From NCBI GenBank assembly GCA_964016885.1, contig OZ024747.1, positions 25,296,001 through 25,360,000 of the forward strand: DNA of 64,000 nucleotides. The letters run 5' to 3'. A model generated the notes under the pieces. It was not told the DNA's origin and did no database searches. It saw nothing but the letters and a program-made list of their open reading frames with translations. Below, piece by piece: positions 1-64,000 of the stretch (its first letter is position 1; each line of letters opens with the position of its first letter). The position numbers were made by a program, and so were the translations under genes. The stretch is from Eledone cirrhosa (Eukaryota).

Positions 1-576
1 TATACAGCATAGAGAATTAAATATGAATATGAAGGTGATCAATTTTACTGTTTAATTCAATATTCAATGTATATTTTCAACTCTAGAAACCAGATACTTC
101 TGTTGGCCAGCTAATAAGTTAGTAAATATGTTTGTTTAGAGCCTGCAGAACAGTGACTTGAAATTGACAGAGGACTGTGAAAACTGATAAAGAAGATTGT
201 GATTCTCTAGTTTAACTCATAACATACTGTATTGATTTAGCAAAAAATATCTAAAACTGGCATTTGTTAATTCAAATCTTTACAGTATCTCTACAAATGG
301 ACAGATTGTGTGAACATTTTCAGTAGACTAAAATAGATACTTTAATTTTCAAAGTAATGCCAACATAATGATGGTTTATACTTTTCAAGAATGTTTTGCT
401 AATGTGGCTTCAATGCAGTACAGAACGTTAAGAATTAAAAGAGTCTGAGAGAGAGGGCTGTGAAAATTAATAAACAAAATCATGATTCTCTAGTTTAAGA
501 GAGTCTGAGAGAGGGTTGTGAAGGTTATGAAAAGACAACACAACCCCAATTATTACAATAGCAACATCAAACTCAC

Positions 577-705
577 CTCTACATGTGTTAATGTGAATTC
601 TCTGAAAGCAAATGATATAGTTTCTTCTTCTTTGACACAAGTGATCTGTAAAATGCCGAAGTCAGTTGTTTCATATAAGTCCGGCCAGTATTGGTGGCAT
701 TTCAC
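577..705 (-). CDS. PTPN4: PTP domain exon (VKCHQYWPDLYETTDFGILQITCVKEEETISFAFREFTLTHVE)
   Basis: 129 nt, tttcag acceptor, gag|gtgagt donor. Contains KCxxYWP. The gene continues beyond position 1. Confidence 0.95.
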
Positions 706-1486
706 CTGAAATAGAAAATATACACCATTAAACATCACACCTGGGGATTTTCACAAGTTACAAAAACAAAAAACAAAACAAAACAAAAAACAAATAAACA
801 AAAACAATGAAAAGACATACCACAAAAAATAGGTGAGATGGAAAACTAATACAAGGAAAACAAATAAAAATAAGTATAGACAGTGTCTTTCATTAGAAAT
901 ATAGTAAGGAAAAGGTTAAAGTGTTTATCGGTATCTAAAATAACCTTCCATCATAATTCTATGTAAGAACATTAACTTATATTCCAAACACCAGATAAAT
1001 AAGAAGAAAGTTAGTTATATTACTAAATCTTTCCACGTTCTTGATTATTTTCATATCAAAATTATTTGAAAATCATAGGCAGTGTCTTTTATTAGAATTA
1101 TTGTGACAAAATATGTAAATATGTAAAATTTGTAAATAAAATGACATTCATTATCATTGTTACCATCATTAACCATTTTGTCATGATATTTCTAATGAAA
1201 TGATTTTCAAATAATTTTGGAAATAATGAAATATTTGGAGGGATTTAGTAATATAACTGTTGCATTACGATGTTGGTGTCATACATAAAACTAGGTTGGA
1301 AGTTTTAAAATAAATATTAATAGTTTAAAACAAACAGTTTTATATCATAGAAGTAGAGGTGGTGTCAAGTGGGTTGGCATTGAAAGAGTTAAAAGCAATT
1401 TCTAACCAAGCATAAACAAGTGGAGGCTGTTTACAGTCAGTGTTCATCCAAATGGGTTATACATTACATACATTACATAAATCATA

Positions 1487-1645
1487 TACAATACATACAA
1501 CGCACACAACATATATTACATACATTGCATACATCACACACAACATATATTACATACATTGCATACAACGCACACAACATATATTACATACATTGCATAC
1601 AACGCACACAACATATATTACATACATTGCATACATCACACACAA
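1487..1645. repeat. 34-bp minisatellite, about 4.5 copies
   Basis: acatatattacatacattgcatacaacgcacaca repeated; explains the periodic ORFs at 1420-1700. Confidence 0.9.
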
Positions 1646-1673
1646 CAAGATAAAGAGTTGTGTCAGTACTTAC

Positions 1674-1736
1674 ACGGCCCCTCTCTACTTTTGTAGTTAA
1701 CATAACAACCAATGTACAATGTTGTTCCCATACCAT
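1674..1736 (-). CDS. PTPN4: PTP domain exon (MVWEQHCTLVVMLTTKVERGR)
   Basis: 63 nt, tttcag acceptor, cgt|gtaagt donor. Contains MVWEQ and VVMLT motifs; too short for the ORF track. Confidence 0.95.
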
Positions 1737-1867
1737 CTGAAAAAATTATGAGTAAAAAACAGATTATTAACTTGAAAATAATGAAAGAGGTAAGGAAGAG
1801 AATCATCATTATCATTGCTTCAATTACACCAATACACACACATATGTATGTGTATATATACATATAT

Positions 1868-2291
1868 ATATTGTTATACTTTGGGAGGGTCATGTTGCCA
1901 ATAAGAAACACACGCACCAGTTGCTTTCACTTCAATTTATTATAATAAATTTATAAATTTAGGAATAAATCTATAAATTTTTGGTTGGTTGGTTCCACAA
2001 CCAGATAGTTGTTTATATATTGTCAAAGTTCTTGTGACCTCTTCAGTGACTGGGGATTCTTTTCTTTGTTTTTGTGCAAAGAAAAGAATCCCCAGTCACT
2101 GAAGAGGTCACAGAATGTGTGACGAAAGAACTTTGACAATATATAAACAACTATCTGGTTGTGGAACCAACCAACCAGAAATTTATAGATTTATTCCTAA
2201 ATTTATAAATTTATTATAATAAATTGAAGTGAAAGCAACTGGTGCGTGTGTTTCTTATTGGCAACATGACCCTCCCAAAGTATAACAATAT
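1868..2291. repeat. ~200-bp-arm inverted repeat of a Penelope-like terminal repeat
   Basis: 1868-2068 is the reverse complement of 2077-2291 apart from a short deletion. Family assignment is inferred from the embedded hammerhead motif. Confidence 0.8.
2095..2137 (+). ncRNA. minimal type I hammerhead ribozyme-like motif
   Basis: gtca-CTGAAGA-g-gtcaca(gaatg)tgtgac-GAAA-gaac-tt-tgac: both core boxes, 6-bp helix II, 4-bp helix I, rudimentary helix III. Confidence 0.6.
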
Positions 2292-2361
2292 CGGTTTCAA
2301 CACACGATTTCAGATAAAGAATCTTGCTAAACAAATTCAGAAACGAAAAATATATATATAT

Positions 2362-2478
2362 GAAAAGATTCAGGGCCCCGACGGCTGAGCTCTGGCTGTT
2401 TCAACAGCTAGATCCGAACTGTTCAGATCTAGCTGTCGAAATGGCCGGAGCTCAGCCGCCGGGGTCCTGAATCTTTTC
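2362..2478. repeat. GC-rich imperfect palindrome (~58-bp arms)
   Basis: gaaaagattcagggccccgacggctgagctc...gagctcagccgccggggtcctgaatcttttc. A single arm recurs at about 57500-57548. Confidence 0.9.
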
Positions 2479-3151
2479 CTATTACCCACTCTACTACCCC
2501 AAGAATCGAGTACTCTGGTGCATTATGGTCCACCTGGTATCTTACCACACCGTATTTGTTTATATATATATATATGATTATACACACATATGTGTGTGTA
2601 TATATGCATATATATATATATGTGTGTGTGGGTGTACACATGTACATTATATATATATAGCCAAACAAAGGGTCGAGAAGACACTTCAGCTATGACAGAG
2701 ACATGACAACTTCCCTAGTGTAGGTGACACAATAAAATACACTTGGTAGAGTGCAGAATTGTATGTTAAGCCCCCAGCCCACCTGGAGATCAGAGATTCC
2801 ACTTAAGTGATGTCTGTTATGATATGGTCAACCTTTGCTAACAAGGAAGATAAATGTTAAACAAAGAATAGTGTAAACAAGATTTAGCACTGAATGTGAT
2901 AGTTTGGTTTCCAAGGTGAAGTAGTGTTGACTCAAGAAATGATTCACTAGTTTCGTTTGTTGATTATGAATAGGAGTCAACTACTTGTAGAGTGTTTCTT
3001 AACAGTTGATTTATTAATACATCTGAAGAAGCAGTGAGCTAAGGAATGGGACCATACAGTTATGTAAGTGAAGGCAGTTTTTAGCCTGATTACTAGTGAA
3101 ACGCATGCAGCATAATAAACACATGTTAAACTGATCTCTCTCTTCTTGTTA

Positions 3152-3187
<36 letters not shown>

Positions 3188-4023
3188 ATTGTGTGTGTAT
3201 CAGACTTCTGTTGGTTCTGATGATGAGTGTTCCATTTGTTTTGTGGAATTAACACGAGTGGCTGAGCATTAATGTAGTTCTTAGGAAGATTCATCATGAC
3301 ACAGTGTGTGACATGGTACAACTACATTTTTGTCAACTGAGTAGAGTGAAGCAACATGAAATAAAGTGTCTTGCTCAAGCACACAATATGTCACTAAGAT
3401 TGTGAGACAAACACCCTTAATTTTCCCCACTAATAAGTGTTAGATGAGGCGTCCCAGCCTGGGTCAGTACATTAGCAGAGCGACGTCTGAGATAGGCTGG
3501 GGGCTTGTATCTGGTTTACATATATTCTTGCATTCTACTGAGTGTTCAGTCAGGCCACGAACCACATCTTATTTGCATAAGTTTACATGCTCTACTGAGT
3601 CTATTTTATTATGGTACTAGCTCTAGGGATGTTGTCACATATTCGAGACAGCTGAAGAGTCTTCCTAGCCCTTTCCTTGGCAGATGTTCCATTGCTGGAT
3701 GCCTTTCTTACCACCAACCATTTTACAGAGAGCTCTAGATGCATTTATTGTGTAGATTGCCAACATATATGTATGTGTATGTATACACAAATGCATACAC
3801 GCACACTTACATATGCACAAACATACTAATATATGTAGGTGTGTTAAAGAACAAATAGTAAAGTTGGTAAACAACTTGAATAATCAGTCAAGAGTTGCTT
3901 GATTGTTTCTCATACTGAAATATTTCTATAGTTAAATACACATAACTGACCAACATAGCAACTATCACCTTTCAAGTCAAGTAATGTAAGTAAACAAGGC
4001 CAATAAAGGTGTTAATATCTCAC

Positions 4024-4107
4024 CTGCCAAAAATCAGCACATGTGTTAGGTAATGGGCCTTGAGCTGCAATATATCGATTAATGATGCCAGATCCGGGAA
4101 TTTCCAT
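4024..4107 (-). CDS. PTPN4: PTP domain exon ([28 protein letters not shown])
   Basis: 84 nt, tttcag acceptor, cag|gtgaga donor. Contains YIAxQGP and DFW motifs. Confidence 0.96.
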
Positions 4108-4351
4108 CTGAAAGACACAAAATAAATGCAGATTATTACTAGCTGTAGTTACAATAAGTTGCATATTTCTGAATAGAGGAGTTTAGGAAAGCCTTTTTTT
4201 TTTTTAGTCAAATAATATTGGTTCTCATAATTTCAAATACATTTCACAATAATTAAAAAACAAAAATAAATCTTTTGTAGAATGCTGGTTTTTAATTAAT
4301 ATAAAATATATTCAAAATTATAAGAACTAATATTATTTCACTACAAATAAA

Positions 4352-4461
4352 TAAAAATTATAGTGCACAGTGTTCAGGTGCACTACAACTCAACAAAGGT
4401 GCATGTATAGTACATAGAATAATGTACAAATGTCAGGAAAATGAACAGTGCATGAGTCATG

Positions 4462-4492
<31 letters not shown>

Positions 4493-4561
4493 TACATGCG
4501 TGTGTGTGTGTGTGTATGGAGGGAGAATATCAGTGTAGTGTAGGCAAATTTCAGGAAGCAT
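4352..4561 (-). mobile_element. old 3'-terminal fragment of the CR1/L2 family
   Basis: Matches 22480-22586, and its distal part resembles the last ORF2 codons (MLPEI). Confidence 0.75.
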
Positions 4562-5441
4562 AACTACAACTATGTGTATCTCCTTTACAATAGGTAAACT
4601 AACTATATCCATGTGTGTCATATGAAGTGATTAAATCCACATAAATTTGAGGAGAGGAAAATCTAAAAAGAGATCTGTAGATATCAAAATGTCACTTATA
4701 ACTAACTGACATTGTAATATCTACTTATCGCTTTTTTAGATTTTCTTCACAAATTTATGTTGATTTATACAGTTTTAAGTGTCTGAAGAAGCAAATTTGA
4801 AATGGAAATTAATATATGTAGAAATATTTTTCTTTTATATTCTTTAATTTTTTTTTCTTTTGTTTTAATCCTGGTTACTAGTATATGGATTTTCTTCCAC
4901 ATACTGGTATCCTACTAAAATAAAAAAAAAACAAAGAAAAACATGTTTAACTATCCCTATCTTTAATTTTTCTTCAATTGTAGAAATGTATGTAAGACTA
5001 ATAAAATGTTATATATTCTGTCTAAACCCTTGTTGGGATTATTACTTATGTTTTGTGACCTTATACTTGTACAATATTTAGAATATTTACCCTATGAATC
5101 ACACCTTCGATGAATTGGTTCATTATATTTGTGGATTGTAGAAACAATGTGTTTTAAAACTCCTTGGCATATCTCAACCAGGTTAAACTCACAAATTATT
5201 ACTCTTGTTTATAAATATGTATAAAAGCAGAAATATATGGTGGAGAAAGCAAGACTTTTAATAACATTTATTCCTTACATGGTTATATAAATATATATAT
5301 ATATATCACCATCATAATCAACATCATTTAACATCTAATTTCCCTGCTAGCCAAGGGTTGGTCATGTCATCACCGACTGGTCAGTACTTGTTTGGTGGGT
5401 TTTCTATGGCTGGATGACCTTCATATCACCAACCACTTTAA

Positions 5442-5496
<55 letters not shown>

Positions 5497-5516
5497 ATAT
5501 ATATTAGAGGGCTTGC

Positions 5517-5557
<41 letters not shown>

Positions 5558-6809
5558 CAGTAAATAGTTTTGCTAGTCTTAACTAGTAAATAGAAACATG
5601 ATGGGCTTCTGCTGTTTCCATGTACCAGATTAAATTTCACTCACAAGGCATTAGTCAACATGAGGTTATAGTAGGAGATACTTGCTCAAAGTGCTGCCAT
5701 ACAGTGGGAGTGAATTGGAATCTATGTGGTTGTGAAACAAACTCCTAAACTACAAAGCCATGGGAATTTGTGAATTAATATTGTTTTGTTGTATTATGAA
5801 GGAGGTATTGACTACCCTCTAGCTCTAATTAATTATCAATGGAACAGAAAACAAATGAGAGAAAAGACAACTTCATGGGAAAACACCTAACTAAAAGGTA
5901 ATTAATATATATAAATGTTAATTAAGGTACGGTTTGTTGGTTTACAGTGCCAACATAGAATATACTTCACATATGAAAGAATGAACAAATCATTTAATTG
6001 TTGAGCTATGTCATTGTAGTTCTTTTTCTCTGTGTATACATCATCATAATGATCACCATTTAACATCTACTTTTACATGCTAGCTTAGGTTGGATGGGTT
6101 GTCATAGACCTAGTCAACACTCAATCGGAGTCATTGATCTCACAAACAAGCTGCGGGTTGCTGCATCTCAGATACCTACACTTATCAGAAAGTATTGAGT
6201 GCATTTCATCTTGGCATCAGTATTAGGGAGTTAGTTATATCATAGACACAACTGAAAAGCCCTCTCAACCTTATATATATATATATAATTATAATAAGTA
6301 ATAATAAATACAAAGACTTAAATCCAAAGAGGACTCAATAAGGGTTATATATATATATATATAAACCTGTAGAACAAATATTTATTATTAGTAGAGATTA
6401 AAAGTTTAAGCAGTAAATATTTCAAAAATATTACGACCAATTATTGCCTTTAGAAAACAGGAAGACATAACAGTAGTGTGTGAGGATGTTCTTTTGAGAT
6501 GAGTGAAATGTATGCAAGGAGAATTAAGTCATTATGTGGAGCAGGAAGAACAAATTCCTGCTATGAAAACAATCAGGAGCCTAATATTCTTTTTAGCATA
6601 GCTGAATAATTTCCAGCTACCATATATTGAAAATGATATTAATAGAAGTAAAATGATTAAACATAAAAATGCTGAAGGTATTAATAATAGTAAAAAAAAT
6701 AATAACGAAAACATTAATAGTAATAAGTATACGCTGACCAGTGTAGATGCATGTGTTAACGAATATATAGTGTATGAAAATTATACATATACATATATAT
6801 GCTAAAGTA

Positions 6810-8371
6810 AGCTAAAAGTAAGCCACTCTACTTGGCATTTGTTGACCTTGAGAAAGCCTTTGACAGAGTTCCACGTGCTGTAATCTGGTGGGCTCTTAGA
6901 AAACTAGGAGTAGATGAATGGCTTGTGAAAGCGGTACAAGCCATGTACAGGGGAGCAGTCAGCAAAGTTAGGATTAGCAATGAGTATAGCGAGGAATTTA
7001 GCGTACAGGTCGGGGTCCACCAGGGCTCAGTTCTTAGCCCCCTCCTGTTCATCATAGTCCTGCAGGCAATAACGGAGGAGTTTAAGACCGGATGTCCATG
7101 GGAACTCCTGTATGCTGATGACCTCGCACTCATAGCTGAATCTATGGTAGAACTAGAGAATAAATTCCAAACTTGGAAGCAGGGACTAGAAAGAAAGGGT
7201 CTCAAAGTCAACATGGCAAAGACTAAGGTCCTTGTAAGTAGACAAGAAAACAGAACCCAGATCCCCCTCAGGGAAATGGCCTTGCTCAGTATGTAGGAAC
7301 TCAATTCTCTGCCCCAAATGCAAACAATGGGTACACAAGAGATGTAGCGGGATCTCAGGAAGCTTAATTAAGAATGTAGGCTTCACATGCAGCAGCTGTG
7401 CTGAGACAGCAAGCAGCAAACAGCCACAGGAAGCAAGTACCACCAATCTCTGGGAGGGCTCTGTAGAAACAGTAGACAGCTTCTGCTACCTAGGTGACCG
7501 AATTAGCAGCGGAGGTGGGTGTTCAGAAAGTACAATAACTAGGGTAAGAACGGGATGGAAGAAGTTTAGGGAACTACTACCACTGCTAGCTGCAAAAGGC
7601 TTCTCCCTCAGAATGAAAGGCAGACTGTATGATGCGTGTATCCGAACAGCAATGTTGCATGGTAGTGAGACCTGGGCGTTGAAGGTGGAAGACTTACGTA
7701 GATTAGAGAGAAACAAAGCCTGCATGCTCCGATGGATGTGTAACAGTAATATACGTGAACGACAAAGCATAAATGAATTGAGAGAGAGACTGAGCATAAG
7801 AGGTATCAAATGCTGTGTGCAGGAGAGGCGGTTGCGCTGGTATGGACATGTGATGCGTATGAAGGATGACAGCTGCATAAAAAGGTGCAGAGCACTAGAA
7901 GTTGATGGAAACCACGGAGTGGGGAGACCCAAGATGACCTGGGATGAGGTGATAAAAGCCGACCTTACCCAATTACACCTCTCAAAGGCAATGACACACG
8001 ACCGTGACTTCTGGCGTCATGCAGTAATACAGAGTACCCGACCTCCCATGGGTACAAGCTGAAGCATATAGACAATATGCCCCCACTCCCCCCACCGCAA
8101 GGTGGCCGTGGAGGTGCCACGGCAAAAAAAGCACCCAGCCCACACTGTAAAGTGGACGTGTAGGCGCCACGAAAAAGCACCCAGCACTCACTGTAAATGA
8201 GGTTGGTGTTAGGAAGGGCATCCAGCTGTAGAAATCAAGCCAAATCAGTTCCTGTATGAGCAACGCATGGTCAGCCGACCAGACACTGCCCACAACAGGA
8301 CAACCCGTCTAACCCATGCTAGCGTGGAAGAACGGACGTAAAACGGTGATGATGATGATGATGATGATGAT
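6810..8371 (+). mobile_element. 5'-truncated, frameshifted copy of the same RTE family
   Basis: Near-identical to the reverse complement of about 50790-52366. Carries one extra C near 7265, a 15-nt deletion near 7297, a 3-nt insertion near 7415 and a (GAT)n tail. Confidence 0.95.
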
Positions 8372-8572
8372 GCAGATGCATGCGTATGTACACATACATG
8401 TGTACACAAACATACATATACAAACACATATATATATTAGTTATATTAATAAATCCCACCATAATGAAAATCATAGACACTGTTTTTCATTAGAAAGTGT
8501 TAAATATATGACTTTGTGGGCAGCCATTGAACATCTTAATTAGACAAAGAAAGTGGATGTGAAGGGACTTAC

Positions 8573-8640
8573 ATTTACAAAATTGGCATTTATATAGTCC
8601 CCGTTTTGACTGCCTTTTAATATCACTCGGGTCTGGTCAT
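8573..8640 (-). CDS. PTPN4: PTP domain exon (YDQTRVILKGSQNGDYINANFVN)
   Basis: 68 nt, ttccag acceptor, aat|gtaagt donor, phase 1 to 0. Contains DxxRVxL and DYINA motifs. Confidence 0.95.
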
Positions 8641-8869
8641 CTGGAAAATAAAAATAAAAACATTAAAAAGATATTTAAAATTGCAGGTCATCATAGTAAA
8701 TCCAGAGTTAAATAAATTTTCCAATTTACATGCTTGTTAACCCTTTTGATATTGACCTGGCCAAAACTGACATATATAATGAGGCTTCAGGTACATAAAA
8801 GGAAAGGAAAAAGAACATTTATGCCTTTTCCTTTGAACTGAAAAATAATATATATGGAACAGTGTTTGA

Positions 8870-9310
8870 TTCATGATGGTGCTATAATACTGAGGTTATA
8901 CAGTAAGGTGTCACAGTATGTCATAGTAATGCGGTAATACATGATGGTGCCACAATGCTGTGAAGTTGTACATGGTGGTGCCATAGTTTTGAGGTAATAC
9001 ATGATGGTTCCACTGTACAGAGGTTATACAGAGTGGTGTCACTGTATGGTGCCATTGTGCTGAGGATATATAGGATGCTGCTACTGTACTGAGGTTATAC
9101 ATCACAGTGCCATAGTACTGAGGTAACACATGATGGTGAACTGTGAAGTTGTACATGTGCCACTGTATGGTGCCATAGTACTGTGAGGTTATACATGATG
9201 GTGCCATAGTACTGAGGTTGTAGATGATAGTACCACTGTATGGTACCATAGTACTGTGAGATTATACATGATGGTACCATTGTAATGTGATAATACTGAA
9301 GTTATACAAG
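8870..9310. repeat. degenerate minisatellite
   Basis: Recurrent catgatggtgccatagtactgaggttata motif. Confidence 0.8.
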
Positions 9311-10641
9311 CTTCATTATCATTGTTTTAACATCCTTTTCTGTTTAATGACCCACATTTTCGTCTATGTTAACATAAGTTAGATGGTTGTGTTATTTCTG
9401 GCAGTTGATCAATTTACCAGAGCAGGAACTGTTTTCTAACGAGTCTAATTGGAAAGAATGAAAGTGGAAGAAGAGCAACTAATTTCCCAGATCAACTGAC
9501 CAAGATAATTAGAGATAATTTGTCACAACCAAAATTACAATATAATGTTTATGACTAACACATTTAAACTATCATGCTATATAGACTTTGAATAATCCGA
9601 TACTGCTATCATGTCTACAACATATGCCAAGTATTTTGTTTCACTTAACATCAGCTGATAGCTTTCATTAAGATATTTAAGCAGTTACAGTAGCTCTATG
9701 GAATGGACCACTATTGATTTCAACGATGAGTGTCCCAGTTATTTGATCATGGAACAGCCTGCTTGTGAAATTAAAATGAAAGTGGCTGAGCACTCCACAG
9801 ACGTATATACCCATAACATAATTTCTGAAGGAGATTCAGCATGTTATAATGTGTGGAAAAGCTAGTTTTTTGAATTACAATTCATCCATCGGGCTTCCAA
9901 ACAGATTCCATCTACCCAATTTCACTCACAAAGTATGGCACCATCTAAGGCTATGGTAAATTACACTTGTCCACAATCCAATGCAGTGAGATCAAATGTA
10001 GCATGGACATCTTAACCATTTGACCATTCTGTGTCTACAAGTAATTCTAAAATTGAAGTAGTGAATTACTGATACTGGTGCCACGTTAAAAGGCACCCAG
10101 CTCACTCTGTAAAGTGGTAGTGCTGGTGTCATGAAAAAACACACCCAGTACACTTTGTAAAGTGGTAGTGGTAAATAAATAGGATGCTCATGGTTGGAAT
10201 GCTTTTGATAAGTTTGCTCAATGAAAGTTCACCTAAAGTTAAATACCAAATACTTATTTTATTGATCCTGAGGAATGAAAAATAAATTTGACAAGCTAGA
10301 TTCTTAATTCATGTTTCTAATAAAATACATCACCTATATGTTTCAATTATTAAACAATTAAATAATAAAATAATAAAAAAAATTCGAAGGGTTTAGTAAA
10401 ATATAAGACCTTTTCATTTTTAAACATTGATTATTTTGAAAATTATTTGAAAAATCATAGGTAGTGACTTTCATTAGATATATTTCTTTATATATTTATT
10501 TATTGTCTTTCATTAGATATATTGGAATGAAAGGGTTAATACTGTATTAAGTTATTAAGACCAATGCTCTATTGAGTCTGCCAAGTAACTGACCACCTTC
10601 AAAAACTAACAATAGCAATGTGTTAGTAGAGCATTACTTAC

Positions 10642-10732
10642 AGGGTGACACATCTCTGTATCTATTCTTTGAGATGTTGGCAGGTAACCGTGCTGCATTC
10701 ATTGTTAGGCCGTGTTTTTTCCTATAAAGTTG
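10642..10732 (-). CDS. PTPN4: PTP domain exon ([30 protein letters not shown])
   Basis: 91 nt, ttaacag acceptor, t|gtaagt donor. Contains the KNRY phosphotyrosine-recognition motif. Confidence 0.95.
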
Positions 10733-12229
10733 CTGTTAAGTAGAGGAGAGAGAGAGAAAAAATAATAGATATATGTCAAGTACAGACTTTAATAGAAAGC
10801 AGAAAGTACATGAAAGACCAATCATTTGCAGAAAAATATTAATCTAAGACTAATTTGCAGAAAAATATTAATCAAAATCAAGCTCTCTAGTGTTGGTGAG
10901 GTAATAAAACACACCCAGTACACTCTGTAAAGAGTTTGGTGATAGAAAGGGCACCCAGCCACAGAAAACTTGCCAAAAAAGGGTTGAAAGGGCTCTACAG
11001 TTACACCAAAAAGATTATAACCTATCTAGAGCTGATGTCATGATAAAATGCACCCAGTACACTCTGTAAAGTGTGGAAATTTTGGTAAGCGAGATGCAAA
11101 CCCTGGCACATTTGAGAGGTCAATAGCACCAATTAAGTACTGACTTGGTTTGTGATAACCCGTCTAATGGATGTTGAATAGTGGTGGTGAGGATGAATAT
11201 TGTTATATAGTCATGGTTCAGTTGTTACAGATAAACTGCTCCCGCCACATAATTATAATTTCTTTTACTGTTTAGTCAGTGAAAGAAGGGCAGTATCCTC
11301 AAACTGGATGGAGACCTTTGAATGTTTCCAACAGAGTAGACTCTGCTAAAGGGTCAAGGAGTGCTATTAAATCAGGTGATTGAATAAGTCACAGCCGGAT
11401 TTAGACCCAGGATGATGCAAAGACCCTCAAATAAATACTACAAGGTATCTCATCCACAGCCCTGGTACTTTATCTAATCTCCCTCAAAAGAATAAAAGGC
11501 AAAGGTGACCTTGGAGATAATTGAACTTAGAACAAAGCAAGCCAGAACAACTTTTGAAAAGCATTTTCTTTGTGTTCTCCAGTGGGAGTAGAAATTTTGC
11601 TTTTTGTTTGTTTGTTACAGTCCTACATCCACCAAGGGTAGTATTATCGATAGGGGTTAGTCATACTTTATTTTTCTGGCTGTAGTGGGGTGAGTGACTG
11701 AAGTGCCGAGGGGCTGGAAATATCTGTAAGCCATGGGTTAATATGGTCCTGCATCCACTCAGTCCCCTGTTAATACTAGATGTAACTGGGAGGAGGGCGG
11801 AAAGGGGAAGGAGGGAGAGAAGGGGAGAGAGAAAGAGTGTGTGTGAGAAATGAGTGTGAAAGTAGTTATATATATTATATTATAAAGTAGTGAATTAGCA
11901 GAGTCATAAGAACATTGGCTAGAATGTTTTGTAGCATTTGTTCTGACTCTCTGTACACTGAGTTGAACTACCACTGAGGTCAACTTTGCCTTTCATCCTT
12001 TCAAGGCTGATAAAAAGAAGTACCAGTCCATTACTGGAGTCGATTCTTCCTCTATAACTCTTTCTCACTTCTTCTCTATCATACTTTTTCTCCTTCTCTG
12101 AAAGAAATTGGCTGTGTTTAGACTTGGAATAGGCTCCACCAGGCTTAAAGTGCCAAAGATATGAATGTCACTATAGAGCCTCTATGACTCCATCATAAGT
12201 TATAGATCCATACATATAATATATATATA

Positions 12230-12279
<50 letters not shown>

Positions 12280-12570
12280 GTGAAGGCACATGGCTCAGCA
12301 GTTAGAGCATTGGGGTTGCAATTGAAAGGTTGTGAGTTTGATTCTTGGGCCGGGTGATGCGTTGTGTCTTGAGCAAGACACTTTATTTCACTTTGCTCCA
12401 GTTTACTCAGCTGTAGAAATAAGTTGTGATGTCACTGGTGCCAAGCTGTATTGGCCATAGCCTTTCCCTTGGACAACATCGGTGGTGTTGAGAAGGAAGA
12501 CTGGTATGTATGGGCAACTGCTGGTCTAGATGCAAATCACATGGTCATTCGTGACCGAAGGGGGTCTTCG
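12280..12570 (+). mobile_element. tRNA-derived CORE-like SINE
   Basis: A box tggctcagcagtt, B box gagtttgattc, core tgtgtcttgagcaagacacttta..ctccagtttactcagctg. Other copies near 3.3, 14.35, 16.0, 19.85, 47.7, 58.87, 59.5 and 62.0 kb. Confidence 0.78.
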
Positions 12571-12599
12571 ATATATATATATAATGTGTTATCACTTAC

Positions 12600-12757
12600 T
12601 TCAAACTGTGCCATGGCAGCCCCACTCTCCAGACTCTCCTGAAGGAGCATCATGGAGGCCTGGAGAGTATTGGCCCCAGACATGGTACTTGCTATTTGGT
12701 GGGTCTCCGGTATATACATCAAGTCTGGCTCTTCTACATTATCTTCACTAACATAAA
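12600..12757 (-). CDS. PTPN4: PTPN3/4-like exon, PDZ-PTP linker (YVSEDNVEEPDLMYIPETHQ...SMMLLQESLESGAAMAQFE)
   Basis: 158 nt, poly-T tract + ccag acceptor, gaa|gtaagt donor, phase 1 to 0. EEPD..YIPE and QFE are family-typical. Confidence 0.92.
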
Positions 12758-13603
12758 CTGGAAAAAAAAAAAAAAAAAAAAAAAACTTTTACTATCCAAT
12801 GATAAAAACAACATGTTTAACTCTTTTCAGACAAAATTAGCCCTGGTTCTATGAATAAAACTATTTATCGTATTTTTCGTTACCATATTTCTAATAGAAC
12901 ATACTGCTTATAATTTTTTAAAAATCATTTTAAAAATAATTAAGAATTTAGAGGGATTAGTAATATAACTAACTTTCTTGTTTTTAAACTGGTATTTAGA
13001 ACATATCAAAGGTTCTTACATAAAATTATGATGTATAGTTTTTAGATAAATATAAACATTTAAAAATAATCAATTTACTATTGTAGAACCCGGGGTGGTT
13101 TGGTATCAATAGGATGAAAGAGTTTCTATTAAATTTAAATTTTCCAACATAATTTTATGTAAAAACTATATGTTTAGTTACTATCTTAGTAATAATAATT
13201 TTAGTGAATCCTTCAGAATTCTTCATTAATTAATTGAAATATAGTGCATTTTATTAGAAATATGGCTATGAAAGAGTTAAGTTCATCTTCTCTACTATAT
13301 ATGGCAAGCTCCTCTATTTTGTCTTATCATCTGCCTCCCCACTCATCCACCACTATCTTTAGTCATGTCCTTCTTGGTTGTCCTCGTCCCCTACTTCCTT
13401 CTACATTCATTTCTAACATTCCTTTTACCTAGTTATTTTCACCTTTCCTCAACACACAACTCAACCATCCACTTCTCTTCACAGTATTCATCACTGGCTC
13501 TATTTCCTTCACTCTTCTCGTCACTTCCATCCTTCCTCAGCACATGACCCAATGATAACAAATTGGAACATGTACAGAACTAGTCAAAGAGAAAGAAACT
13601 TAC

Positions 13604-13673
13604 CATTAGGTCTAATAATAAGAGCCAATTCTCCTGAATGTGTCTCCCGAGACGCTTTGATAAACATCACAAC
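13604..13673 (-). CDS. PTPN4: PTPN3/4-like exon, end of PDZ (VVMFIKASRETHSGELALIIRPN)
   Basis: 70 nt, ttatcag acceptor, g|gtaagt donor, phase 0 to 1, which fits the next exon. Confidence 0.93.
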
Positions 13674-14679
13674 CTGATAAAGAGAAAATGAAAGGAAATG
13701 AGAGCATCACATTAATTCTTAATATCCTATATCAAATGAAACCACATTAGCAAGACATTCTTCAAAAGTATAACATTTTACTATGAATACATCACATTCA
13801 AAATTAGTCTTTACATTAAATACTGCAAATTTTCACAAGAATCTGTCCACTAGTAAAGATATTATAAATATTAACATACCACATGAAAATACATTAGCAA
13901 GCCATTCTTGAAAAGTTCCATGATTGCACCACATTAAGTGAAAGTATTTATTCTAATATAAATGTTCAGTACTATCTATTCATTAGTAAAAATACTACAA
14001 ACATTTAAATTAACAAACTAGTTTTTATATGTATGTATGATAGAGTCGAAAGGGTGCCATATTGACATACAGTATTTCTTGGCTAATTTTAAGCCTGGTG
14101 GAGCCCATCCCTTTCCAGGCATAGTTTTCATATATTTTCTGCTAAGTCATTAAAGGTTAATGATCATAATGAGTAGCAATTTAGGTTATTTGACTCACAT
14201 GGTTTTGTGGCACAGTGGTATATTTATGGTTAAAACAAAAAATTAAAGCCTGACACAAACCATGAGGCTCATCAGCCTGGAGCTTATCCTGTTGACATTG
14301 GTGTTTTTCCCCTGGATGGGAAGCCAGGCCATTGGAGGTTAAACTTCCAGCTGCTGCCAGTACTCATTTTCAGCTGAGTAGACTGGAGCAACATGAAATG
14401 AAGTGTTTTGCTCAAGAACACAATATGCTGCCTGGTCTTAGAATCAAACCCATGTCATTGCAATTGTGACTGCAAAACCCTAACTTTCAGATGCTCTTAA
14501 ACATTACTGATCACAATGCATTTCAATTTCTCCTTTGATTGCACCCTTCTCTTCCATTTTGATCCAGATTGTTTGACTATGTCATCTTCGTATTTTCTAA
14601 GATCTTTCAAATAGTTTCTTCCGTTCTCGACAACTGCACAGGTACCCCTGTTATCTGTGAAACATGGGACATGTCTGGC

Positions 14680-14810
14680 CTAGCAGAAGTCTTCCAACTG
14701 GTCTTTCCAGATCTTTTGGATACCACTTGACAATTGCATTGGTCCTCCTGTTGTGTGAAGCTTGTGATATGTCCAACCCAGTGCAACTTGTGCTTTTGGT
14801 ATCAAAACTG
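14680..14810 (-). pseudogene. old RTE-clade ORF C-terminal fragment (different family)
   Basis: Approximate translation across a frameshift: KHKLHWVGHITS..NRRTNAIVKWYPKDLERPVGR, resembling the RTE motif W.GHI.R..W.P...R..GRP. Confidence 0.6.
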
Positions 14811-14927
14811 TATCAATCTTCATTAAAGAACAAGCACTTTTTGACTAAACTAAATGAAACCATTTCTCACATTGAGTTTCCAAAATATTAAGAACAAATT
14901 TTTTTTTAAATGCCACAAGTCATCTAC

Positions 14928-15071
14928 CTGTTCATGAGTGTGTTGAGAAACATCACGGCCATTTATAAATAACACTTGGTCGCCCTCGTTTAGCCGAGGT
15001 ATACATAAATCCGCTGGGGTGTTAGGTGCTACCCGAGAAACTATGATGGGCATACACTGGTCAGATCCGCC
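14928..15071 (-). CDS. PTPN4: PTPN3/4-like exon, PDZ core ([48 protein letters not shown])
   Basis: 144 nt, ttttag acceptor, cag|gtagat donor. Closely resembles the PTPN4 PDZ ([27 protein letters not shown], from memory). Confidence 0.95.
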
Positions 15072-15194
15072 CTAAAAAAGAAAGAAAAAAATTATAGTAA
15101 TTGTAAGATTGTCATTTTTAAGGTTTTCAGATTGCCATTAACTATCTAAGTAAAAAAAAATAAAAATAAAATAAAATTAACAGTTCACACATAT

Positions 15195-15645
15195 GCAAGT
15201 TTAGCTGGCCTCCTTCAAGGCAGTATCTCAGAGATTTTTCAAGTGTTTTAATGATAGGGGCCCCAGTACTATCATGTTGCAGGTTTAGTTGGCCTCTTAC
15301 AAAGTAGTATCTTGTATGAGGTTTTTCAGGTGTTTTAATAATAGGGGCCTCAGACCTATCATGTTGTTGCCACAAGTTTTGCTGGCCTCCTACAAGGTAA
15401 TTTATCACAGGAGGTTTTTCAGGTGTTTTAATGATATGAGCTCTAGCCCTATCAAGTTGTTGCAACTGGTTGTACCTCATAAGACTGCCATAAGACTGTT
15501 GTATCTCATAAGAAGTTTCTCAGGTGTTTTAATGATAGGAGCTCCAGTCCTATTATGTTGCTACAGCTCACACCAATATATTTTTAGCTGGCCTCCTACA
15601 AGGTTGTATCTCATAAGTGAATTATTAGGAGTTTTAATGATACAA
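15195..15645. repeat. degenerate ~90-bp tandem repeat, about 5 copies
   Basis: Recurrent ggcctcctacaagg..tttttcaggtgttttaatgataggg. Confidence 0.8.
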
Positions 15646-16984
15646 ACCTTAAGATCATGAGTCTAAACATTAGGACATGTGCCCTCACAAGTAAAGTAAG
15701 GAATCAAGTTAATCATAATTGACAGCAACAATATGTATTTCACACTAACTCATTTGAAACCAAACTGCCTGAAACTATCTTTGTTCCTATGATACAAAGT
15801 TGCCTATTTTAAATTGTTTATATTTATCTATAAACCTTCCATCATAAGAACCTTTGTTAAATTATGTTCCAAACAGCTTTATAATGAGTAAGTTAACTAT
15901 ATTGATTCCAGTACTTTTTGTTGAACTGTTATGGGATATAAACAAACACACACACACACACACTTTCTTTCAAGGTGAGTGGACTGGAGGAATGGGAAAT
16001 AATGAGTCCTGCTCAAGGATACAATCTGTCACCTGGTCTGGAAATTGAACTCCTCAACTCCCAACATTAGGTTTAACTGCACTCACTTGACAATATGAGA
16101 GATGCACCTTGCAGATGTTTCTGTCCACTTTTATCCATATCCAGAGGCACTTTACCCAACTTATTCAACTATTATTTATAGTTATCTGCATTGTGGCAGC
16201 TTCCCCCGAAAGCTAACATATTTTCAAATCTCCCCAAATATTGCATAAATTAACCAAATGTTTATTTATCTAAATATATTCATATACTATATATCAATAA
16301 ATTTAGCTTCTTTAAAAAGGAAAACCCACTGTGAAAGACAATTTTTGGAAAGAAAACGGATAAACAGTTGCCCAAATGTTCATTGAAATTGTCAGAATGA
16401 TGGAGTCCATGTCTATCCCATGCAGTTATATTTATTCGGAGTGACTGTCCTCCAGGCTGTGTCTCATGTGGGCTACAGAGTCTGTGATCACCCTAAAGAA
16501 CATATATGTTATACAATAACTGCATTTCTGATATACACACACATCAATGCTGAGACAGCCATAGTATGATAATAGATGGTTACATTTTCTAAGCAGCAAG
16601 TGTGTGTGTGTGGTGGGGATGAGAGGAAATTAGTTATGTAGGTTTATAGAATAGTTATGATAGGCTAGGTAAGTGGTTGTCCGATGAAGGGGGGGGGGGA
16701 GAGTTGGATGACTGCCTTCAACAGGAAAGTGAAGGAAGGATGTGTATGTGGGGTTTAGAGATGTATTAGAACAACATGCTCTTGTTATGGCTAAGTATAC
16801 AAGTTGACTTTTTAGATATTACTGGGAATTAATAGTTGACAGGAAAACAGCATTTTAAAGATGGAAAACCAGTCTAAAATGATTGTTATTAACTAAAAAC
16901 ATGATTATAAAAACACAATTACAATCGAGAAAGAATGAAAGGGTCTTAGTTTTCATCACATACATTCACATCATTAGCATCACT

Positions 16985-17195
16985 ATTGTTATACTTTGGG
17001 AGGGTCATGTTGCCAATAAGAAACACACGCACCAGTTGCTTTCACTTCAATTTATTATAATAAATTTATAATAAATTTATAAATTTCTGGTTGGTTGGTT
17101 GGTTCCACAACCAGATAGTTGTTTATATATTGTCATAGTTCTTTCGTCACACACTCTGTGACCTCTTCAGTGACTGGGGATTCCTTTCTTTGTTT
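16985..17195 (-). mobile_element. third copy of the hammerhead-bearing Penelope-like repeat
   Basis: Near-identical to 1868-2068 but without the deletion in the ribozyme core. Confidence 0.8.
17132..17174 (-). ncRNA. minimal type I hammerhead ribozyme-like motif
   Basis: Reverse strand reads gtca-CTGAAGA-g-gtcaca(gagtg)tgtgac-GAAA-gaac-ta-tgac. Confidence 0.62.
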
Positions 17196-17507
17196 CTGTG
17201 CCTCTCCTTTGTTTTGTCCTACGCCATTAGCATCACTGTTTAACATCTATTTTCCATGTTGGCATGGGTTAGATGGATTGTCACGTTATGAAGCTAGTCA
17301 GGTCAGGTGACTATGTCTTGCTTATACAGATGATTTTGGCTTAGTTTTCTATGGTTGGATGCCCTACCTAATGTCAACCACATTACAGCATGCACTGGGA
17401 GCTTTTTCACAGCATCAATACGACCCTCTTACAGGATGGCATGTATGTACATACGTGTGTATATATATATATATATACATACATATATATATATATATAC
17501 ATGTGTA

Positions 17508-17541
<34 letters not shown>

Positions 17542-18553
17542 CACACACACACACACATACTGTATATACTTGTATATAAGCCAAGAAATATATGCCAAAA
17601 CAAAAAACAAAAAAAAAAACTGGTGGTAAAATGGGATGGTCAGCTTATATTCAAGGTCAATATTTTGTTGATTTTCACCAACTTCAAATTCTATGTAAAC
17701 AAGGTGCTAAAATATTTTCACTTTGGTGGTAAATATTACACTGGTTTCACTTTTGACTTAAGATTCATATTTCTTATTGTTTTTGATAAGTTTTGAATGA
17801 ATATGGCCTTCAAAATGGTGGAAAATTTGTAAAAAATGTTTATATAATGGAGTTATGAAACAAAATATACTCTAAATGACACTTAAAACATAAAAAAAAT
17901 ATATATAATAAAACTTCATAAATATATCCTCCACTGTTGATTACTTGCCTCGGCTATAAAATAGACATAAAATAGGGGTCCGTTTTTATATATATATATA
18001 TATATGCAGAGGTTATATTTAATTATAAAACTAATCTGTATTGTATTTTATCTGATAAAAGTGCACCATAACTTGCCTTCGTGGCCCTTGAAATATGTAT
18101 AATAAAATAAATATGGTTTTATAAATATAGTTTCCATTTGTTAATATATTGTATATATATATATATAAATATATTATCAGAAAAGAGAGATCAGCTTATC
18201 ATATGTTTATTCTGGAATAACACACACACACATTTGAAAGTGTGTACAGATGTAGAGATACATTTGAAATAGCAAATGTATTTTTAGATATTTTCTGCTA
18301 AGAGATTTAAGTATAACTTTTAACCCGTTTTGAATTTCTCTAATCTCTTCCGCATTCCACCCTAATTACACGCGTCTTTTCTTATACAATAGTCACTCCT
18401 AACATACCTTTTCTGTAAAGCTGATAATACTAAGTAGTATTTCTCAACCTCATTTGCTGAATGTCCAAGCCAATACACTTAGATACTTACTAGCATCCTA
18501 CACCACACAACAGCCCTACTTTTACCCTTATATAATAAAGATAGAGGCTTTAA

Positions 18554-18773
18554 CTCTTTAGTATTTACATTACTCTATATTTACCATTGTATTTTCGCAG
18601 TAAAGGCTTTATCTTTCATAATATCTCACATAATATTGAATCTATGAAATTTTGATATTATTTATTTTGAGAACAATACCTAGACCTAAGCATGAGTGCC
18701 TAGTTACAGCCAGTTTGAACGGAAAGAGGTGAGAGAATTCTGGCCGGTTATGGCTTGTTTAAATGTTAAAGGG
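18554..18773. mobile_element. piggyBac-like MITE, family A (diverged)
   Basis: Same internal sequence and TIRs as 20147-20358, opposite orientation. Confidence 0.75.
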
Positions 18774-19202
18774 TTACTAAAAATTGAAATAATTGTAAAA
18801 AACAAACCAAGACTCTGCACAAATGGTTTTTCTAGTTAATTCTGTATGCTATATCATAGCACATGTATCACATATTAGATATAAAATATTGTTGTCATTA
18901 TTGGATAAGTAAATAAGAAAGTTAGCTAATATCATTTGTCCTTTGAATTTTCTATCAGAAATTTATCTATGAACAAATGTCTGGTGAGTGTTTGTACAAA
19001 GTTAGGTTTTTTTTTAACCTTTCTTCGTTCATTTTGATGAATGGAATAAACATATACAAAAATATATGTTCTTTTTTTTCTTTCCAGTTTTCAAATTGCT
19101 ATTTTATTTAACCCTTTAGCATTTACATTACTCTATATTTACTATTGTATTTTTGTTGTAAAGGCTTTACCTCACATAATTATCTCATAATATCGAATCT
19201 TT

Positions 19203-19345
19203 AAATTAATGCATAACACTGCTCTTTAAATTAATGTATAACACTGGCAAACATATACTCTCCAAATTAATGTATAACACAGTGGCAAACATATACTCTC
19301 CAAATTAATGTATAACACAGTGGCAAACATATACTCTCCAAATTA
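19203..19345. repeat. 38-bp minisatellite, about 3 copies
   Basis: aaattaatgtataacacagtggcaaacatatactctcc repeated. Confidence 0.85.
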
Positions 19346-19418
19346 CCCATCATATGACAGGTCTGTAGTATATTATAATACTCTAGCCCAGGATGAGTAT
19401 CAATTCAATAGTACATAC

Positions 19419-19508
19419 CTTCACATTAAACCCAAATTTCCCTTGTTCGTCTGGTTTCATCTTGATGGTAACTAATCCTTGACTGTCAGTGTACCCATTG
19501 CCATTTGA
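19419..19508 (-). CDS. PTPN4: PTPN3/PTPN4-like phosphatase exon, start of PDZ domain (SNGNGYTDSQGLVTIKMKPDEQGKFGFNVK)
   Basis: 90 nt, polypyrimidine tract + tgtag acceptor, aag|gtatgt donor, phase 0/0. Contains the PDZ carboxylate-binding loop GKFGFNVK. Confidence 0.9.
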
Positions 19509-20146
19509 CTACAACAGAAGAAAAGAAAAAACAATTATATTTATTTATTTAATTAATTAATGTTGTTCTCAATGTAAAGCAGGTAAACCAAGAGAGAAAG
19601 AAAGAGAGAGCACAAGAAACCAAAATAAGAAAAAGAAATGGGGAAAAAAAAGGAGAGACAAAAAGTAGGTAAATGTTGCCGAATCTTTTCATAGCCTCCA
19701 TGATGTGGAGGCTGTTATTTATGGTTAATGCTGGGTCTCTGAAAACAAATTGCACCTCCAAAGCATTTACAAAATTAAAAAACATAATTATAATCTCATT
19801 ACAAGAAATGTTATGATTACAGGTTTATTTAAAATGATATAAAGTGAAAGCATGTAGCCTTGTGGTTAGGTATTAAGCTTATGACAATAAAATCATGGGT
19901 TCAATACCCAGATAGGGAGGCATGTTGTGTTCTTGAGCAACACATTTTATTTCACATTGCTTTTCATGACTGTGGTCCCTATCATTGAAACTTCCAATTA
20001 GATGCAATCTCATAGGACACCAGCTAAGCCTACAAACTTAAATATATTGTCCCTGGTTCTATGCTACAATGAGATTTATTTTAAAGTGTTCATATTTGAA
20101 TTTAAAATCTTTTGATGTGAATTTGTAGTTTCAAACATCAGCTTAA

Positions 20147-20358
20147 CCCTTTAGCATTTAAACTGGCCGTATCTGGCCAATATTCTCTCACCTCTTTCTG
20201 TTTAAACCAGTCGTAACTGGCTGATGTTAAGGTATTGTTCTCAAAATAAATAATATCAAAATCTCATAGATTTGATATTATGTGAGACAATTATGTGAGG
20301 TAAAGCCTTTACCGTGAAAATACAATAGTAAATACAGAGTAATGTAAATGTTAAAGGG
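20147..20358. mobile_element. piggyBac-like MITE, family A (TIR CCCTTTAGCATTTA, TTAA flanks)
   Basis: ttaa|ccctttagcattta ... taaatgttaaaggg|ttaa. TTAA target plus CCC termini is the piggyBac signature. Confidence 0.85.
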
Positions 20359-22461
20359 TTAAACATGCAAAAAGTTAATTATTTTACTAAATTCTTGATT
20401 ATTTTTCAAAATATATATTTAAAAATCATAGGCAGTGTCTTTCATTAGAAATATGCTAATGAAAAATTTAAAAATATTAACGGGATTTAGAACTATTGAA
20501 GTGAAAAAATATTTTGAAAACAAAAAACAACAATAATGGTAATTTGATTTAACTTAACATCCTGTACCACAGGAAACCACATTAGTAAGTCATTCTTGAA
20601 AAATACAAAATAGCATTATGATTACATTACATTAAAACTTAAGGTCTTTACACTAATATTGCAAATTTTATAATAAATAACGAAATTATTGTGTACATTG
20701 CACAGATGCACTACGACTTTTCATAATGATCTGTCTACAAGTAAAGTTACTATAATCATTCGAATTAACAAATCTGTTTTTAGGTATGTTTTACTACATC
20801 CTTGCAGGATGTTGGAAGTTAAATAGATTAATAATCAGAAAATAGATTAATAAATAGAAGAAAAATACATCAATATGTAAAATATATAGAAATAAATGTG
20901 ATATTCATTTGAAAATAAAATCACAGAGAACATCATACAAGAAATGGATAAACAAGATCAATACTAACAGAGCAGTTCCAGTAAATTTGGATATCATATG
21001 ACATACATGTTTTCAAAGTAACATCATCATCAATATTGTTTAACGTCTGTAATGATGATAACATGTAAGATTCCAATGCAGACTGTAGTGTGTGTGTATC
21101 AACATCATTAGCAATTAACATCCACTTTTTCTCCATGTTTGCATGGGCTGGACAGGTTGTTATAGACCAAGCCAGCACCAAATTCGAGCTCACTACCTTC
21201 ACAGATGGGCTGTATCTTGCTTATATATTATATAAAGGCCCTTTCTCTTTAACACAATAGAGGGTATATATATTATGTAAAGACCTTTTCTACTTTAACA
21301 CAACCGAGGATATGCAGATATATATATATATTTATATAAAGTTAACACAACTGTGGGTATATATATTTATATAAAAATGTCTTCTACTTTAACATGACTG
21401 TAGTGTATGTATATATAAAGGTCTCTTCGACTTTAGCTCTGTATAAAATATGTATGTGTATATATATATATAGAAGTCCTATCAGAACCATACACCGCAC
21501 TTGATTGATTTTGCTATGACTGGACCAAACAACAACAAACCAATCCATGCAGTAATATATAGCTGAAGAAAGAAACACTCCCAAATAACAATTTTCCCAA
21601 CAATTAACCGGTGATGTAATAATTCTGTTTATTAACTTCACACTAACACTACAATAGTCTACTAAGAGAGGAAGGAGGCAGAGTCAACAGCTAAGTTTAT
21701 TTAAATCAACAACTTTGTTTGAGGAAGGGAGAAAGGAAGGGCACATGTAGTATATAGTATGCCTGTGAGAAAGAGAAACCTAATCTAATTATGTCTGTTT
21801 CTAATAAATTAATACCTTAACATTGTATTTTAATAAATCTCTTCCTCGCCATATTTCTAATAAATGACACTGCCTATGATTTTCAAATAATTTTCAAAAT
21901 TATCAAGAATTTTGAGGGATTTAATAATATAATTAACTTTCTATTTATTAAGCTATGTTTGGAACATAACTTAAAGGTTCTTACATAAAATTATGAAGGA
22001 AAGTTTTTAGTACTGTAGAATTAGGGGCAGTTTGATAGCAAGAGGGTTAAGATGGTGGAGTGTGATTTGAGGGCTTTTAGCAGCTATTTCTAGTAGGTTG
22101 AGCGACCACATAAAAGCTCCTTAATATATGTGTGTGTATGTCCCTATTTGTATTTATGCTTACCTTTTGTTTATGTCCAGTAAATTAGCATTTCAACAAA
22201 AGAATGATTGATAAAATATGTACCAGAATTGAAAAAAATAAGTACTGGGGTTGATGTGATAGACTAAATACTTTCAAGGCATCCAGCACGACTGCAGTCT
22301 AATGATTGAAACCAATAAAAGAATAAAAGATTGTGTGTGACCTCCAACCCTATATCTGTGTTTGTTTACCATTTGTTTATGCCCCATAACCTATCAGTTC
22401 GACCAAAAAGCAAACAACAAAATAAGTACCAGGTCTTAAAAAAATAAGTACTGGGGTTGAT

Positions 22462-22586
22462 ATAATAATAATAATAATGAAATTATTGTGTACAGTGCTC
22501 AGGTGCACTACAACTCATCAAAGGTGCATGTATAGTACATAGAATAATGTACAAATGTCAGGAAAATAAACAGTGTATGAGTCATG
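22462..22586 (-). mobile_element. second, diverged 3' end of the same CR1/L2 family directly behind the full-length element
   Basis: Clear similarity to 22590-22710 (gtgcacctgagcactgtacacaataatttc + (ATT)n tail). Confidence 0.8.
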
Positions 22587-22739
22587 ATATAATAACAATA
22601 ACAATAATGAAATATTGTGCACAGTGCCCAGGTGCACCACAACCCATCAAAAAAGTGCATGTACAGTACATAGGGCAATGCACAAACATCAGTAAAATGA
22701 ACAGTGCACACATGTGTGCATGTGTATGGAAGGGGCACA

Positions 22740-25508
22740 TCAGGTGTAGTTTTGGCGTATTTCGGGAAGCATGAGTGTCTTAAAGGATGCAGTGTCTCGG
22801 CAGCTAACAATTGACGCAGGCAGTTTGTTCCATGTTTCAGCAACTCTGAGCGTGAAAAAATGTCTGCGAAAGTCATGGGAGCTGTGCTGTTTTCTTATCT
22901 TGTAGGCATGTCCACGTGTGTTAGACACATGGAGATCAAAGAGGCGCTCAGGGTTGCAGTTGGCGAGATGGTTAAAAACTTTGTGGGTATTCACCAAGTC
23001 CACTGCCAGACGTCGGAGCTTCAATGAATCCATGCCCAGGGAAGCAAGGCGTTCAGAGTATGGTAGGTGTCTGATGGAGGGTATGCGCTTGGTTGCACGT
23101 CTCTGAACAGTTTCCAGGAGGTCAATGTTCCGAGCAAGATAGGGGTTCCAGACTGATGATGCGAATTCCAAGTGTGGTCGCACCATAGCTGTATACAGTT
23201 TTAAATAGATGGCTGGAGAGCGGCTAACAAAGGTCTTGCTGAGTGATGCCAAGACACCCTCGGCCTTCTTGACAATCTTAGAGACATGCTTTGTCCAATG
23301 CAAATCGTTGCTGACAGTAATGCCTAGGTCACGTTCACAAGAGGACTTTTTGATGTCAGTGTTGTGGAGGGAGTATGTGGACGCTGGATTTTTCCTTCCA
23401 AAATGCATGGTGGTACACTTGTCCACAGCCAGCTTCAGTTGCCAGTCTGTGATCCATTGCTGCATTGTGTCCAGGTCTGATTGTAGGAAAGAGTTGTAAA
23501 TTTCAGGATCAGTCCTTTTGATTTCAAGGTACAGCTTGATGTCATCTGCATATTTTAGTACCGTGGCATTCTGTAAGTTGGCATCTATGTCATTAATATA
23601 TGCCACAAACAAAAGAGGACCAAGAACAGATCCCTGTGGTACACCAGATGACATCTCATATGGTGAAGAATGCTGTCCTAGAACCGTGACTACTTCCCTT
23701 CGGCTGAGAATGAAGGATTTCAGCCAGTCGAAAAGATCATCCCTCACACCCATTGCAGAGAGTTTTGCCATAAGTCTTTTGTGTGGCACAGAATTAAAAG
23801 CCTTAGCAAAGTCAAGGTAAACAACATCCACCCATGAGCCGCTGTCAGTGATCCGGGTGATGTCCTCAAGGAACTCGATAAGCTGATCACAGCAGCTGGA
23901 GTTAGGGATAAATCCAAACTGTGAGGGCCGGATGAGGCTGTGAGAGCTCCAGAAGTTCCAAAGTGTTTCTCTGACACAGGATTCCATCAGTTTGGCCATA
24001 CAGCTAGTAAGACTGACTGGACGATAGTTGACAGGTGACATGCGGTTGCCCTTTTTGAACAGGGGAATGACACTGGCAGTTTTCCACTGCTCCGGAGTAG
24101 CACCATTGCTGAGACAGTATTGAAAGAAAAAAGAAAGCTGGCGCAAAAGGAAATCCCCGCCACGTTTGAGAAGCAGGTATGTCACACCATCAAGACCAGG
24201 GGAGGCATAGTTGCGCTTATTCTTAAGGTGACGTCGCAACATTGCAGGTGTAAATTCCATAGTTGTTATGGAATTTGATGTTAGAGATGGTGGAGATGGT
24301 ACATTCTGGTTTTCAACAGTAAAAATACTTGCATAGCACTCAGCAATGAGTTCTGCGCATTCCTTGGGATCGTCAGTGATCTGGCTTGTGTGGGGATTGC
24401 GAAGAGGACCAACTGGAGAGTGAGGTCTCTGCTTTGAATGAACATATTTCCAGAACACCTTACTGTCAGGATTGGTTGCGATGCACTGTTCAAATTCAAG
24501 CACTGCCTTCTTTGTCACTTGCTTGAGATGGTTAGAAGATTTATTCCGCTTTTTTCTGTTGGCATCTGATCTATGCAGTTTATATTCCCGTTCAGCGTTC
24601 CGACGTTCTTTCCTGGCAAGTCGGACTGCTGAAGTTTCCCAGATTGCACTTTTGGGGTGGTTATTTTTCCGCTTCCGTGGCACTGATGCTGCACACGCTA
24701 TCCATATTGAGTCCAGGATGCTCTGGAGTATAGAGTTCACATCTCCAGAGTTATACATCTCATGCCAGTTTGGGCGCTGTAGCTCAGTGCAGTACAAGTT
24801 CCAATCCGCCCTCTTCCAATCAAAGCAAGCAGATTGGAGATGGCTCTGGTTTTTGTTGCTGCCCTCAAGTGCCAGATTGGCAATGATCATAGCATGATCA
24901 GAGTCGCCTAGAGGTTCCTCAGTAGTACAACTGATAACCACTTCAGGAGTAGTGGTGAAGATCAGGTCCAAAGTGTTGTCACCTCTTGTTGGAGAGGTGA
25001 CTACTTGTGACCAGTTTGAGTCCAGCACTAGTTCAAGGAAATCGTTTGCACCCTGTGGCCAACGAAAGGTTTCCCAATCGATCTCAGGATGATTGAAGTC
25101 ACCTGCAATAAACACATAAGTGGCTGTTTTCTTGGCAGCAACTCTGAGGATATCGCAAAGCTGTGTGTCCTGATGGTAGTTTGGGGGGCGATAAACAACA
25201 CCAAGCAGAAGTGTTGACATGGTCATACGTATGTCACAGAAAAAAAAAACTTCTTCCTGTGATTCGTTCAAATCAACGCAAGGAATTACCGAAAAGTTTG
25301 AACGAACGTAGACCATCACACCACCACCACGGCGGTTAATGCGGTCCTTGCGGAAAAGGTTGTACCCAGTAATGGTGAAAACCCCATCACAGAGTAAGGA
25401 ATGTGCCCATGTTTCCGTGACTGTGATGAAGTCAGGGTCGATGCTTCTGACGTAGGATTCGAACAGATGTATCTTGTTGCATAAACTGCGAGCATTTAAG
25501 GACAACAA
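22740..25508 (-). CDS. LINE ORF2: APE endonuclease + reverse transcriptase
   Basis: 922 codons uninterrupted. APE motifs NARSL, TETW, GDFN, LDL, SDH; RT motifs YRPVSLTS, DFAKAF, GVPQGSVLGPLLF, YADD; CR1/L2-type C-terminus (RPHLEFASSVWNP, TRGH). The ORF-track start is TTG, not ATG. Confidence 0.96.
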   Translation of the reverse strand: MLSLNARSLCNKIHLFESYVRSIDPDFITVTETWAHSLLCDGVFTITGYNLFRKDRINRRGGGVMVYVRSNFSVIPCVDLNESQEEVFFFCDIRMTMSTLLLGVVYRPPNYHQDTQLCDILRVAAKKTATYVFIAGDFNHPEIDWETFRWPQGANDFLELVLDSNWSQVVTSPTRGDNTLDLIFTTTPEVVISCTTEEPLGDSDHAMIIANLALEGSNKNQSHLQSACFDWKRADWNLYCTELQRPNWHEMYNSGDVNSILQSILDSIWIACAASVPRKRKNNHPKSAIWETSAVRLARKERRNAEREYKLHRSDANRKKRNKSSNHLKQVTKKAVLEFEQCIATNPDSKVFWKYVHSKQRPHSPVGPLRNPHTSQITDDPKECAELIAECYASIFTVENQNVPSPPSLTSNSITTMEFTPAMLRRHLKNKRNYASPGLDGVTYLLLKRGGDFLLRQLSFFFQYCLSNGATPEQWKTASVIPLFKKGNRMSPVNYRPVSLTSCMAKLMESCVRETLWNFWSSHSLIRPSQFGFIPNSSCCDQLIEFLEDITRITDSGSWVDVVYLDFAKAFNSVPHKRLMAKLSAMGVRDDLFDWLKSFILSRREVVTVLGQHSSPYEMSSGVPQGSVLGPLLFVAYINDIDANLQNATVLKYADDIKLYLEIKRTDPEIYNSFLQSDLDTMQQWITDWQLKLAVDKCTTMHFGRKNPASTYSLHNTDIKKSSCERDLGITVSNDLHWTKHVSKIVKKAEGVLASLSKTFVSRSPAIYLKLYTAMVRPHLEFASSVWNPYLARNIDLLETVQRRATKRIPSIRHLPYSERLASLGMDSLKLRRLAVDLVNTHKVFNHLANCNPERLFDLHVSNTRGHAYKIRKQHSSHDFRRHFFTLRVAETWNKLPASIVSCRDTASFKTLMLPEIRQNYT

Positions 25509-25564
25509 TTTGTACCCTGCTCGCAGTCTATGATGGTGTGTAGAGGGTGGCAGGTTGTTCTGGT

Positions 25565-26938
25565 TTAGTTTCCCAGAGTTGTAGCAGTTTTTACATTGCC
25601 AGTTATTGTGGGTAGATCACACTCAGACCAGCTGGTATCTCTCTTCCACGTTTCACCCGCCTTGACAAACCTCCAGATCTGCCCATCATCACGCAGACTG
25701 AAACTTTCATCTTGTGCTGAGTTCCGATTCAAGGAGGCTGCAGCACGTAGTTTTGGACGTACATGGGGTGGTAGGCCTGGGCGTGTTCGGAAGGTAATCC
25801 GATTTTCACGCCCAGCTTTAGCAGAGGCCAGATGATATGAGGTTGCCTCTGCGGGGTCCGAGAAAGACAGCCTGATGAGTCTGGGTTTTGGACCAGGTCG
25901 ACCAAGGCGGAGGGCACCCTTTGGGGGAACACAGCCTAGGTCTTTGGCCGAGCTGGCAGCAAATGCCTGAAGATCGGCCTTGTCCTCTGGTACCCCAATG
26001 GCAATCACTTCATGGGTAGCAGATTCCGCAGTCTTTTCAGTCTTTCCAGCAAGAGGTACAGGGAGATTCTTTAGCAAGGCATTCCGATAAGACCCCTCAT
26101 TGTGGGGTCCTACCCGAATGCTTGCCTCTATTCCTGCAACTTCCCTTCTCAGAGCAGAAATCATTAGTTGCAGTTCCGCAAAATCTGTACTGGTCGGTTG
26201 TTGTTGTTGTTGTTGTTGCTGCTGCTGCTGTCGTTGTTGGTGATGATGTTCCTCCACGGGAATGGCAGGGGAGGACACAGTCGCAGGTTGTTGCTGTTGT
26301 TGTTGTTGTTGGTGATGATGATGTTCCTCCACGGGAATGGCAGGGGAGGACACAGTCGCAGGTTGTTGCTGTTGTTGTTGTTGGTGATGATGATGTTCCT
26401 CCACGGGAATGGTAGGGGAAGACACAGTCACCAGTTGTTGGTGTCGAGATGTACTGGGAGTGGAAGACATGGGTTGTTGTTGTTTCTGATGTTCTCCCAC
26501 AGGAATAACAGTAGAAGCCAGTGTCATAGGTTTTTGCCGTTGTTCAGTAACAGTGGTAGAGGAAGACACAGTCATTGGTTTTTGTTGTTGTTGTTGTTTT
26601 TCAATAACATTAATAACATTCGTGGAGGCAGGCACACAGGCCAGACACTGAAAGGACCAGGATTTTAGCTGGACCATCTCCCATATTCCATCCATCATAG
26701 CATTATGGTGTCTCTTTTTTTGGCCTGGGATCCTCCGGAAGCCTGTGGCGCATTGAAGGCAGACAGAGATGCGACAGGTTCCACATTCGACCCAGCGATT
26801 ACGGAACGAGTTTTCGGGTTCCGCACAGATATGGCAGATGTGATTTTCTGGGCAATGTTCTATCTTGGGACATCGGCCGGTTTTGTCACATATTTCATCG
26901 ATGGATATCACCATGGCAATTTTGTTATTTCTACCCAT
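25565..26938 (-). CDS. LINE ORF1: PHD-like zinc finger, polyQ/H repeats, coiled coil, RRM-like C-terminus
   Basis: First ATG at 26938 (MGRNNK). CHIC..ECGTC..CLQC..CLAC; VIAIGVPE..RLGRPGPKPRLIRLSF is typical of CR1/L2 ORF1 proteins. Confidence 0.88.
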   Translation of the reverse strand: MGRNNKIAMVISIDEICDKTGRCPKIEHCPENHICHICAEPENSFRNRWVECGTCRISVCLQCATGFRRIPGQKKRHHNAMMDGIWEMVQLKSWSFQCLACVPASTNVINVIEKQQQQQKPMTVSSSTTVTEQRQKPMTLASTVIPVGEHQKQQQPMSSTPSTSRHQQLVTVSSPTIPVEEHHHHQQQQQQQPATVSSPAIPVEEHHHHQQQQQQQQPATVSSPAIPVEEHHHQQRQQQQQQQQQQQPTSTDFAELQLMISALRREVAGIEASIRVGPHNEGSYRNALLKNLPVPLAGKTEKTAESATHEVIAIGVPEDKADLQAFAASSAKDLGCVPPKGALRLGRPGPKPRLIRLSFSDPAEATSYHLASAKAGRENRITFRTRPGLPPHVRPKLRAAASLNRNSAQDESFSLRDDGQIWRFVKAGETWKRDTSWSECDLPTITGNVKTATTLGN

Positions 26939-28730
26939 CCGTAGAAAAACACAGAATGTAAACAATATAGGTTTAGCGCACTTGATTACGATAGAAATAA
27001 AATGTCTGTTTTTTTGTGTATTTTGTTTCCGTTTTCCTAAATGTTGTGTGTGTACAGAAGAGTCTGAATTACATTACATGTAAACAAATAAATATGCTGC
27101 GTAAGTTAAATGAAACGTACTGTAGAAGGCAGTTGTTTATTAACAGCGAAATAAGGTTTTTTTTTTGTTTTAAACTAAATCTATTCAAGCAGGGCTACAG
27201 CTTGGCTGCAGTCTTATGACTTAACCCTTTAGCACTTAATTAAACCAGCTATATCTAGCCAGAGTTCTCTCATACTAATTTTAAGGTATTGTTCTCAAAA
27301 TAAATAACATCAAAATGCCTACATATTAGATATGTGTATATATTTATACAGCGATTGCTAGCACACTTCTTAACATATATATACGTGTGTGTGCATGCAC
27401 ATGTGTGCCCAAGTCTATATTTATGTCAGTGTCTGTGTTTATATCCCATAATAGAATAAATAGTTAATTAGAAGTCTGTTAGCTGTGAGATGGTGGTAGT
27501 TGTAGAAGACTAGGGTTTCAACCAGGGGAGAATATACTGACTAGGTCCAACAGATAAGATGATACACTATCAACATAGATGAAAAGATCAGTAGTAAAAC
27601 AGAATTAACAATTCCATACCAACAGTACCAAAAAATATTTGGTAAAATAATGATACATGATATCTACACATGAATATTTAAGAGAGAGGAGAGAGATTGT
27701 ATTCCTTACATGGGTTCATAGATGTACAACTACACCTTTGTAAGTAGTAATTTAGCTTGACTTTTAACAACATTAAATATACAAGTTATTCTTGAAAAGT
27801 ACAAAACAGCACTACGACTGCATTACAATAAAAATTCAAGTCTTTCTTCTAATACTGCAAATTTTCAGTGATCTGTCCACCAGTAAAGATATTCTAAACA
27901 TTTGAATTAACAAACCACATTAGCAAGACATTCTTGAAAAGTATAAAACAGTACCATGACTGCATCACATTAAAAATTTACTGAAAAATTTCACACTAAT
28001 CTGTCCACTAGTAAAGATGATATAGACATTTGAATTAATAAATCACATGAAACCACATTAGTAAGACATTCTTAGAAAAATTTAAAACAGCACTATGGTA
28101 GTACATCATATTAAAACTCAAAGTTTACTGCAAATTTTTACAATGATCTGTCTACTTGTAAAGATACTGTAAAGATTTCAAACAACAAACCTATTTTTAT
28201 ATATTTGCGGCTGAATCACTACAGAATGTTAAGAGTTAATGCAGTAAGATTATAACAAAATATGAAAAGGAAACCTATCAAAATAACAACTGAAAGAGAA
28301 TTTTCTTTCTAGAAATTAAAAAAGGATATAGTTTTTATCCCTTTCATTACCGTATTTCTAATGATTTCTAAATATTTTCAAATACTTTAAAAAAATAAAT
28401 CAAGAATTTAGTGGAATTTGGTAATATAACTAACTTTTTCATTATTAAGCTGGTATTTGGAGTACAACTTCACAAAGGTTCTTGCATAGAATTATAATGA
28501 AAGGTTTTAAATAAACACTTTCACTCTTAACATCTGGTAATGATTTAACAGAAAATAACTAGAAACATGTTCATTAATTTAAATGTGTATAGTATCTTTA
28601 CTAGTGAACAGATCATTGTGAAAATTTACAGCATTAAAGTAAAGACACCAATTTTTTCATATGAAACAGTTATAGTGCGATTTCGTACTTTTCAAGATTG
28701 GCTTGCTAATGTATTTTCATAGAACATTAA

Positions 28731-28938
28731 CCCTCTAGCATTTACATAACTCTATATATACTATTGTATTATTGTGGTAAAGTCTTTATCTCACATAATA
28801 TCGAATCTATGAGATTTTGATATTATCTATTTTGAGAACAAAACCTTAATATCAGTATGAGAGGCTAGTTACGGCTGGTTTGAACAGAAAGAGGGGAGAG
28901 AATTCTGGTTGGATACATCCAGTTTAAATGCTAAAGGG
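28731..28938. mobile_element. piggyBac-like MITE, family A
   Basis: ttaa|ccctctagcattta ... taaatgctaaaggg|ttaa. Confidence 0.85.
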
Positions 28939-29158
28939 TTAAGAGTTAACATAAAGGGCTTAATATTATTGAAATGGGGGGGGGGGGGGGGGCATTTCAG
29001 GCAGTTTGGTATCAAAAGGGCATTGGATCCTATTTAAATTCATACACACCTATACAGAACTAAGTGTAACTGAATCTAAACTAGACAGGTTTGTATGAAA
29101 CAAGAGACTAGAACCAGTTTCAGGTTGAAATTAATTTATTAAGTTTATCTGATCTCAC

Positions 29159-29354
29159 CTGTAAATATTCTGGAATAAAATTCCAACACACACCCTTTCT
29201 TGCATCCTTAATCCAGTTACTAGGGCTGTTGCTGCTTTGAGAAGAAGAGCCAAAGGTGTTACTCTTCCCCATCAGTCTTAACATTAGGATCTTTTGCCCC
29301 TTTCTCACACAAACTTGAATAGAAGTGCTCTGTTTCATTTGAAGTATTATAATT
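29159..29354 (-). CDS. candidate FERM-PDZ linker exon of the PTPN3/4-like gene (frame uncertain)
   Basis: ctgcag acceptor and cag|gtgaga donor bound 196 nt of non-repetitive sequence. One frame is open to ...SSSQSSNSPSNWIKDARKGVCWNFIPEYLQ and ends in phase 0, matching exon 19508. No homology recognised. Confidence 0.4.
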
Positions 29355-30499
29355 CTGCAGCAACAGTAATAACATAAGTAGTAGTAATCTGTGACAATAG
29401 TAGTAGTAGTAATAGAAGTATTCATGTGATAGAGGTGGTAGTAGTAGTAATAGTAGTTTATATTTTAACATCGTCTTTAGTCACCCTTTTAATATACAAA
29501 TTTTATTCCCAAACCTGTCACAATAAAACATGGTTTTTTTTCACACACTCCCCCTCTCACACTCTCCAGATATTCTATCCAAGACTTTCTCCCACCTCTC
29601 TCTAGTTCTTCTACTTTTCTCAACTCTCTCACACTGCTCTCTTTAGGTATTCTGTCCTCAAATACCTCTCACTCCTCAATCTTCTATCTTCAACTCCTTT
29701 TCTCCCTTTCTCGCTACATCTTTATCTTCAATTCTCTCTCTCTAGATCTACTACTCTCAACTCCTCCTCCTATCCATGTTTGTCTTAACTTCTATTGCCC
29801 CATCTCTTTCTCTCTCACTAGTCTATCCTAGAAAATATCTCAAGTGTAGTTTTTAAATGAACTAAACACTTTAGTTTAGTAATATCTATGCAACAGGAAA
29901 ATCGAAGCAAAACACAACATACTTTATCACAAGGAAGCACAAGCCCAAGGCATTAGCTGCTGATAATGTCCAGCTTGAAATATGTAGACAGACTATAATC
30001 AAAACAGAATTATATTAAGGAAGTTTCTGTATGAGTTTGTATCATAACTACACAGACTGCCAACATCACTAACACAATGATAGAAGCCTGTAGAATGCTC
30101 TCTGACATGGAGAACACTACGTGCATGTACCCTCATGATTCCAGAAGAAAGAATAGAGAAAGCATTACCCCGAAAGATAGCAAAGGAGAAGTGTTAAAAT
30201 AGCTATTCCAATTTGAGGGGCTCACTCCTACAGGAGGCCAACTTTGTTCTGATAGTAGCAAGTAAGGAGGTGGGGGTGCAGGGGTGACCAATAATGCTAG
30301 AAGTCTCCACTCCTACTGGTTTAATGACAAACCTATCAGAAAGCAGCTGAGATTCAACTTGCAAACTTCAGCTTGTTGGACAATGGAGCTTGGGTATGTC
30401 AGTGAATTCACCAGGTTACTGCCGGAAAAATGTCACTGTATGACATGTCCCATGAGAAGGGTTGACCACTGCAGAATGAATATTGCTGCCCACTATAAT

Positions 30500-30686
30500 A
30501 ATTGTTTCTACTTTTGGCACAAGGCCAGCAATTACCCAGTACAGTACATTACTGGTACTTTATTTTATCGATCCCGTAAGGATGAAAGGCAAAGTTGACC
30601 TCGGCGGGATTTGAACTCAGAATGGAAAGGGCCGTAACTCTATGCATCAAAGCATGACGTCCAACTCTCTACTGCCAATCCACCGC
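30500..30686 (-). mobile_element. tRNA-derived SINE (MetaSINE-like core) with target-site duplication
   Basis: A-box-like ggcggtggattggcag, B-box gagttcaaatcc, core gaggtcaactttgcctttcatccttacgggatcgataaaataaagtacc. Flanked by the direct repeat gctgc(c/a)cactataataat. Confidence 0.85.
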
Positions 30687-32899
30687 TGCACACTATAATA
30701 ATGATGTTTCAGTCAACATAAATAGAGCTTCTAGGATCATTCTAGTGATCCACAAGGATTTTCTTTAGACTATCATGGTATGGTCACTTAACTCTTTGAT
30801 ATCTGAATAAAACCATCTCTGATTCTATGAAACAAAACAACCCATTTTAAAGAGTTCCAATCTAAATTAAAATCATCAGACATAATTTTATATAATAATC
30901 ATATTTTAAGTTACTATCTTAGTAATGGAATAATCAATAGGTTTAATAAATCCCACACAATTCTTTATCAATTAATTGAAGTAGATTGTATGTCTAATTT
31001 AATTAGACATACAATCAAGACAGTGTTAATTAGTAGTTAGAAGATTTTAATTCAAATAGGAATCTATTAAAATGGTTTGTTTTGTTTAATAGAACCAGAG
31101 TTGATTTTAAATGTGTTGGTATCAAAATGTTATAATTCTAATGAAAGACACTACCTATGATTTTCAAATAATTTTCCAAATGACTTTCAAGAATTTGGAC
31201 GGATTTAGTAATATAACTTTCTCATTATTAAGCTTGTGTTTGGAACATAACACATGTTCTTAAATACAATTATGATAGAAGGCTTACAGATAAATATAAA
31301 CACTTTAAAATAAACATTTTGGTATTGTAGAACCTGGTGCAGTTTCAGGTGGGTCAGTATCAACAAGTTTTCTAAGCCTTTTGTTATCATATTCCTCATG
31401 AAAAATGCTTCCTATGATTTTCATATAATTTTGGAAGTATTCAAGAATTTTGAGGTACTTAGGAATATAACTTTCTCTTTATTTAACTGGTGTTTGATGT
31501 ATAACTTAAAGTTTTTTTACATAGAATTATGATGGAAAGTTTTTAGATAAAGACTTTAGAATAAAGTTTTGTATTGTAGAATCAAGAGTAGTTTCAAGTA
31601 GGTTGGTATCAAAAGGGTTAAATTGTTAACATATTTACTTTTTATATCTTGTAATGATTTAACAGAAAATATCTAAAACAGGTTTGTTAATTCAAATATT
31701 ATAGTATCTTTACAAGAGATCATTGTTAAAAATTTGCAGTATTAAGAAACAAAACTCCATTTTTGAATGTAACACAATTATAATGCTGTTTTGGTTTTCC
31801 AAGAATGTTTTTTTTAAATTGTGGTTTTATGTAGTACATCATCATCATCATCGATTAACGTCTATCTTGCACGCTAGCATGGGTTAGACGGGTTTGTCCC
31901 ATTTAGAGGCAAGTTAAGTCGGGTGACCATGTTTCATTTTTATAGGAGAGTTTCTGGCTGGTTTTCTACAGCTGGATGCCCTTCCTAACGCCAACCACAT
32001 TGACAGTGTGTGCTGGGTGCTTTTTGCCGTGTCTTTTACATGTCTACTTTACAGTGTGGGCTGGATGTTAGAATTACTGTGTCCTGCTGAATCACGATGA
32101 GAACTACGTCTGTACAATGTTCCGCCATTTGTACATTAATTTCACAAGCAGGCTGTTTCCTTGTTAGAACAAATGGAATAGCCATTGTCAGAAATGACAG
32201 AAGCCTAACACACACAACACTACTTCTGTGATAAGTCATAGTGTAAAAAAATGATGATGATGATGTTGGGGAGTGGTGACAGAACTCACTACCTTTAACA
32301 TTTTATATATTTCTTCCCTGGTCAATGCCTCACTTTCCACTAAGACAGCTGCCACCCACCTACCTCAACTACCACCACCACTGCTATTGCCTGGTCTACC
32401 CCCTCTATCACCTATACTCCCACCATCCTCACTATTACCTGGTTCATCCCTCTCCTCTACCCCCCCCCCCCCAGCTATTAACTAGTCTATCCTTCCGCCC
32501 CTACTATTACCTGGCCTACACCTTATATTTAACCTAGTAGGTGCAACAAAGATAATAAAAGCCACCAATGAAGAAAATAACTGAGGAATTCCAAAGCTGC
32601 TATCAATTTCCATACAATTGATACACTTAAACAAAATTTTAATTTGAATTAGGGTGTGAAGGGCCACACCATGTGTGTGTGTCTGAACATGAGCACAAGA
32701 GTGTGTGTGTGTCATAAATGAAGTAATATAATCGAGATGTATGTGGCAATGCTGGTGGGTTGGGCTGGGATCAGTTTCAATAGACCTATAGCATGTAGTA
32801 TCAGTATATAGATAAGCTGAGTTTACTAATGCCATAAATGGAGAAATATTGACGTCACTGCAATCTTAACAACACCTAATCATAGTGGGGGCTGAGACA

Positions 32900-33362
32900 A
32901 CAGTCAGAGTACAGCAGGACAGTAGTATCTACCCAGGACAAATCACTAGAGTACAGTAGTATTTACCCATGACAATAGTCACCAGAGTACAGTTGTATCT
33001 ACCTAGGACAACATTCACCAGAGTACAGCTATATCTACCTAGGACAACATTCACCAGAGTGCAGCTATATCTACCTAGGACAACATTCACCAGAGTACAG
33101 CTGTATCTACCTAGGATAATAGTCATTAGAGTACAGCAGTATCTGCCCAGGACAATAGTCACTAGAGTACAACAGTGTCTACTCAGGACAATGGTCACTA
33201 GAGTACAACAGTGTCTACTCAGGACAATGGTCACTAGAGTACAACAGTGTCTATTCAGGACAATGGTCACTAGAGTACAACAGTGTCTACTCAGGACAAT
33301 GGTCACTAGAGTACAAAGTATCAACAACAGTCATTAGAGTAAAACAGAATCTATTCAGGACA
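32900..33362. repeat. 36-bp minisatellite, about 12 copies
   Basis: aggacaatggtcactagagtacaacagtgtctactc repeated; gives 12-aa periodic ORFs on both strands. Confidence 0.92.
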
Positions 33363-35776
33363 TTTTCACAAGTTAGATATTTTCAATGTATGGCGGTATC
33401 CGTTCAGTAGTCAGACTAAATGGTCACCTATAAGAACTTTGTTGAATCACTTGCTTCGTCAAGCATGTCTGTATGTATGGACCTGTAACTCCTGTAGGAG
33501 TTCCATAATGTCCTACAGCATGTCTTGGTGGAGTCCATCCCTCTACAGGTGTGAACACAGCTGCTTTCATCCAAAGAAGGAGAGAGAGAGAGAGAGTAAT
33601 AGAAAGGAAGTGAGAATGAGATATAAAGGAAGAATTGTTCCAAGTACCGGAACGGTATTTTCTTTTTTATTAATCTTGAAAAAGGATGAAAGGCAAAGTT
33701 GACCACAACAGGATTTGAACTCAGAGCAGAGAGCATAGCATTCTATACAATGTTCTAACAACTCTACCAATTTGCTGCCTTCCATGTCTCTATGTATTGA
33801 CTCTCAAGTGACAGAAACAGGAGGTGTTGAGGGCCATCTTATTGAAAAAGAGACATGGGAGAGCCATGTTGGAGTGTGTAGACAACATCACTAGAACAGT
33901 GTCACAGACCACAGGTGGAGGAGATCAACACTATTCCAAAGTAACATGAAGCAATAAGAACAAGTCAGTGGGCTTGCAGCTGAACATCTGGAAAGGCAAG
34001 TCCATGTTACTGGCCAGTGTTGTGGGGCACTGGATTGGTTTAGTTGTTTGGGATATCTTTCAGTTTTGATCACCAAGTGGGAAGGGATTGGGTTAAGATT
34101 ATAAGCAATATGGCTGGCTTCACCTAAATGTGGTCTGAGAAGAAACTATCCCTGATAGGTTTGGCAGAGGTAACATATATTACCCCCATTGTGCCTTTCC
34201 TCAGGTATGGCTGTCTTTTATCAAGCGCATTCCCCAAAACCTAATTGCTTTGACAGAGCTGCAGTTGTGAATCAAGCAAAGACCAAAGCACATAGCATGT
34301 ATTTAAAATCATTACTGTTACCCATTTCATTATAACCTCCTCGTCTACTTGAACATCCTCAAGACTAATGACAAGATTAAGATGATGTCAGATTTATACA
34401 CATACACAAAACAGTAGACACTAACTAACTAAACTAACAAATGTTTTAAGGTTATTTTTCCTTACTAAAGTTGGGGTCACCCTTGCAGGCCCCACAAAGT
34501 CCTTCCGGATGTCCTTCCTAGCACCAAACTTTTTAGTTGCCCCTCACAACATGCAGGAATATGCAAAAAGGTAAAAATATCAGTTCTAATACACTTAAAT
34601 AAACTATAATATTTTCAACCCATAGATTTGTAATTGAGAAATATATGCCATTGGCTAGGTTGCTAGCCTATTGCAGAATAACATGACCCAGCTGTCCAAA
34701 TTCAACTCACTAGATAGATTGTGATGTGGTAAAAAAAAGCCATGTCCTCAATAGGATGCCAGCTTCTTAGAGAACAATTGAAACATCCTGTCTGGCTAAT
34801 GCCCTCAATAAAACCACTCCAGCTCCATTGAACACAGCCTAGAAATAAGTGACAAATATAGCAGCAGAAATTAGAACATTGATGTAGGTAGGTTTCAATT
34901 TTCTTTTTCTGGTTGGATCTAATGCATAAATGTTAGGTGTGTTTGGGTGAGAGAGAGAGAGTGTTTGTGCACGCACACACACACACACACCATATGTTCA
35001 ATAAGTTAAAACACAATTCAATCTTTCCTTACTATATTTCTAATGAAAGACAATGTTGACAAATTTTGAAAATAGTCAAGAATTTGAAGGGATTTAGTAA
35101 TATAACTAACTTATTTATCTGGAATTTGGAACATAAAATTATGATGGAAGTTTTCTGTTTGTTTTGTATGTATGGGGGAGTCATAGAGGTGTCATCTTGA
35201 CAGACAGTGTTTCTAGGGCATTTTAAAACCTGGTGGAGCCCATCTCCTCTCCATGTTTCTTCCAAGATTTCTTCCAACAGATTTCTTCCAAGAATGGATA
35301 GAGTGAGAGAAAGGAAGTGAGAAAGAGATATAGAGGAAGAATTGATACCAGTACTAGACTGGTATTTTTTTTATCAACCTTAAATGGATGAAAGGCAAAG
35401 TTAACCATGGCATTAGTTCTACAGTTAAATGACCTTCCAAACACTATCCACAGACCATACTAGATGTATTTTATTGTTTGACCAAGACTAATGACGTTGT
35501 TATGTGCTTGACGTGACTGAACTTTTTCTGGCATGGTTTTTATGGCTAGATGTCCTTCCTATTGCTATTTTATATATAACTGATAAATTACAAGATATAT
35601 ATAAAGAAATGTTTCATTTTAAAGCTAAATTTCTAATTTTGAAATTTTTTTTAAAGACTGAAATAATCACATCAAAGTAAAGAAAGTAAAAAATAACAAA
35701 AGAAACCAAAATAAAATATATAAGTAAACAAACAATTGGTTGTTAACAACTAGAAAAGAAAATTAGCATAAATTAA

Positions 35777-35997
35777 CCCTTTAGCATTAAAATCCGGCCA
35801 TGTCTGGCCAGAATTCTCTCACCTCTTCCCATTGAAACCAGCCATAACTGGCCACTCATACTTATGTTAAGGTATTGTTCTCAAAATGAATAATATCAAA
35901 ATCTCAGATTTGATATTATGTGAGATAATTATGTGAGATAAAAGTCTTTACAGTGAAAATATAATAGTAAATATAGAGTAAAGTAAATGTTAAAGGG
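35777..35997. mobile_element. piggyBac-like MITE, family A
   Basis: ttaa|ccctttagcatta ... taaatgttaaaggg|ttaa. Confidence 0.85.
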
Positions 35998-36099
35998 TTA
36001 AGCATAGGTTTTTTGTTTGTTTGTTAACATGTGTTTTGTTTTTAGTGTGTTTATTATATAAATAAAACTATAAAATAAATTTAGAATGCATGTATAAAA

Positions 36100-36730
36100 T
36101 AACAGTTTCTAATTTAGGCACAATGCCAGCAATTTTGGGGTTGAGGTGGGTGGGACTGATTAAATTGTCTCCATTACTTGACTGGTACTTTATTTTAAAT
36201 TGATTCCAGAAAGATGAAAGTCAAAGCTGAGCTTGGTGGAATTTGAGACAAGAACATAAAGGACAGTGGATAAAATACCACAAAGTATTTTACTCCCTGT
36301 TCTAACAATTCTCTCAATCCACCACTCAATGTATGAAATAACAATTCTTTCTAACATTAGCACAAGGTCAGCAATTTGGGAGAGAGGAATGTTGATTAAA
36401 TTGACCCCAGTATTTGACTGGTATTTTATTTTTATCAATCCTACAGGATGAATGACCAGGTCAAGTCAAGCCAACATCAGTAGGATCTAAACTCAGAACA
36501 TACAGTAATATAACTAAAATAGTGGTTTTTTATTTAGGCACAAGGCCAGCAATTTTGGGAGAAGGGAAAGTCGATTAAATCGACCCAGTGCGTCACTGGT
36601 ACTTTATTTTATCGACCCCCGTAAGGATGAAAGGCAAAGTTAACCTCGGTGGGATTTGAACTCAGATCATAAAGGGTCATATCTCAATGTTACAAAGCAT
36701 GGCGTCTGACCTTCTACCGATACTGCCATA
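36100..36730 (-). mobile_element. cluster of three MetaSINE-like SINEs
   Basis: Three successive ggcacaaggccagcaatttt ... gatgaaaggcaaagtt ... atttgaactcaga units. Confidence 0.8.
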
Positions 36731-37499
36731 GATTTTTAGTCTGGCACTTAATAATTTTTCTCTGCTAAAGCAGGGGATAGTCTTGCAAGCCCCACGAGAG
36801 GGTCCCCTTTGAGACAATTTTTAACAGCCAGATGCCCTTCCTGGCAACAAACCCTCTAACCACCTCTTATGGGGTTAGCCAGACTGGCCCCATGATAAGA
36901 CTTCACTCATCATAGGTTTTTTTTTTTTGCGGCAATGCTTTAATCACCTCTTACAAGGTTAGCCTTGTGGCCTCATGATGAACTTCTCACTCAGCACAGG
37001 GTCCTCCTTTTTTGGAGGTAATGTTTTACAACTGTATGTTCTTCCTGTCAAGAACCCTCTTTAACTCCCTCTTACAACAAACAAAAAGTAAAAGAGCAGC
37101 AAAAGGAAGAGGTTGTATAATGGAAAGAAAAAAAATGAAAAGAAAACAAACAAAGAGAATCAAAGAATCAAAAGAAGTTTCAAAGAATTTTCCAAAACAT
37201 GAAAAAAACAAAAAAAAACAACAAAAAAAAATATACAAGAATAAATATTTATATAAAAAAAGAAACAACCGGAAAATGAGTTCAATTCCATCACGATGCA
37301 GTCAAGTCAAAGAATAACGGAACATTCAAATGAAAGATGCTGAAAACTGTGCAGCAACTTTTGGAAGCAACTCATGTCAAATATTTCATTCTCAAGCAAA
37401 AGAATGCAAAGCATTTTTGTTGTTGTTTGTTGAAACTAGACATCATAGAAAAGAGCATTGTAGAGAATATTTCACAGTTATTATTACTATTATTATTAT

Positions 37500-38290
37500 A
37501 AGAGGGCGGTGGATTGGAGAGGGCAGTGGATTGGAGAGGGCGGTGGATTGGAGAGGGCGGTGGATTGGAGAGGGTGGTGGATTGGAGAGGGCGGTGGATT
37601 GGAGAGGGTGGTGCATTGGAGAGGGTGGTGCATTGGAGAGGGTGGTGGATTGGCAGTATCAGTAGAGCATCAGACACCATGCTTTGCAGCATAGAGTTAT
37701 GGCGCTTTACGTTCTGAGTTCAAATCCCGCTGAGGTTAGCTTTGCTGTGCAACCTGACGGGGGTCGATAAAATAAAGCACCAGTAATGCACCGGGGTCTA
37801 TTTAATCGATTTTCCCCTCCTCTAAAATTGTTGCCCATGTGCCTATATCAGAAACCATTATTATTGTCGATAAAATAAAGTGCCAGTAATGCACTGGGTA
37901 ATTGCTGGCCTTGTGCCAAAAGAAGAAATTATTATTATTGATGATGGAGTTAACATTGGGTCAATAAGCAGTACCAGTCACAAACAAGAGCTAATATAAT
38001 TGACTCCCCACCCCCAGTCCCCAAAACTGGCCTTGTGCCTAAATTAGAAACCATTATAAATGATGAAAGACATTGGATTGGCAGCATTGGTAGAGCATCA
38101 GACAACATGGTTTGTGACATATAGTTACAGCACTTTATGTTGAGTTCAAATCTTGTTGAGGTTAGCTTTGCCTTTCACCCTTCCTGGGTCAATAAAATAA
38201 TGTACCTGTAAAGAACAGGGGCCAATATAACTGGCTTTTCTCAACACTCCCAAATTGCTGGCCTTGTGCAAAAATTAGAAATCATTATTA
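37500..38290 (+). mobile_element. cluster of MetaSINE-like SINEs
   Basis: Two heads (ggattggcag..gagttcaaatc) and several ggccttgtgcc..agaaac tails. Confidence 0.8.
37502..37652. repeat. 17-bp G-rich tandem repeat, about 9 copies
   Basis: gagggcggtggattgga repeated at the head of a SINE. Confidence 0.9.
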
Positions 38291-38624
38291 TTAATAATAC
38301 TATTGATGACATATCAAACAGGCTCGATCACCTTCAATCTCTGGATTAGAGCCATAGTATTGTTTATCATTTATTTAGAATATTGAATTTCTGGCTATTC
38401 ATTAAACAAGCAGATTTATGGGACAGTGCCACAGTGGATAACAATTAAATTTTAATCTTCACCACTAAGAACATACTAAAGCAGACACAGCTGATGAGAG
38501 AGTGTGTGTGTGTGTGTGGAAAAGTAGTTATTCAACTCTACACTATATTAACTCTTAATGCTGTGTATCACATGAAACTGCATTAGCAAGACATCCAAGC
38601 AGCACTATAACTGCATCATATTAA

Positions 38625-38799
38625 CCCTTTAGCATTTAAACCGGCCGTATCTGGCCAGAATTCTCTCACCTCTTTCAGATCTAACCGGCTGTAACTGGCC
38701 ACTCATACTTATGTTAAGGTATTGTTCTCAAAAATGAGAGGTAGAGCCTTTATCATGAAAATATAATAGTAAATATAGAGTAATGTAAATTCTAAAAGG
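38625..38799. mobile_element. piggyBac-like MITE, family A (internally deleted)
   Basis: ttaa|ccctttagcattta ... ttctaaaagg|ttaa. Confidence 0.8.
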
Positions 38800-39323
38800 T
38801 TAATACTACAAATTTTAACAATTTCTCTACTAGTAAAGATACTATAAACATCTGAATGAACAAAACACATTAACCGGAATCTCGAAAAATACAAAACAAC
38901 ACATTTTCAGAATGATCTGTCCACTAGCAAAGATACTATAAACATTTGAATTAAACCAGTTTTCAGATATTTTCCTCTAAACCATTGTAGGATGTTAAAA
39001 GTCAATTAACAACCACACATATGCAACACTATTTCTAGCATTATTGACTCTGCTTTTAAATATTTTCTGCTCAATCATTACAAGGGTTAATGGTATTTAT
39101 TTTATCAATGTTACACATCAACAGAAGTAATGTTGAAAGATAAAAATCAACAAAGGTAGGATTTAAAATAAAAAGAGAAAAAAAAACAAAAACATGAACC
39201 CTGAACTAAACGGTATTAAGTGATTCTCTTTTATTTACACCAGTTACAACATTGTAAATAACTTTAACTATTTTGATACCAAAACACTTGAAACTGGTAC
39301 TGGTTCTATGCTGTTTGTTTTAA

Positions 39324-39541
39324 CCCTTTAGCATTCACATTACACTATATATACTATTGTATTTTTGTAGTAAACACTTTATCTTACATAATTATCGCAC
39401 ATATCGAATCTATGAGATTTTGATGTTATTTATTTTGAAAACAATACCTTAACATCAGTATAAGCAGCCAGTTTCAACTGGTTTGAAGAGAAAGAGGTGA
39501 GACATTTCTAGCCGGATATGGCCGGTTTGAATGCTAAAGGG
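39324..39541. mobile_element. piggyBac-like MITE, family A
   Basis: ttaa|ccctttagcattca ... tgaatgctaaaggg|ttaa. Confidence 0.85.
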
Positions 39542-41599
39542 TTAAAGTGTTGATATTTATCATTAAACCTTCTATCATAATTTCATGTATGGAACTTTCA
39601 ACGTTATATTTTAAATTATGTTTCAAACACCAGCTAGTAATGATAGATACAGGACATACCAACAACAATAACAACTGCTAAAATATATCAAGGAGTCTCT
39701 ATGTAGTAACTTAACTTGTTAGAAATAGCAGCCAAATATCCCTCAACCTATAGCCTGTTGTCTACAAAAAGGACAAACAAGGGAATGCAGTCCTAGATAT
39801 ACAAAAATACTGATACTCATAACTGGAATGCTTTTCATCTGAGGTCTTAATTGATCAGGGCTGATCATGGGCTAAACCATAACAACATTTGCCAAATTAA
39901 TGGGTGTGTTTCAATGAACTTTCAAGAAACTTGGGAATTTTAGTAAACATTGATATAATTACAGGATCAAGGCTTTTTCTAATAGAAAGGAGTCTTCCAT
40001 TGGTATTTCTATTGCTAATTATCTCCTGGCAGATGGAAGCAGTATTTGAAATCAGAATGCAAAGAGCCAAATGAGATACCGCAAAGCATCCTGTTCCATT
40101 CTAACAATTTTCAGAATGCGATATCTGAAGTCAGAAATATATTTTCACTACACGATACTTTTATCATGTTAACCGCTAAAAATATACATAGGGAGTTTCT
40201 GTACTTTGTTTATATATAGTTTTTGAATTTTTACTATGATCACATTAACCTTTTGAAACCAAACCACCTGAAACTGCTCCTGATTCTATGGCACAGAACT
40301 GTTTATTTTAAATTTAAAATATATTTTATAAAAAAAAAAAAACCTTTCCTCATAATTTTATATAAGCACCTTTGTTAAATTATGCTTGAAACACCAGCTT
40401 AATGAAAAAGTTAATTATCTAACTAAATCCTTACAAATTCTTGATTATTTTCAAAATTATTTGAAAATGATAGGCAGTTTTTTTCATTAGATATATGATA
40501 ACGAAAAGGTTAAACTGAATAGAGACACATACTGAAGGGCACAACTGCAATTTCTGGATCAACAATCCAACAGTTTAACCATTCAGTTACATGTGTCATT
40601 AGAAAAAGTATATACTGTGCAATGCTCTCTTGTAATCTGCAGCAGGCAAGCAGGAAGTGACATGCCGAGCTAGCAACATTACCTACCTTCAGGAAGGCTC
40701 TAGCCTTGTGGACAACAAAATAACATTTCATGGTTATGTGTATCAAAATAAAATATTAATCACGAATAAAGGAAAAAAGAAAAAAAAAAGAAAGAAAATA
40801 AGAAAATATAACGAAAGAAGAAGAAACCATTTCTCTGATAGTCCTCATCTAGTTTTGGTTGACAAAGTTCACTTAGAATAACTAGTTTATATTCTGGCAG
40901 AAGACCCCCCTCCACTCTAATAGACCAGACTATCTGCTGGTCACAACACCAGGTAGAATGAGGTGGAATTTGAATGCACAACATGCATAAAACATTCTGT
41001 CTGACTCTTTAACAATTCCACCAATCCACCACACCTGGACTGGTACTTTATTGACACCAAAAGGATGAAAGGTAAAGTTGATCTCGACAGGATTTGATCA
41101 GCGAGAGCAGAGTGTTTGACCAAGTATTGAGGCATTTAATCCTGTACTTTTAATGATACTGCGAATTCACTGAGAAACTCAACTTACAGTTAATTGAAGG
41201 AATCAAAGGAAATAAAACATTGTTGTTATGACTCACACTTACATAGATTTAGCAAGCCTACTATAAGGTTATATTTCATATGAAGTTTCTTGGATGTTTT
41301 AATGATAGGGCTCCAGTCTTATTTAATTAAAAAGCATTACTACCAAAAATATAATACAAGTAAATCAAAAGACCAAGATTTGGGATTCACTTGTAGCATT
41401 GATATTACCAACATACAAATTATTGTGTGGTGTGACACTAAGTCCTTGGTGAAACCAAGTCTAAAACCACAACTGGAACTATTTTATGACCCATAATCTG
41501 TTAGTCCTTGTGTAAGGCATTAATGCTGCAATTTTTATTTTTAGGAAATCTGTAACTACATATTGATTTACAAAATCATCTATATTATTATTATTATTA

Positions 41600-42065
41600 T
41601 TATTGGCAAAATCAGAGTGTTGGACTATGTGCTTTGCAACATATAGTTATGGCCCTTTATATTCTGAGTTCAAATCCAGCTGAGGTTTAGTTTTGCCTTT
41701 CATCCTTACAAGGTTGATAAAATAAAGTACCAGTAATGTACTGGGGTCGACTTAATCGACTTTCTCCTTCCCTTCAAATTGTTGGCCTTGTGACTAATTC
41801 AGAAACAATTATTATAATTATTATTATTATTATTATTATTATATAAATGGTGGTGGATTGATAAAATCTTTAGAGTATCAAACAAACGGTTTATGGCATT
41901 TGTTTTGGCTCTTGATGTGCTGAATTCAAATCCTGCCAAGGTCAACTTTTGCCTTTCATACTTCGAGGGTCAATAAAATAAAGCACCAGTCATATACTAG
42001 GGGAGATGTAATCAAATTTCCTCTACCCAAAATTGTTGGCCTTATGCCCAAATTAAAAATCATTA
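41600..42065 (+). mobile_element. two tandem MetaSINE-like SINEs
   Basis: B box + ttgcctttcatcc core + (TTA)n tails. Further copies near 11.9, 33.7, 41.0, 45.65, 46.5 and 48.45 kb. Confidence 0.8.
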
Positions 42066-42511
42066 TTATTATTATTACATTTTTTTTCAAAATTGAGTTA
42101 AGAAATGGTTTCAATTTCTAACAATAGACTTGTATTAATACCTTTGTAGTTAGTTGACAATTTGACACAAACACAAACTGCCATGCTGGGTGTATGGAGA
42201 TTATTAAATATTAGTATGGGGTCTAATCTGACTGGCATCTATGCAGGCTTAGGTGCCAGTCACTCAAAGGTTTAGTGTTGTTGCCAAAAATATAGGGGTC
42301 TGACTATCAAGATGCACAACATCCAGTCTAGCTGAAGTTAATTTTTTTTTTTGAGTGGTGGTAGTGGTCTTATTGAGTAATAGAGATTTTAGAATATGTC
42401 TAATGTCTGTTTCCTCTAGACAGTATCTAGATTAGCCAGTGTAAAGAGATGTACATAGTGTGTACTATATATAAATAGATAATATATTATATATATATAT
42501 ATATAGATATA

Positions 42512-42688
42512 TATGAATGCATGCATGTATAGTATATTTGGCAATATACCGTATGTTTAATTAAAAACATTTTGAAGACCTTGCGCTACCATTTTAAAGT
42601 CACTACTTTAAAATGATAGCGCAAGGTCTTCAAAATATTTTAAATTTAACATACGGTATATTGCCAAATATACTATACATACATTCAT
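42512..42688. repeat. near-perfect palindrome (~80-bp arms, 4-nt loop)
   Basis: Arms meet at taaagt-cact-acttta. A single arm recurs at about 47853-47940. Confidence 0.9.
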
Positions 42689-42720
42689 GTATACATTGCT
42701 ATTTCAGAGCACCAATCCTA

Positions 42721-42777
<57 letters not shown>

Positions 42778-42846
42778 ATTTAAAAAAATTAAATATTCCA
42801 TGAATCCTCCCAAAGAAGTATTTTTAATAACATTCATTGATAAATG

Positions 42847-42881
<35 letters not shown>

Positions 42882-42924
42882 ACACACAGATTGAGGTTGA
42901 AAAGAAGGTGTTTATTAAGTTTAT

Positions 42925-43410
42925 TAACCTTTTTGTTACCATATTTCTAATGAAATACACTGCCTATAATTTTCAAATAATTTTGAAAATAATCAAGAAT
43001 TTGTAAATTTGGTGCTTGGAATATTATATGACAATGGTTCTTACATAAAATTATGATGAAATGTTTTTAGATGAATATAAACTCTTTAAAATAAACAGTT
43101 TAGAATCATGGAACCAGGAGTAGTTTTAAGTGGTTTGGTAATGGAAGGATTTCTGATTTCTTTTGTTAACCCTTTAAATACTAGATACCAAATCACTTGA
43201 AACTACTCCTCATTCTATGATACTAAGCTGCTTATTTTAAAGTGTTTATATTTATCTAAAAACTTTTGTTAAGTTATGTTTCAAACACCACCTTAATAAA
43301 AGGAACATTAGGTATATTACCAAACCTCTACAAATTCGTGATTATTATCAAAATGTTTACAAAATTATAGGTTGTGTCTTTCACCAGAAATATTGTCATA
43401 AAACTGTTCA
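42925..43410. mobile_element. AT-rich TTAA-flanked MITE family B (two opposed copies)
   Basis: Ends ttaaccttttgttaccatatttctaatgaaa and gatacc/aaccacttgaaact. The family recurs near 0.9-1.4, 12.8-13.3, 21.8-22.05, 30.8-31.6, 40.25-40.5 and 57.8-58.05 kb. Confidence 0.65.
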
Positions 43411-43763
43411 AGCTGTTAGTCTAGCTACCCTAATCCACCATACCATATTATTGTAACCTATTTATCAAAACTCAAGGGGATGAAATGTAAAGTTACAGGA
43501 TATATATAGAGAGCAAGAGTTAAACAGACAATAGATTGTTGGTAAATACTAATCAGTTTAGTTGGTGTTTAATGATATCACTTGAAAGTTCAATAACAAA
43601 AGCCCAGGACACAGACAGTTGATCAAATGAAGTATTTGGGTAGAAATTTGATATATTTATATATATATCTATCTTTATTGTGGAACAATGTGTAATAAGC
43701 TTTAGAACTTGACTCTTTTGTGATTCTATTTCTAATTAAATGAACTCTATTCCAATTAATTAA

Positions 43764-43935
43764 CTCTTAATATCCTGCACTGCACGAAACCACAATAGCA
43801 ATTAAAATGTTAAGTCTTTACTATAATTTACAGTAAATTTTCACAATCTCCCCACTATTAAAGCTACTATAAACATTTGAATTAACAAACATGGTTTTAG
43901 ATATTTTCTGTTAAAATATTACAGGATATTAAGAG
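43764..43935. mobile_element. TTAA-flanked MITE, family C (TIR CTCTTAATATCCTG)
   Basis: ttaa|ctcttaatatcctg ... caggatattaagag|ttaa. Related sequence near 13.7-14.2, 20.55-20.82, 27.8-28.2, 28.5-28.7, 31.6-31.8 and 38.55-39.0 kb. Confidence 0.8.
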
Positions 43936-45200
43936 TTAATGAAGACTTTTGAAGGATTTACTAAAATTACTAATTATTTCATTATTAAGGTAGTAACGAA
44001 ACATATGGTTCTTATATAAAACTATGTTGGAAGATTTAAATTTAAATAGGAATACTTTACACTAACCGAGCCTGTTTTGGCTGGGTTAGTATAAAAATTG
44101 TTAAATATGTGGTTCTGACAGAAAAAGGATTGGTTACTACAGTTGCACTGCTGTTATTGTTTGGCCCCAGGTCATTCTTGATCATGCAGCTCTATGAATA
44201 AAGTTACAACAAACTGAGCGATCATATTGAGGCTTCCTTGTTAGTTTGTATGGAACTGTTTGAGTGGTTATGACAAAATTTCCTTAGCTCAAGGTATCCT
44301 GTTAAGTAGTATCAGATTTTTCTACTGATAGCTATTGCTAGATACAAGAACGGATTAAACTACGATTCTAAAATAGATTTTAATTAGCATCCAGCCAAGA
44401 CTGTAGGTCAACCTAACAAATAGATGCAATGATATATGGATCATGATGAAGACACTGCTAAAGGATTTAAAGAAATCAATGCCTGAGTTTAATATTTAGG
44501 AGGAGGATTATTTGAGGTGTGATACACTGTGGTGGCCAGCAATTCATTTACTGTTGAAGGATATCTTGTAAGCCAGTAATACCATGGCAACAATCAATGA
44601 TGATTGGCTAAACAGATCTGTCTTCTTTGTCATTTTTTTTTCTTCAGTCATTTTACTGATTTTAGTCATTAGACTGAGACCATGTTGGGGCACCACATTG
44701 ATTTAGTGGATCACACCAACCCTAGTACTTTCTTTTAAAGGCTAGATCTTATTTTATAAAATTGATTTTGATTAACTGCTAAGTTAACATACCTAAATAC
44801 ACACATGGACAGACACATGTATATACATGATAGGCTTCAGATGTTTCTGTCTACCAAATACCACTTAGAAGGCATTGGTCAGCCCAAGATTATAGTAGAA
44901 AACACTTGCCCAAGGTGTCACACAGTGGGTCGAAATACTAAACCATGGGGTTGTGAAGTGAACTTCTTAATCACAGAGCAATGACTGCTGCTGTTGTTGT
45001 CAGTTCTGAGGCTTAAGAATAGGATTTTAATTGTTTATCTACACACATGCAGTTTCATGTACATGTGTGTGCGCGTGAGCACAGAGTATGAGTGTAATAA
45101 ATGTCACATAGTTTATACACTGTGTTTCAGCAGCACAATATAACGGAAAGGGGTAGGTATGTAATTGATAAAAACATAAAAGCCATATTATACCTACCTC

Positions 45201-45236
<36 letters not shown>

Positions 45237-45647
45237 GATAAGATACCATATACACTCACATATATTCATACAAAAACACATATATACACACATATTACAT
45301 ATATATAGATGTTAAAAAGTGATGATATATGCACACACACACACACGCGCGCACACATCCACATAAATAAACAAAGTAAAACAAAGAACAAACAAATCTT
45401 TCTCTACAAAGCATAAATGTTAAACAGCGAAACAGCCAGCAACAGTAAGGCTCTAAAATCGTAGCTGCATTTATTTTCATTTTCTTTTGCTTCCAGCATT
45501 TTAAATTCTTTTCTTTTAGTTTAACAGGGACTGCAGAGCTGTTTTGTGGTATTTGGGGTAGGGTGGAGTGGATGGCTAATGAAAAGAAACATGCGCGCAC
45601 ATACACAGACTATATATATTAATAATTATTATTATAATAATTATTAA

Positions 45648-45830
45648 AGGCGGTGGATTGGCAGTATTGGTAGACGGTCGGACACCATGCTTTGGAGCAT
45701 AGAGTTACCTCCCTGTATGATCTGAGTTCAAATCCCACCGAGGTTAACTTTGCCTTTCATCCTTACCAAAGTACCAGTAATGCACTGGGTAATTGCTGGC
45801 CTTGTGCCAAAAGTAGAAACAATTATTATA
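45648..45830 (+). mobile_element. MetaSINE-like SINE
   Basis: ggcggtggattggcagtattggtag ... gagttcaaatccc ... ccttgtgccaaaagtagaaac. Confidence 0.82.
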
Positions 45831-46485
45831 ATAATTATTATGAATAAACAATTTATGTAACATCAGCATCTTTCTTAATTTTATTCTTATATATATCATC
45901 ATCATCATCATCATTTTACGTCCACTTTTCCCTGCTTGCAATATATATGTTAAGTATTTCCGTAGAAAAGGTAAAGGGAAGAAGAGTGCTCTATGTATAG
46001 TACAGAGCTATTTAATTACATAATAAACATCACAATATAATTTTTCATCTGATGAATGGGCTAGACAATTCTTACAGAAACGTCCAGTTTCTTGAAAACT
46101 TTGGTAATGGAATAATTATATTGTGTTGTTTATTATGTAAATAAATATATATATATTCTATTTATCAATATATATTATATGGAATGTTCATGGTTTCATG
46201 ACCATGAAGACTGCAAATCAGAGCATATTATATTACAGATTAGGTGTAAATATAAGTTATAATCCCAGCAGAAGGACCTTTCCGTTTCAGCTCATTACTA
46301 AGCCTCTTCAGAGGTAAGGAACTTACCTACCCTTTGATGAAGATGAAGACTGATAATGAGCCAAATGTAAAGAGCTTTCCATTGGGACTCTACCTTATAT
46401 CTATCTATCTCTTTCTCTCTTGGAGATTTTGAAATACTAAATTCCAATTTTACACTGTAACTCACTATTATTATATATTTTTTAT

Positions 46486-46670
46486 GGTGGATTGGTAGTA
46501 TCGGTAGAGGGTCGGACGCCATGCTTTGACGCATTGAGTTACGGCCCTTGCTATTCTGAGTTTAAATCCCGCCGCGGTTAATTTTGCCTTTCATCCTTAC
46601 GGGGTCGATAAAATAAAGTACCAGTAATACACTGGGTAATTGCTGGCCTTGTGCCAAAAGTAGAAACAAT
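46486..46670 (+). mobile_element. MetaSINE-like SINE
   Basis: Same structure as 45648-45830, flanked by the direct repeat attatatattttttatgg. Confidence 0.82.
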
Positions 46671-47229
46671 TATATATTTTTTATGGAAAGTTTTTTTGGG
46701 GAAGGGCAGGTAACCCCATGTCTTGTGCTCTGCAGTCCCTGTGTGAGCACAACAAATCAATCGCTGGGAAGTAAAATACATAAACAACAACCATGACACA
46801 AAGAGAAAGATATCTAGTGGGTGGTAGGATGTTATTAAATGACTTGAAAGGGTTAAAGTAACGACCACTTGTTAAGTGTGTGGTAGTTGTTTGGCTGTAT
46901 ATTATTATATTATTTATATATACATATATATATATATATATACATATACTACTACCTTCAGGGAATTAATGCTGAACAAGAGCAACTCTATCGCATCTGC
47001 CTGTAAAAAGACAAACATTCACTTTGTTTTTGTTTTTTTAACTTGGTGGTACCAGACATAACAGATATAGAAGGGAGGGGAGAAGGTACCATAGACATAA
47101 CATAAGGGGAAGAGGTGGTACCATAGACATAACAAATATAGACAGAAGAAGTGGTACCATAGATATAATGGAAGAGGGGGGGGATGAAAATTAAAAGGTT
47201 GGGTGTGGCATTGGTTGGTGGAGTGTATT

Positions 47230-47445
47230 AGGAGAGTGAGAGAGAAGAGAAAGGGGAGAGAGGAGAACGAGAGGGGAGAGAGAAAGGAGGATGAAAGGAG
47301 GAGGAGGATGATGAGAGGAGGGAGAGAGGAAGACGAGAGGAGGGAGAGAGGAAGACGAGAGGAGGGAGAGAGGAAGACGAGAGGAGGGAGAGAGGAAGAT
47401 GAGAGGAGGGAGAGAAGGATGAGAGAGTAGGACGAGAGAGGAAGT
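47230..47445. repeat. purine-rich low-complexity repeat
   Basis: gagaggagggagagaggaagac units. Confidence 0.85.
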
Positions 47446-47937
47446 GAGTAGGCAATGGACATCAATTTTCTCATATCTTGGAAGACAAATATTCAGTGAA
47501 CATTAGAAGATTGGTGGCAAATCATGGTGGATTGGCGAGGGTTACTAAATAATCTAACATTATATATAACAGTTGGTTGACAAGATCCCAGACCTCATTC
47601 ACTTAACGAGTGGGGTAGAGCTTGTCAAATCTGACCGAGGAAACAATGTTTCCATTGGTCTTTCCAATTGCTAATACTATCTTCCTGTTGCAAATCCAGG
47701 CAGAAGGAGCAACGTGAAATAAAATGCTTTGCTCAAGGACATAATGCATCACCTAGTCCAGGAATTGAACTCACAATTGTGAATCCAATTCTCTAACCAC
47801 TTAGCCATGCGCCTTCACATAATATATATATATATGTATTTCGCCAAAACATAGTCACTACTTTAAAACTGATAGCGTATGGTCTTCTAAATGTTTTTAA
47901 TTAAACATGGTATATTGCCAAATATACTATACATACA

Positions 47938-47984
<47 letters not shown>

Positions 47985-48408
47985 TGAGAAGCTGAGCATT
48001 GATGCTCAAATTTTGAAATATATATATTTATTTAAACACGTAAGTTATCACCAATATATAAAAAAAGAAAGCTCTTCCCAGAAGACATAACAGCAACATG
48101 TCTGAACATCTGATTATAATACATTTAGCTGTCATTGACGGCTCATTCTTCACAATAATAGTCTCTAACACCCATTTCTCTATTTTATCCTTATTTAATT
48201 TCTTTCATAAGCAACATTACAACATTATGGGCTTTGTAAAGAGGAATAGGGACAGATGAAAGAAAAAAAAAAAAAAAATCACCAACAAAATATTTTCAAA
48301 ACAAGAAAAAGTGAACAGTTAATTTTAACAGGTTTAGTAATAAAATTTAACAGAAATTTTCAACAAACACTTCTTGAGCCGAACTTGTAAACTTATTATT
48401 ATCATTAC

Positions 48409-48446
<38 letters not shown>

Positions 48447-49369
48447 GGCAGTGGATTGGCAGAATCATTAGAGCATCAAACAAAATGCTTTGTGGTATTT
48501 AGTTATTGCCCTTCATATTTGAGTTCAAATCCTTTCATGGTTGATAAAAGTACCAGTTATGGACTGGAGTAGATTTAATTAACTCCCCCTGCCCAAAATG
48601 CTGACCATGTGCCTAAATCAGAGAGACTTATTTTTATTGATGCTGCATGCAGCATTTCTCAGTCATATCTTACAAAGCTGATTCTAATTTTTAGAATTTC
48701 TAGTTTTTATCCCCACTTTAGATTGACTTCATACTTTTATAAAAAAAAATATAATAATAATAATAATAATAATAATAGTATTAATAATAATATTTTCCTG
48801 AAAGTCTAGAATTGGTAAATTGGAAATTAAATCTGAAATGAAATTGTAGAGAAACAGGCAACTTTCAACAAATAAAACACTGAACAGTTTCTTCCTCCCA
48901 GATCAAATATTACTTGCTAACTTTCAGATGGTTAGAACTAAGAACCAAGTTCTTTGTCTTTTAATAGTTAGAACGAAGAAGCAAATCTCTTGGTTTGTAA
49001 GGACTGCATGATGTAGTCTACTTTTGACTGGACCTACCCAGCAACACAAATATACATAAAGAGAGTAAGTACTGCGTTGTATAGAGTTGGTTGGGCTTAT
49101 CCATAAAAAAAATGTACTGAGAGAGAGAGAGTAGGTAGCTAAACTATTTTAATTGTTAACATAGCAGTTAAATATTCTATTAACCATAGACCCAATCAAT
49201 GGACATTTCTAAAAATCTTGACTTCAAATGCTGTAGAAATGCCGGATAATTTCATTATACAGAATAAATATTTTGTTTGTTTAACCCTTTAGCATTTAAA
49301 CCGGTCGTATCCGGCTAGAATTCCATAAGTAAGGAAAGCGGAACATATTCTCCCACAATTCTGTTAGGG

Positions 49370-49930
49370 TGGCTAAAAGCTTTCAGTCCACCCTGTAAAG
49401 TGGTTATGCTGGGGACACAACAAAAGCCCTTAGTCCATCTAAGGTGTTCATGTTGGTGTCATGATAAAAGAGCACCTAACCCTCCCTGCAGGGTGATTGT
49501 GTTGGTGGTATGACAGGAGGCATCCAGCGCACTTTATAATGTAGTCGTGTTGGTGGCACGACAGAAGGCGCCTGGTTCATTTAGTCCTGTGGAGTAATCT
49601 GTTGGTAGTATGACATGATAATAATCACCCAGCCTACCCTATAATGTGGGCATGTTGGCGACACGACAAAATCTCCCAGCCCAACCCGTAGAGTGGTCAT
49701 GTTGAAAACAAAAGTGCCCAATCCACACGGTAAACTGGTTGTGTTGGTGACATGACAAAAGGCACCCAGCCTACACTGTAAATGTGGCTGGTGTTAGGAA
49801 GGGCATCCAGCTGCAAAAACCAAGCCAGAAATGATTCTATGTGAGCAAGATACAGTCATCTAATCTGACTTGTTTCACAACAAGACAACAACCCATGCTA
49901 GTGTAGAAAATGGATGTTAAATGATGATGA
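49370..49930 (+). mobile_element. RTE-type 3'UTR remnant with tandemly expanded ~50-bp subunits
   Basis: About 8 degenerate cccagcccacactgtaaagtgg..gttggtg units, then gttaggaagggcatccagctg and a (GAT)n tail. Confidence 0.75.
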
Positions 49931-50369
49931 ATGGGAAAACAAAAATCAGTGGATCAATTAGACTAGATGCCAATACTTTTAGTTATGTGCATTATTTATT
50001 AAACAAATAGAGAAGCACTTTGAATATAGAGCTAAACCTCACAAACCTACAACCCAATCTTCTTGATGTTCCCCATGCCCACCAAACCCATCCTTCCCAT
50101 TAAAAAATAAATCAAGCATTAAAGGTACATTTGCATTTATAGTTTACTGATTAACCTGGGACGAGCTGATAAACTCCGACCTCACACACTTACACCTCTC
50201 CAAGACAATGTCACTGGACCGAGACCTTTGGCGGTACTCAGTAATAGAGAAGACCCGCCTTACCTAAATACATAGTAAAACCTACTACAGTCAGTAGGCA
50301 TCTCTAACAAAATACACCCCCGTCCTACCACCCCCACCCCATCCACACCGCCCCCTTCTATGTAAAGTT

Positions 50370-50658
50370 ATGTTGGTGCCACACCATCCAGGCCGAAACA
50401 AATGAGATCGTGTAGGTGTCACGTAAAAAAAACACACAGTCCACGCTGTAATGTGGCCGTGTAGGCAACACGGTAAAAACCTCCCAGACCCACACTGTAA
50501 ATGTGGTTGGTGTTAGGAAGGGCATCCAGCTGTAGAAAACCTGCCAGACAGTCCTATGCGAGCAAGACAATCACTCTTGCCTCAAGTGGGAAAACCCCCG
50601 TCCAAACCCATGCAAGCGTGGAACACGGACGTTAAACGTTGATGATGATGATGATGAT
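50370..50658 (+). mobile_element. RTE-type 3'UTR remnant / RTE-tailed short element
   Basis: Similar to 8100-8370 and ends ggacgttaaacgtt(gat)n. Related remnants near 5.35, 10.1, 10.9, 17.25, 21.1 and 31.85 kb. Confidence 0.82.
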
Positions 50659-50789
50659 ATAAAACTTTGAAGCCAAGAATCATTATTCGGTTTCCTAAAT
50701 AGAATATTAGTCTACGACTCCATTTATACCATAGACATGGTTTTGTCTTTGCGTGTATTTGTTTTCATCGTTCCATATTATCATGTATT

Positions 50790-53700
50790 CATCATCATCA
50801 TCATCATCACCGTTTTACGTCCGTTCTTCCACGCTAGCATGGGTTAGACGGGTTGTCCTGTTGTGGGCAGTGTCTGGTCGGCTGACCATGCCTTGCTCAT
50901 ACAGGAACTGATCTGGCTTGATTTCTACAGCTGGATGCCCTTCCTAACACCAACCTCATTTACAGTGAGTGCTGGGTGCTTTTTCGTGGCGCCTACACGT
51001 CCACTTTACAGTGTGGGCTGGGTGCTTTTTTGCCGTGGCACCTCCACGACCACCTTGCGGTGGGGGGGGGGGGGGGGGGGGGGGGCATATTGTTTATATG
51101 CTTCAGCATGTACCCATGGGAGGTCGGGTACCCTGTATTACTGCGTGACGCCAGAAGTCACGGTCGTGTGTCATTGACTTTGAGAGGTGTAGTTGGGTAA
51201 GGTCGGCTTTTATCACCTCATCCCAAGTCATCTTGGGTCTCCCCACTCCGCGGTTTCCATCAACTTCTAGTGCTCTGCACCTTTTTATGCAGCTGTCATC
51301 CTTCATACGCATCACATGTCCATACCAGCGTAACCGCCTCTCCTGCACGCAGCATTTGATTCCTCTTATGCTCAGTCTCTCTCTCAATTCATTTATGCTT
51401 TGTCGTTCACGTATATTACTGTTACACATCCATCGGAGCATGCAGGCTTCGTTTCTCTCTAATCTACGTAAGTCTTCCACCTTCAGCGCCCAGGTCTCAC
51501 TACCATGCAACATCGCTGTTCGGATACACGCATCATACAGTCTGCCTTTCATTCTGAGGGAGAAGCCTTTTGCAGCTAGCAGTGGTAGTAGTTCCCTAAA
51601 CTTCTTCCATCCCGTTCTTACCCTAGTTATTGTACTTTCTGAGCACCCACCTCCGTTGCTAATTCGGTCACCTAGGTAGCAGAAGCTGTCTACTGTTTCT
51701 ACAGGGCCCTCCCAGAGATTGGTGGTACTTGTTTCCTGTGGCTGTTTGCTTGCTGTTTCAGCACAGCTGCTGCATGTGAATCCTACATTCTTAATTAAGC
51801 TTCCTGAGATCCCGCTACATCTCTTGTGTACCCATTGTTTGCATTTGGGGCAAAGAATGGAGTTCCTACCTACACCTTTCCTACATACTGAGCAAGGCCA
51901 TTTCCCTGAGGGGATCTGGGTTCTGTTTTCTCGTCTACTTATAAGGACCTTAGTCTTTGTCATGTTGACTTTGAGGCCCTTTCTCTCTAGTCCCTGCTTC
52001 CAGGTTTGGAATTTATTCTCTAGTTCTACCATAGATTCAGCTATGAGTGCGAGGTCATCAGCATACAGGAGTTCCCATGGGCATCCGGTCTTAAACTCCT
52101 CCGTTATTGCCTGCAGGACTATGATGAACAGGAGAGGGCTAAGAACAGAGCCCTGGTGGACCCCAACCTGTACGCTAAATTCCTCGCTATACTCATTGCC
52201 AATCCTAACTTTGCTGACTGCTCCCCTATACATGGCTTGTACCGCTTTCACAAGCCATTCATCTACTCCTAGTTTTCTAAGAGCCCACCAGATTACTGCA
52301 CGTGGAACTCTGTCAAAGGCTTTCTCAAGGTCGACAAATGCCAAGTAGAGTGGCTTACTTTTAGCTAGGTACTTTTCCTGTAATTGCCTCACAAGGAAGA
52401 GCGCATCAGTGGTGCCTTTCCCTGGAACAAACCCAAATTGCATCTCGTCTATATTCACCCGGTCCCTAATCAGCTGTGCTATAACTCTTTCTGTTACTTT
52501 CATGACCTGGTCCATCAACTTTATACCTCTATAGTTTCCTCTATCTAGTGCATCGCCTTTACCTTTGTAGCAGTTGACAATGATGCTACTGCACCAATCT
52601 TTTGGTATGGCCCCCTCTAGTATTACCTGGTTAACGATACGTGTGGTTATAGTGTGACCTACAGACCCAGATGCCTTCAGCATCTCGGCAGCTATACCCG
52701 ATGGACCGGTTGCCTTCCCTATCTTCATATCTCTGATTGCCTTACTTACTACGCTGCCGCTGACTTGTACTGCTGGTCCCTCTATAGGGTCTACGTGGGG
52801 TAGGGTCTCTTCTTCCCATGCATTCTCCTCATTTAGTAATCTATCATAATGACTCTTCCATGCATCTTTCTTCTCAGCACTTGTGAGGGCAAGCTCACCT
52901 TTATCATTCCGGATACACTTCTCTCCAATGACATCACAACTATCTCTGACACACTGCCTCGCAATCTTGAATACCTCCTGTTTCTGGTCCTCACGTTGTA
53001 AAACATGCTTGAATTTTCTATCCTCTGCTTCCCTCCTAGCTAAGTATACTTGTCGCCTAGCTTCCCTCTTGGTCTCTATGTAATGTACCCTGCTCCCCCC
53101 GTTCTTCCATTCTTTCCATGCCTGTCTCTTGGCCTTGACTGCTTCATCTACTTTATTGTTCCACCACCAAGTCACTCTCCTCCTGCTTGAGGTCTTACTC
53201 CAGCCACAAACCTCATCCGTCGCCTCTAGTAAGTTATTTTTTAGGAACTCCCAGTTCTCTTCTACGTTAAATGTCTGTATCTGTTCTTCTTTACTGTCGT
53301 AGGCGTTGAGTAAAATATCTTTAAATCTGTTACTGGTTGAGGGGACTTTCAGCTTCCAGATCTTTCTTCTCCAGGTTGGCCTCTGTTTCAGGGCTCGTCT
53401 AGTTCTGACCGTGAGGTCGCTGACAACTAAGCTATGTTGGGATGTACATTCCTCACTAGGGAAGGCTTTTGTGTTTACGACCGTCCATCTGTCACGTCCT
53501 CTGATGAGAATAAAATCTAACTGACTAGAGTGCTCCCCTGATCTATAGGTGATCAGGTGGTTGTCGGGTTTTTTAAAGTTTGTGTTACATATCGACATGT
53601 CATTGGCGTCGCAGAATTCTAGAAGTCTGAATCCTTCCTCATTCCTTGTGCCAACTCCATGGCCTCCATGTACTCTATTGAAGCCGTCGCAGTGTTTACC

Positions 53701-54466
53701 TACGTGTCCGTTAAAATCTCCTGCAATGATTAGGAAGTCCTTGTCGTCTGTTAGAGCAGTAGTGTGTATTAGGGACTCGTAAAACCTATCCTTAAGTTCG
53801 TCTGGCAGCCCCGATTGGGGTGCGTAAGCTGATATTATTGTGGTAATTGTCTTATTCAGGACTAGTCTGAGTTTAATGATTCTTGCATTTACCCTGTACA
53901 CTGAGATTACTTTATCTACCCACTTGTCAGCTAATAGTATACCTACACCACCCATCCCATCGTCGTTTCCCACCCAGAAAAATTTGTAGCACTGGCTTTT
54001 TCCTACAAGGACTCTAGCAGACCCTCCTCTCCATCTAGTCTCTTGCACACAGCATACATCAACTTCCTTTCGCTCTAGCATTTCTACGATTTCTCCTGCT
54101 CTTCCTTTCATTGAGCCTACATTGATGGTACCAACTCGGAGTTTTGGGCATTTGTCGACACTCGTAGGGGAGGGTCTCTGGGTTGGCGCTTCACGTGGGT
54201 GCTTGGTAGCTCGCAGATTCATATTTCATCTATTGATTCAGAGTTGCTCGTGTATTCCCAGCTCATCCATCCATAACGGTGGGAAAATTGAGGGCTAGAA
54301 GGACAGTGGTGGTGGGGTAATGGCAGGGTGTGTTGGGATGCGCCAGAGGAGGAGAGAGTTAGTTAGGCAGGTAGTAGCAGCAGCAGCAGTGGAAATGGCA
54401 TGCTAGGTTTGATTGGTCGAATAGACTATGGTGGTGTGTGGGGGTGGGGGGGAGGGAAATTGTGAG
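50790..54466 (-). mobile_element. apparently intact RTE-clade LINE
   Basis: Single long APE-RT ORF, about 310-nt 3'UTR ending in a (GAT)n tail at 50790-50808. 5' boundary uncertain; no TSD found. Confidence 0.93.
51103..54222 (-). CDS. RTE LINE polyprotein (APE endonuclease, RT, inserted PHD-like finger), 1039 aa
   Basis: ATG start. APE motifs VGTINVGSM, QETRW, GDFNGHVG, LDFIL; RT motifs NYRGIKL, QFGF, FVDLEKAFDRV, GVHQGSVLSPLLF, YADD; RTE C-terminus RRLRWYGHVMR..GRP..W. Confidence 0.97.
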   Translation of the reverse strand: MNLRATKHPREAPTQRPSPTSVDKCPKLRVGTINVGSMKGRAGEIVEMLERKEVDVCCVQETRWRGGSARVLVGKSQCYKFFWVGNDDGMGGVGILLADKWVDKVISVYRVNARIIKLRLVLNKTITTIISAYAPQSGLPDELKDRFYESLIHTTALTDDKDFLIIAGDFNGHVGKHCDGFNRVHGGHGVGTRNEEGFRLLEFCDANDMSICNTNFKKPDNHLITYRSGEHSSQLDFILIRGRDRWTVVNTKAFPSEECTSQHSLVVSDLTVRTRRALKQRPTWRRKIWKLKVPSTSNRFKDILLNAYDSKEEQIQTFNVEENWEFLKNNLLEATDEVCGWSKTSSRRRVTWWWNNKVDEAVKAKRQAWKEWKNGGSRVHYIETKREARRQVYLARREAEDRKFKHVLQREDQKQEVFKIARQCVRDSCDVIGEKCIRNDKGELALTSAEKKDAWKSHYDRLLNEENAWEEETLPHVDPIEGPAVQVSGSVVSKAIRDMKIGKATGPSGIAAEMLKASGSVGHTITTRIVNQVILEGAIPKDWCSSIIVNCYKGKGDALDRGNYRGIKLMDQVMKVTERVIAQLIRDRVNIDEMQFGFVPGKGTTDALFLVRQLQEKYLAKSKPLYLAFVDLEKAFDRVPRAVIWWALRKLGVDEWLVKAVQAMYRGAVSKVRIGNEYSEEFSVQVGVHQGSVLSPLLFIIVLQAITEEFKTGCPWELLYADDLALIAESMVELENKFQTWKQGLERKGLKVNMTKTKVLISRRENRTQIPSGKWPCSVCRKGVGRNSILCPKCKQWVHKRCSGISGSLIKNVGFTCSSCAETASKQPQETSTTNLWEGPVETVDSFCYLGDRISNGGGCSESTITRVRTGWKKFRELLPLLAAKGFSLRMKGRLYDACIRTAMLHGSETWALKVEDLRRLERNEACMLRWMCNSNIRERQSINELRERLSIRGIKCCVQERRLRWYGHVMRMKDDSCIKRCRALEVDGNRGVGRPKMTWDEVIKADLTQLHLSKSMTHDRDFWRHAVIQGTRPPMGTC

Positions 54467-54536
54467 GTAGGAACTGAGGGTCGCATGGTAAATATCCAAG
54501 TTAATACTACATCAGTAAAATTAACAATAATAACGT

Positions 54537-55517
54537 CATGAAAAAAGCTACTAAGAGAAACCCTCGAAAATTTATCGCTAATACAGCAGGGAAAATTTAA
54601 CGCTAATACAGCAGGGAACATCATAATATTAACGACATGAAAAAGCTACTAAGAGAAACCCTCGAAAATTTATCGCTAATACAGCAGGGAAAATTTAACG
54701 CTAATACAGCAGGGAACATCATAATATTAACGACATGAAAAAGCTACTAAGAGAAACCCTCGAAAATTTATCGCTAATACAGCAGGGAAAATTTAACGCT
54801 AATACAGCAGGGAACATCATAATATTAACGACATGAAAAAGCTACTAAGAGAAACCCTCGAAAATTTATCGCTAATACAGCAGGGAAAATTTAACGCTAA
54901 TACAGCAGGGAACATCATAATATTAACGACATGAAAAAGCTACTAAGAGAAACCCTCGAAAATTTATCGCTAATACAGCAGGGAAAATTTAACGCTAATA
55001 CAGCAGGGAACATCATAATATTAACGACATGAAAAAGCTACTAAGAGAAACCCTCGAAAATTTATCGCTAATACAGCAGGGAAAATTTAACGCTAATACA
55101 GCAGGGAACATCATAATATTAACGACATGAAAAAGCTACTAAGAGAAACCCTCGAAAATTTATCGCTAATACAGCAGGGAAAATTTAACGCTAATACAGC
55201 AGGGAACATCATAATATTAACGACATGAAAAAGCTACTAAGAGAAACCCTCGAAAATTTATCGCTAATACAGCAGGGAAAATTTAACGCTAATACAGCAG
55301 GGAACATCATAATATTAACGACATGAAAAAGCTACTAAGAGAAACCCTCGAAAATTTATCGCTAATACAGCAGGGAAAATTTAACGCTAATACAGCAGGG
55401 AACATCATAATATTAACGACATGAAAAAGCTACTAAGAGAAACCCTCGAAAATTTATCGCTAATACAGCAGGGAAAATTTAACGCTAATACAGCAGGGAA
55501 CATCATAATATTAACGA
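54537..55517. repeat. tandem array, 10 x 98-bp monomer (block 1)
   Basis: Monomer catgaaaaagctactaagagaaaccctcgaaaatttatcgctaatacagcagggaaaatttaacgctaatacagcagggaacatcataatattaacga starts at 54537, 54636, 54734 ... 55420. The first copy has one extra A. Confidence 0.97.
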
Positions 55518-55833
55518 CAATATGTAGGCTAAAATACCTTCGTAGATTAGGTGGATGGCTGGCTGGGAAAATTTGAATCAGCTCTACTGGTACATTTTAG
55601 CAGAGAAGAATGGCAAAGTGTCTTATCTCTTCAATATTTTCAGATTGAATGAATTAGGTTAAAGACAGGGTAGTAAGCCTTAAAGAAGTGCATAGAGGGG
55701 GGGGGGGGGGGGGTAGGAACTGAGGGTCGCATGGTAAATAACTGAAAGAGATACAATAGGATTAGAATACCGCATGGTAAATATCCAAGTTAATAAGTTA
55801 ATACTACATCAGTAAAATTAACAATAATAACGT

Positions 55834-56814
55834 CATGAAAAAAGCTACTAAGAGAAACCCTCGAAAATTTATCGCTAATACAGCAGGGAAAATTTAACGC
55901 TAATACAGCAGGGAACATCATAATATTAACGACATGAAAAAGCTACTAAGAGAAACCCTCGAAAATTTATCGCTAATACAGCAGGGAAAATTTAACGCTA
56001 ATACAGCAGGGAACATCATAATATTAACGACATGAAAAAGCTACTAAGAGAAACCCTCGAAAATTTATCGCTAATACAGCAGGGAAAATTTAACGCTAAT
56101 ACAGCAGGGAACATCATAATATTAACGACATGAAAAAGCTACTAAGAGAAACCCTCGAAAATTTATCGCTAATACAGCAGGGAAAATTTAACGCTAATAC
56201 AGCAGGGAACATCATAATATTAACGACATGAAAAAGCTACTAAGAGAAACCCTCGAAAATTTATCGCTAATACAGCAGGGAAAATTTAACGCTAATACAG
56301 CAGGGAACATCATAATATTAACGACATGAAAAAGCTACTAAGAGAAACCCTCGAAAATTTATCGCTAATACAGCAGGGAAAATTTAACGCTAATACAGCA
56401 GGGAACATCATAATATTAACGACATGAAAAAGCTACTAAGAGAAACCCTCGAAAATTTATCGCTAATACAGCAGGGAAAATTTAACGCTAATACAGCAGG
56501 GAACATCATAATATTAACGACATGAAAAAGCTACTAAGAGAAACCCTCGAAAATTTATCGCTAATACAGCAGGGAAAATTTAACGCTAATACAGCAGGGA
56601 ACATCATAATATTAACGACATGAAAAAGCTACTAAGAGAAACCCTCGAAAATTTATCGCTAATACAGCAGGGAAAATTTAACGCTAATACAGCAGGGAAC
56701 ATCATAATATTAACGACATGAAAAAGCTACTAAGAGAAACCCTCGAAAATTTATCGCTAATACAGCAGGGAAAATTTAACGCTAATACAGCAGGGAACAT
56801 CATAATATTAACGA
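55834..56814. repeat. tandem array, 10 x 98-bp monomer (block 2)
   Basis: Same monomer at 55834, 55933 ... 56717, followed by the same ~240-bp unique segment as block 1. Confidence 0.97.
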
Positions 56815-57347
56815 CAATATGTAGGCTAAAATACCTTCGTAGATTAGGTGGATGGCTGGCTGGGAAAATTTGAATCAGCTCTACTGGTACATTTTAGCAG
56901 AGAAGAATGGCAAAGTGTCTTATCTCTTCAATATTTTCAGATTGAATGAATTAGGTTAAAGACAGGGTAGTAAGCCTTAAAGAAGTGCATAGAGGGGGGG
57001 GGGGGGGTAGGAACTGAGGGTCGCATGGTAAATAACTGAAAGAGATACAATAGTATTATCTTCGTTTTTTTCCGTTCATTGCCAGGGAATGTCTTCATGA
57101 ACCAAAGTATCGTCTTTCCTTTTTCCTTCGGTTGCACCGTTTTTTGAAATATTTACTTCTGCGTTCACAGATTGATTTTTTTTAGTTTCAGAAGATCCCG
57201 TTAAGGGTGAAAGCAGCAATTCTTTGCTTAAACTTTAATCTGTTATTTTAATAAATATTTGCTCTAGGGTTCTTATATATTTGATATATATTTATCCTTA
57301 TCGAGCCCTCTTTGGATTTTAGTCTTCACATTTATTATTATTACTAT

Positions 57348-57499
<152 letters not shown>

Positions 57500-59419
57500 T
57501 CAGGACTCTGATGGCTGAGCTCCGGCCCTTTCGACAGCTAGATATGAATATATATATATATATATATTGACAGAGAGAAAGAGAGAGAAATGTGTTTAGA
57601 TATACTGTATATATGTATATATTTATAAAAACACAGAGGTATATCATCGTTGAATTAACATTGAATAAATGATGTGAGCTGTAACTGCTAAAACCTGACA
57701 CTAATAACATTCCAAGCTGTTCATCTTGTTCAGTGTTGTTACACTAATAACCTTACTGAACTAATTCCATCAAGATTACACATTTTATTGACACAATGTA
57801 AAGCCATGGCTAGTTTCTCTAGTAAACCTTTTGATACCAACTCAACCATCTGGTTCTACGAAACAAAACAACCCATTTTAAAGGGTTCCTATTTAAATCA
57901 AAATCTTCAAACATAATTTTATATAAGAACCATATGTCAAATTAATATCTTAGCAATGAGATAATTAATAATTTTAATAAATCACCCCAAATTCCTCATG
58001 AATTAACTGAAATAAAGTGCATTTCATTAGAAATATGGTTATGAAGGAGTTTAAAAATAAACATACTCCCCTACACGAAATCATCACCTCAACATAATTG
58101 CTGAAAAACTACACAGAAATTTAAAGCTTTGATATTATAACCTCCAACATTTAAAAATCTTTTGCAACCAGTAAGCCATATCAAACCGATTCGTATCCAG
58201 TGACCTATATACCCCAGATACCTGTGGACATACTGGCATAGCTAACATAGCTTTTGTTGTAAATATGTGCTTTTATTACAAAGTCCAAAAGATACAGTAT
58301 CACACAGGAACACACACACATTATATATCGTGCTGATAAACACACACACACATTATATATAGCATTGATAAACACATTCACACACACATTACATAAAGTG
58401 CTGATAAACACACATTACATATAGAACTGATAAACACAGACTATAGATATCACAGACAGACACACATTACATATAGCATTGATAAAACACCATACAATCT
58501 ACATATAGTATTGATAAATACACAGACTACAGATATCAAACATAAACACTGGCACAGACATACACATACACACACTACAGATATTACAGTATCACACATA
58601 AACACAGGTTCAGACACACACATACACGCACACACACTACAGATATTACAGTATCACACATGATCACACGCACACATACATTACATATAGTACTGATAAT
58701 ATTAAACACTCAGAAATCAGTACATTTTGATGTGTCATTGTCTGTGTGTCTGAGCCAGTGTTTGTATTGGAGCAGGTGCAACAGGATACAGTATCTCTAA
58801 ATCAACCATATTTCCTCTAAACTTTTCTTCCACTCACTCAAGCGAACATCATGTCAATAACATAGTGAAGGCATATGGCCTAGTGGTTATGGTGTTGGAA
58901 TCAAGATCATAAGGTTGTGGGTTTGATTCTGGGGCCCGGGTGATATATTGTGTTCTTCAGCAAGACTCCTCATTTCATGTTGTTTTTCATGATAGGACAA
59001 GGGCCTCAATCATTAAAACACTCAAGAAATCTCCTCTGAGATGCAAATTCCTAAGAGGACAGCTAAACCTTTAAAAGTGTGAGTTGTAAATTTCATTTCA
59101 TAAAAATTGTGTTTATATGTTATAGTATTGGACATATGGCTCGCCCAGCGCGTCTCTCTCCCCATTCCCTGGGAAAACACCTTCTCTATCCTCTCTGCCG
59201 GTGCCATGGAGCAGACAGTCTGCCACGGCAGCAGGTGGGCCCCCATTTGTTCACAATAGTGAGAGATGGGGAGAGTGGGACAGATGGTGGCAGTGACAGT
59301 GGGAGTTTGGTTTTTTTGTGTTTGGACCTGGTGTATATATGTGTATATATGAGAGAATGAGTCTTTCCCACTACCATATAAACTTGTCTTATATGCAGTT
59401 CTGACAAGTGTTCCAGTTT

Positions 59420-59700
59420 TATGAACAGAACAATCTGCTTGGGAAATTAATGTATAAGTGACTGAGAATTCCACAGGCACACGTACCCTTAATGTAGTTC
59501 TCAGGGAGATTCAGCACGACACATTTTGTGATAAGCCTGGCCCTTTCAACTAAAGGTACAACTCATTTTTCCCAGCTGAGTGGACTGGAGCAATATGAAA
59601 TAAAGTCACTTGCTCAAGGACATCACACGCTGGTAGAAATTGAACTCACAAATTACGATCGGGAGCCAAACACCCTAACAAGTTAGGCCACATGCTTCAC
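59420..59700 (-). mobile_element. tRNA-derived CORE-like SINE
   Basis: Reverse strand reads gtgaagcatgtggcctaac..gagttcaatttc..gtccttgagcaagtgactttatttcatattgctccagtccactcagctg. Confidence 0.75.
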
Positions 59701-60668
59701 ATGCACAGATGTGTATATAGAACACAAAACTGCAGAGATAGAGTACAAAGAGAATATACAACAAGGAGTAATGGCTTAGACTTTCAAGCCATGCACTAGT
59801 TTTAGTGTTTATATATACTAAATGAATTTAAATATCGCAAACAAGTTTACAGTAAGAACATCCTAAATTCAGAAATGTGGTGTGTTCACACTTTGGAACT
59901 CTAAAGCTTCATTGACTCTAATGCCTTTCATAAATATGTGTTATTTAGCTAGGCTGCTTGTCTCCAATTGGATTTTTCCTTACAAAATTAGAGCTAGCAC
60001 CTTTATATATATATTTTAGTTCACTTGAATATAAAAATACATAAGAAAAATAAAATATAGAAAAAATAAACAAGAAGAACAAAAGAAGACCTCAAATAAA
60101 GCAAGACTAGTATATATTTCTCACTGTATAATGCCACACCTGAAGTAGGACACACAGATAGAGAAACTGACACACAGAAAATAAAATAAAGTCTTCAGCG
60201 ACACCACTTTTATGTTCACGTTAACAACAAGGATTTCAATCTTAAACATAAATATAAATTAACAAATAAAAATTCACCTGCATTTAAAAAAAAATTATAT
60301 TTTTAGCATTTCCTCATTTTAATATTGAGATACAAAGAAAAAGGTAAGCCCATATATATTAGGGTGGGATGTAAGAGTGACACTACACAAGCAAGTCACA
60401 TTATTTATGGAGGAGTGTTGTATGTGTGTTACAAATCTATATTTGAGCACATGGATGTGTATACATAGTCATATATCCTGGTATATTCATGTATATACAA
60501 AAAAGAAAATGTTGCCAGCAGCTGGCAACAATTTTTCCGTCTTTAAGGGTTTTTATCTGATTTTTATAAACTATTTTATAGCAACTGACTGTAATTGTAG
60601 TTATTTTCTGTGCCTGAGCATCCTACATATATATACACACATAAACACACACTCATATATATATATAT

Positions 60669-60699
<31 letters not shown>

Positions 60700-63161
60700 G
60701 TGTTAGATAGATCTAAGGCCATATGCAGTTGTATTCAGGTTTATTTTCATCTCCATGATACATATTTTGCTGAGGTTGATGGCTAGATAGTTTTCTTCCT
60801 ACCCATTCCACTGGCCTCAGCTCATTAGACGGAATAAAAAATCTTTAAAAAATTTCACACAACTTAAAAAACCAAAAGATTTTCAAAAAATTCCTAAAAA
60901 AAAAATCTTTCAAAAATTCCCTAAAAAAATTTTCTTTTTATGATACAAGGGACTGGCAGTATGTGTTGATGTTTCTATGCAAGCCAGGATAAAACTTCTC
61001 ACCAAGGAATTATTTCTTTTTCATATTTATTCCAAATTTTATTCTTATATTATGAGGAAAGCTACACTACCACCACCACCACCACCACCACCACCACCAC
61101 CAACAACAACATCTAAAATACCACCAACAGCAACAACACCACCACCAGCAACAACACAAACACCACAACTAACAACAGCACCACCACCAACAAACATTAA
61201 AAAGAGGCAAAGTGTTCCACTACTCCACCATCACCATTCTAAAAGTGAAACAAAACGACGAAGAAAAAAGAAAGGAGGAGAAATAAATAAGGAAGTTACA
61301 AATGGTAATTCCTTGAAAGTGAAAACAAACATAAAACTAAAAAGATGAGTCAACGATAGAAGGAAATAAAACAGCTAATGTTATGTTGGGGATTCCGGAA
61401 TATTTGAAATAATGGTTTACAATAGAACTTCTGAGTAATGAGTCACAAATGAAGAGTTCTCAAATAAAATGAGTCAGTTACATTATAGAATAAAATAGAT
61501 AGATTTGAATGAGGTGCAGTTAATAAAGGATAAAGTTCTGTTTGCATTGTGGCCAATAAAGAAATTATTATTTCTTGTTCTGTTTTCCTTGCCCTTAACT
61601 GAACTTCATGGTGTGTACTCATCTGTGACTAATACGTGCATTGAATAGTAAAAAAGGTGTGTTATGTGTGAGGGAATGTTGTATGTAATGTGTGTAGAGA
61701 GGAGAAATAGTGTGTATATTCTCCCATAAAAGGGAATAAGGGTATGGTTGGTCTAGTGTATAAGGGCATAGTGAACCATATAGTATCATATCTAATGACT
61801 AAGAGGACATTGCTTACAATGCATTAGGCAGTGTTGTTGTGTAATATTAGAAATGTAGATTAAATACATCTTCATCATTAAAGGAAAAAGAAATGGAGCT
61901 GATCATTTAATTAGATCAAACAAATGTTTCCATTGTTGATACTATCTGGCGATCACAATTCCTGGCAGAAGTAACATAAAATATAGCATTTTCATCAAGA
62001 ACACAGCATACTGCCCAGTCGGGGAATCAAACACATGACCTTATGATTAGGAGTCCAGCACTCTAACCACTATGTCGAAGTAATTACACATTATTTAACC
62101 CTTTTGTAACCATATTTCTAATAAGAATATACCACCTTTGTGTTTTAATCATCAAAATAATCAACAATTACAAGAGGTTTATGATTCCTACAGCTGGATG
62201 CCCTTCTTAACACCAACCACCTTACAAAGGAGGTTATTTATGAAAAATGAAAGGTTCCTTTTTTAAAAATAAAATACAAGTCAATGTAAACATATAAAGG
62301 GTTCAGTTTGAAATATGAATGGATAATCTTGCAAAATGTATCATCATCCTCACCATCATTTTACATGTTTTCCACGCTGGCACGGACACAGTATGTTGCA
62401 TAGAATATCAAAGAGGCTGCTTGGGAGGAAAGAAACATTTCACAATTTCAGTTCTTTCTTCAATTCCCCTTTCTCCATTTAACTCTAACCTTAAACCCTA
62501 GCTCTAATGTTAATTCTAACTAACTGAAAATCCTAGCCCTAACCCCAAATCTCTACATGGTGCAGTGGAGTTGGGGTCAATGAATACGTATCTGAATGGA
62601 ACGAATTACAGAAATACACTGGTTAAACTCTCACTGGTGGTGTGCTATATATGTTAGTTAACCACATATTTGTTTCAGTTGGAGATTATTAGATGATGTG
62701 GCGTAATCAAGAAGGATAGAAAAAACCTTGATTTCTTTTTTACTGGCTTCCAAGACTGATGGAAGGAAATGAATGAAGGACTCACAATTTAGTAAGAAGT
62801 TGTGTAGTAATTAACTGAATCATCTCCAAACCACCAGAGAAATGGTCTGAATACTTACAACAGAATAGACTTTGTTAAAGATACCAAAGTCTCAGGTGGT
62901 GGTGTTAAATTGATCAACTAAAAAAAGAAGCTCATTGATATAGCACTAATAGTATCCTTAACAGACAGCTGTTTTTTTCTTGTTGCTTAATATATCAAAA
63001 CTAAAGAAAGTAGGTAATTTAAACTTTATCTACATTTATTTTAGATTATGGGAAGCAAAGATTGCTAAAACTAAAAAGAAGGGCATCTGGTTGTAAAACA
63101 TTGCTTCAGAAAGGACTCCATGATGAGTATGAAACCTGTCATGTGACCTGCAATGACTTAA

Positions 63162-63365
63162 CCCTTTAGCATTTACATTACTCTATATATACTATTATAT
63201 TTTCACAGTAAAGGCTTTACCTCACATAATATCGAATTTATGAGATTTAGATGATATTTATTTTGAGAACAATGACTTAACGTCTGTATGAGTGGCCAGT
63301 TACAGCCAGCTTGAACAGAAAGAGGTGAGAGAATTCTGGCCAGATACAGCCGGTTTAAATGCTAA
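63162..63365. mobile_element. piggyBac-like MITE, family A (right TIR clipped)
   Basis: ttaa|ccctttagcattta ... taaatgctaa. Confidence 0.8.
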
Positions 63366-64000
63366 TTGTATGTGAAACAAAGATTGTTGACCAATATAGA
63401 AATCGTACTGTTGGTTTTTTTTCCATATTCTGTCAAAATTTGTATGATTACATTTATATCCAATGAATATCATGCACAATCAACTACTTGAGCAATCGTC
63501 ACATTTTTCATGAAGAGATAACAAAACATACCACTGTATCACTTGACACTATCAAATATACATTTCATGACATGAATTCTAATTGCACATATTTTTCAAT
63601 ACAGTGACAAATGCTACAACTTCAAAGGATTGGTCTCAGGGAATTTGGTTCTTACTTAAACAAGCTGGCCTGTAATCAGCATGTGCGTGTCTGAGTGTGT
63701 GTGTGTGTGTGGTGGTGGGAGGTGGAAGAATCAGAAAAAGGCCGATTATACTTCTAAAATTAACCTTTCAATCAATCACATGCAATGAAATGTTGCATGC
63801 GTCAGTTATATATATTGTGTCATTCCTGTGTCTGAGCATATAAATAATTATGGCTTCATTCACCACTATCTTATGGCAGATCACAATAACAACCATATTA
63901 ATACTTTCTTACTAGGATCTTAACATGTTTTGCAGTGACAGAGACTTAATGATTGAATCCTTACCAGTACATTGCTATATACTTTGAAAAGGCAAAGCTC

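Follow-up and report, generated by a model that had tools for sequence, protein, structure and literature searches.

The minus strand of this 64,000-nt stretch of Eledone cirrhosa DNA (the window, to whose positions all coordinates refer) carries a LINE whose second open reading frame, ORF2, overlaps ORF1 in the -1 phase and has no usable start codon. The features of the element are as follows.

22461..27163, minus strand: near-full-length young APE+RT LINE of CR1/L2-group type (matches to genomic copies)
26939..27163, minus strand: 5' UTR; some copies reach about 80 nt further 5'
25565..26938, minus strand: ORF1, 457 aa plus TAA, with its ATG at 26938; Cys-rich N-terminus, Gln-rich repeats and a C-terminal domain
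26636..26890, minus strand: Cys/His-rich segment of ORF1 (sequence, by eye)
25568..25574, minus strand: slippery heptamer G_GGA_AAC in the ORF1 register (sequence and copies)
25565..25567, minus strand: ORF1 stop TAA, abutting the heptamer (sequence; TAG at the equivalent place in the relative L091)
25551..25553, minus strand: in-frame CUG (context AAC CUG C), candidate reinitiation start (sequence)
25480..25532, minus strand: 15-bp RNA hairpin, 35 nt past the heptamer (folding, z -4.6)
22740..25574, minus strand: ORF2, -1 frame, from the heptamer to TGA; the frame opens at 25616
24882..25502, minus strand: APE endonuclease domain (PF03372, E=5.5e-15; PF14529, E=1.6e-13)
25314..25316, minus strand: first ATG in the ORF2 frame, within the endonuclease (sequence)
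23364..24050, minus strand: reverse transcriptase domain (PF00078, E=3.6e-36)
22461..22739, minus strand: 3' UTR with an (ATT)n tail at its end (sequence and copies)

The element and its ORF1-ORF2 junction

The element has the features of an APE-type non-LTR retrotransposon: Pfam placed an N-terminal APE and an RT in ORF2, and its copies are dispersed, with differing flanks, 5' truncations (L067 is truncated) and the (ATT)n tail. Other genomic copies match it at 99.7-99.9% across about 4.7 kb, 40 scored matches out of 1,350 candidates were at or above 99%, and many intact young copies lie in the same genome. An array of intact copies on C28, suspected to be rDNA, seems instead to stem from one 5'-truncated insertion multiplied by segmental tandem duplication, and its copies do not count as independent support. 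A second LINE family in the genome carries U_UUU_UUA and is too decayed to count.

In a FastTree phylogeny with SH-like support, which held no named references and omitted 4 of 56 families for short ORF2s, the neighbours of the element bear PHD-like or esterase ORF1s, typical of CR1/L2 lineages. A cluster look-up put no names to the relatives. The C-terminal motif of the element looks CR1-like and, by eye, the Cys/His-rich segment of its ORF1 looks PHD-like. A Pfam search of ORF1 returned nothing above cut-off and no PHD match, every match in an Atlas search of ORF1 was under 0.9, and the ORF2 N-terminus, compared with PDB sequences, had chance matches only (E of at least 0.2).

ORF1 ends ACT CTG GGA AAC TAA, so that the heptamer (25574-25568) stands directly before the stop (25567-25565), as an earlier note on this DNA had read it. 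The same note had the -1 frame running open into the APE domain, and it is uninterrupted between 25616 and 22740 (958 aa from stop to stop; GKLNQNNLPPSTHHHRLRAGYKLLSLNARSL). The first ATG in this frame, at 25316, lies 86 codons past the heptamer and 60 past the APE Asn; counted from the start of the domain it is about 66 codons in, close to the 65 or so given before. The junction thus has an X_XXY_YYZ motif in the 0-frame register, a long ORF that is open in the -1 frame from the heptamer on and lacks a usable start codon and, as described below, conservation beyond protein constraint, all of which belong to the canonical -1 element. Strict heptamers directly precede 63 of the 7,915 stop triplets in the whole window, which serves as a chance estimate, and synonymous recoding with the ORF1 protein held fixed produced a heptamer in 19% of trials for this LINE alone. 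Because recoding yields one this often, the site counts for little by itself, and the argument depends on conservation.

Conservation of the junction in copies, relatives and other LINE families

The earlier note had proposed aligning other copies and related families. Heptamer, stop and phase were kept in 30/30 young copies, in all four further copies that had a junction (six examined) and in 25 of the 26 junction-bearing copies of the sister subfamily B, whose ORF2 is 88% identical at the amino acid level; no usable AUG was found. None of the sequence findings that the note had named as contrary to its reading was seen. The closest distant relative, L091, has a homologous ORF1 and 54% APE amino acid identity and forms the sister group at support 100. 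Its heptamer and stop match at 9 of 10 nt, compared to 14/45 and 13/45 in the flanks (about 30% identical). The stretch open in both frames is just 16 nt in subfamily B and 13 nt in L091, and the heptamer lies inside both. Contigs of four runs had 30 variable positions over 25517-25621 and none at 25565-25574, and contigs of four other runs had no variant at the heptamer or stop among the variants listed. In subfamilies A and B and in the run contigs, the 15 nt that follow the stop, the in-frame CUG among them, vary no more than the heptamer does; L091 lacks the CUG.

Against subfamily B, ORF2 has a dN/dS of 0.12, and ORF1 has values of 0.34 in its N-terminal part and 0.17 in its C-terminal part. 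ORF2 codons 27-85, ahead of the first AUG, have a dN/dS of 0.05, and this stretch is under strong purifying selection.

The signal also recurred, far above chance, in distant families. The survey covered intact LINE families from metagenomes, 23 with a -1 overlap and 15 with a +1 overlap. A strict in-register heptamer was present in 15/23 -1-overlap families, where control windows gave an expectation of 2.1; the other registers of the same families held 3 and 2, and allowing G_GA raised the count to 20/23. In the +1-overlap families it was present in 1/15 (Fisher p=5e-4), and the +1 motif seen in these is no more than suggestive. When recoding preserved both the ORF1 protein and an open -1 frame, 15 families with heptamers were observed versus 5.4 expected (P=2e-6), and with one family for each of 14 branches 8 versus 2.6 (P=2e-4); all P-values of the survey are optimistic because the families are mutually related. 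Heptamers were found behind unrelated ORF1 types (esterase, OTU and Cys-rich), and within one ORF1 family the heptamer occupies either of two sites, with the -1 frame opening at the site used. Three of the 23 families lack even the widened heptamer, eight have a Met at least 5 codons ahead of the APE Asn, and several families removed by the filter had no heptamer. Chance heptamers do arise, since that of L097 is followed by stops in the -1 frame.

Downstream structure and routes to ORF2

Only a weak downstream stem had been noticed before, whereas folding without pseudoknots revealed a 15-bp hairpin at 25532-25480 (z = -4.6; 0/200 shuffles were equally stable). The hairpin is stable, but it begins at +36 relative to the heptamer, off the canonical spacing. 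Subfamily B retains just its basal 9 bp (z -0.4), and pair 5 occurs as G.U, A-U and G-C in subfamilies A and B. No stable 3' stem-loop was found 5-9 nt past the heptamer, the +5..+64 segment having a z of -1.0 in A and +1.9 in B. Over 25 heptamer sites the mean z was -0.40 versus -0.20 in the control (p=0.56), and only 4/25 fell below -2 at +5..+64. A downstream stimulator as a general feature is therefore unsupported, the folding being no better than control. A review by Atkins describes such a stimulator as nearly always required for high-level shifting.

From the sequence we consider it probable that ORF2 is made by low-level -1 ribosomal frameshifting at G_GGA_AAC, a heptamer ranked among the most shift-prone (PMC5009743), to yield an ORF1-ORF2 fusion of 457+942 = 1,399 aa. 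The retrovirus-style fusion of about 1400 aa suggested earlier is thus supported by the sequence, with a stimulator that is not canonical. Most ribosomes would terminate at UAA and release ORF1p, while a minor share would slip back one base, with GGA AAC now read as GGG AAA, and continue into ORF2 (...TLGN then LNQNNL...), giving the predicted trans-frame peptide ...TATTLGN-LNQNNLPPSTHHHR. A low shift rate is predicted because no structure lies at the canonical distance of 5-9 nt; pausing at the adjoining stop perhaps helps. Since a LINE particle presumably needs much less ORF2p than ORF1p, a low rate could be enough.

ORF2 might instead be reached by AUG-independent termination-reinitiation, the published model for L1 and SART1 (PMC2881922; PMC5972666). 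Here ribosomes would terminate at UAA and start again in the ORF2 frame, for instance at the CUG (25553-25551), where the hairpin, 18 nt beyond it, would retain the 40S subunit, and a separate ORF2p would result. SART1 requires downstream structure, reinitiation is able to tolerate non-AUG codons (PMC5972666), and A and B both retain the CUG with its context as well as the basal 9 bp of the hairpin; the invariance of the 15 nt after the stop fits as well. We nevertheless regard this route as unlikely. L091 has the heptamer and stop yet no CUG, and reinitiation predicts neither in-register heptamers nor the -1 frames that, in relatives, are open for 15-76 codons from the heptamer to the ORF1 stop. 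The TURBS type was rejected, as the sole UGGGA within 150 nt upstream is at -8 and not 40-90 nt upstream of the stop (as defined in PMC5972666), and L091 has none. Coupling of the SART1 type was not indicated in the young copies or subfamily B, where no ORF2 AUG overlaps or adjoins the ORF1 stop.

That the heptamer is a by-product of codon bias and of the residues in ORF1 (Gly-Asn here; in relatives Ala-Lys-Asn and Glu-Asn), with ORF2 made by some other route, would accord with the 7-19% obtained from the recoding null for a single element and with the conservation of AKN and EN in the ORF1s of relatives. Across families the recoding null is rejected (15 versus 5.4) and has already largely refuted this reading. 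The Asn codon is AAC in 10/10 rows at one of the two sites and 10/12 at the other, against a background of 43%, and the heptamers encode differing residues in unrelated ORF1s; we judge the by-product very improbable. Slighter still is the likelihood of splicing, or of an internal transcript, by which ORF2 would be joined or freed. One contig omits 74 nt across the junction, a frame-restoring length, but the ends of this joint are non-canonical (AC..GG on the element strand), it looks like a deletion in one copy, and it occurs in a single contig, whose run is not recorded as RNA. Subfamily B and older copies lack the GT that stands closest to the junction in A (25595 area), and contigs of four other runs had no joints across the junction.

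Frameshifting at the heptamer may likewise serve many -1-overlap LINEs of the CR1 group. We give even chances to a broader proposal, that in a large part of this group frameshifting and not reinitiation is the usual route to the RT, with retrovirus-type heptamers mostly without a stimulator, and movable along ORF1, in the -1 lineages, possibly a UUU_C(GN)-type +1 site in the +1-overlap sister lineage, and ORF2p made as a Gag-Pol-like fusion. Reviews extend the unconventional initiation described for L1 and SART1 to the translation of LINE ORF2 in general (PMC5009743, PMC2881922, PMC5972666), and CR1-group elements are described as dominant in most vertebrates. If these elements frameshift, their active enzyme would include ORF1p as a fusion partner, ORF2 starts would be wrongly placed in annotations, the junction would have to be kept intact in engineered elements, and conserved heptamer-only shift sites would be opened to study as a class.

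Comparison with known systems

CR1/L2 lineages of the Jockey superfamily likewise have two ORFs, APE and RT, and a simple-repeat tail (Metcalfe and Casane 2014, PMC4120745). The word 'frameshift' is absent from the main text of that paper and of a 2026 CR1-group survey (PMC13343379), and our literature search found no -1 shift reported for CR1-group LINEs, though CR1 frameshifting could already be mentioned in supplements or repeat-database entries.

Retroviruses, coronaviruses and PEG10 share with this LINE an in-register X_XXY_YYZ and, in the -1 frame, a downstream polymerase ORF that lacks an AUG; PEG10 uses the same heptamer, G_GGA_AAC. Unlike them, the element is non-LTR, has no stem-loop predicted 5-9 nt downstream in place of their pseudoknot or hairpin, has a stop abutting the heptamer and contains no protease that could free the enzyme. 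Mammalian L1 and silkworm SART1 also have a bicistronic LINE RNA, and as in SART1 there is structure downstream of the junction (PMC5972666). They differ in using termination-reinitiation at or near an AUG (across a 63-nt spacer in L1, at an overlapping stop-start in SART1) to make free ORF2p, whereas this element offers no AUG and its two ORFs overlap in the -1 phase.

TRE5-A and TRE3-A of Dictyostelium are likewise APE+RT LINEs with two ORFs, but they are amoeba elements, are tRNA-targeted and carry a C-terminal zinc finger. One review states that a -1 frameshift is needed for their ORF2 (PMC5911963), and by that statement such a shift has a precedent in print among APE-type LINEs; a second review does not contain the word 'frameshift'.

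The ORF1/ORF2 junction and its conservation within the genome

The window comes from an animal genome of 3.0 Gb and carries, on its minus strand, a LINE of nearly full length (22461-27163) with the following features:

26938 (ATG), minus strand: ORF1, 457 aa, 3' end CTG GGA AAC TAA
25616 to 22740, minus strand: ORF2, open in the -1 frame, with domains for an APE endonuclease and for reverse transcriptase (RT)
25532-25480, minus strand: hairpin of 15 bp, folding z -4.6, beginning 35 nt after the heptamer

The G_GGA_AAC heptamer before the ORF1 stop and the open -1 frame of ORF2 were seen in the sequence as the earlier note had described. The first ATG of the ORF2 frame lies at 25316, 60 codons beyond the endonuclease Asn and about 66 from the domain start, in line with the earlier note (about 65 codons into the endonuclease), and a -1 shift at the heptamer would give a predicted product of 457+942 = 1,399 aa, which agrees with the proposed fusion of about 1400 aa. 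The 15-bp hairpin had been overlooked, only a weak downstream stem having been reported. ORF1 carries tandem repeats of ~75 nt (26190-26480, minus strand) that encode Gln/His-rich units and differ in length between subfamilies (457 vs 409 aa). Elsewhere in the window (51103-54225, minus strand) lies an intact single-ORF APE+RT element of 1,040 aa, which we take to be of the RTE type.

A DNA search scored 40 among 1,350 candidates, and the 30 copies fetched, all at least 99% identical, upheld the junction: GGGAAAC TAA was kept, with no earlier Met, in 30/30. A Pfam search added six loci of the family; the junction was present in four and kept in all four, three of them older (~90% aa identity). 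The sister subfamily B (27 loci; ORF2 88% aa, dS 0.51) contained the junction at 26 loci and kept the heptamer in 25 of these, the exception being L063 (GGGGAAC). In subfamily B a -1-frame stop lies four codons ahead of the heptamer, so that a shift would have to fall within 16 nt. One B locus, L078, has lost 2 nt upstream, which joins ORF1 and ORF2 in a single frame of 1,381 codons; this is a mutation, not the general arrangement. An open frame of that length was also observed in a B copy at G000 C3:19220158. For codons 27-85 of ORF2, which precede its first AUG, dN/dS was 0.05; translation of this stretch is thus very likely, and that AUG very likely does not serve as the start.

Around the site, substitutions and indels were numerous in contigs of eight public runs, and none of the variants listed fell at 25565-25574. 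In one set of these runs 30/105 positions around the junction varied, so the invariance of the ten heptamer and stop positions is by itself modest evidence; the 15 nt after the ORF1 stop were equally invariant. Judged from these sequence comparisons, the junction feature is real and conserved.

Over 25 copies whose ORF2 is intact were observed at G000 C28:124.7-126.35 Mb, with ~32-80 kb spacing. The two examined share flanks and a 5' truncation at window position 25719, indicating that a segment was duplicated in tandem; a fragment of LSU rRNA and a match to the histone 3' stem-loop lie in the same region. A second, distant and decayed LINE family (L037, L042, L047, L051, L052, L056-L058, L060, L171-L175) has CCCH-like ORF1 fingers and a Met-less -1 ORF2. 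Of 16 copies examined, 12 had a junction, and U_UUU_UUA stood there in 9 of these; A_AAA_AAC occurred in one subfamily, the phase being blurred by homopolymer indels.

Heptamers in distant relatives

Metagenomes were scanned with APE peptides, so that the junction played no part in the search; the best 80 of the 247 relatives formed 56 families at 75% APE identity. Families were kept if ORF1 and ORF2 overlapped and each reached 150 aa (38/56; 23 in -1 and 15 in +1 phase). Among the 18 left out, L091, L150 and L125 had heptamer and stop; L108, L118, L120, L124, L129, L147 and L170 had no heptamer and an ORF1 that was short, in-frame or unclear. The '+1' representatives L137 and L133 probably belong to -1 families as broken copies; L156 and L165, cluster-mates of L137, are in -1 phase with A_AAA_AAC. 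In L091, the closest relative (54% APE identity), ORF1 is homologous but broken and ends CAG GGA AAC TAG, a 9/10 nt match vs ~30% in the 45-nt flanks.

Of the 23 -1 overlaps, 15 had a strict X_XXY_YYZ heptamer in register; the other two registers had 3 and 2, windows of equal length from these elements predicted 2.1, and among +1 overlaps the count was 1/15 (Fisher p = 5e-4). Recoding with the ORF1 protein fixed, the element's codon usage and the -1 frame open gave 5.4 expected (P = 2e-6), and one family per each of 14 tree branches, grouped by eye, gave 8 vs 2.6 expected (P = 2e-4); these P-values are still optimistic because the families are related. Allowing G_GA, a variant added after the data were seen, raised the count to 20/23; this variant is among the heptamers listed in the available part of PMC5009743. 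In 8/23 -1 families and 12/15 +1 families a Met stood 5 or more codons ahead of the APE Asn.

An alignment of 21 rows, picked by hand and homologous in the ORF1 C-terminus (some share a 75% family), placed the site at two columns. Nine rows had A_AAA_AAC at an Ala/Ser-Lys-Asn motif, after which the -1 frame runs to the end of ORF1 without a stop (55-76 codons). In ten the site lay ~50 codons further on, in two cases only with the motif widened post hoc to G_GU/G_UU; these ten have -1-frame stops between the columns, their frame opening 0-18 nt ahead of the heptamer. One further row had a site further downstream and one had none. Asn was encoded by AAC in 10/10 rows at one column and 10/12 at the other, against a 43% background. 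In L097 an additional, upstream heptamer is followed by -1-frame stops, which indicates that chance heptamers exist.

An OTU-like cysteine protease domain (PF02338) was observed in the ORF1 of L158 (874-1524, E=5e-12), L169 (410-1252, E=2e-7) and L150, each followed by a -1 heptamer. Speculatively, such a protease could in principle process an ORF1-ORF2 fusion.

The +1-overlap LINEs often have an in-frame (U/C)C(U/C)_UUU_C near the ORF1 stop (L104, L109, L111, L130, L132, L134-L136, L138, L145, L146, L152, L154, L166), several of them reading UUU_CGN, which is the +1 shift motif of amalgaviruses in the portion available of PMC5052127. A UUU_C-type motif occurred in 8/15 +1 families, where windows predict 1.5 and recoding at constant protein 4.7 (P = 0.02), and also in 8/23 -1 families, making it only suggestive as a +1 shift signal. 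The ORF1 C-termini of L130, L132, L134-L136, L138, L154 and L159 conserve LNPxAxxF, presumably a likeness of the PAM2 motif that binds poly(A)-binding protein.

Translation of ORF2 and comparison with known systems

The pattern of heptamer, stop and phase makes it probable that ribosomes slip -1 at the heptamer. A small share would thereby produce a Gag-Pol-like ORF1-ORF2 fusion, perhaps helped by pausing at the adjacent stop, and the remainder would release ORF1p. AUG-independent reinitiation is unlikely. Subfamilies A (that of the window's LINE) and B conserve a CUG in frame, 18 nt ahead of the hairpin, which could serve a SART1/L1-like restart but is absent in L091. We consider it improbable that the heptamer is a by-product of protein or codon, since heptamers also follow esterase and OTU ORF1s and no single protein motif accounts for them; splicing is less probable still.

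Folding downstream of 25 sites was no better than control (mean z -0.40 vs -0.20, p = 0.56). Four of the 25 had z below -2 at +5..+64, three from one clade (L094, L098, L125). In subfamily B the window's hairpin shrinks to 9 basal pairs, with compatible changes.

As far as the available parts of these papers go, PMC5009743 treats HeT-A, TART and L1 and prefers novel initiation for mammalian LINEs; PMC2881922, PMC5972666 and PMC10275272 treat reinitiation; PMC4120745 treats ORF1 types; and for the LINEs of Paramecium, PMC5405496 puts forward +1 shifting or reinitiation. A -1 frameshift is stated for the Dictyostelium LINEs TRE5-A/TRE3-A in the accessible text of PMC5911963; the word 'frameshift' does not occur in that of a second review (PMC5633606), nor did a term search find it in that of PMC13343379. 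No report of frameshifting in CR1-group LINEs was found in a search that covered few subscription papers and did not extend to the older CR1 descriptions, so the idea may quite possibly have been published before.

Canonical stimulators lie 5-9 nt from the site, or up to 15 nt with trans-acting factors (PMC5009743, part available), and the window's hairpin, at 35 nt, is too far away to be one; for this reason we do not class the site as a canonical -1 element. It would work like a retroviral -1 site, but differs from one in the position of its downstream structure.
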